Made by a program: the position numbers and the translations under genes
Notes under the pieces: generated by a model
What the model was told of the DNA's origin: nothing
Database searches by the model: none
Seen by the model: the letters and a program-made list of their open reading frames with translations, nothing else
Assembly (NCBI GenBank): GCA_047602725.1
Contig: JBLKON010000001.1
Location: forward strand, 1-28,227
DNA from: Candidatus Woesearchaeota archaeon
GTDB taxonomy: Archaea; Nanobdellota; Nanobdellia; Woesearchaeales; DATGWN01
Length of the DNA stretch: 28,227 nucleotides
Direction: 5' to 3'
In this document: positions 1 through 28,227 of the stretch, one piece after another
Numbering within the stretch: position 1 is the stretch's first letter
Layout: each line of letters starts with the position of its first letter

Positions 1-90
1 AGCCTGCATAAATCGACTTGCTTCGTAAAACGCTTTGAGATGTAGTATATAATAATCCTCCTTTCTGGACACACCCGTAAGATAATAACT

Positions 91-98
91 TTTATAAG
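91..98 (+). promoter_or_regulatory. Archaeal TATA box for a probably leaderless sufS transcript
   Basis: TTTATAAG ends 22 nt before the ATG at 121 and no SD lies in between; similar TTTATA boxes precede the ORFs at 3538, 10554 and 23839. Confidence 0.55.
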
Positions 99-120
99 TA
101 TTTCATTCCTTCTTTCATCT

Positions 121-1311
121 ATGTTTTGGAACAAAAAACAAGACGGTTTTTTAGCTCGTCACCCCCATATTGCTTATTTAGATAATGCGTGTATGACTAT
201 TAGACCTAAACAAGTATTAGATGCTATGCAAACATATTACAACGATTATCCTGTGTGTGCAGGCAGATCTCATCATCGTTTTGCATTATTGTTAGACACA
301 CAACTCCAAAAAGCAAGAACAACTATAGCAACTTTTTTAGGAACAACACCTGAACATATTATTTTTGTGAAAAATGCAACAGAAGCAATTAATTTGGTTG
401 CTCATAGTCTGTCTTTCAAACGTCGTGATGTTATTTTAACAAGCGACAAAGAACATAATTCAAACTTAATTCCTTGGTTGCAACTTGTAGAACATAAAAA
501 AGTAATACATGACATTATTCGTACTAAAGCAGATAATACCTTTGACATGACGGCTTTACTAGATAAGTTACAAGAACATGAACACATTAAACTCTTAAGT
601 TTAGTGCATAGTTCTAACATTGATGGAGTAGCATTTCCTATCAAAGAAATTGTTGATATGGTTAAGCAAAAAGAGATACTTGTTATGGTTGATGGTGCTC
701 AAGCTGTTGGGCACATGCCCGTAGATGTACAAGCATTAGGTGTAGATTTTTATGCTATATCAGCACATAAAATGTATGGTCCAAGTGGTATTGGAGCTTT
801 ATATGTCAAAGACCTGAGTTTACTTGATGCGTTCATGGTGGGTGGTGATACCGTACAGGATGCAACATATACTTCTTTTACGTTTAAAGAAGGTGTACAT
901 AAATATGAAGCTGGTTTACAATATTATCCTGGCATATTAGGATTTGCTCAAGCGTGTAAGCATATACAAAATATAGGATTTACAACTATTCAAAAACAAG
1001 AAAAATTATGCACAACAACAGTTATTGAACACTTAGAACCATTAATTCGAGCAAATAAAATTCGCATTATTGGGCCTGCACAAAGTAATATTGTGAATGT
1101 ACATGTATGTGGTATGGATCAACAAGAGGTTGCTCAACTGTTAGATAAAACGTATGATATTATTGTACGCGCTGGTATGCATTGTGTGCATAGTTGGTAT
1201 CATGCGCGAGGCATTAATGGTAGTGTACGTGCATCTTTTTCGTATTATAATACGGTTGAACAAGCTAAACGTTTTGCTCAAGCATTACAAGACATAATAG
1301 CGTTACAATAG
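121..1311 (+). CDS. sufS: Cysteine desulfurase, SufS/CsdA-type (class V PLP aminotransferase)
   Basis: YLDNA N-terminal motif, DGAQ, SAHKM PLP lysine, RAGMHC group II persulfide cysteine motif, RASFSYYN C-terminus. Confidence 0.9.
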   Translation: MFWNKKQDGFLARHPHIAYLDNACMTIRPKQVLDAMQTYYNDYPVCAGRSHHRFALLLDTQLQKARTTIATFLGTTPEHIIFVKNATEAINLVAHSLSFKRRDVILTSDKEHNSNLIPWLQLVEHKKVIHDIIRTKADNTFDMTALLDKLQEHEHIKLLSLVHSSNIDGVAFPIKEIVDMVKQKEILVMVDGAQAVGHMPVDVQALGVDFYAISAHKMYGPSGIGALYVKDLSLLDAFMVGGDTVQDATYTSFTFKEGVHKYEAGLQYYPGILGFAQACKHIQNIGFTTIQKQEKLCTTTVIEHLEPLIRANKIRIIGPAQSNIVNVHVCGMDQQEVAQLLDKTYDIIVRAGMHCVHSWYHARGINGSVRASFSYYNTVEQAKRFAQALQDIIALQ

Positions 1312-1342
1312 TTTTTTAAAGACATATGTATTGTTCACACCT

Positions 1343-2236
1343 ATGGTGCTTTGTTTACTTGCATTACCGGTTTTTGCTGTACTGGGTATATTTTCTGTTA
1401 AATATAGAAATTTAGCTAAACAATCCATTTTGTGTGCGTTTAAAAAAATTGCATTGCGTCCTTGTGATGTTGGTTTAGATACGTACATAAAAAGCTCGAT
1501 TGTTGCACCATTTTTGAAACGTAATAAAAGAGTTGGGAGATTTGTGCATAAGCACTTTACGGTATTAACCTGGATTTTTCTTATCCTTATGATTTGGTCT
1601 ACTATACAAGTTGCTGTAGGTGGATATAATTTTTATATGTACGGACATTGCGATGGACCACAAGGTAGTGGTTTTTGTGTGTTTGATCCAACGGGTAGCA
1701 GTAGTGCAACGAGTACTCCTCAAGTTTGCACGTTACCTATACATAACCAAGAAAAGGTTGGTATGGATGCTCTGAATACGTCTTTATTATTTCATAAACC
1801 TGGCAGTGGAAAAACTGTTATATTTATTGGATGTTACACGTGTAAATATACCATAGAAATGATACAAACATTTCATGCACTTATTGAGCAATATGATAGC
1901 AATGTGTATATTGGACATTTACCTATTCATGAAGGTGGGCAAGATGCTGTCATGTATGATTATTGTATGTATCAACAAAATTTATTTTGGCCATTTCATA
2001 TTGCAGTGTTTAGTGAAGGCAGTCATGATATGCACATGTATGCTTCTGTTGCTCAGCAAGTAGGAGCTGATATGCAAACATTGCAAGGTTGTTTAGAAGA
2101 TGCGCATGTCTTTGTACAAGAACATGTGGGTATGTTTGAAGCTATGGATATTTTTGGTACACCAACAGTTATTATAGATGATACTATACTTGTTGGTCCC
2201 AAACCTCGCCGTGTGTATGAACGTTTAATGAGATAA
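1343..2236 (+). CDS. Membrane-anchored DsbA/thioredoxin-fold protein
   Basis: Two hydrophobic segments in the N-terminal half, CYTC (CxxC) and GTPT cis-Pro motif. ATG at 1343 preferred over the TTG at 1331 in the ORF track. Confidence 0.7.
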   Translation: MVLCLLALPVFAVLGIFSVKYRNLAKQSILCAFKKIALRPCDVGLDTYIKSSIVAPFLKRNKRVGRFVHKHFTVLTWIFLILMIWSTIQVAVGGYNFYMYGHCDGPQGSGFCVFDPTGSSSATSTPQVCTLPIHNQEKVGMDALNTSLLFHKPGSGKTVIFIGCYTCKYTIEMIQTFHALIEQYDSNVYIGHLPIHEGGQDAVMYDYCMYQQNLFWPFHIAVFSEGSHDMHMYASVAQQVGADMQTLQGCLEDAHVFVQEHVGMFEAMDIFGTPTVIIDDTILVGPKPRRVYERLMR

Positions 2237-2237
2237 G

Positions 2238-2828
2238 TTATATTTTATTTTTCAATGCATCAAGTGCATGTATAAGATGTAAAATGTGATACCAATTATA
2301 TGCTCTACACACATGCACATCATGTTGGTTCCAAGGTTTATCTATAACTATTGTTTTTTTTACTACAGGTTCACAATCATAGATATACGCTAAATGATCA
2401 TCAATAAACACATCTATGTTATTGTTTTTACACACCATTTTTTTTGTGGTAACAGGTTGACTATGCATTTGACCTGTATAAAAAATGTAACTAAATACAT
2501 GAGGAAAATGAATATCAAGCCATTGTTTTGTTAAAGGATGCATGTCATGACACCGTGCTGTTATAACTGATAACGTATGATGTCTTCGTAATTGTTCTAA
2601 CACATGTTGTGCTATTTTATTAGGTTTTACTTTCATAATACTGCTACTATGATAAAATGCTAGTAAACGTTTATCTAATTCTTGTTCACTAATATTAAGC
2701 ACTGCGCAAAAATCATACGTTGAAAAGTCAGCATACGTTATTGCTGTGTGATATGTTGCATTATACCAAGGAATAAAAGTGAGTAATGTATGTGAAATCG
2801 TCTCATCCAAATCAATACCGATGTGCAT
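2238..2828 (-). CDS. HAD-superfamily 5'(3')-deoxyribonucleotidase (NT5C-like)
   Basis: IGIDLDETI motif I, ITAR motif II, FIDD motif IV, PWN C-terminal motif. Confidence 0.8.
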   Translation of the reverse strand: MHIGIDLDETISHTLLTFIPWYNATYHTAITYADFSTYDFCAVLNISEQELDKRLLAFYHSSSIMKVKPNKIAQHVLEQLRRHHTLSVITARCHDMHPLTKQWLDIHFPHVFSYIFYTGQMHSQPVTTKKMVCKNNNIDVFIDDHLAYIYDCEPVVKKTIVIDKPWNQHDVHVCRAYNWYHILHLIHALDALKNKI

Positions 2829-2829
2829 A

Positions 2830-3468
2830 TTATATACTCTCGTAAGTTCTTGTTGCTGTATGATATACTAATGATTTATGTGATGTTTGTAAAAATGCAA
2901 CTATATGTTCAGCTACAAATTGAGGTGTATGCATAATGTGTTTTTTTTTGTCAATTGCTTTTTTACTTAATCCTTGATGTGCAACAGGTGTGTCTGTTGG
3001 TCCAGGATATAACATACGTACATCTAATTGTGGATATTCTTTTTCGAGTGCTTTAGCAATATACATCATGGCATGTTTAGTTAATCCATAAAATACAGGA
3101 TTAAAAGTAATATGACGTGCATGACGTGATGCGTTAAAAACAACTGTTCCTTTTTTCATCAAAGGTAACACCATTTGTAGGGTTATCATCGTTCCTTTAA
3201 TGTTTACTTGATACAAGTCATCCATATCTTGCAAACTTGTTGACATAATATCTCCCCTACGCATAATGCCAGCATTAATAATTAACATATCTACTGGTGC
3301 TATGTCAAGGGTATGTAATTGAGTAATATCTAAGGTGAGATGTTGATATGCTGGGTGAGTAAATGAAGATGGTACGCAATCAATTCCAGTAACCGTATGT
3401 TGTTGACATAACAGTTCTACTAACGCTAAACCAATACCGCTACTTGTTCCTGTGATAACTATATGCAT
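2830..3468 (-). CDS. Short-chain dehydrogenase/reductase (SDR)
   Basis: TGTSSGIG nucleotide-binding loop, NAG motif, YGLTK (YxxxK) catalytic motif, PGPTDT. Confidence 0.85.
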   Translation of the reverse strand: MHIVITGTSSGIGLALVELLCQQHTVTGIDCVPSSFTHPAYQHLTLDITQLHTLDIAPVDMLIINAGIMRRGDIMSTSLQDMDDLYQVNIKGTMITLQMVLPLMKKGTVVFNASRHARHITFNPVFYGLTKHAMMYIAKALEKEYPQLDVRMLYPGPTDTPVAHQGLSKKAIDKKKHIMHTPQFVAEHIVAFLQTSHKSLVYHTATRTYESI

Positions 3469-3537
3469 AAGGTATTATGAGCATAAAGCCTTTTTATAGT
3501 TAATTACTTTTATATAGATGTAGTTGTACGTATTTGT

Positions 3538-4617
3538 ATGCATATCCTTTGTATGTGTTCCTTTGGTCTTAATCGAAGTAAGTTTTGTGCTATGCTTTTA
3601 AGCCTGTATGGTTATACAACCCAATATGCTGGTATTAATGCACAAGCTCCTAATCCAGTTTCTTGTGCACATCTCCATAATGCACAACACATTATATGTA
3701 TGAGACCACCTATCTATGAAGCATTTACTCAACAATATACCACTAAAAAACCAGTAACTATACTTGATATTAATGATAACTATAAAAGATATGATACACA
3801 GGCTCAACACATTGCTCAACAAAATATTTGGCATTTTCAATATAGGTATGTATATACACAAATATGGGAACAAGTGCAACAATTTGTATTATCTACTCCT
3901 GTATATCGACAATGGAAACATCCTACGTCACAAGAATTGGCATACATTAAAAGTGTAGAAATAGCAGTAAGTTTTTTGTTATATCATCATAAAGACCTTA
4001 TACGTACTATACTTGTTAAAGGAAGTTTTGTAAGACGCGAGATGAATAAAAAAAGTGACATTGATGTTGTAGTAATACTCAAACACAATAAAGATATTAT
4101 GATGCTTCAACAATGGGTGCAAACTTACAAAGAACTGTTTAATCCTGTTGAATTTTCAATATATTCGCTGTATGAAATACAACGTAATAAAAAAAGCAAA
4201 CAAAGAAATGATAAAAAACTTACCTCACCTCATACAAACGATCAACTACAGCATATTATGCATATATGGGGTAAGCATCTTTATGTTACCACATATCCTA
4301 AACGTTCAGCACAACAAAGATATAGAGGATTACAACATGCGTTTATCAAAGATTTTATTCCACTGTATTACAAAGGTGAATTTACCTTTAGTTCTTTTGT
4401 AAAATGTGTCTTATGGTTAGCTGAGTACGAACAACAAACGCAAGGTAAACAACCTAGTGCAACGTGGCAACAATTAGCTACAACATTACCTAAAAACCAT
4501 ATAGGAAAACTAGCGTATGAGTATAGAATGCATCCTGTTAAAGATGTTGCTATAAAGCATGCTTTTGTGAAAAAAGTAGAAAGCTATCTATCTAGTTCTT
4601 TTGATAAACAAGAGTAG
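3538..4617 (+). CDS. Fusion of LMW protein-tyrosine-phosphatase-like domain and Pol-beta-type nucleotidyltransferase domain
   Basis: N-terminal CSFGLNRS (Cx5RS P-loop) with later LDINDNY; central GSFVRR...SDIDVVV (GS + DxD); helical C-terminal region. Confidence 0.7.
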   Translation: MHILCMCSFGLNRSKFCAMLLSLYGYTTQYAGINAQAPNPVSCAHLHNAQHIICMRPPIYEAFTQQYTTKKPVTILDINDNYKRYDTQAQHIAQQNIWHFQYRYVYTQIWEQVQQFVLSTPVYRQWKHPTSQELAYIKSVEIAVSFLLYHHKDLIRTILVKGSFVRREMNKKSDIDVVVILKHNKDIMMLQQWVQTYKELFNPVEFSIYSLYEIQRNKKSKQRNDKKLTSPHTNDQLQHIMHIWGKHLYVTTYPKRSAQQRYRGLQHAFIKDFIPLYYKGEFTFSSFVKCVLWLAEYEQQTQGKQPSATWQQLATTLPKNHIGKLAYEYRMHPVKDVAIKHAFVKKVESYLSSSFDKQE

Positions 4618-5086
4618 TCATTCTTTTTGCATGGGTATCCATGACATGACCAGCATCAATACCTTTTAAGCAATGTGGAACGTGTGCATATAATAAATCT
4701 TCAACACATTTTTTTCGTTGTTGCGCATTACTCATATAAGCTTGACGTGTAGGAAATATACTTAACAATCCATCAACTGCTTTTTGGGTTAATGCTGGAG
4801 TAATGCGTCCATGTATTGCTTCACATAAAGTATCTAAAGTAGTTTTTTGAATAGAATATAAAAGTTCAGATTTATTATCACCTTGAGTATGATATGTTTT
4901 GGGATAGTTTTCTTCTGTTTTTGCGTTTATAATAATAGGACTATCAGGTAACAATACATCTAATGAAGTTTCAAAAAAAAGTATATTAACTATACCGGGT
5001 AATTTTTTATTATCAGGTACTTTTGGCATATGTGCGACATATAATGCATATATTGCATCAAAAGTATCTTGTTTAACTGTTCTCAT
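4592..5086 (-). CDS. Hypothetical protein
   Basis: 164-aa ORF overlapping the upstream same-strand gene by 14 nt; no recognisable motif. Confidence 0.6.
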   Translation of the reverse strand: MRTVKQDTFDAIYALYVAHMPKVPDNKKLPGIVNILFFETSLDVLLPDSPIIINAKTEENYPKTYHTQGDNKSELLYSIQKTTLDTLCEAIHGRITPALTQKAVDGLLSIFPTRQAYMSNAQQRKKCVEDLLYAHVPHCLKGIDAGHVMDTHAKRMTTLVYQKN

Positions 5087-5594
5087 GTTTTTTTAGTAAA
5101 GCACTTGCTTTTTGTATGGTTGCTATGTCTTGCTCATTAAAGCCCCAATCTTTTGGATTAGGTGTGGCATGTTTCACAATATAATCATACATAGCGCATT
5201 TTGTTTGAATATACAAGGGTAATAGTTCTTGGGGAACAATACCTAACATTTCTTTTTCTGCCTCATAAGTCCTATCTGGATGTTCTATACCATATTCCAT
5301 AAATATCTTATATTCAGCTAAAGCAAAGTAGGGTTGAAGTTTTTGATCTATATCTTGACTCACACCAATGACATAGGGATGCTCCTCTCTTGGATGCCCT
5401 TTTACACACTCATCATCAGGACTTAGCATTGCACGCATAACACCATAAGGTGGAGCTAAATTAAATATTTCTTGCATAAATGCCTGAGGTACAGTATAAT
5501 AATGGATTCCCAATACATCTGAGTCTTGTTTTGTGCCAACTTGTTCAAAAGCATCTGCACAATTGACTAGTTCTTCTAATGTGTTGTATTGCAT
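5073..5594 (-). CDS. Hypothetical protein
   Basis: Start moved to MQYNTLEE (ATG 5594, preceded by AAGGT) so that it follows the 5599 stop instead of overlapping it; no recognisable motif. Confidence 0.6.
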   Translation of the reverse strand: MQYNTLEELVNCADAFEQVGTKQDSDVLGIHYYTVPQAFMQEIFNLAPPYGVMRAMLSPDDECVKGHPREEHPYVIGVSQDIDQKLQPYFALAEYKIFMEYGIEHPDRTYEAEKEMLGIVPQELLPLYIQTKCAMYDYIVKHATPNPKDWGFNEQDIATIQKASALLKKHENS

Positions 5595-5598
5595 GGTA

Positions 5599-6186
5599 TT
5601 ACCTTTTTTGAAAAAAATATAATAATGTTTCAAATTGCATGGGAACTAATCTTGAAAAATCTCTCTGAAGTCTAATTTTATTTCTTTCTTGTATCAAAGT
5701 TCCAATACCGGTAAAATCTTCATCTTCTAATAATTGACTTGCATTGTTATGATAATTATTAGCTAACACATAGCCACTTTGCCTCAAATATTTAGTTAAA
5801 TCACTAGAATTAATACAAGGATTAAGTGCTATTACCAAATCAAATTCAGAAGGGGGAACATAAGTTAGCACATCATGTTCAACAAATTCTCTAATACTGT
5901 GTTTTCTCATAGCTTGAGCAACTTGAGGATCCTTATCCATTAATGTTACTTGCGCATCTAAAAAAGACTCCAATGGACTGATATCTGCATTACAACTAGG
6001 ATAAAAAACGCGACGGGGGTTATATATGGTATCTCTAAAAAAAATATATTGTCTCACTAAATCTGGTGAGCTTGTAGGTACTAGTTCCACTCGATCTATT
6101 TTGATTTTCTTTTCAAAAGATGAAATAGGATTACCATTTTCGTCATGCTGTATCCATTCTTCATATTCTTCTGTCATTGGTATCAC
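5599..6186 (-). CDS. Class I SAM-dependent methyltransferase-like protein
   Basis: VFYPSCNAD (motif I-like), TLMDKD (motif II acidic), HDV, FDLVIALNP (motif IV-like). GTG at 6186 or ATG at 6177. Confidence 0.55.
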   Translation of the reverse strand: MIPMTEEYEEWIQHDENGNPISSFEKKIKIDRVELVPTSSPDLVRQYIFFRDTIYNPRRVFYPSCNADISPLESFLDAQVTLMDKDPQVAQAMRKHSIREFVEHDVLTYVPPSEFDLVIALNPCINSSDLTKYLRQSGYVLANNYHNNASQLLEDEDFTGIGTLIQERNKIRLQRDFSRLVPMQFETLLYFFQKR

Positions 6187-6209
6187 TAATTATTATTACT
6201 ATATAGTAA

Positions 6210-7580
6210 TTACTTATAAGTGTTTCTATTCTTTTTTGCGATATGTATCAACAATTTTTCAACCCCAAACAAAACAAGAATAAACACCCCAACAACTACA
6301 GTAGGGATAACATTATGAAGTAAGCTTGTAAACTGTCCATTTGCAAACATCAAAATGTACACCACAATACCAATGATAAGACTTATTGCTAGCATATAAT
6401 CTTTTGCCTTTGTCATTTTTTTAGTGTATACACCTAAAAATACAATGGGAGAAAGCAAAAACAACAAAGATGTTATATTGATTGCAAAAGTGACAAAGTT
6501 TGTAATGAACATTGCCAATACAGTTGCTACAATAAATAAAAGTATAAGAACTACCTTTATGGATTTTGTATAACGAGTCGTCTGATTATCCTTGTCTATT
6601 CTAAAAATATTAGAAACTAATGTTGATGAAAACATGTATGCTTGTGAATCCAGATTCGACATTATTAATGCTAACATAAGCACTGACAACAATGCTCCAT
6701 ACACTACTGAGACACTTCCATCAAGCAAGCTCATTATTATTGTCTCTGGTCCTATCTCTGGAAAAGTTGAAAACAAGGATATGACCAAAAATATGATCAA
6801 CGTATACATGATAATATATACGACTGGTAGTGCGTATAATGCACGTTTTGCAGTTGTGCCTGACTTAGCCGTAAAAATTCTCTGCCACAAATACGGTAGT
6901 GGATACATCACTAAAAAACCAAACAGAAATGCCCCAAGCGTTGTTTGGAACCCCATAGTATAGAAAGTTGGATACATGTTTCCAATTGATGCAAATGATC
7001 CATAAAGCAATAATCCAACCATCAGTGCTAATGTAAGAATCATCTGAAAGATATCAGTATTAACAACTGTAGCATACCCTCCGATTGTGACATATGCTCC
7101 AACAAATGCTGCAATACAAAGTATAGCAAACCATAAAGGAATTGGAAGCATTGTGCTAAACATAAGACCGCATACATAAATTAGATTAGCTACAAAAGCA
7201 AACATGACTGCTAAGATAATGACGCTAGTCAAGTATGAGATTCTCTTTCCTAATCTATCTTCTATGAAATCATTCAATGTGAGATATTTTGAATTGCGTA
7301 TCCTATTAACTTGAAATGACAGCAATAAAAAAGCACATGCAAATCCAATTGCCAGCCAATATAATCCAAAGTACATACTTGAGGCAAGAACAATAAGTGT
7401 GATGAGTCCGCTTCCATCAATGCTTCCTATAAACTGAGAAGACATCGTACCTAAAAAAGAGACCTTGTTATTACCTGAAATATATTTTTTTTCAGTCTCG
7501 TTTCTTCTAGAATATATCGTTATTGCTATTATGATTATGACATATAATAAAATACTTATTCCTATTGCAATGTTTAACAT
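6210..7580 (-). CDS. Sodium:solute symporter (SSS) family transporter
   Basis: 456 aa, about 12-13 hydrophobic helices; TLNDFIEDRLG, YVTIGGYATVVNTDIFQ, WQRIFTAKS and ALIMSNLDS match SSS conserved segments. Confidence 0.85.
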   Translation of the reverse strand: MLNIAIGISILLYVIIIIAITIYSRRNETEKKYISGNNKVSFLGTMSSQFIGSIDGSGLITLIVLASSMYFGLYWLAIGFACAFLLLSFQVNRIRNSKYLTLNDFIEDRLGKRISYLTSVIILAVMFAFVANLIYVCGLMFSTMLPIPLWFAILCIAAFVGAYVTIGGYATVVNTDIFQMILTLALMVGLLLYGSFASIGNMYPTFYTMGFQTTLGAFLFGFLVMYPLPYLWQRIFTAKSGTTAKRALYALPVVYIIMYTLIIFLVISLFSTFPEIGPETIIMSLLDGSVSVVYGALLSVLMLALIMSNLDSQAYMFSSTLVSNIFRIDKDNQTTRYTKSIKVVLILLFIVATVLAMFITNFVTFAINITSLLFLLSPIVFLGVYTKKMTKAKDYMLAISLIIGIVVYILMFANGQFTSLLHNVIPTVVVGVFILVLFGVEKLLIHIAKKNRNTYK

Positions 7581-7592
7581 TTCATATTTACC

Positions 7593-8465
7593 CTATTCTG
7601 AATTTATAGCTTCTATTTTTCCTAATTTCAAACACTCCATTTCGCTTATGAGATGCGGATTTTCTTCAAAGAATTTCCAGCTTTTTGAAGTGTAGTGCGC
7701 ATCCAACAGTAGCTTTCCGTTGGAGAGTATCCTCATTTCTTTATGAGGAGATGCAACATTAATTGCAAATTTATTATCATAAATGTGCCAATTTTTGGTT
7801 ATTTCTTTACAATCTCTCATGCAATCCCTATAATACTGAACCTGCTCTGATATACCATGCTCCCACGTATCAGCAATTTGTGTATATATGGGAATATTGA
7901 TTTGAGACGACAAACGTAATGCAAAATTTTTCATATCACTCCAATCTATTAATGGTCTCTCATCGTCACTCATCAGCGGATCTAACAGAATTCTATTTAG
8001 TTTTGGGAATTGCAGATGAAGCCTGTTTATATCTGCAAACAAATAATCCATATTCTTTTCAACTGCTATTGAAATAGCATCTACGTACTCTCCTTGAATA
8101 TTTATTGAAGTCCTGCCACCTCTATTGTGATGCAAATCATAAGAGACTCCAATGGTCAATTGATTATTTTCAATAAATGCAATCAATTCTGTGCTTAATT
8201 TATGGCTACCATTGGATTGAATATATCCTTTGATATCACTTCGAGTAGAGAGTACTTCTATGATATTCTTCTGCCCTAAAGGAAGTGTAGGTTCACCTAA
8301 ACCGACAAAAAGCAGAGTGCTATTGAGCGGAATATGCTCTATTAACCTTGGCACCAACTTTGTATCTGGAGCCAACCTTTGTTTATGCAACCGTTCAGCT
8401 ACATTACAGTTTGGACATCTCAGATTACATGTCGGACTTATTTCTACACCTATAGTTACAGTCAT
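7593..8465 (-). CDS. Radical SAM enzyme
   Basis: CNLRCPNC (CxxxCxxC) at residues 13-20, GLGEP (GGEP-like), QSNG, VSYD motifs of the partial TIM barrel. Confidence 0.85.
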   Translation of the reverse strand: MTVTIGVEISPTCNLRCPNCNVAERLHKQRLAPDTKLVPRLIEHIPLNSTLLFVGLGEPTLPLGQKNIIEVLSTRSDIKGYIQSNGSHKLSTELIAFIENNQLTIGVSYDLHHNRGGRTSINIQGEYVDAISIAVEKNMDYLFADINRLHLQFPKLNRILLDPLMSDDERPLIDWSDMKNFALRLSSQINIPIYTQIADTWEHGISEQVQYYRDCMRDCKEITKNWHIYDNKFAINVASPHKEMRILSNGKLLLDAHYTSKSWKFFEENPHLISEMECLKLGKIEAINSE

Positions 8466-8587
8466 ATTCCTATTTGATTATCTCTCAGTACAATTTCATT
8501 GTCATCACTATTTTCAGAGCAGCATAATTCCATTTGCTCTTGTATTAATTTTGGCACTTTGTTATATGCTCCTTTTATTGCTGCCAT
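8462..8587 (-). CDS. Small peptide 2, 41 aa, MAAIKGAYNKVPKLIQEQMELCCSENSDDNEIVLRDNQIGI; putative radical SAM substrate/precursor
   Basis: Hand translation. GAGGTG SD 7 nt upstream, inside the end of peptide 1; its TGA overlaps the radical SAM ATG (ATGA); paralogous to peptide 1. Confidence 0.75.
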   Translation of the reverse strand: MAAIKGAYNKVPKLIQEQMELCCSENSDDNEIVLRDNQIGI

Positions 8588-8589
8588 TT

Positions 8590-8697
8590 TCATTCACCTC
8601 TTTTGTTATAATTCATTTCACTATCTGTTGTCTTGCATTGAAGTTCAACTTCAACAACTTGCGGTACTTTGTTGTGTGCGCCTTTGATAACTCCCAT
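8590..8697 (-). CDS. Small peptide 1, 35 aa, MGVIKGAHNKVPQVVEVELQCKTTDSEMNYNKRGE; putative radical SAM substrate/precursor
   Basis: Hand translation. AGGTGA SD at 8703-8708, TATA-like TTTATATA at about 8737-8744 on the minus strand; paralogous to peptide 2. Confidence 0.75.
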   Translation of the reverse strand: MGVIKGAHNKVPQVVEVELQCKTTDSEMNYNKRGE

Positions 8698-8809
8698 AAT
8701 TATCACCTTATTTACTAATAGATGGTAAATTTTAATATATAAAATAGATTAATATATTATATAATTTATAGAACATTTTATATACTAATTATTATTTATA
8801 TTAAGTAAT

Positions 8810-9745
8810 ATGAAATTTTTATTTAAAGAAACCTATCGTAAAGACAGTCCAATCAAGCTTTCGACTACAGACAAAAAATTAATTCAACTCTTACTTATTG
8901 ATGCACGCACCCCTCTCAAAACACTAGCAAAACAATTACATGTATCAGAACCAGCTATACATTACAAAATAAAATCACTACAAGAAAAACAAATTCTACT
9001 CACCCCTGTAACATATCCTAATATACAACTCCTACAAAACCCCTTTTATATTGCAGAAGTATCAACACTTTTTGGCTCAGACACATTAGAAAACATAAAA
9101 AAAATACAATCTATAAAAGAAATTGCCATACAAATATGGTACTCTGGCCCTTATAATTTAATTTTTTCAATACAACATGAACAACCGCTACTTATTTTAC
9201 AAAAAATTCACAACATCATTCCCATAAAAAACTATCGCTTACGAAAAGTTATTAATATGTGGTACAACCCTCCCCATCTATTTTATAATACAAAAAAACA
9301 CGTTTCCTATACTACTAATACTCCTATACTTAATGAACGACAGAAAGAAATTTTTTCGTACTTAACAGAACATCCACTAGCAAGAATTTTGGAAATCCAC
9401 CACCAACTTGGCTATGCAACAAAAACCATCCAACAAGATCTACTTTTTTTATCTAAAGATGCAATACGAGCTATACTCTATCTTCCTAATGCTTGGGCTT
9501 GTCAGCATGATATCATTTCTACTTCCTTTAAAGTTATAGGTGATATACCAACATTAATACAACAACTCTTAGTATTACCTCAAACTAAAAATGTGTGGGT
9601 ATGTGATCATGAGTGGAATCTGAATGTTGCTTTTTGGGTAAAAAATCCAAGTGAACTTACTCGAATTATTGCACAATTAGAACAACAACATACGATTTTA
9701 GATGTTGACTATGGTATTGCAACCAAAATGATTGGTAAACTCTAA
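8810..9745 (+). CDS. Lrp/AsnC-family transcriptional regulator with two tandem HTH-RAM units
   Basis: LSTTDKKLIQLLLIDARTPLKTLAKQLHVSEPAIHYKIKSL (HTH 1); LNERQKEIFSYLTEHPLARILEIHHQLG (HTH 2); each followed by a RAM-like alpha/beta segment. Confidence 0.8.
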   Translation: MKFLFKETYRKDSPIKLSTTDKKLIQLLLIDARTPLKTLAKQLHVSEPAIHYKIKSLQEKQILLTPVTYPNIQLLQNPFYIAEVSTLFGSDTLENIKKIQSIKEIAIQIWYSGPYNLIFSIQHEQPLLILQKIHNIIPIKNYRLRKVINMWYNPPHLFYNTKKHVSYTTNTPILNERQKEIFSYLTEHPLARILEIHHQLGYATKTIQQDLLFLSKDAIRAILYLPNAWACQHDIISTSFKVIGDIPTLIQQLLVLPQTKNVWVCDHEWNLNVAFWVKNPSELTRIIAQLEQQHTILDVDYGIATKMIGKL

Positions 9746-9760
9746 TGTATGAACACTCAT

Positions 9761-10465
9761 TTATGTAACAATATCATCAAACACTTTTTGTCTATCACAA
9801 ACAAGTCCGCATTTTTCAAAAAACGTACAAATATTATGAATATCTCGCACTAAATACTCTTTTGCTTGCACATCCTCAACAGACGTTGCCTGACTCATGT
9901 CAATAAAAAATGGTTTTTGTTGATGATACAAAATATTAAATGAACTTAAATCAGCATGCACAATACCTGCTTTTTTATACAATAAACTCATTTGTTTTAC
10001 CACACTATCAAACACTGCTTGTACATCTTCAAAATCTGCTTTATGTAATTGTGGTGCCGCTACTTTACCTTCCCCCAAATATTCTTCTACCACAATATGA
10101 TGAGCAATATGAATAGGAGTTGGTACAAACACGCCAGCCTCACGCGCTTTGAGTAAATTTCTATATTCGCGTTGTACCCATGCAAAAATAATATTGCGCT
10201 TAGATGGTTTTACTCGTTCAAAACGTGGATCGCTTTTCAGGTATCCCCACATGGTATTAAAATTACAATTTTCTAAACGATAAATTTTTACAGCAACTAA
10301 AGTACCATCTTGTTTAGATGCAGAAAACACATTTGCTTCTTTTCCTAAGGAAATCGGGCTTACTAAATCCTCAAAAAATCCCTGTGAACTCAATTTAAAG
10401 AGTAATCGCAACGTAAATGCATCAAAGACATTACCATACACTTTAAACTTCTCTTTTTGAGCCAT
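9761..10465 (-). CDS. rio1: RIO1 serine/threonine kinase
   Basis: ISLGKEANVF, VAVKIYR, WVQREYRNL, VHADLSSFNIL, FIDMSQA. Confidence 0.92.
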   Translation of the reverse strand: MAQKEKFKVYGNVFDAFTLRLLFKLSSQGFFEDLVSPISLGKEANVFSASKQDGTLVAVKIYRLENCNFNTMWGYLKSDPRFERVKPSKRNIIFAWVQREYRNLLKAREAGVFVPTPIHIAHHIVVEEYLGEGKVAAPQLHKADFEDVQAVFDSVVKQMSLLYKKAGIVHADLSSFNILYHQQKPFFIDMSQATSVEDVQAKEYLVRDIHNICTFFEKCGLVCDRQKVFDDIVT

Positions 10466-10553
10466 ACAAAGGAGAGCAATTACTTATTTATAAATTTGTA
10501 TCTACAGTAAACTATCCACAACGTATTTATAGTACTTCTCCTTTCTACTCTCT

Positions 10554-11480
10554 ATGGTTCCTTATGACATTATTGTACAAAAAATTCATCAAGCTACTGG
10601 CTTATCTAAAGACGATATTGAAAAACGAGTAAAAAAGAAGTTACAAGAACTTTCTGGCTTACTTTCAGAACAAGGAGCAGCACATATTGTAGCTAATGAA
10701 TTAGCTGTTGACATCATGCCTTCTTTACAAGAACCTTTAGTTTTAAAAGATATTTTTGAAGGTATGAAAGGCATAAAAGTGAAAGTTAAAATTTTAGCTA
10801 TCTATGAAAAACGCAGTTTTAAAAATGCCCAAGGAACTGGTCAGGTACAAACCATATTAGTTGGAGATCATACCAAAAGCATGCGTATAACCTTTTGGCA
10901 TGAGCAAACCATGCTTCTTGATGATATACAACCTCAACAAAGTGTACTTATTAGTAATGTAACCTCCAAACAAAATCGCGGTGTGGAATTGCATGCAACA
11001 GCAAAAACAAAAATAGAACCACTCGATACTGATATTGTGTATGGTGTTATGCAAAAAACATGGATAACATCTGTTGAACCAGACACACAAGTTAAAATTT
11101 CTGGAGTTATCACGCAAGCCTATAAACCTACTAGTTTTGAGCGATGTCCTGTATGTAAAAAACGCATTAAACAAAAAGATAATCAATGGGTATGCGATGA
11201 ACATGGGGCTGTTGAACCAACATTAAGCTATGTAGCTAACATTGAAGTAGATGATGGAAGCGGTATTCTGCGTGTAGTGTGTTTTGATGGTGCAGTACAA
11301 CAACTCATGAACCCTCAAGAGTGGAATAAAGATGATCTTTTAGGAACGTATGTAAGTATTGAAGGAAAAATTGTGTTTAATGAGTTGTTTGAAAGAACAG
11401 AATGTATTGCGCAACGTATTGATACGCAAGTTGATGCTCAAAAAGAAAAAGAAGAAATTGAACGATTGTTCAATGTCTAA
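10554..11480 (+). CDS. rpa: Replication protein A (OB folds plus Zn finger)
   Basis: Archaeal N-terminal helical segment (GLLSEQGAAHIVANEL), two OB folds (VGDHTKSMRITFW; VDDGSGILRVVCF), CPVC...CDEH zinc finger. Confidence 0.8.
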   Translation: MVPYDIIVQKIHQATGLSKDDIEKRVKKKLQELSGLLSEQGAAHIVANELAVDIMPSLQEPLVLKDIFEGMKGIKVKVKILAIYEKRSFKNAQGTGQVQTILVGDHTKSMRITFWHEQTMLLDDIQPQQSVLISNVTSKQNRGVELHATAKTKIEPLDTDIVYGVMQKTWITSVEPDTQVKISGVITQAYKPTSFERCPVCKKRIKQKDNQWVCDEHGAVEPTLSYVANIEVDDGSGILRVVCFDGAVQQLMNPQEWNKDDLLGTYVSIEGKIVFNELFERTECIAQRIDTQVDAQKEKEEIERLFNV

Positions 11481-11495
11481 TACGTTTAGTTATAA

Positions 11496-11768
11496 TTACT
11501 TTTTTTTAGCTTTTTTCTTAGCAAACACCCCTACTAATGCAGCACCTACAGCAGCGCCTACAGCAGCAGCAGCAACCGCAGCTTTTTTAGGGTTTGTTTT
11601 AATTGCAGTACGTACTTTAGTTTCTGCAGTTTTTAACTTCTTTTTGAGTGCCTCTAAATGCTTTAATGCTTTTTTTTCTTCTGCAACACTTGCTTGTGCT
11701 GGCTTTGCAGTCTTTTTAGTTGCCTTTGTTGTTTTTTTTACTGTTTTTTTTGTTTTTTTGGTTACCAT
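11496..11768 (-). CDS. Small Lys/Ala-rich protein with C-terminal membrane anchor
   Basis: 27 Lys and 21 Ala in 90 aa; AGGTGA SD upstream; hydrophobic NPKKAAVAAAAVGAAVGAALVGVF segment followed by a Lys tail. Confidence 0.75.
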   Translation of the reverse strand: MVTKKTKKTVKKTTKATKKTAKPAQASVAEEKKALKHLEALKKKLKTAETKVRTAIKTNPKKAAVAAAAVGAAVGAALVGVFAKKKAKKK

Positions 11769-11815
11769 ACTATCACCTTCTTATTATTTTAACAAACAGA
11801 GTATTTAAACCTTGC

Positions 11816-12424
11816 TTAAAATTCGTTAAATTCAAGAACTTTTCCCATACCTGCAACATTCATAACAACAGTATCACCAATTTTTTCCTCAATACCACTT
11901 GCTTCATGAATATGACCACATAACACTAAGGTAGGTTGAAACTTTTCAATAATACCTCGTAACGCCTGAGAACCTGGGCATCCCGAAATTTTTTCCATAA
12001 CTGAACCTTTGGGATGCATATGAGAAATTAAAATTTTATGCTCTATTGTAGGTAATTTATTATGACTTTGTTCTAGTGCCGTATAGACATCCTCTTCACT
12101 AATAAACTGTGGACCAATATTAGCACCACCACAACCAAAAAAACCAACATTTCCATATACAGCAGTATTGTTATGCATATTAGTGGTTCCATATACGTGC
12201 GCTAACACTTGTGCAGTTACAAATGCATCATGATTACCAGGAACAAAAAGTACTTTTTTTTGTTGCTCAACAAAAGGACCTAGAATTTCTTGAGGTAAGT
12301 GCCCAGCGTGCCCTAAATCACCACATAAAATAACTAAATCTACTTCGTTATGCACCGCATGATGTGCAAGTGCTTGAGCAAACTGTTTATTATTATGTAA
12401 ATCAGCAGACGCTAAGATTTTCAT
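11816..12424 (-). CDS. Calcineurin-like metallophosphoesterase (Icc-related)
   Basis: ADLH, CGDL, PGNHD, SHMHP, CGHIHE motifs. Confidence 0.85.
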   Translation of the reverse strand: MKILASADLHNNKQFAQALAHHAVHNEVDLVILCGDLGHAGHLPQEILGPFVEQQKKVLFVPGNHDAFVTAQVLAHVYGTTNMHNNTAVYGNVGFFGCGGANIGPQFISEEDVYTALEQSHNKLPTIEHKILISHMHPKGSVMEKISGCPGSQALRGIIEKFQPTLVLCGHIHEASGIEEKIGDTVVMNVAGMGKVLEFNEF

Positions 12425-12969
12425 TATAATTGCCTCACATCAACTAAATGCGTGTACTTACCTACCTTAATACCCTCGTCTATTGCAAAATCAATGTGTT
12501 GCTTTAATTCTTTAGAAACTTCATCTAAATGTACTAAATAATCTTCACCTTCTCTATTAGCAGAAGTCATTATAAAAGGTACATCTAACTCACTAATAAC
12601 CTTACTAAACCAATGATTTGGCATATGCACAATAATATGTTCATGTCCTAAATGTAAAGCAGGACAAAACATATCTTTATTTTTTAACGTTACATGTAAT
12701 GCTTTGTTTTGTTGTACATGATGTAAATGTTGTTCATCTTCAATAATACAATGTTGCTTTATCCAAGCTAATGAAGGAGCAATTAAACAAAAAGGATGTT
12801 GATGTTGTGGTTTCATTGCACGTATTTTTTGTACTGCATCTGGCCATAATGCATTACACCCAATAGAATAAATAGCATCTGTAGGATGAATAATAATAGC
12901 ACCTTGTTTTAAATGATGTAATAAATATTCTTGTTTGACTTTAAATTCATCATTCGTGTACACTTGCAT
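12424..12969 (-). CDS. tsaC: Threonylcarbamoyl-AMP synthase, TsaC/Sua5 (YrdC domain only)
   Basis: HPTDAIYSIGC and TSAN motifs. Start corrected to MQVYTN (ATG 12969) because the longer ORF overlaps tRNA-Leu. Confidence 0.8.
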   Translation of the reverse strand: MQVYTNDEFKVKQEYLLHHLKQGAIIIHPTDAIYSIGCNALWPDAVQKIRAMKPQHQHPFCLIAPSLAWIKQHCIIEDEQHLHHVQQNKALHVTLKNKDMFCPALHLGHEHIIVHMPNHWFSKVISELDVPFIMTSANREGEDYLVHLDEVSKELKQHIDFAIDEGIKVGKYTHLVDVRQL

Positions 12970-13003
12970 ACGAATGGTAAAGAAGCTGTATATAAAAAGG
13001 TAA

Positions 13004-13121
13004 TGGTGCAAGGGAAGGGATTTGAACCCTCGAACCCAAAAGGGACAGGATGTCTCAACCTGTGTTAAGATGTCCCAGATACTTAAGTCCTGCGCATTTG
13101 ACCAGACTTTGCTACCCTTGC
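13004..13121 (-). tRNA. tRNA-Leu(TAA) with 30-nt intron at 37/38, CCA encoded
   Basis: Acceptor GCAAGGG/CCCTTGC+ACCA, anticodon stem CAGGA/TCCTG, long variable arm, T loop TTCAAAT; intron 13052-13081 forms a bulge-helix-bulge. Confidence 0.93.
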
Positions 13122-13149
13122 ATTACAGATAAGAAAACGTGTTAGGTTT

Positions 13150-13321
13150 TTAAAGTTTCTCTTTGATAACGTACACACTTACACCAACAAATGCTAGTGC
13201 AATACGTATTGCTATAAGGTACATGACTTCTTTGTGTTGTTTTAGAAAAACGCTTATCATCTACATCACACGCATCTCCTACACCATCTCCATCACTATC
13301 TAATTGATCTGGATTATTTTG
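13150..13321 (-). pseudogene. Relic 3' end of a surface protein with a thrombospondin type 3 repeat and C-terminal TM anchor
   Basis: Minus strand reads NPDQLDSDGDGVGDACD, then after a 1-nt shift in a T5 run EVMYLIAIRIALAFVGVSVYVIKEKL*; no start codon, TAA immediately upstream. Confidence 0.65.
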
Positions 13322-13372
13322 TTATTTATCACACACGTTAATTTTTTAAATACCTCACTGCCATCACCTCTT

Positions 13373-15022
13373 ATGACACAAGTACACGCATCAGAACTAG
13401 CCAAAAAGCAACGTGAAATTGGTGTTGCAGAATTTTTTGCAAAAAACAGACATCTTTTAGGGTTTGATAATAAAACAAAATCATTAATGACTACCATTAA
13501 AGAAGCAGTGGATAATTCATTGGATGCATGTGAAGAAGCAAAAATTTTACCAGAAATTATTGTTGAAGTTATTGATATGGGTAATGAGCGATTTCGTGTT
13601 ATTATTGAAGATAATGGTCCAGGTATTGTGAAAGAACAAATTCCAAAGATTTTTGCTAAACTTTTGTATGGTTCAAAATTTCATCAACTTAAAATGAGTA
13701 GAGGGCAACAAGGTATTGGTATTTCTGCAGCTGTTATGTATGCACAGTTAACTACGGGACGTGCAACAAAAATTATGTCTAAAACTGATGCGAATAGTCA
13801 AGCACATCATTATGAATTAAAAATAGATACTAAAACTAACGAACCTTTAATCCTAAAAGATGAACAGGTTTTATGGGAAAAGGATCATGGTACGCGTATT
13901 GAAATAGATTTAGAAGCTGGATATCAACGCGGTGCTCGCTCTATTGATGAATACTTAAAACAAACTGCTATTGTCAATCCTCATGTTACTATTATGTACA
14001 CGAATCCTAAAGCTGAACAGTTTATTTTTTCTCGTATTTCTCAGCAACCGTTTGATACTCCTGAAGCAATTAAACCTCATCCTTATGGTGTTGAATTGGG
14101 TACCTTAATGAAAATGTTAGAAGATACCCCTGCAAAAACATTACAACAATTTTTAACTACTGAATTTAGTAGGGTAAGTGCTCAAACAGCAAAAGAAATT
14201 TGTGAACATGCACGTTTAGATCCACTTAAAGTAAAACCTAAACACATACATCGCGATCAAGCAGAGCATCTTATTGCAGGTATTAAAGAAACTAAAATTA
14301 TGGCTCCACCTACTGAATGTATTACACCTGTAGGAAAAGAATTGTTAGAAAAAGGATTAAAAAAAGAAATTAATGCAGAGTTTTATGCAACAGCTTCAAG
14401 GCCTCCTTCTGTATATCGAGGAAATCCTTTTATTATTGAAGTGGGTATTGCTTATGGTGGAAATCAACCTGGTGATCAATTAGCTAATGTTATTCGTTTT
14501 GCTAATAGAGTTCCTCTATTATTTCAACAAGGTGCGTGTATTATTACTAAATCTATTCAACAAACGAATTGGAAAAGTTATGGATTATCACAATCACAAT
14601 CGTCACTTCCCTCTGGGCCTCTTACTATTGTGGTAGCTATTAATTCTGTATGGGTTCCTTTTACTTCTGAATCGAAAGAAGCAGTTGCTCATTATCCTGA
14701 AATTAATAAGGAAGTAAAATTAGCCTTACAAGAAGTTGGTCGTATGCTTAATAGTTACTTAAAAAAGAAAAAGAAAGTTGGCCATGAATTAAAAAAGAGA
14801 AGTTATATTGAAAAATATATTCCTCATGTAAGTTTGGCTTTGCAAGAACTGTTACACTTAGATAAGCATCAAGTAGAAGCACTTGAACAAGATTTATACA
14901 CGATTATGGAACAAACGCGAGGTAAGGTTGAAGATATGAAATTTGATCCTACCAAAAATGAAGAATATGATGAAGAATTTGCCAAACTAGGAAAATACGA
15001 TGACATGGAGGATGATGAGTAA
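13373..15022 (+). CDS. top6B: DNA topoisomerase VI subunit B
   Basis: EAVDNSLDA, EDNGPGI, GSKF...SRGQQGIG GHKL motifs, KPHPYG, RFANRVPLL. Start moved to MTQVHA (ATG 13373), about 22 nt after TTTAAATA. Confidence 0.95.
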   Translation: MTQVHASELAKKQREIGVAEFFAKNRHLLGFDNKTKSLMTTIKEAVDNSLDACEEAKILPEIIVEVIDMGNERFRVIIEDNGPGIVKEQIPKIFAKLLYGSKFHQLKMSRGQQGIGISAAVMYAQLTTGRATKIMSKTDANSQAHHYELKIDTKTNEPLILKDEQVLWEKDHGTRIEIDLEAGYQRGARSIDEYLKQTAIVNPHVTIMYTNPKAEQFIFSRISQQPFDTPEAIKPHPYGVELGTLMKMLEDTPAKTLQQFLTTEFSRVSAQTAKEICEHARLDPLKVKPKHIHRDQAEHLIAGIKETKIMAPPTECITPVGKELLEKGLKKEINAEFYATASRPPSVYRGNPFIIEVGIAYGGNQPGDQLANVIRFANRVPLLFQQGACIITKSIQQTNWKSYGLSQSQSSLPSGPLTIVVAINSVWVPFTSESKEAVAHYPEINKEVKLALQEVGRMLNSYLKKKKKVGHELKKRSYIEKYIPHVSLALQELLHLDKHQVEALEQDLYTIMEQTRGKVEDMKFDPTKNEEYDEEFAKLGKYDDMEDDE

Positions 15023-16111
15023 ATGGCTAGACAACAAACAGTAGATCATATTAAGCAATTAGCACAACAGATTTACAAAAGTATTGAACAAAAAGAATCT
15101 CCAAGCATTTCTATGCCTTTACGTTCTTTGAGTAATGTTACCTTTGATGAAGGTATTGGTTATTTTGAATTATTAGGTAAAGAAAAACAACGTACACTTA
15201 CAGCCTCTACCATTAAAACATTTGCTCAAACACTTCGTTTACTTTCTTTATCCAAAGAACTTTCTGTCACTGATGATGAGGCAACCAAAAGAGAGGCGTA
15301 TTATGTTTCTAAAAATTGGGGAGACGCTAAATTTAATGAACAAACTGAATCTGATACTATTATGGATGATATTGAAGGTATGTTAACCTTAAATAGAGAA
15401 GCTATTGGTTTTGTTCCCGAAGAAAAAGGAGGAGAGGTTGCAGGAAAACTTATTGTTATTGACAAAGATTTTGAAACCAAAAAAGAAATTCGTATTGATT
15501 GTACGCAATTTGGTAGTGGTGCGTATTCTATTCCTTCAAAAGTAGAAGAGTTATCATTTGAAACCAAAGCAGATTTTATTTTAGCTATTGAAACAAGTGG
15601 TATGTTTCAGCGATTAGCTAAACATAAATATTGGAAAACAGCAAATTGTATTTTAATTTCTATGGGAGGTGTTCCTACGCGCGCAACTCGCCGTTTTATT
15701 AGACGTTTGGCTGATAGTGCTGGTATTCCTGTATACGCTTTTACAGATGGAGATCCCTATGGATGGCTTAATATTTATAGAACGCTAAAAGTTGGTTCTG
15801 GTAATGCTGCACATATTAACAAATATTTTTGTGTACCGCAAGCAAAGTTTTTTGGTATTACTGCTCAAGATATTATTGATTATAATTTACCTACTCATCC
15901 TCTAAAAGATATTGACATTAAACGTATTAAAGACGGTATAAAAAATGATCCCTTTGTACAACATTATAAAGAATGGCAAAAAGCACTTAATCATATGGTA
16001 ACATTAAAAAAACGTGCAGAACAACAGGCATTAGCATCGCGTGGTTTGAATTCGGTTATGAGTGAATATTTGCCTAATAAATTAGAAGATCCAAAAACAT
16101 GGCTTCCGTAG
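15023..16111 (+). CDS. top6A: DNA topoisomerase VI subunit A
   Basis: TKREAYY catalytic Tyr, IETSGMFQRL and TDGDPYG TOPRIM motifs, KRAEQQAL; directly follows top6B. Confidence 0.95.
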   Translation: MARQQTVDHIKQLAQQIYKSIEQKESPSISMPLRSLSNVTFDEGIGYFELLGKEKQRTLTASTIKTFAQTLRLLSLSKELSVTDDEATKREAYYVSKNWGDAKFNEQTESDTIMDDIEGMLTLNREAIGFVPEEKGGEVAGKLIVIDKDFETKKEIRIDCTQFGSGAYSIPSKVEELSFETKADFILAIETSGMFQRLAKHKYWKTANCILISMGGVPTRATRRFIRRLADSAGIPVYAFTDGDPYGWLNIYRTLKVGSGNAAHINKYFCVPQAKFFGITAQDIIDYNLPTHPLKDIDIKRIKDGIKNDPFVQHYKEWQKALNHMVTLKKRAEQQALASRGLNSVMSEYLPNKLEDPKTWLP

Positions 16112-16428
16112 ATGTGTATATTGATTTTTTAGACCATCATCAACACATAGTTCGTGAATTGCGAACATTACTCTTAGATTTAGGTTTACAAGAAACGATG
16201 AAATATGGTTTACCGTTCTATACGTTTAAAGGAAATATGTGCTATATTAATGTAAGAAAAACAGATGTCGTACTTGGTTTTTATTATGGTGCATCTTTAG
16301 ATGTGAGTTTTGATGTTACTCAAAAAATGGTGGGACATATTATTATTGATAAGACTATAGACACACAACGCATTACCCAAGCAGTACATGTTGCAAAAAC
16401 ATACAATACACTTAAATATAAAGTATAA
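16099..16428 (+). CDS. DUF1801/YdhG-like protein
   Basis: LRTLL...ETMKYGLPFYTFKGNMCY pattern typical of DUF1801. Confidence 0.65.
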   Translation: MASVDVYIDFLDHHQHIVRELRTLLLDLGLQETMKYGLPFYTFKGNMCYINVRKTDVVLGFYYGASLDVSFDVTQKMVGHIIIDKTIDTQRITQAVHVAKTYNTLKYKV

Positions 16429-16439
16429 TTTTTTCTTTT

Positions 16440-17390
16440 ATGGATATTAAACAAGTTGCTGTTATTGGTGATTTACATGGTACATATAGTGCTTTAGAAG
16501 CAATTCTTGAAGCTTTACGGCAACAAGAATTTATTAAAGTAAAAAATGGTACATGGAGCATTGCTGACCATACTCAACTTGTATTTCTGGGAGACTATAT
16601 TGATAGAGGAAATGAAGGGAGAAAGGTTATTGAAACGATTCAAAATGTACAAACCCAAAATCAACAACAAGTTATTGCTCTGCTAGGAAATCATGAAGTT
16701 ATGACAATATATGATTATTGTTTTTTAAACCATTTTGCACACGAGAAATCACGAGAATTACACTTAGACTCTTTTCAAAAAATTCCTAATTTTGTTTATG
16801 ATTTTATTATAAAAAAATATCATTCTAGCAATAATAATATCAATAATGAACATTTATTTATTGAAGAATTTGGACATACTCCTAAACAACAAGTACTAGG
16901 ATTTTTAGAATATATGCACCCTAATGGTCCTATTGGACATTGGTTAAGAACGCTACCTTTGTTTTATAAAAGAACAATAGGAACAACATCTATATTATGT
17001 ACTCATGCAGATATTGATGACATTGTAGCTCAAGACTTTTATGCACATATTACTAGGTTACGTCAAGCAGTCGAACATGTAGATGATGAACACATGCGAG
17101 AGGAAGCTTATGATACACTGCTAAATGATACAAGTATTTTGTATAGTCACTGTTTTGGACGCTATAACAATACACAAGCTAAAAAATTATGTAGAACGTT
17201 GGGTGTTGATTACATTTTTAATGGTCATACACCCAAATATGGAACAATACGCACACTAGGTAATTGTATACATACCCTTGATGTTGGTATGTGCACTGGA
17301 GCTGCACCTACGGTGTTATTGGTACGCAACAATAAGATAGAATTATTACGACAAGATGCTTGGAAAACTCATCCAATTACCCTGCATTAG
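16440..17390 (+). CDS. PPP-family metallophosphatase (Shewanella-like phosphatase type)
   Basis: GDLHG, GDYIDRG, GNHE, THA, GHTP, LDVGM. Confidence 0.85.
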   Translation: MDIKQVAVIGDLHGTYSALEAILEALRQQEFIKVKNGTWSIADHTQLVFLGDYIDRGNEGRKVIETIQNVQTQNQQQVIALLGNHEVMTIYDYCFLNHFAHEKSRELHLDSFQKIPNFVYDFIIKKYHSSNNNINNEHLFIEEFGHTPKQQVLGFLEYMHPNGPIGHWLRTLPLFYKRTIGTTSILCTHADIDDIVAQDFYAHITRLRQAVEHVDDEHMREEAYDTLLNDTSILYSHCFGRYNNTQAKKLCRTLGVDYIFNGHTPKYGTIRTLGNCIHTLDVGMCTGAAPTVLLVRNNKIELLRQDAWKTHPITLH

Positions 17391-17667
17391 GAGCTTTGAA
17401 TATACTTCCTGGATAAAAATAAAGACGTAATTCTGTTTGAAATGTTTTTACTTGTGCTGCTTTTAAACCGATACGCATGCCACTTTTGATTTCAAATGGT
17501 AAGAGTTCAGGATCAAAACAAACAGCAGTTATGGTTGCTGATGCATCTGAAAGACGTAAACGTAGATATTTGCCTGGTTTTTGCGTAAAATTTCTTATTT
17601 CTGTTTCTTGGACAGTAAATATGCCTGAAATTTCGTCTCCTTGCTTCATATCGCTTATACTTACCAT
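17377..17667 (-). CDS. Stand-alone OB-fold nucleic-acid-binding protein
   Basis: GKYLRLRLSDASATITAVCF is a typical OB-fold beta segment, resembling the YhaM N-terminal domain. Confidence 0.65.
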   Translation of the reverse strand: MVSISDMKQGDEISGIFTVQETEIRNFTQKPGKYLRLRLSDASATITAVCFDPELLPFEIKSGMRIGLKAAQVKTFQTELRLYFYPGSIFKAPNAG

Positions 17668-17674
17668 GGTATTA

Positions 17675-17746
17675 AGGGCGTAGAGGGATTTGCACCCCCG
17701 AATGGTCGCTCTGCAGGCGACTGCCTTACTGCTTGGCTATACGCCC
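17675..17746 (-). tRNA. tRNA-Cys(GCA)
   Basis: Acceptor GGGCGTA/TACGCCC, U73 discriminator, anticodon arm GTCGC-CTGCAGA-GCGAC; CCA not encoded. Confidence 0.9.
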
Positions 17747-17837
17747 ATCTGTTTATTGAAAAACATCTTCCATTTATAAGGGTTGCTTCTTTGTTCTGCA
17801 AACATTTAAAAATAAACTTTTGTTGCTTAGGTATATT

Positions 17838-17912
17838 GGCTCTGTGGCCTAGCCCGGATATGGCGACAGCCTTCTAAGCTGTAAGTCGAGGGTTCAAATC
17901 CCTCCAGAGTCA
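17838..17912 (+). tRNA. tRNA-Arg(TCT)
   Basis: Acceptor GGCTCTG/CAGAGTC, anticodon arm ACAGC-CTTCTAA-GCTGT, T loop TTCAAAT; TTTAAAAA promoter upstream, oligo-T tract just downstream. Confidence 0.92.
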
Positions 17913-18120
17913 GTTTTACAATTTTTTTTGCAAAAATTTACTAATAACAGGCTGACGCTATCTAGATTCAAATATCGTATATTCTTTTTCTATAGTATCT
18001 TTAGTTGCTTTTAGATTTTATAAGCACAGCATCCTTTAGTCAATTTTTAGATTAACCTAATGAGTATAATAATATTTAAAAACTTTCATTACCACCTAAA
18101 ATAACAAACTTTATAATATA

Positions 18121-18136
18121 GTAAGATATTTCTTAC
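18121..18136. promoter_or_regulatory. Palindromic operator of the abrB-relE module
   Basis: GTAAGA-TATT-TCTTAC between the TATA box (18110-18117) and the ATG at 18140. Confidence 0.55.
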
Positions 18137-18139
18137 AGT

Positions 18140-18406
18140 ATGGAAATTGCAATAACAACAGTAAGTTCAAAGGGACAAATTGTACTTCCAAAGGAAATCA
18201 GAGGAAATATTAAATCTGGAGATAAATTAGTTTTTATCAAAGATAACAATAATATAATGATTAAAAATACAAAAGATTTATCTAAAAATTTTGAAGAAGA
18301 TTTACTTATCGCTGAGCGCACTGAACTTGCATGGAAAGAATATGAACAAGGCAAATTTACTACCATGAGTAAAGATGGTTTTATTGATGAACTAGAAAAA
18401 TGGTAA
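18140..18406 (+). CDS. AbrB/MazE/SpoVT-family antitoxin
   Basis: TTVSSKGQIVLPKEIR...GDKLVF swapped-hairpin motif; overlaps the toxin start by 7 nt. Confidence 0.85.
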   Translation: MEIAITTVSSKGQIVLPKEIRGNIKSGDKLVFIKDNNNIMIKNTKDLSKNFEEDLLIAERTELAWKEYEQGKFTTMSKDGFIDELEKW

Positions 18407-18642
18407 AAGTATCATATACACATAATTTTAAAAAAATATTTAATAAAATACATGATCAATCTTATCAAAAAAAAATTAAAACACAAATGAAAAAGATAAT
18501 AGAAAATCCCCTTATTGGAAAACCAATGCGCTATGATAGACGTGAGTCTAGGCAAGTATATATTAAACCATATAGATTATCTTACGGGTATAAAAATGAT
18601 GAAATAATATTTTTAGATATCTACCATAAAGACGAACAATAG
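18400..18642 (+). CDS. RelE/ParE-family toxin
   Basis: 80-aa basic protein: VSYTHNFKK...IIENPLIGKPMRY...PYRLSY...IYHKDE. Confidence 0.8.
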   Translation: MVKVSYTHNFKKIFNKIHDQSYQKKIKTQMKKIIENPLIGKPMRYDRRESRQVYIKPYRLSYGYKNDEIIFLDIYHKDEQ

Positions 18643-18643
18643 G

Positions 18644-19125
18644 AATACCATTACAGATGTACATCTTTTACTTATTGATGTAGTTGAAAAATATGTGAAA
18701 TTTCCTGAAGAGAATTAGGATTAAGAGAGATGCATCGTATATTAAAATTAGGTGGGATTGCAACTATAGCGTTACCTAAAAGCTTAATTAATAATGATGA
18801 GGTACAAGCATTACAGGAAGTTTGGAAACATTTAGGATTTTCACCATTACCTTTTTCTGGATTTTACCAAGGAGAAGAGGATACTAAATTTCAATCATAT
18901 GTAGCTGTTGTAAGAAAAACAGGTGACGCTTCGACTAAACCATTACCCAAGAGTCTTTTAACATGGGAAATGGATAGACCTAAAAAAACTAAAAAATCTG
19001 GTCGTTCTAGAAAAGATGGTATGCTCAAAGAAAAACCAGTATCTAATCCTATTGTTGTTTCAAATTTCACTAATACAACGCTAAAAAAGTCTTTGAATGA
19101 AATTGTTGATGAATGGATAAATTAG
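18644..19125 (+). pseudogene. 5'-truncated, probably frameshifted class I methyltransferase relic (contains ORF 18730-19125)
   Basis: In-frame upstream codons give LREMHRILKLGG, the E-x-x-R-x-LKxGG post-motif of class I MTases; motif I is absent and an upstream start-less frame stops at 18718. Confidence 0.45.
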
Positions 19126-19204
19126 GTGTCTTTTGTTACCTGTATTCGGAAATTTGGAGTTGTGTTACAACCTCGTGCATTTCATTCGCGTTGATGTATA
19201 ACAA

Positions 19205-19247
19205 ATTACTAACATAAGATAACCATCCTTTATTACCTAGCGTCATA
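19205..19247 (+). repeat. 43-bp direct repeat, copy 1
   Basis: ATTACTAACATAAGATAACCATCCTTTATTACCTAGCGTCATA; 41/43 identical to 21710-21752. Confidence 0.9.
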
Positions 19248-19273
19248 CATTAGGGGGCATGTAGAAAAAATAT

Positions 19274-19712
19274 TTAATTAGTAATTTCACATGATTTTTG
19301 AATTTTATACTTATGTTTTGGTTCTCCCCAGTTATTATAAGCAAACTCATATATTGATAATAAGATTTTTTTAGGTACAATCAATATGGTAAAATCTAAA
19401 TATGAAATAGATTCAGAACGAATTTCAAAAGAAGAAAAAAAATGTTCGTAACTATCATATTCCAGTATTATCTTATCATTATAATAAATATTAACCGATC
19501 TATCTTTAATACATTCATATTGAATATTATGTACATTAGCTAGTTCTATAATTTTAGAAAAAAAAGAATTAGGAACTATAATATCAATATCATCTGCTTG
19601 ATATTTTTCATCATGAGTATGCGCTAAATATGCAATACTACCATAAATTATACCAAATCCACCTAGTTTTTTATGAATTTCAAGTCCAATTGTTAATAGT
19701 TTTATTATTCAT
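19274..19712 (-). pseudogene. Pol-beta-superfamily nucleotidyltransferase, frameshifted at the 5' end or ATA-initiated (missing from the ORF track)
   Basis: 144 open codons from 19708 to the stop at 19274 containing IIYGSIAYLAH...ADDIDIIVP; the nearest ATG (19712) is out of frame by one base. Confidence 0.65.
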
Positions 19713-19818
19713 TATTTATCCAATTTTATTACTACTATTTATTTTATCTTTTAAAAAACTACTCATATGTTTTGAGAGAAAATATCGTAACCTTCTTTTT
19801 TTAAACCTTAAAAATCTT

Positions 19819-19844
19819 CAGTACTTGTTATAGTAGAAGTACTG
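19819..19844. repeat. Inverted repeat at a module junction
   Basis: CAGTACTT-N10-AAGTACTG, perfect 8-bp arms. Confidence 0.6.
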
Positions 19845-19855
19845 TGCGCCCACTG

Positions 19856-19869
19856 CTCATTAGTATGTT
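19856..19869 (+). repeat. 14-bp direct repeat flanking vapBC module 1, downstream copy
   Basis: CTCATTAGTATGTT identical to 20585-20598; both are preceded by CCCAC. Confidence 0.7.
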
Positions 19870-19883
19870 AGGTATACTGAGGG

Positions 19884-20294
19884 CTATGTATTGAAATTTG
19901 AAAGCATATCTTTAGTTTTAAATATTTTTATTGAAGTAACGGTCTCAAAATCTTTATCATCAGACCAAATACCATCAACTTTTTTTGCTAGAGCTAACGC
20001 AACAAAGGAAATATCTTTAGGATCTGCTATTTCTTTTTGAGCCTTTTGATACCAAGACATGTATTCTTCCTCCGGATATACCTCAATATAATCAAAAATA
20101 AGGTTAAGAAGAAGTATTAAATCATTTTGAGATAATCCACTTTTTTGTATTATAAGTTGAGAATATTTCTCTATTTCGACTTTGCAGTAATCAGGTGCTA
20201 TAAAAGTGAATTTTTTATTATATATAATTTGTCTACTTACATTATCTTTAATAAGTGCAGCAATAATTTTATTTGAATCGATAACAATATTCAT
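19884..20294 (-). CDS. vapC: PIN-domain toxin (VapC-like)
   Basis: IVIDSNKII, E in CKVEI, DPKDISF, IWSDDKDF acidic PIN residues; ATGA overlap with antitoxin. Confidence 0.85.
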   Translation of the reverse strand: MNIVIDSNKIIAALIKDNVSRQIIYNKKFTFIAPDYCKVEIEKYSQLIIQKSGLSQNDLILLLNLIFDYIEVYPEEEYMSWYQKAQKEIADPKDISFVALALAKKVDGIWSDDKDFETVTSIKIFKTKDMLSNFNT

Positions 20295-20512
20295 TTTTTA
20301 TGACGCTCAGCAATTTTTTGCTTAATAAGATTGCCAATTTCTTCTGCATCTTCTTCTGTTAATGTACTATTAGCAACTAGTGCTTCCATTAATTCAACTT
20401 TTTTTGCTTGTTGCCATAATGCTTGTCTAGCTACTTCACTCCATTTGATTTGTGAGTGTTTTTTTATTATACTATTTAATTCGTCTGGGATTGCTAAAGT
20501 CATATTGGTCAT
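20291..20512 (-). CDS. Ribbon-helix-helix antitoxin (VapB-like)
   Basis: MTNMTLAIPDEL...IKWSEVARQAL RHH pattern; AGGTGA SD; directly upstream of PIN toxin. Confidence 0.8.
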   Translation of the reverse strand: MTNMTLAIPDELNSIIKKHSQIKWSEVARQALWQQAKKVELMEALVANSTLTEEDAEEIGNLIKQKIAERHKK

Positions 20513-20533
20513 ATTGGTTCACCTATAAGTAAA

Positions 20534-20551
20534 ATAAGTAATATTACTTAT
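20534..20551. promoter_or_regulatory. Palindromic operator of vapBC module 1
   Basis: Perfect 18-bp palindrome ATAAGTAATATTACTTAT 21 nt upstream of the antitoxin ATG, with an extra half-site at about 20524-20532. Confidence 0.65.
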
Positions 20552-20584
20552 AAATGTTGCGATTGATATTTTTAAATACCCACC

Positions 20585-20598
20585 CTCATTAGTATGTT
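20585..20598 (+). repeat. 14-bp direct repeat flanking vapBC module 1, upstream copy
   Basis: CTCATTAGTATGTT identical to 19856-19869. Confidence 0.7.
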
Positions 20599-20613
20599 CA
20601 CCAACTCATTACT

Positions 20614-20892
20614 TCAATGTTTTTTTGACAAATTTTTTTTACGAATAATCATCTTTTTTATTATTTTACGATTCATAACAATTCGTTTTTCGTATCCATG
20701 TAATTTACTTAGACATTTAGGAATTTTTTTGATTGTTTTATAATCTTTAAACCAATCCCTAAAACCATCTCTCCAATCATTCCAATCACTATAGATTCTA
20801 TTAATAAATAAATTATTATGTATTAATGCTTTTTTAGATATAACTAAACTTGGTGTAACATATCCACTTTTACGCTTCCAACGTTTTCTCAT
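20614..20892 (-). CDS. Highly basic hypothetical protein, 92 aa
   Basis: GGAGGT SD precedes ATG 20892 (MRKRWKRKSG), preferred over the longer ORF-track start; Lys/Arg- and Trp-rich. Confidence 0.55.
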   Translation of the reverse strand: MRKRWKRKSGYVTPSLVISKKALIHNNLFINRIYSDWNDWRDGFRDWFKDYKTIKKIPKCLSKLHGYEKRIVMNRKIIKKMIIRKKNLSKKH

Positions 20893-21051
20893 ATTGTGAC
20901 CTCCAGAATCCAACATAGAGCCCACTTGCAAGGCAAACTCTATGTATGCTCAATTGAGCTGAATTCCTACGAGGTCATTGTAAAATTTACCATAGAAATT
21001 ATGTAATTCTGTTGCTTATAAAACTCTCGAAAACAATATATTTAAATATAT

Positions 21052-21067
21052 ATACGTATTTACGTAT
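21052..21067. promoter_or_regulatory. Tandem TACGTA operator of vapBC module 2
   Basis: Two palindromic TACGTA hexamers (21053-21058, 21061-21066) between the TATA region and the ATG at 21072. Confidence 0.5.
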
Positions 21068-21071
21068 AAAT

Positions 21072-21308
21072 ATGGTATCAATAACAATTGGGATAGATGA
21101 GCAAACAAGACAACTTATGAAAAAATTTCCTGAAATGAATTGGTCTGGGTTTGTAAGAAAAGCAATCAAAGATAAAACGAATGAACTCTCGGAAAAAGAA
21201 CAGATCCTAGCTAAGTTAAAAAAAGAATCACTCAATGAAGAAATTGATTTTGGAAGAAAAATTAATACCTCTGTAACTCTGCGTCTTAAAAAGGAGAACC
21301 TTTTATGA
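21072..21308 (+). CDS. Ribbon-helix-helix antitoxin (VapB-like)
   Basis: MVSITIGIDEQTRQLMKKFPEMNWSGFVRKAI RHH pattern, homologous in style to 20291-20512; start moved to ATG 21072; ATGA overlap with toxin. Confidence 0.8.
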   Translation: MVSITIGIDEQTRQLMKKFPEMNWSGFVRKAIKDKTNELSEKEQILAKLKKESLNEEIDFGRKINTSVTLRLKKENLL

Positions 21309-21703
21309 AGCTAGTAGCGGATGCTAATATTCTTTTTTCTTTAGTAAAGAAAGGGAGTTCAACTCAATATTTGGTTGATAATTTTAATTTACAACTCATT
21401 TCTGTAGATTTTGTTTTAGATGAACTTTATAATCATAAAATTGAACTTCTTAAAAAAAGTAAATTAAATTCATTTGATGACGTAAAAAAAATATTAGATC
21501 ATTATGTTATTTTCGTTGATGCAAAAAGTATAAAAAAAGAATTAAAAGAAGTTGCTAAGCTAATTTCTGATGAGAATGATATCATTTATTTAGCTCTTGC
21601 CAAAAAATATGATTTAGTTGTTTGGTCTAATGATAACCATTTCAAAAAACAGTCATTAATTAAGATACTCACTACCGCTGATTTAGTTAAATTATTGTAT
21701 TAA
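21305..21703 (+). CDS. vapC: PIN-domain toxin (VapC-like)
   Basis: LVADANIL, VLDEL, DENDIIY, VWSNDNHF acidic PIN residues. Confidence 0.85.
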   Translation: MKLVADANILFSLVKKGSSTQYLVDNFNLQLISVDFVLDELYNHKIELLKKSKLNSFDDVKKILDHYVIFVDAKSIKKELKEVAKLISDENDIIYLALAKKYDLVVWSNDNHFKKQSLIKILTTADLVKLLY

Positions 21704-21709
21704 TAACAT

Positions 21710-21752
21710 ATTACTAACATAAGATAACGATTCTTTATTACCTAGCGTCATA
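21710..21752 (+). repeat. 43-bp direct repeat, copy 2
   Basis: ATTACTAACATAAGATAACGATTCTTTATTACCTAGCGTCATA, 6 nt after the vapC stop; 41/43 identical to 19205-19247. Confidence 0.9.
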
Positions 21753-21850
21753 GCTAGATGGCTTACAGAAAAATTAAAAGAGAATGAAAATATTATATTT
21801 AACCCAATATTTATTATGAAGAAAGTGAAGAATTAGTATTTTTAAAAATT

Positions 21851-22582
21851 TTATAATTCCTTGATATAACTTTTAATTATTCCTATAACCTCGTCTTGTT
21901 TCCCCTTAAATATATGATCTGCATCCTTAATAATATACAATGTACACCTATCTTGTAATATACGTTTGGCATCTATCGAATCTTGTACTGGTAAAGCAGT
22001 ATCCTTATCACCATGAATAATAATACCTTTTTTAGTAATATCTTTTAATAATGCTTGTTGATTAAGTTGTTCTCGCTCATCAAACATGTGCTTGGCAACT
22101 TTCATAACTCTATTATTAATTATTTTTGTAATATATCCTTTTTGTTGTAATTCTTCGAGCTCTTGTGTACTATAATATTTATCCAAACTATATTGAGATT
22201 TTTGAGTAACAGGAGCAAGTAAAATAAAATAATCAATACGTTGGTGTAACTGTAAAGCCATTAAACAACCTAAACTATGGCCAATAACTATAATACGCTC
22301 AAAACCTTTCTTTGTATAGTAAGATATAACATCCTCTAAGTCTGACCTGTGTTGTTGCACACTTAACAGTGCATCATCACTTAATCCACAACCCACATAA
22401 TCGAAGGTACAATAAGAATATTTTTCATCTAATGCCTCGATAATTGCATCAAAGAGTCCAAATTCATGTCTATCGCCTAAATAACCATGTGAAAAGATAA
22501 TAATATGGTTTTTATTGTTAATATATTGCGTTGCTCTGATGGTGGTGTTTTGTTTAGTTGGTATCTCTATATCTTCTTTCAT
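21851..22582 (-). CDS. Alpha/beta hydrolase
   Basis: SHGY oxyanion motif, GHSLG nucleophile elbow, HGDKD, DADH catalytic His. Confidence 0.85.
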   Translation of the reverse strand: MKEDIEIPTKQNTTIRATQYINNKNHIIIFSHGYLGDRHEFGLFDAIIEALDEKYSYCTFDYVGCGLSDDALLSVQQHRSDLEDVISYYTKKGFERIIVIGHSLGCLMALQLHQRIDYFILLAPVTQKSQYSLDKYYSTQELEELQQKGYITKIINNRVMKVAKHMFDEREQLNQQALLKDITKKGIIIHGDKDTALPVQDSIDAKRILQDRCTLYIIKDADHIFKGKQDEVIGIIKSYIKEL

Positions 22583-22606
22583 AAGATGAGAATATATGTT
22601 TTGTAT

Positions 22607-23785
22607 TTATATATTTTTAGTAAACCATAAGACTACACCAATTAATAGCGTCATACCACTTAACATATATAGCATTATTTGTATAGAATACCATTCAATA
22701 ATGTATCCAGTAAGTATTGAGCCCAATAATACAGCACATGAAACAAAAAAACTTTGAATTGAAACTAAAGTGGCACGTTGTTTAGAATTCATATGCTCAT
22801 GACTATATACTTCTGAGAGCACTTCTTGAAATGACCATATACAATATAAACATAATACAAAAATAAATGCAATTTGTGTATAAAAATAAGCCATGAGAAA
22901 AAATAATGGTACCTGTAAAAATAATATAAGTAATATACTATTATTGATTCCTACATATGCTTCTACCTTATGTGCATAAAGTGAAAACAGACTACGTACA
23001 CCAGTAATAATTGCAGTGAGTACCCCTAATATAGCAATAGGAAATCCTATGCTTTCATAATAGGCTGATCGAATCATATCATGAAATATCCATATTCCTA
23101 CACCTCCTAAAGATGCAAAACCTATAAACCATAATAATGCTGTATTGTTCCAAATGTAAGCTATACTATCCTTTATATGTGCATATTGATGTGATAGACT
23201 AGATGTACTGCGATGTATTGGTGTTTCTTTTACACTCATAAATAATAAAGCAGTAAGTAATAACATAACTCCATTTAAGACAAATGGCAAATAATCTAAA
23301 TACACATATAAGGGCGCTCCTAACAGTGCTGCCAAAACAATTGCCCAATAACGAATTGCTCTTACTTTTCCATAAATTATTTTGCTTTCATGTTCTCTTT
23401 TTATGTGTTTTAAGGAATCATATAATAATGCAGTATCAGCTCCTGAAATGAATGCCCATGCTATACCACCAACAATTGAAGCTATAATAAATGCACTAAA
23501 TGATTGTCCTAATCCAATAATAAACATTTCTAGTGCACACAAAAACAGTCCTAGTACTACTGTCTTTTTTCTTCCCCACATATCAGCTAATACTCCTGAT
23601 GGCACCTCAAAGAGCATACTTACAGCTAGGCCAATAGCAATAACAATACCAAATTGTGCATAAGAAATATAAGAGAGATAAAACAAAATAACAATAGGGC
23701 CTATAAAGAAAAATGATGATAAGAATTTGTAGATGTAAAATTTTGGTATGTTTGATGCGTACGACATGGTTGCTATAAAAACCAT
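22607..23785 (-). CDS. Major facilitator superfamily transporter
   Basis: About 12 TM helices; FEVPSGVLADMWGRKK motif A; SGADTALLYDSL; QRATLVS. Confidence 0.88.
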   Translation of the reverse strand: MVFIATMSYASNIPKFYIYKFLSSFFFIGPIVILFYLSYISYAQFGIVIAIGLAVSMLFEVPSGVLADMWGRKKTVVLGLFLCALEMFIIGLGQSFSAFIIASIVGGIAWAFISGADTALLYDSLKHIKREHESKIIYGKVRAIRYWAIVLAALLGAPLYVYLDYLPFVLNGVMLLLTALLFMSVKETPIHRSTSSLSHQYAHIKDSIAYIWNNTALLWFIGFASLGGVGIWIFHDMIRSAYYESIGFPIAILGVLTAIITGVRSLFSLYAHKVEAYVGINNSILLILFLQVPLFFLMAYFYTQIAFIFVLCLYCIWSFQEVLSEVYSHEHMNSKQRATLVSIQSFFVSCAVLLGSILTGYIIEWYSIQIMLYMLSGMTLLIGVVLWFTKNI

Positions 23786-23838
23786 ATTATTTAAAAAATG
23801 TTACAAACACAACATTTATAGAGATTGCTTAGAAAAAT

Positions 23839-24711
23839 ATGCAGATGAAAAAATACATTACAACTATTTTTAGTCATAAACATATTCATATTAAATCTCT
23901 ATTACCTGTTATGAATGGAAAAAATAACAAGGTATACATTATAAATAATACATATGTACTGAGAATACCTAAAAAGAATTCAAACGTAAATTATGTTCAA
24001 GAACAAAATGCTCACAATAATCTCTCCCTTTTACCAATACCAAAAATATTAATATGTGACACCACCTTTAACATGGTGCCATTTCCATATATGATACAAA
24101 CTCTCGTTCCCGGAAAATTGTGGATAAATACATATCATCTTGAAAAGACTAGAGATATATATGCACAAGCAGGATCTTTACTCAAAAAAATTCATAGACA
24201 TACTTTTAGTTATGCATCAAAAGATTGTATTAAAAAAGAGCAATGGTCAACATTATTTTCAAAAATGCTATTTGAAGAAATGCAAAACCTTCCCTCTAGT
24301 TTACAAATAGAAAAAAATATTGAAATCATTGATAATTCACCAAATGTATACTGTTTACCTGATTATAATGAGGGTAATATTATGATATACAAAAATAAAA
24401 TATCTGGTATCATTGATTTAGAAGATGTACATATAACTTCTCAATACTTTTGTTTAGTTCAAATATTAGATAGAATGTTTCATTTTATATTACCGCTCAA
24501 TAATACTTTTAAGCATAAAAAACTTGCACTTGCTTTTTTACAAGGATATGGGAATAGCTTTAATATACCAAAAAACACTCTTTTTATGTATCTATACTAT
24601 CATTATGCATATATGTACAATAGAAATAATAAAAAAGCATATGGTAAGATAATGAAACAATTATTAGGTGAAAATTATGATCAAACAAGAAAAACAGCTA
24701 AGAAACATTAA
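23839..24711 (+). CDS. Aminoglycoside phosphotransferase / choline kinase-like protein
   Basis: NGKNNKVY loop, YVLRI, PIPKIL, PDYNEGNIM catalytic-loop variant, GIIDLED metal-binding motif. Confidence 0.75.
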   Translation: MQMKKYITTIFSHKHIHIKSLLPVMNGKNNKVYIINNTYVLRIPKKNSNVNYVQEQNAHNNLSLLPIPKILICDTTFNMVPFPYMIQTLVPGKLWINTYHLEKTRDIYAQAGSLLKKIHRHTFSYASKDCIKKEQWSTLFSKMLFEEMQNLPSSLQIEKNIEIIDNSPNVYCLPDYNEGNIMIYKNKISGIIDLEDVHITSQYFCLVQILDRMFHFILPLNNTFKHKKLALAFLQGYGNSFNIPKNTLFMYLYYHYAYMYNRNNKKAYGKIMKQLLGENYDQTRKTAKKH

Positions 24712-25075
24712 AAACATTATGAAATCTTTTTGGAAAAAGGATGTAGCTTTTGAACAACTCAAAAAAGAAACTATACTTCCTGTATGGTTTAGTTATCAAG
24801 AAAAAAATACCATTGTTGGATTTATTAATGGTTATATTATTGATTATGGTTATTGTAAAATAGCACAGATAGAAAATATTGAAGTACACCAAGAGTTTCA
24901 AGGTAAGGGTATTGGATATACATTAATGGATTCATTTATACAATCATGTAAAAAGCAAGGTGTAAGTACATTGTCCTTACGGGTAGAGTGTGATAACAAG
25001 CATGCAATTTCACTATATAAAAAATGTGGTTTTACTCAAGATAAAAAAGGAGTACTTATGGAACTCACTTTTTGA
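24668..25075 (+). CDS. GNAT-family N-acetyltransferase
   Basis: IEVHQEFQGKGIG acetyl-CoA motif A, NKHAISLYKKCGF motif B; true start may be a later ATG. Confidence 0.85.
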   Translation: MKIMIKQEKQLRNIKNIMKSFWKKDVAFEQLKKETILPVWFSYQEKNTIVGFINGYIIDYGYCKIAQIENIEVHQEFQGKGIGYTLMDSFIQSCKKQGVSTLSLRVECDNKHAISLYKKCGFTQDKKGVLMELTF

Positions 25076-25511
25076 TACCTATAAACCAACTTTGTTGATG
25101 TTCATATTTTGGATCTGACTTCCATATTTTGGTAAAATGAGCGATACTATGTCTGTGATGTCTCCCCCAAAACGGATCTAAAAAATAGATGTACGTTCTT
25201 CCAATGTTATTTATAACAGCATAATGATCTACTTTTTGAGGTGGATACAAATAGCAAACGATAATAGTATATCCTTGCTGTAAAGCATCTTTCAATGCTT
25301 GCAGAGTTGAATTTCTGCTAACCATATAATTTAGCTTATAATGTTCAGCAACAATGGGAAATGCTTTGTGCCACGTTCCTCTTATCTTATTTGTTTTAAG
25401 CATAGCTTCCATTTTTTTTTCAGAAACGTTAATGCCCAACTGAGCAAGTGCTATACGCATAGAAGCTGAACCACACGTATAATTAGTTTGTTGTGCAAAA
25501 TGCTGTTTCAT
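25065..25511 (-). CDS. Stand-alone peptidase C39-like cysteine protease
   Basis: QQTNYTCG (oxyanion Gln, catalytic Cys), DHYAVI (His), FLDP (Asp). Confidence 0.8.
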   Translation of the reverse strand: MKQHFAQQTNYTCGSASMRIALAQLGINVSEKKMEAMLKTNKIRGTWHKAFPIVAEHYKLNYMVSRNSTLQALKDALQQGYTIIVCYLYPPQKVDHYAVINNIGRTYIYFLDPFWGRHHRHSIAHFTKIWKSDPKYEHQQSWFIGIKK

Positions 25512-25572
25512 AATAATATATGATTGTTGTTCTTTATAAGTATTGTGAGCAACATATTATAAACACCCATTC

Positions 25573-25788
25573 ATGGTATATGCTAAGTCATATAACAGCA
25601 TTCGAGAAGACAAAACATTATTGCAACGAGCACACATCTGGAAATTAATACAAATGTATATGGATTTATCTTACTTTACATGGAAATTAGATAATTGGAA
25701 AACTGATGTAAAATCTATATTACCTAAAAAAATCTATAAAGATGGAAAAGCAAAGCTTATAGATATGATGGATAGATTGATGAGATAA
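25573..25788 (+). CDS. Hypothetical protein, 71 aa
   Basis: Fills an intergenic gap; CTTTATAAG TATA box about 30 nt upstream; no motif. Confidence 0.5.
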   Translation: MVYAKSYNSIREDKTLLQRAHIWKLIQMYMDLSYFTWKLDNWKTDVKSILPKKIYKDGKAKLIDMMDRLMR

Positions 25789-25843
25789 AAGTTATCCCCC
25801 AAAAACAATCACCTTATTAAAGTAAACATACTTAAAAAAACAC

Positions 25844-26758
25844 ATGATTATGATTGCTACATTAGTAATTGGACTTTTATTGCTCTTATTATCTGCTCAT
25901 ATTATCATAGAAAACAGTATCGTATTAGCTAAAAAATTAGGTATATCTTCTTTTATTATAGGTGTAACCTTAGTCACTTTTGGAACCTCTATTCCTGAAT
26001 TTTTTTTACACATTATGGCAACCCTACATAACCACCATGAACTTGCATTAGGTAATGTGGTGGGAAGCAATATAGCAAATATTTTACTTATCATTGGTAT
26101 TGCTTTATGTTTTTCTGCTATTAAAATGCAAAAGAAGTTTATTTTAATGGAGCTCCCTTTTGCTATTATCCCCACTGTGAGTCTTTTGTTGTTAGGATTT
26201 ATATTTGGTACTGTTTCTCAACTCTTTGGCTTGTTCTTTTTTGTTTTACTTATAGCTTACCTAGCAACTAGCTATAAAATGGGCAGACAAGAGCATGTTC
26301 ATGCTCAACACACACATTGGTTTATTGCATTTATTTTATGTGTTATAAGTTTTTTAGGTATACAATTAGGTAGCTTACTTATTATAGAGTCTTCACTACA
26401 CCTTATATCTGTTTTTAATATACTTCCTTTTGACTTTGCAGCTATTGTCTTAAGTATTGGAACTTCTATTCCTGAATTATTTATTATTCTTTTAGCTGTT
26501 ATACACAAACGTCATGAAGTTGCTGTAGGTACTATTGTGGGTACCAATATTTTTAATATTCTAGGTATTGTAGGGTTTGGTGCTTTTTTTGCTCCGCTAC
26601 TTATTGATATGCAATTTTTGATACACATGATCATTTTAATGTGTGTGACGAGTTTTTTTTATGTACTTATTTTGTTATCTAATTATCATTTAAAGAAATG
26701 GCATGGATACTTGCTTATTTTATTATATGTATGTTACTTGTTATATATCATAATATAA
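25844..26758 (+). CDS. Calcium/sodium antiporter (CaCA, YrbG-like)
   Basis: Two alpha repeats: GTSIPE...GNVVGSNIAN and GTSIPE...GTIVGTNIFN; about 10 TM helices. Confidence 0.9.
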   Translation: MIMIATLVIGLLLLLLSAHIIIENSIVLAKKLGISSFIIGVTLVTFGTSIPEFFLHIMATLHNHHELALGNVVGSNIANILLIIGIALCFSAIKMQKKFILMELPFAIIPTVSLLLLGFIFGTVSQLFGLFFFVLLIAYLATSYKMGRQEHVHAQHTHWFIAFILCVISFLGIQLGSLLIIESSLHLISVFNILPFDFAAIVLSIGTSIPELFIILLAVIHKRHEVAVGTIVGTNIFNILGIVGFGAFFAPLLIDMQFLIHMIILMCVTSFFYVLILLSNYHLKKWHGYLLILLYVCYLLYIII

Positions 26759-26769
26759 AGAAAAAAAAA

Positions 26770-26982
26770 TTAAATAATACTACCAATATCAACTTCTTGT
26801 TCAATATCTTCAAACTCATCTACTGGCTCTTCGATTTCTTGTTCACTATCTATAGTTGATTCTTGTCCTTCATCTGGTTGCATGATTGGTTGTTGAGGAT
26901 ACATTTCTTCTATAGGTTCTTGTACACTACAAGCTCCAACTATTAATGCTATACATACTATTAGTACTACCATATATTTCAT
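26770..26982 (-). CDS. Small acidic secreted/lipoprotein-like protein
   Basis: Signal peptide ending in lipobox-like VGAC, then Glu/Gln-rich tail; GAGGTG SD; ATGA overlap with upstream gene. Confidence 0.6.
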   Translation of the reverse strand: MKYMVVLIVCIALIVGACSVQEPIEEMYPQQPIMQPDEGQESTIDSEQEIEEPVDEFEDIEQEVDIGSII

Positions 26983-27731
26983 CTTCTCACCTCTTGGGTA
27001 TCTTGTGGTGTTTGTCTAACATCTTGTTCAGAGCGTTGTCTCTCTTGCTGTTCACGTGTAATGTTTGTTTGAGTAACCTCTCTACTTTGTATATCTTGTT
27101 GTCTTATTTGTTCTCTAGCATTAGGTGTAGTCTCTTCTCTTTGAAGTGGTTGTTCACGTAAACGTTGTCGTGTTTGCTCTTCTATTTGTGCTACACGTTG
27201 TTGTGCTTCTTGACGTCTTTGTGCAACAAGCTCTTGTTGTCGTTCTTGTGATTGAGCAATCAATTCCTGACGTGCTTGCCTTACGCGATCTTGTTGTTCA
27301 GCAATAAAAGCTCTGCGTTGTTGTGCATACCGTTGTGCAAGTAATTCTTCTCTATCTTGTGGGGCTACACGACCTTGTACCTGCTCACGCATTAAGGAAA
27401 CCACATATGCACTTTGTGTGCGAAGCTCAATAAAGGTATCAATAACTTCTTGTCGTTCAATGTCTTGGTTAGCATAGGCATCTAATACTTCATCAATACG
27501 ATTTGAAAAATGCAATAATCGATTTTTATGTGCTTCAAATACTCTCTCTCCCAAGCGCTCTTCAATAGCTTGTGCTAATTCATATTGTCGTTCAATAGCA
27601 TACTGCAATTGAGCATACCGTAAATAAATACCTCTATCATCTTCATATAATAGGGCAACTTCTCTGTCTGCAACTACCATACTCATACAAAGAGCTATAA
27701 GTAGTCCATATAGTATAATTTTCATATACAC
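26979..27731 (-). CDS. Secreted Gln/Arg/Glu-rich coiled-coil protein
   Basis: Hydrophobic N-terminus ending VVA, long helical QRE-rich body, GGAGGTG SD. Confidence 0.65.
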   Translation of the reverse strand: MYMKIILYGLLIALCMSMVVADREVALLYEDDRGIYLRYAQLQYAIERQYELAQAIEERLGERVFEAHKNRLLHFSNRIDEVLDAYANQDIERQEVIDTFIELRTQSAYVVSLMREQVQGRVAPQDREELLAQRYAQQRRAFIAEQQDRVRQARQELIAQSQERQQELVAQRRQEAQQRVAQIEEQTRQRLREQPLQREETTPNAREQIRQQDIQSREVTQTNITREQQERQRSEQDVRQTPQDTQEVRR

Positions 27732-27784
27732 ACCTCCATGTTAAGAGGTTTTGGGCACTTATCTTATATAAATGTTTAAGAAAA

Positions 27785-27803
27785 CAGGGACAAGAAGTCC
27801 CTG
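27785..27803 (-). terminator. GC-rich hairpin followed by T tract on the minus strand
   Basis: CAGGGAC-N5-GTCCCTG flanked by A runs on both sides; TTTT follows on the minus strand. Confidence 0.4.
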
Positions 27804-27922
27804 AAAAAACTAGGTAACCTTGAAGTATAGAAACTTTAAGCTATCTATATAGTTTGTGATAGTGCATAGATATAATACAGTGTATAACCACAATATTTAT
27901 AAACCAATATGTGTTAAATTTA

Positions 27923-27935
27923 TCTGAAAATCAGA
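27923..27935. promoter_or_regulatory. Palindromic operator copy 1 upstream of AbrB-like gene
   Basis: TCTGA-AAA-TCAGA, identical at 28044-28056. Confidence 0.6.
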
Positions 27936-28043
27936 AATAAAATGATATATGCTAATCAAATATCTCATAATAAGTCTTTTTTTACTATTAATCACACTTT
28001 TATTACTATAATCAAATATATAATAATATTTTCAAATAAAACA

Positions 28044-28056
28044 TCTGAAAATCAGA
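28044..28056. promoter_or_regulatory. Palindromic operator copy 2 upstream of AbrB-like gene
   Basis: TCTGA-AAA-TCAGA, 6 nt before the ATG at 28063. Confidence 0.6.
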
Positions 28057-28062
28057 AAAAAT

Positions 28063-28227
28063 ATGAAAAAGTATCCAAAAATTGTACAATGTGACAAAAG
28101 GGGGCAAATTGTCATCCCAAAAGAAATTCGTCAGGATTTAGGTATTGATGAAGGTTGTGGTTTTTGGGTATTTTCTATTACTGACGAAGGTATTTTGTTA
28201 AAAAAAATGGATGCACCTCAGTTACAT
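28063..28227 (+). CDS. AbrB/MazE/SpoVT-family DNA-binding protein, partial (runs off the window; not in ORF track)
   Basis: MKKYPKIVQCDKRGQIVIPKEIRQDLGIDEG... swapped-hairpin motif. Confidence 0.85.
   Translation, partial: MKKYPKIVQCDKRGQIVIPKEIRQDLGIDEGCGFWVFSITDEGILLKKMDAPQLH

Follow-up and report, generated by a model that had tools for sequence, protein, structure and literature searches.

Open reading frames in the window, the 28,227-nt stretch of DNA analysed here, place seven co-directional genes on the minus strand at 4592-8697 and a regulator gene divergent from them (Table 1). The tight packing given in a preliminary description of this DNA is confirmed by the ORF coordinates, which show gaps of 2, 12 and 23 nt plus overlaps, as is the divergent tandem Lrp regulator with its two helix-turn-helix (HTH) domains. 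At its 3′ end, the gene of the 164-aa orphan overlaps a convergent gene (3538-4617) by 26 nt. Same-strand gaps of 25 nt or less are the rule throughout the window, so tight spacing alone is no proof of a functional link. The host is a tiny, symbiotic-type archaeon sampled from lake water.

Table 1. Genes and control region of the locus, in window coordinates.
Feature	Position	Strand	Remarks
Two-HTH Lrp/AsnC-type regulator, 311 aa	8810..9745	+	Pfam HTH domains; divergent from the peptide genes
Divergent control region, 112 nt	8698..8809	.	AT-rich; TATA-like boxes; Shine-Dalgarno (SD) of peptide 1
Peptide 1, 35 aa	8590..8697	-	ATG 8697; motif VIKGAHNKVP at residues 3-12, Gly6
Peptide 2, 41 aa	8462..8587	-	Motif AIKGAYNKVP, Gly6; GGTGA SD
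Minimal radical SAM enzyme (rSAM), 290 aa	7593..8465	-	CNLRCPNC; ATG overlaps the stop of peptide 2
Sodium:solute symporter family (SSS) transporter, 456 aa	6210..7580	-	Pfam SSF, E 6e-16
Class I methyltransferase-fold protein, 195 aa	5599..6186	-	Fold match; 23-nt gap after the SSS gene
Orphan, 173 aa from ATG 5594 (186 aa from TTG 5633)	5073..5594	-	No family match
Orphan, 164 aa	4592..5086	-	No family match; 14-nt overlap with the 173-aa orphan gene

The two peptide genes lead the minus-strand series. Peptide 1, which has no Pfam or NCBIfam match, is preceded by a GGTGA SD 5 nt upstream of its start; peptide 2 begins 2 nt past the peptide 1 stop, and its own stop overlaps the rSAM start codon as ATGA. 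Purifying selection acts on these peptides. Over the shared IKGA(H/Y)NKVP stretch they differ by four synonymous changes and one non-synonymous change, and their comparison gives pS 0.68 and pN 0.31 (dN/dS 0.23). Five of six pairs of peptide orthologues, with pS 0.47-0.68, have dN/dS values of 0.23-0.6.

The motif common to the peptides is G-[small]-x3-P-P, present as two or three copies in several loci. Peptide 1 shares it with 25 other copies in 13 related peptides, so that 14 peptides carry 26 copies, in which the Gly is invariant (26/26), position +1 is S, V, A, T, C or G, and Pro occupies +5 in 24 copies and +6 in 20. Of 15 N-termini, 14 have the first motif Gly at residue 6 or 7, and a second copy lies at residue 21-22. 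The copies in the window end in V-P, not P-P, and the motif is only partial in the peptides of loci L060 and L025. A GL-x-[KR]-[KR] tail is present in 9/14 peptides, and the segments between motifs are conserved too. The pattern G-[SAVCTG]-x3-[PV]-P, defined after inspection of the data, is found five times in the 2,946 small ORFs of the genome (30-100 aa), two of these being peptides 1 and 2. The peptides are otherwise low in complexity, repeat-bearing and acidic, and their type follows the clades of the enzyme. No Cys is conserved in them: it is present in the peptides of the window, L025 and L060, and absent or unaligned in most others. A classical leader was considered for the conserved N-terminal stretch and rejected, as the stretch begins as early as residue 2-4 and recurs in relatives as two or three copies; a unit of modification or recognition is the better fit.

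The enzyme encoded next carries the radical SAM motifs CX3CX2C, GLGEPT, IQSNG and GxSxD as well as His113, with its core starting at residue 4. The Pfam Radical_SAM model scores 23 bits, below cutoff, and the public gene call (P0001) begins at residue 38, without the cluster motif. Among 21 aligned family members (alignments A1 and A2), cysteine is invariant only at C13, C17 and C20; none is conserved beyond the SAM cluster, so the family has no auxiliary cluster. The family alignment likewise holds no conserved Cys or Tyr beyond the cluster motif that could be the hydrogen-atom donor of known rSAM epimerases. Searches with Pfam and NCBIfam found no RiPP recognition element (RRE), whether built into the enzyme or encoded on its own, and no other recognisable peptide-binding domain. 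The AlphaFold2 model (pLDDT 89.9) finds its best Foldseek matches in anSME, SuiB, EpeE, SkfB, CteB and PqqE, at modest TM scores of 0.4-0.57 and with E values of 1e-6 to 5e-4 for the SPASM/twitch maturases. The only notable sequence match in the PDB is anSME (E 0.002), whose structure contains a bound peptide. By predicted fold and by sequence, the enzyme thus appears nearest to peptide and protein maturases, which supports a peptide-modifying role.

Its family is small. About 21 representatives were found at E<=1e-30 in 1.84 billion proteins, beyond which matches drop to generic N-terminal ones. All named members belong to Nanoarchaeota, Woesearchaeota or Pacearchaeota, and every curated model scores far below cutoff. 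The earlier suggestion of an undescribed system in a DPANN-type lineage is therefore upheld, since the family is confined to such archaea and matches no curated family.

The pairing with a small upstream gene extends to relatives. In 11 of the 13 distinct loci whose upstream sequence was covered, a small ORF of 35-98 aa directly precedes the enzyme gene, overlapping its start or lying at most 51 nt away. In one locus (L057), the peptide is instead an in-frame N-terminal extension of the enzyme that contains motif-like copies, and counting this extension restores the usual 118-nt spacer; in one other (L058/P0021) no upstream peptide is present. A further family member, P0020, is a natural fusion whose N-terminus is a motif copy. 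In the AlphaFold2 model of the natural fusion the motif is not docked, and pLDDT is below 50 at residues 1-10. The check proposed for the enzyme's homologues, a short peptide upstream, thus gave a positive answer, with the IKGAxNKVP motif named at the outset now generalised. A conserved putative precursor gene beside the enzyme, selected as protein, would place the cassette among RiPPs in the broad sense.

The divergent regulator shows the same conservation. Its residues 20-57 form an HTH of AsnC type (Pfam, E 1e-8) and a second HTH lies at 177-217, while matches to the NCBIfam LrpA/AsnC models stay below cutoff. Full-length homologues with 34-38% identity occupy the same divergent place in six related loci (L001, L003, L007, L010, L027 and L030), and in a sample of the class the regulator and the enzyme are found in the identical 2/401 genomes. 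This co-conservation agrees with the tandem Lrp gene of the preliminary description, and we infer that its product is a dedicated transcription regulator of the cassette, built of two winged-HTH Lrp/AsnC-type units. The spacer keeps a length of 112-123 nt across related loci, and alignment A3 shows conserved blocks within it: TAGTATATAAAT, a TCTAAATATAAAT-like and a ATTATTAACTAAATT-like block. A perfect 9-bp inverted repeat, a palindromic site, is present in the spacers of L001, L003 and L007; it is not clear in the 112-nt spacer of the window. Of the single TATA box plus SD first proposed for the operon, the SD at peptide 1 and TATA-like boxes are there, and one promoter is plausible.

The genes beyond the enzyme behave differently. 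The SSS transporter gene follows in the same direction after 12 nt and is probably co-transcribed with it; relatives of the transporter, at only about 25% identity, occur in 7/151 genomes of the order. The 195-aa protein was called methyltransferase-like, which holds at the level of fold (TM 0.6-0.64 to class I methyltransferases and 0.6-0.74 for the Atlas structure, with a weak PADLOC MTase_II match). Its family is found in CPR bacteria and Nanobdellota, with homologues in 5/301 genomes of the class that never adjoin the other genes. ATG 6177 of this gene has a TATA-like TACTATATA about 27 nt upstream, and the gene may have its own leaderless promoter. The 173-aa orphan gives weak metallopeptidase-like structural leads (TM <0.45), and the Atlas model of the 164-aa orphan has a pLDDT of 0.39.

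These genes could be read as a single pathway of seven, in which the 195-aa protein methylates the modified peptide, the orphans process it and the SSS transporter moves it. Co-direction, overlaps and spacings of 12 and 23 nt make co-transcription likely, and the methyltransferase fold and the faint peptidase-like leads would supply the activities. However, a comparison with 15 related loci found no homologue of the SSS, 195-aa, 186-aa or 164-aa protein, the genes downstream of the enzyme differ in every clade, and 195-aa homologues occur without the others. Short gaps are normal in the window, the 195-aa gene follows a TATA-like box, and SSS proteins are importers. Such a pathway is quite unlikely. 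The expected co-occurrence of transporter and methyltransferase with the enzyme was not found, and the two orphans, whose membership had been left uncertain, drop out on the same evidence. With four downstream genes that lack homologues in related loci, the unit consists of three parts (regulator, one or two mini-peptides, enzyme) rather than seven genes; by this comparison of loci, the transporter, the methyltransferase-fold protein and both orphans are lineage-specific neighbours outside the system.

The reading we favour, at a probability of about 0.6, is that the regulator, the two peptides and the radical SAM enzyme form the functional unit and make a modified peptide in the following way. 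The enzyme would bind hydrophobic-x-[K/Q/A]-G-[small]-x3-P-P, in the window as IKGA(H/Y)NKVP. Its single [4Fe-4S]/SAM site would yield a 5′-deoxyadenosyl radical that takes a hydrogen atom at or beside the invariant Gly, and the resulting modification would be independent of any auxiliary Fe-S cluster. Each motif copy may be one modification unit, in which case a peptide with two or three copies would receive as many modifications, and the two-HTH protein would govern both promoters from within the 112-nt spacer. The peptides would thus be the enzyme's substrate, with hydrogen abstraction at or near the Gly, and the product is most likely an as yet undescribed kind of chemically modified peptide. 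A redox-neutral change centred on Cα, for example epimerisation of the residue after the Gly, is a possible but tentative choice of chemistry.

The epimerases of proteusins (PoyD, OspD) are a precedent for a peptide-modifying radical SAM enzyme with a single cluster; they bear the SAM cluster only, are active independently of a leader and act repeatedly along one peptide (PMC8326336). The absence of further conserved Cys in the present family matches this single-cluster type. Proteusin epimerases differ in that they carry an RRE at the C-terminus and use a strictly conserved catalytic Cys as hydrogen-atom donor, neither of which occurs here, and in acting on substrates with long NHLP leaders; no sequence similarity to them was detected.

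The best fold matches, the SPASM/twitch maturases (anSME 4k39, SuiB 5v1t, CteB 5wgg, SkfB 6efn, PqqE 6c8v and EpeE 8ai4), share the CX3CX2C, GGE-type, xQTNG and GxSxD core motifs and a precursor gene directly upstream. In contrast to these enzymes of 320-450 aa, the 290-aa protein has no auxiliary-cluster Cys and no RRE. For this reason, and since the peptides have no conserved Cys, the system is not of the sactipeptide, ranthipeptide or mycofactocin type. Thus the peptides, the radical SAM enzyme and the Lrp regulator of the preliminary description stand, and its seven-gene unit and its likeness to those three classes do not. Mycofactocin (MftA-F) is characterised by a C-terminal Gly-Val-Tyr in MftA, the RRE protein MftB, the SPASM-type MftC and tailoring by MftD/E/F; it was rejected because nine proteins gave no NCBIfam Mft match and the peptides lack a C-terminal GVY. 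PQQ (PqqA-E), defined by a PqqA with E-x3-Y, PqqD and a SPASM-type PqqE, was rejected for want of a model match, with PqqE only a distant fold match (TMq 0.37).

In repeat-motif rSAM RiPPs a short motif is repeated in one precursor, each copy being one modification site. Poly-cyclopropylglycine (TigB/TigE) and triceptides are examples of this family (described in PMC9062424 and PMC10878394), and TigE (8vpo) is among the Foldseek matches. Their enzymes are of rSAM-SPASM type with leader-dependent recognition, unlike here, and their motifs include the residue whose side chain reacts (Val or an aromatic one), whereas only Gly and Pro are constant in the present motif. Streptide operons (StrA/StrB/StrC under Rgg/SHP) run in the order regulator, precursor, rSAM. 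This logic of the streptococcal RaS-RiPPs is shared, and SuiB is a top fold match; however, their regulator is a quorum-sensing Rgg instead of a tandem Lrp, a transporter/protease is conserved in them but not with the present cassette, and their enzyme has SPASM and RRE domains. In borosins the substrate is either a separate gene (SonM/SonA) or fused to the enzyme (OphMA). The resemblance, with P0020 and L057 as the fused forms, is architectural only, as the borosin enzyme N-methylates its substrate and carries the core at the C-terminal end. HxsC of the His-Xaa-Ser system (TIGR03977) is also a small radical SAM enzyme without SPASM paired with a repeat-bearing peptide, but its match is weak (E 4e-4, 19 bits vs a cutoff of 268), and HxsB/HxsD partners and His-Xaa-Ser repeats are absent at this cassette.

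Two further assignments were rejected. For a glycyl-radical enzyme activase, the NrdG2 match is poor (E 0.054, 12.8 bits vs a cutoff of 131), and a large partner with RVxG[FWY] is absent from every locus examined. Prokaryotic viperin (pVip) is defined by a full-length match that includes the C-terminal nucleotide-binding part; the PADLOC match here covers only residues 7-112, the generic radical SAM core.

Other roles for the peptides were weighed against that of substrate. Ribosomes are known to pause at P-P when K, R, E or D comes before it, so the mini-ORFs might be leader or arrest peptides whose aIF5A-dependent x-P-P pausing tunes translation of the coupled enzyme gene, the enzyme's true substrate being something other than the peptide. 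The fixed distance of the motif from the start codon, the ATGA coupling of the last peptide gene to the enzyme and the motif's occurrence as an N-terminal extension of the enzyme would all suit such a role. It is nevertheless improbable to a marked degree, as the motif of the window reads V-P, the Gly, the small residue, the inter-motif segments and the C-terminal tail are conserved as well, repeats come in regularly spaced twos or threes, loci have two separate peptide genes, and a dedicated transcription factor is already there.

Instead of being an end product, the peptide could also serve as the sacrificial precursor of a small redox cofactor or metabolite, or as a scaffold for one, much as in PQQ, mycofactocin or carrier-peptide pathways. 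The cassette has no conserved protease, exporter or immunity gene alongside it, fused enzyme-substrate forms suit a low-turnover precursor, and several loci sit among genes for superoxide dismutase, peroxiredoxin, ferredoxin and thioredoxin reductase. This reading is unlikely, since conserved trimming or finishing enzymes are also missing beside the cassette, the PqqA-E and MftA-F models find no match, and a patchy presence in 2/401 genomes would be odd for a cofactor without a conserved user enzyme. RREs are winged-helix folds, and with the strict three-way co-occurrence and the natural fusion of motif to enzyme one could picture the peptides as activating or stabilising subunits rather than substrates, or the two-HTH protein as an RRE-like peptide-binding chaperone. 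Either role is very improbable: low-complexity, repeat-bearing, acidic peptides are unlike folded subunits, and the HTH domains match AsnC-type DNA-binding models in a protein whose gene is divergent, with a spacer of conserved length that holds a palindromic site in three loci.

DPANN archaea are viewed as metabolically stripped symbionts, nearly without specialised biosynthesis, and to our knowledge few archaeal modified peptides exist in the record. The cassette in the window, consisting of a radical SAM (rSAM) enzyme, two mini-peptides and a two-HTH Lrp/AsnC-type regulator, may found a DPANN-specific class of modified peptides, a reading to which we assign a probability of roughly 0.4. The class would be defined by an rSAM enzyme of ~290 aa that needs no leader and has no auxiliary cluster or RiPP recognition element (RRE), and by a short G-[small]-x3-P-P unit at the very N-terminus that may occur in several copies or as a fusion with the enzyme. 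Its chemistry would be new for a single-cluster rSAM protein, for example at the backbone C-alpha of the invariant Gly, and the product might serve the interaction between an ultra-small archaeon and its host. Literature searches on rSAM peptide systems in DPANN archaea and Woesearchaeota found no description of such a system.

The source genome (847 kb in 106 contigs, 84.7% complete) shares its GTDB class with a "Candidatus Nanoarchaeia" MAG and its family with a "Candidatus Woesearchaeota" MAG, and its DNA turns up in lake-water metagenomes, whereas a search for RNA runs listed none. The preliminary description was therefore right to speak of a DPANN-type archaeon. Its account of seven co-directional ORFs (4592-8697) and a divergent Lrp-type regulator also agrees with our reading of the ORFs (see the table). 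Gaps between same-strand genes are ≤25 nt throughout the window; such tight packing is a genome-wide rule and thus no evidence of shared function.

Coordinates of the cassette and of the genes downstream of it
Feature	Position	Strand	Details
Regulator, two-HTH Lrp/AsnC-type	8810-9745	divergent	311 aa; across a 112-nt AT-rich spacer
Peptide 1	8590-8697	-	35 aa; GGTGA Shine-Dalgarno 5 nt before ATG
Peptide 2	8462-8587	-	41 aa; own GGTGA Shine-Dalgarno; start 2 nt past the peptide 1 stop
rSAM enzyme	7593-8465	-	290 aa; ATG overlaps the peptide 2 stop as ATGA
SSS-family transporter	6210-7580	-	12-nt gap
195-aa protein	5599-6186	-	23-nt gap
173/186-aa protein	5073-5594/5633	-	
164-aa protein	4592-5086	-	

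A pathway spanning all seven genes is contradicted by missing co-conservation. None of 15 related loci encodes a homologue of the SSS transporter or of the 195-, 186- and 164-aa proteins, so the proposed co-occurrence of the transporter and the methyltransferase-like protein with the rSAM gene does not hold. What is conserved is a unit of three parts (regulator, peptide(s) and rSAM), and this is the corrected form in which the hypothesis can be tested. Genes 3' of the cassette vary by clade and include small membrane proteins, a DedA/VTT protein, an SDR and toxin-antitoxin genes. Within the order, relatives of the SSS transporter are only ~25% identical. The 195-aa protein does have a class I methyltransferase fold, as its earlier label implied, and carries a YPSC(N/G)xDISP motif. 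It belongs to an unnamed family with members in Nanobdellota and in CPR bacteria (Kaiseribacteria, Saccharimonadota); homologues occur in 5 of 301 genomes, never beside the other genes. A TATA-like box lies ~27 nt before an ATG at 6177, and judging from this element the 195-aa gene could have a leaderless transcript of its own.

The enzyme belongs to a narrowly distributed family. A word-indexed search with the rSAM returned only nine homologues, at 34-38% identity, and a profile search of 1.84 billion representatives gave 21 at E<=1e-30, followed by a drop to generic radical SAM N-terminal matches. A scan of a metagenome collection recovered no more than two true relatives, of which one was new, and a virus collection gave none, its single match being to a generic rSAM N-terminus. 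All named family members are Nanoarchaeota, Woesearchaeota or Pacearchaeota, and just two of 401 genomes sampled from the class encode the enzyme. The CX3CX2C triad provides the only invariant cysteines among 21 aligned members; further invariant positions include E8, R25, GxGE (55-58), Q83-x-NG, G106-x-S-x-D, H113 and W263. No curated Pfam or NCBIfam model scores above its cutoff for the enzyme. Its AF2 model is confident (pLDDT 89.9), and the best PDB fold matches (TM 0.4-0.57) are SPASM/twitch-group maturases of peptides or proteins: anSME with bound peptide, SuiB, EpeE, SkfB, CteB, PqqE and TigE. By sequence, anSME alone gave a notable PDB match. Because fold and sequence point to maturases and the conserved cysteines are limited to CX3CX2C, the enzyme is a stripped-down relative of peptide maturases, without auxiliary cluster or RRE.

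The public record of this enzyme (P0001) has 253 aa and starts at residue 38, where a GTG is read as Met. The CX3CX2C motif is thereby lost, and the record has no Pfam annotation. Both peptide genes are absent from the public annotation. As a result, standard rSAM or RiPP genome mining would overlook the locus, which constitutes a blind spot.

Surroundings were read for 13 distinct family loci with upstream sequence, leaving out the contexts of P0012, P0013, P0015-P0018 and P0020. In 11 of the 13, the rSAM gene is immediately preceded by one or two ORFs of 35-98 aa, in keeping with the small upstream peptides first noticed in the window; L058 has no upstream peptide. At L057 (3438-4403), in a genome of the same family (G461), the peptide is joined in frame to the N-terminus of the rSAM (MSFVTGTEMFP...), and the extended start brings back the usual 118-nt spacer. 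The N-terminus of P0020, another family member, is likewise the motif (MGLGVKGTFEDP...). These two proteins represent a natural fused form beside the split form. In an AF2 model of P0020, made for docking of the motif into the barrel, residues 1-10 have pLDDT <50.

Both window peptides carry (V/A)IKGA(H/Y)NKVP at residues 3-12, and between the two the codons of this stretch show four synonymous differences and one non-synonymous difference. Across the family the unit reads hydrophobic-x-[K/Q/A]-G-[S/V/A/T/C]-x3-P-P. Its Gly is invariant in the 26 copies found in 14 peptides, with Pro at +5 in 24 copies and at +6 in 20. In 14 of 15 N-termini the first Gly occupies residue 6 or 7; where the unit recurs, it does so at residue 21-22 and, for a third time, at 43 or 52. 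Nine loci have the complete motif; that of L025, L057 and P0020 is shorter and has Pro at +5 alone, and L060 keeps just the V-K-G-C start. Of 2,946 small ORFs in the window's genome, 5 contain the loose motif, peptides 1 and 2 among them; the motif was defined post hoc from the same data, and chance figures are only indicative because the loci are related. In five of six orthologous peptide pairs dN/dS is 0.23-0.6, with synonymous divergence near saturation, and the most distant pair gives 1.08. Peptide type tracks the enzyme clades, near-identical loci show zero variation in their peptide genes, and curated peptide families gave no match to the peptides.

A second shared element, a tail resembling [E/D]-x-G-L-x-[KR]-[KR], ends 9 of 14 peptides (L001, L003, L007, L010, L026, L027, L056) and is absent from the window's two. 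The tail may serve as a cleavage signal, or else as a follower or recognition element. At L007, just 3' of the rSAM gene, lies a gene (6893-7354) for a 153-aa membrane protein starting MAFVNGSSR..., which resembles the motif start; homologous downstream membrane proteins also occur at L001.

All related loci that extend far enough have the two-HTH regulator, in full length and divergently oriented, and in the same 401-genome sample it occurs in exactly the two rSAM-bearing genomes. Its spacer to the peptide genes is kept at 112-123 nt, with conserved blocks. At three loci (L001:5476-5519, L003:5682-5726, L007:5457-5502) a conserved TAGTATATAAAT box, the first TATA-like box, is flanked on both sides by the arms of a perfect 9-bp inverted repeat, CTTAACAAA ... 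TTTGTTAAG, with a spacing of 27-28 nt. The repeat is likely the operator of the regulator; in the window's spacer it is not clearly present, and only non-specific AT-rich palindromes were seen. From what is known of the Lrp/AsnC family, the regulator would most likely repress or activate both promoters upon binding a small ligand.

L001 and L003, which belong to two different enzyme clades, have the cassette between ferredoxin and diphthamide synthase genes and DedA/VTT and Fe-SOD genes, with peroxiredoxin, thioredoxin reductase or DUF1858 genes close by. Synteny is conserved here in a neighbourhood linked to oxidative stress, and the common flanks suggest old vertical inheritance of the cassette with many losses and some relocation. 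In the window a RIO kinase gene flanks the cassette; in G461 the fused cassette is on another contig than this gene, and comparison of the two defined no insertion scar.

The cassette would work in the same way as rSAM RiPP operons, most likely with the peptides as substrates of the enzyme and the motif as the unit recognised and modified. Strict adjacency, co-diversification, motif repetition, natural fusion and the enzyme's kinship to peptide maturases argue for this role. Unlike the known systems, it lacks the features that define sactipeptides and ranthipeptides, mycofactocin and PQQ, or proteusin epimerases, glycyl-radical activases and pVips, and the initial analogy to sactipeptide, ranthipeptide and mycofactocin-type clusters thus falls. 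Reactions that use an auxiliary cluster (thioether formation, anSME-type oxidation, most oxidative crosslinks) are unlikely, given one cluster and no conserved Cys or Tyr. Canonical rSAM epimerases employ a Cys-dependent mechanism (PMC8326336), which the present family does not share. Gly and Pro are the only chemically constant motif residues; since the other routes do not fit, a redox-neutral reaction in which a hydrogen is abstracted at the Gly C-alpha or next to it would be favoured.

Two specific chemistries were considered and rejected. The S-x-R-x-P sequence resembles the sulfatase S-x-P-x-R, yet position +1 of the motif is occupied by Ala in the window and by Val, Thr or Gly in other loci, which rules out anSME-like Ser/Cys oxidation, as does the missing auxiliary cluster. 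A thioether via Cys21/22/23 of the window fails as family-wide chemistry because these cysteines are not conserved.

The mini-ORFs might instead encode arrest or leader peptides acting through P-P pausing, which would account for the fixed N-terminal position of the motif and for the fusions but leaves the V-P variant in the window, the conserved Gly and tail, and the repeats unexplained. It is possible that the modified peptide is the precursor of a cofactor or scaffold, as the same data fit this and a secreted product alike. Least likely are roles as non-substrate partners. For a defence system, PADLOC gave generic matches only (pVip N-terminal core, CasR-type HTH), and this candidate was dropped.

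A conserved, regulated peptide/rSAM cassette would give DPANN archaea an added biosynthetic capability. With a very small enzyme and a motif of ~12 residues, it also offers a test system for radical peptide chemistry in which neither auxiliary clusters nor recognition domains take part.

Beyond the cassette, the window encodes on the forward strand (3538-4617) a 359-aa protein with a Pol-beta-type nucleotidyltransferase domain at residues 152-216. The N-terminus of this protein contains C-x5-R-S (CSFGLNRS), resembling the P-loop of low-molecular-weight phosphatases, and its gene has a 26-nt 3' overlap with the convergent gene of the 164-aa protein.

Follow-up and report, generated by a model that had tools for sequence, protein, structure and literature searches.

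An unnamed and rare family of small peptides is paired with a radical SAM enzyme in a Candidatus Woesearchaeota archaeon and its relatives; we class the family as a new form of the known radical-SAM-plus-peptide systems. The DNA analysed, hereafter called the window, is a stretch of 28,227 nucleotides (contig JBLKON010000001.1, positions 1 to 28,227), in which two small genes lie directly ahead of the radical SAM gene (Table 1). The conservation of this arrangement suggests that the peptides are very probably a substrate or a partner of the enzyme, in a manner that does not run through their cysteines. We further consider it fairly probable that they serve as its dedicated substrate, with a module of about 12 residues as the functional unit.

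Table 1. Features of the peptide and radical SAM locus, in positions of the window
Feature	Positions	Strand	Description
Sodium:solute symporter family transporter	6210-7580	minus	12 nt past the radical SAM stop
Radical SAM enzyme	7593-8465	minus	290 aa; CX3CX2C at residues 13-20; GLGEPT and IQxNG motifs
Peptide 2 gene	8462-8587	minus	41 aa; paralogue of peptide 1
Motif module of peptide 2	8552-8584	minus	residues 2-12, AAIKGAYNKVP
Peptide 1 gene	8590-8697	minus	35 aa; one N-terminal motif copy, then an acidic segment
Shine-Dalgarno of peptide 2	8595-8600	minus	GAGGTG; 7-nt spacer; within the last codons of peptide 1
Motif module of peptide 1	8662-8694	minus	residues 2-12, GVIKGAHNKVP
Shine-Dalgarno of peptide 1	8703-8708	minus	AGGTGA; 5-nt spacer to ATG
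Tandem Lrp/AsnC-type (double wHTH) regulator	8810-9745	plus	divergent from the peptide and enzyme genes

Two small genes precede the radical SAM gene

A preliminary description of this DNA had proposed two open reading frames, each with its own Shine-Dalgarno site (AGGTGA and GAGGTG), the second of them overlapping the start of the radical SAM gene. Both frames and both sites were confirmed on the minus strand, and so was the ATGA overlap at 8462-8465, formed by the stop codon TGA of peptide 2 (8462-8464) and the ATG of the radical SAM gene (8463-8465). The stop codon of peptide 1 forms a second ATGA overlap with an alternative in-frame ATG of peptide 2 (8593), located two codons upstream. This ATG is the less likely start of peptide 2, because it abuts the Shine-Dalgarno site and because the N-termini found in the family favour a protein beginning with MAAIKG.

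When the two genes were compared codon by codon over residues 4-12 (IKGA[H/Y]NKVP), four codons were identical, four differed only synonymously (ATC/ATA, GGC/GGA, GTA/GTG and CCG/CCA) and one exchanged His for Tyr, exactly as had been described. This stretch is followed by ELQC in one peptide and ELCC in the other, offset by two residues. In a within-genome search peptide 2 as query matched peptide 1 with E = 0.007, and of the 11,896 Met-started frames of 25 aa or longer that the 847-kb genome contains, a loose pattern of the N-terminal motif picked out only 7, both peptides included. The earlier proposal that selection acts on the protein sequence was borne out by the synonymous-only differences in the motif and by dN/dS values well below 1. 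For the two peptides of the window dN/dS was about 0.23 in a global alignment, and for three orthologous pairs of relatives, all with dS of 0.8-1.1, it was 0.32 (L011a and L013a), 0.27 (L011b and L013b) and 0.50 (L007 and L008; loci, genomes and proteins are given here by L, G and P numbers). Since the values of 0.27-0.5 were measured over whole peptides, they indicate purifying selection that includes the regions outside the motif.

Both peptides had been thought to be unannotated. This is correct for peptide 1, for which the public protein collection holds no called protein, but peptide 2 is already present there as a called protein of 41 aa (P0165). The window peptides and six relatives gave no profile match in Pfam or NCBIfam. 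No Rfam family matched the leader region of the small ORFs, and no attenuator-like terminator was found at the locus. A 162-aa antisense frame is also open over the small genes (8230-8718, plus strand); it is not conserved in genome G405. The sequencing runs which contain the locus are DNA runs from lake-water metagenomes, with no RNA run among those listed. Judged from sequence, both small genes are genuine.

The radical SAM enzyme belongs to a small and sharply bounded family

The enzyme of the window is a member of the radical SAM superfamily, as shown by the invariance of CX3CX2C (C13/C17/C20), GLGEPT and IQxNG across 12-15 family members together with an AlphaFold2 model (pLDDT 86) of alternating beta and alpha elements. 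A stretch SxDxxH is conserved in the family as well, and the only conserved cysteines are the three of CX3CX2C. The public gene call begins at residue 38, so that the cluster motif is missing from it. With Pfam PF04055 the enzyme scored 23.4 bits against a cut-off of 29.5, and its matches to NCBIfam maturase models were weak and confined to the N-terminal part. We found no Pfam SPASM match and no conserved auxiliary-cluster cysteine that would point to a SPASM or twitch domain; for an RRE there was no PqqD-like match, and the enzyme begins at strand beta-1 with no N-terminal domain ahead of it.

The best solved-structure matches to the model were SuiB, anSMEcpe, EpeE and SkfB (TMq 0.4-0.58), all radical SAM enzymes that modify peptides or proteins, to which the model of a fused relative (see below) added ChlB. 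These matches are distant (TM about 0.5), and viperin-like enzymes, which act on nucleotides, matched nearly equally well and with a lower rmsd. A profile of the enzyme gave no match at E <= 0.01 among PDB sequences.

Nine relatives of the enzyme were obtained from an index of 5.8 billion proteins, while a profile search of 1.84 billion representative proteins gave 21 matches below 1e-30. Below these 21 the scores fall abruptly to <=67 bits, over the generic N-terminal half only, and the family therefore appears to be small and sharply bounded. The record titles of its members name Woesearchaeota, Pacearchaeota or Nanoarchaeia MAGs. Apart from the genome that contains the window, the family occurs in 3 of 400 sampled genomes of the same phylum, and a full-length homologue was found in two of 60 related genomes (G003 and G004). 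A weak third match among these 60 (G053/L006) proved to be a generic radical SAM protein outside the family, and L023, likewise only a generic radical SAM match, was also set aside. The distribution of the enzyme family is thus patchy, as for an accessory gene.

Peptide and enzyme are paired across the family

The coupling of the peptides to the radical SAM gene, which the preliminary description had read from this one locus, extends to the family. A lack of homologous peptides beside related radical SAM genes, which was to count as a refutation, is not what the loci show: at 21 of the 22 family loci read the motif accompanies the enzyme, either in a peptide encoded directly upstream (16 loci) or in the enzyme itself as a fused N-terminal tail (five). 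In the former group one or two small same-strand ORFs carrying the module lie directly ahead of the enzyme gene (the window, L007, L008 (= L014, L020), L011 (= L015), L013, L016, L019, L024 (= L025), L026, L027, G405 (L032), L033, L034, L035, L036 and L037). These peptides end at stops of their own, which either precede the enzyme gene by 1-45 nt or overlap its start. As separate peptides with their own stops are the rule, we rejected the possibility that peptide 2 is merely the N-terminus of the enzyme split off by a frameshift.

In the five fused enzymes (L004 (= L017), L005, L018 (= L022, L030), L021 and P0029, the last counted as fused from its protein sequence alone) the module makes up the first 12-16 residues of the enzyme, and there is no separate peptide gene. 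The genomic context that we read is that of family members other than P0007, P0021, P0025 and P0029. In L004 and L005, the two loci of this group whose upstream DNA was read, a Shine-Dalgarno site precedes the fused start. The tail is short, with strand beta-1 following after about 16-20 residues, and was modelled as disordered, with pLDDT below 50. Because the fused enzymes form one supported clade in the enzyme tree (98/98), the tree points to one fusion event that has persisted through long divergence, and such a clade provides a Rosetta-stone link between peptide and enzyme. At L038, which holds the most divergent enzyme, there is no upstream ORF, and the N-terminus carries only a KPP half-motif.

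Searches that started from the peptides led back to the same loci. A profile of the window peptide subfamily, run against the index of 5.8 billion proteins, retrieved only peptides that had already been reached via the enzyme. The peptide profile found nothing convincing in the 60 related genomes, the motif tails of the G003 and G004 enzymes lying outside what it models, and look-alikes of a five-repeat peptide in the ESM Atlas gave nothing meaningful. The pairing at 21 of 22 loci, the translational coupling and the fusion in one clade together tie peptide to enzyme, by our reading, about as firmly as comparative genomics allows.

The conserved stretch is a repeatable module

The module spans about 12 residues and follows the pattern hydrophobic-x-(K, less often N/Q/A/P/T)-G-(S, also A/V/T/G/C/N)-x-x-x-(P or V/L/I)-P. 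The Gly is the sole residue that never varies among about 37 aligned instances, and G6 of peptide 1 falls in its column; the Pro is near-invariant and is missing once (L034). A peptide carries from one to five copies: one in the window, G405, L026, L033-L035, L007 and L008, two or three in L011, L013, L019, L024 and L027, and five in L037 (L037:1453-1797). In single-copy peptides the module begins at residue 2-3. In L024 and L037 the first repeat comes only after an unrelated segment of 17-28 residues, and in L016 the module heads a protein of 117 aa with a membrane-like segment. The relatives reach lengths of 75-117 aa, and many of them contain PP or PPP, which the window peptides do not.

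The peptides of the window form a subfamily (alignment A4) with those of G405, L035, L033, L034 and L026, in which one module is followed by an acidic segment (..EVEV..) that is probably helical and that contains the ELxC of the window peptides. The closest relative of peptide 1 is a 36-aa peptide of G405 (L032:2841-2951:-), with which it has the pattern MG[VI]IKG..K[VL]P..VEV in common. Two relatives, the fused tail and the L037 peptide, gave models of low confidence, and the peptides of the family, which are short and hydrophilic, are probably disordered.

These data speak against part of what had been proposed earlier, namely a conserved leader followed by a variable core whose cysteines would be joined in thioethers. 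The conserved stretch recurs two to five times in longer relatives (L011, L013, L019, L024, L027 and L037) and also forms the enzyme's own N-terminal tail, and for this reason it is more likely a portable recognition or modification module than a classical leader. A role for Cys is contradicted by its absence from the peptide of the closest relative, G405, and from those of L007, L019, L027, L036 and L037; in L026 and L034 a Cys directly follows the invariant Gly. Chemistry of the sactipeptide or ranthipeptide type is unsupported, the enzyme being devoid of auxiliary-cluster cysteines. An aromatic residue or His stands two residues past the Gly in about half of the roughly 37 instances, including both window peptides, but this position holds Ser, Val or Glu in many others, and none of the three repeats of L011:3589-3798 has an aromatic residue or His there.

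Neighbouring genes

A divergent gene for a tandem Lrp/AsnC-type protein was present at every family locus for which the upstream flank was available; the window copy and that of L011 are 34% identical over their full length. We considered whether this protein is a siroheme-decarboxylase-like enzyme or an RRE and rejected both, as it looks like the tandem Lrp/AsnC type that is widespread in archaea; no other winged-helix protein is encoded in the neighbourhood. The symporter gene occupies the same position at only one other locus (G405, 45% identity), that is, at 2 of about 22 loci, and the remaining neighbours vary from locus to locus. The seven-gene operon of the window is accordingly not a conserved cluster as a whole, since the transporter alone recurs, in G405 only. 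For the 195-, 186- and 164-aa genes of the window there was no counterpart at other loci and no family match, and the 195-aa protein was not similar to the methyltransferase encoded behind the enzyme gene of L037. Neither a leader peptidase nor an exporter is among the conserved genes of the cassette, the transporter of the window being of the importer family SSF.

Resemblance to known radical SAM systems

The locus shows two generic features of radical-SAM RiPP systems, a short precursor-like gene beside the enzyme and a pairing that is conserved across loci. In composition (peptide, enzyme and regulator) it would resemble functionally such systems as streptide. The streptide operon is encoded alongside a transcription regulator, as is the cassette described here, and in StrA/SuiA with StrB/SuiB, where a Lys-Trp cross-link is made, a short peptide gene likewise lies directly upstream of the radical SAM gene. 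SuiB was also the best solved-structure match of the window enzyme (E 3.5e-7, TMq 0.54-0.58). However, the window enzyme has neither the N-terminal RRE of SuiB nor its SPASM domain, which binds two auxiliary clusters, and the peptides of the window family lack a conserved Lys...Trp pair.

The anaerobic sulfatase-maturating enzymes (anSME) gave the second-best fold match and a weak NCBIfam match. What they recognise is a short linear motif of an unfolded segment, made up of Ser/Cys, Pro and Arg, but this motif, (C/S)-x-P-x-R, has the order S-x-P-x-R as against G-S-x-R-x-P here, the window peptides have Ala at the Ser position, and anSME carry two auxiliary clusters, unlike the window enzyme. 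The epimerases EpeE/YydG are fold matches whose abstraction of a backbone C-alpha hydrogen would suit a module with no conserved side chain. EpeE, on the other hand, carries an auxiliary cluster at its C-terminus and relies on a conserved Cys to donate hydrogen. A Cys of this kind is not conserved here, and the epimerisation of a Gly would be meaningless.

A short repeated peptide motif beside a radical SAM gene is also a trait of the triceptide maturases and the His-Xaa-Ser system (HxsA with HxsB/HxsC). HxsC matched the window enzyme weakly (E 4e-4, N-terminal part only) and ChlB was a fold match of the fused relative, but these enzymes carry SPASM, and the position that would correspond to their aromatic residue is often Ser, Val or Glu here. 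Activases of the PFL-AE type are, like the window enzyme, small radical SAM enzymes without auxiliary clusters, and they take a hydrogen from the Gly of a loop motif. Their motif RVxG[FWY] is absent here, where the invariant Gly stands in the context hydrophobic-x-K-G-S with no Arg-Val ahead of it, and the putative targets are small peptides and not large enzymes; we found no sequence relationship of these activases to the window enzyme beyond the generic radical SAM core. By analogy only, the borosin OphMA offers a presumed substrate module naturally fused to its enzyme, as in one clade here, with the difference that OphMA is an N-methyltransferase with a C-terminal fusion and the present family consists of radical SAM enzymes with an N-terminal one. 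The motif differs from the sulfatase and glycyl-radical motifs and probably also from the triceptide and His-Xaa-Ser motifs, having one trait in common with each. Our literature search returned no description of this peptide and enzyme family and no radical SAM peptide system for DPANN lineages.

Proposed role of the peptides

We propose that the hydrophobic start of the module would dock on the enzyme, which has no RRE, and that the 5'-deoxyadenosyl radical of the enzyme would then abstract a hydrogen within the G...P segment. The most likely site would be the invariant Gly or an adjacent backbone position, since the module conserves the Gly but no side chain; alternatively, the G...P turn may present a neighbouring position to the radical chemistry. 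Each module would constitute one modification site, so the window peptides would have one site apiece. The peptides would be co-translated with the enzyme through the ATGA coupling, and the divergent tandem Lrp/AsnC regulator probably controls both peptide and enzyme genes. We infer the status of the peptides as substrate and not subunit, as well as the site and the chemistry. Several observations count against the substrate reading: the enzyme lacks the SPASM/twitch cluster and the RRE with which most radical SAM enzymes acting on peptides are equipped, the cassette has no conserved peptidase or exporter, the structural matches are distant with viperin-like enzymes almost equal, the L034 peptide has no Pro, and L038 has no upstream peptide. 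The fused tail fits a subunit or regulatory role equally well, and its reach into the active site in cis is putative.

It is conceivable, though in our estimation unlikely, that the peptide is instead a detachable N-terminus of the enzyme, acting as accessory subunit, activator or auto-inhibitory tail upon the radical SAM barrel, and that the real substrate is something else, for instance a small molecule provided by the adjacent symporter. Such a part is what one whole clade with the motif fused and no separate peptide gene would suggest, and it agrees with an enzyme which is without an auxiliary cluster and which viperin-like small-molecule enzymes match nearly as well, with the importer-type transporter after the enzyme in the window and G405, and with the missing conserved protease or exporter. 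Yet a subunit would not be expected to carry two to five binding modules in tandem (L037, L024, L027, L011 and L013) or to be encoded twice at a locus by paralogous genes, the module also occurs on a protein of 117 aa with a membrane-like segment (L016), and the transporter is found at only 2 of about 22 loci. We hold it to be quite improbable that the small ORFs are regulatory uORFs, in which ribosome stalling on the conserved N-terminus would tune expression of the coupled radical SAM gene. Polyproline stalls ribosomes (a/eIF5A), and the stall-prone PP or PPP of many relatives, the place of the motif at the extreme N-terminus, the ATGA coupling and the fact that translation of the enzyme begins with the motif in the fused clade would all agree with stalling. 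But the window peptides have no PP, relatives extend to 75-117 aa with up to five repeats, purifying selection reaches outside the motif (dN/dS 0.27-0.5 over whole peptides), stalling does not need two tandem uORFs with diverged tails, and the locus offers neither an Rfam element nor an attenuator-like terminator.

RiPP precursors with an N-terminal leader and a Cys core, cross-linked by the radical SAM enzyme through thioether or related Cys chemistry, would have the typical order of precursor and then radical SAM gene, and Cys does follow ELx in both window peptides and the invariant Gly in L026 and L034. We nevertheless rate this as very improbable, since six relatives have peptides without any Cys, the conserved part is a repeated unit and not a leader, and the known synthases of sactipeptides and ranthipeptides depend on SPASM or twitch clusters, where only the cysteines of CX3CX2C are conserved here. 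As for chance open frames in AT-rich intergenic DNA, the ORFs are indeed short (35 and 41 aa) and the 162-aa antisense frame is open by chance too, but homologues at 21 of 22 loci, the synonymous-only differences in the motif with dN/dS well below 1, and Shine-Dalgarno sites on both genes, as against an antisense frame that is not conserved in G405, leave such an origin hardly credible; comparative data have effectively refuted it.

Significance

Radical SAM peptide systems from archaea are scarce, and the cassette described here is minimal, comprising no more than one or two peptides and a single enzyme of about 290 aa besides the regulator. As this enzyme has neither SPASM/twitch domain nor RRE, genome-mining tools keyed on these would miss the cassette. 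A repeated module with a single invariant Gly, together with natural fusions to the enzyme, gives a sharply defined and cheaply testable hypothesis. Going beyond the dedicated-substrate reading, we offer as a tentative and rather doubtful proposal that the family performs a new radical SAM peptide chemistry without auxiliary cluster or RRE, acting on the backbone at the invariant Gly of a portable 12-residue tag, which may be borne by free peptides, a membrane-anchored protein or a self-modifying enzyme. Its product would have an intracellular role in genome-reduced DPANN archaea, such as that of a peptide-derived cofactor or a signal sensed by the tandem Lrp regulator, and not that of an exported antibiotic. 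If the chemistry is new, it would widen the range of peptide reactions open to a bare radical SAM core, and would mean that peptide-modification cassettes are kept even by organisms whose genomes measure about 1 Mb.

Gene content around the radical SAM gene

The public gene call of the window radical SAM protein is a 253-aa product whose first residue corresponds to residue 38, so that the CX3CX2C motif is missing from it. On the minus strand, the complete reading frame begins at 8465. The sodium:solute symporter has an orthologue, 45% identical and at the equivalent position after the radical SAM gene, in G405; the other related loci lack one. For the 195-, 186- and 164-aa genes neither Pfam nor NCBIfam gave a family and no counterpart was found in any of the related loci, and they are therefore probably outside the conserved cassette of regulator, peptides and enzyme. 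The 162-aa antisense frame is not conserved in G405, and we took it as spurious.

Features of the window and of related loci
Feature	Location	Strand	Remark
Genes of 195, 186 and 164 aa	window 4592-6186	-	same strand as cassette enzyme
Sodium:solute symporter	window 6210-7580	-	3' of radical SAM gene
Radical SAM gene	window 7593-8465	-	
Antisense open frame, 162 aa	window 8230-8718	+	covers both peptides and radical SAM start
Symporter orthologue (G405)	L032:583-1947	-	
Peptide homologue, 117 aa	L016:3604-3957	+	
Most divergent family member	L038:1132-2034	+	
Class I SAM-dependent methyltransferase	L037:2724-3239	+	immediately 3' of radical SAM gene
Genes of 109, 136 and 216 aa	L011:4896-6289	+	overlapping, unannotated; 3' of radical SAM gene

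Variation among related loci

In the peptide homologue of locus L016, the N-terminal module leads into a basic region, then a hydrophobic segment of membrane-like character and finally a Pro/Tyr/Gly-rich tail, which contains two Cys. No peptide was found upstream of the L038 enzyme, whose own N-terminus carries a KPP half-motif only and which is followed 3' by a gene for a 76-aa product that is hydrophobic at its N-terminus. The 236-aa family representative P0033 matches over its first 113 residues only, beyond which lies an Arg/Ser/Cys-rich tail; its gene call seems to be chimeric or to contain a frameshift. The fused enzyme N-terminus of L018, whose record is labelled Methanosarcinales, is also present, as compared over the first 120 residues, in G192 (locus L030), a genome from the order to which the window belongs, and the Methanosarcinales label probably results from a binning error.

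The three-gene overlap at L011, for none of whose products a family match was found, is a feature of the clade with 3+2-repeat peptides. L037 is the locus of the five-repeat peptide, and in its lineage the methyltransferase encoded there may have a tailoring function.
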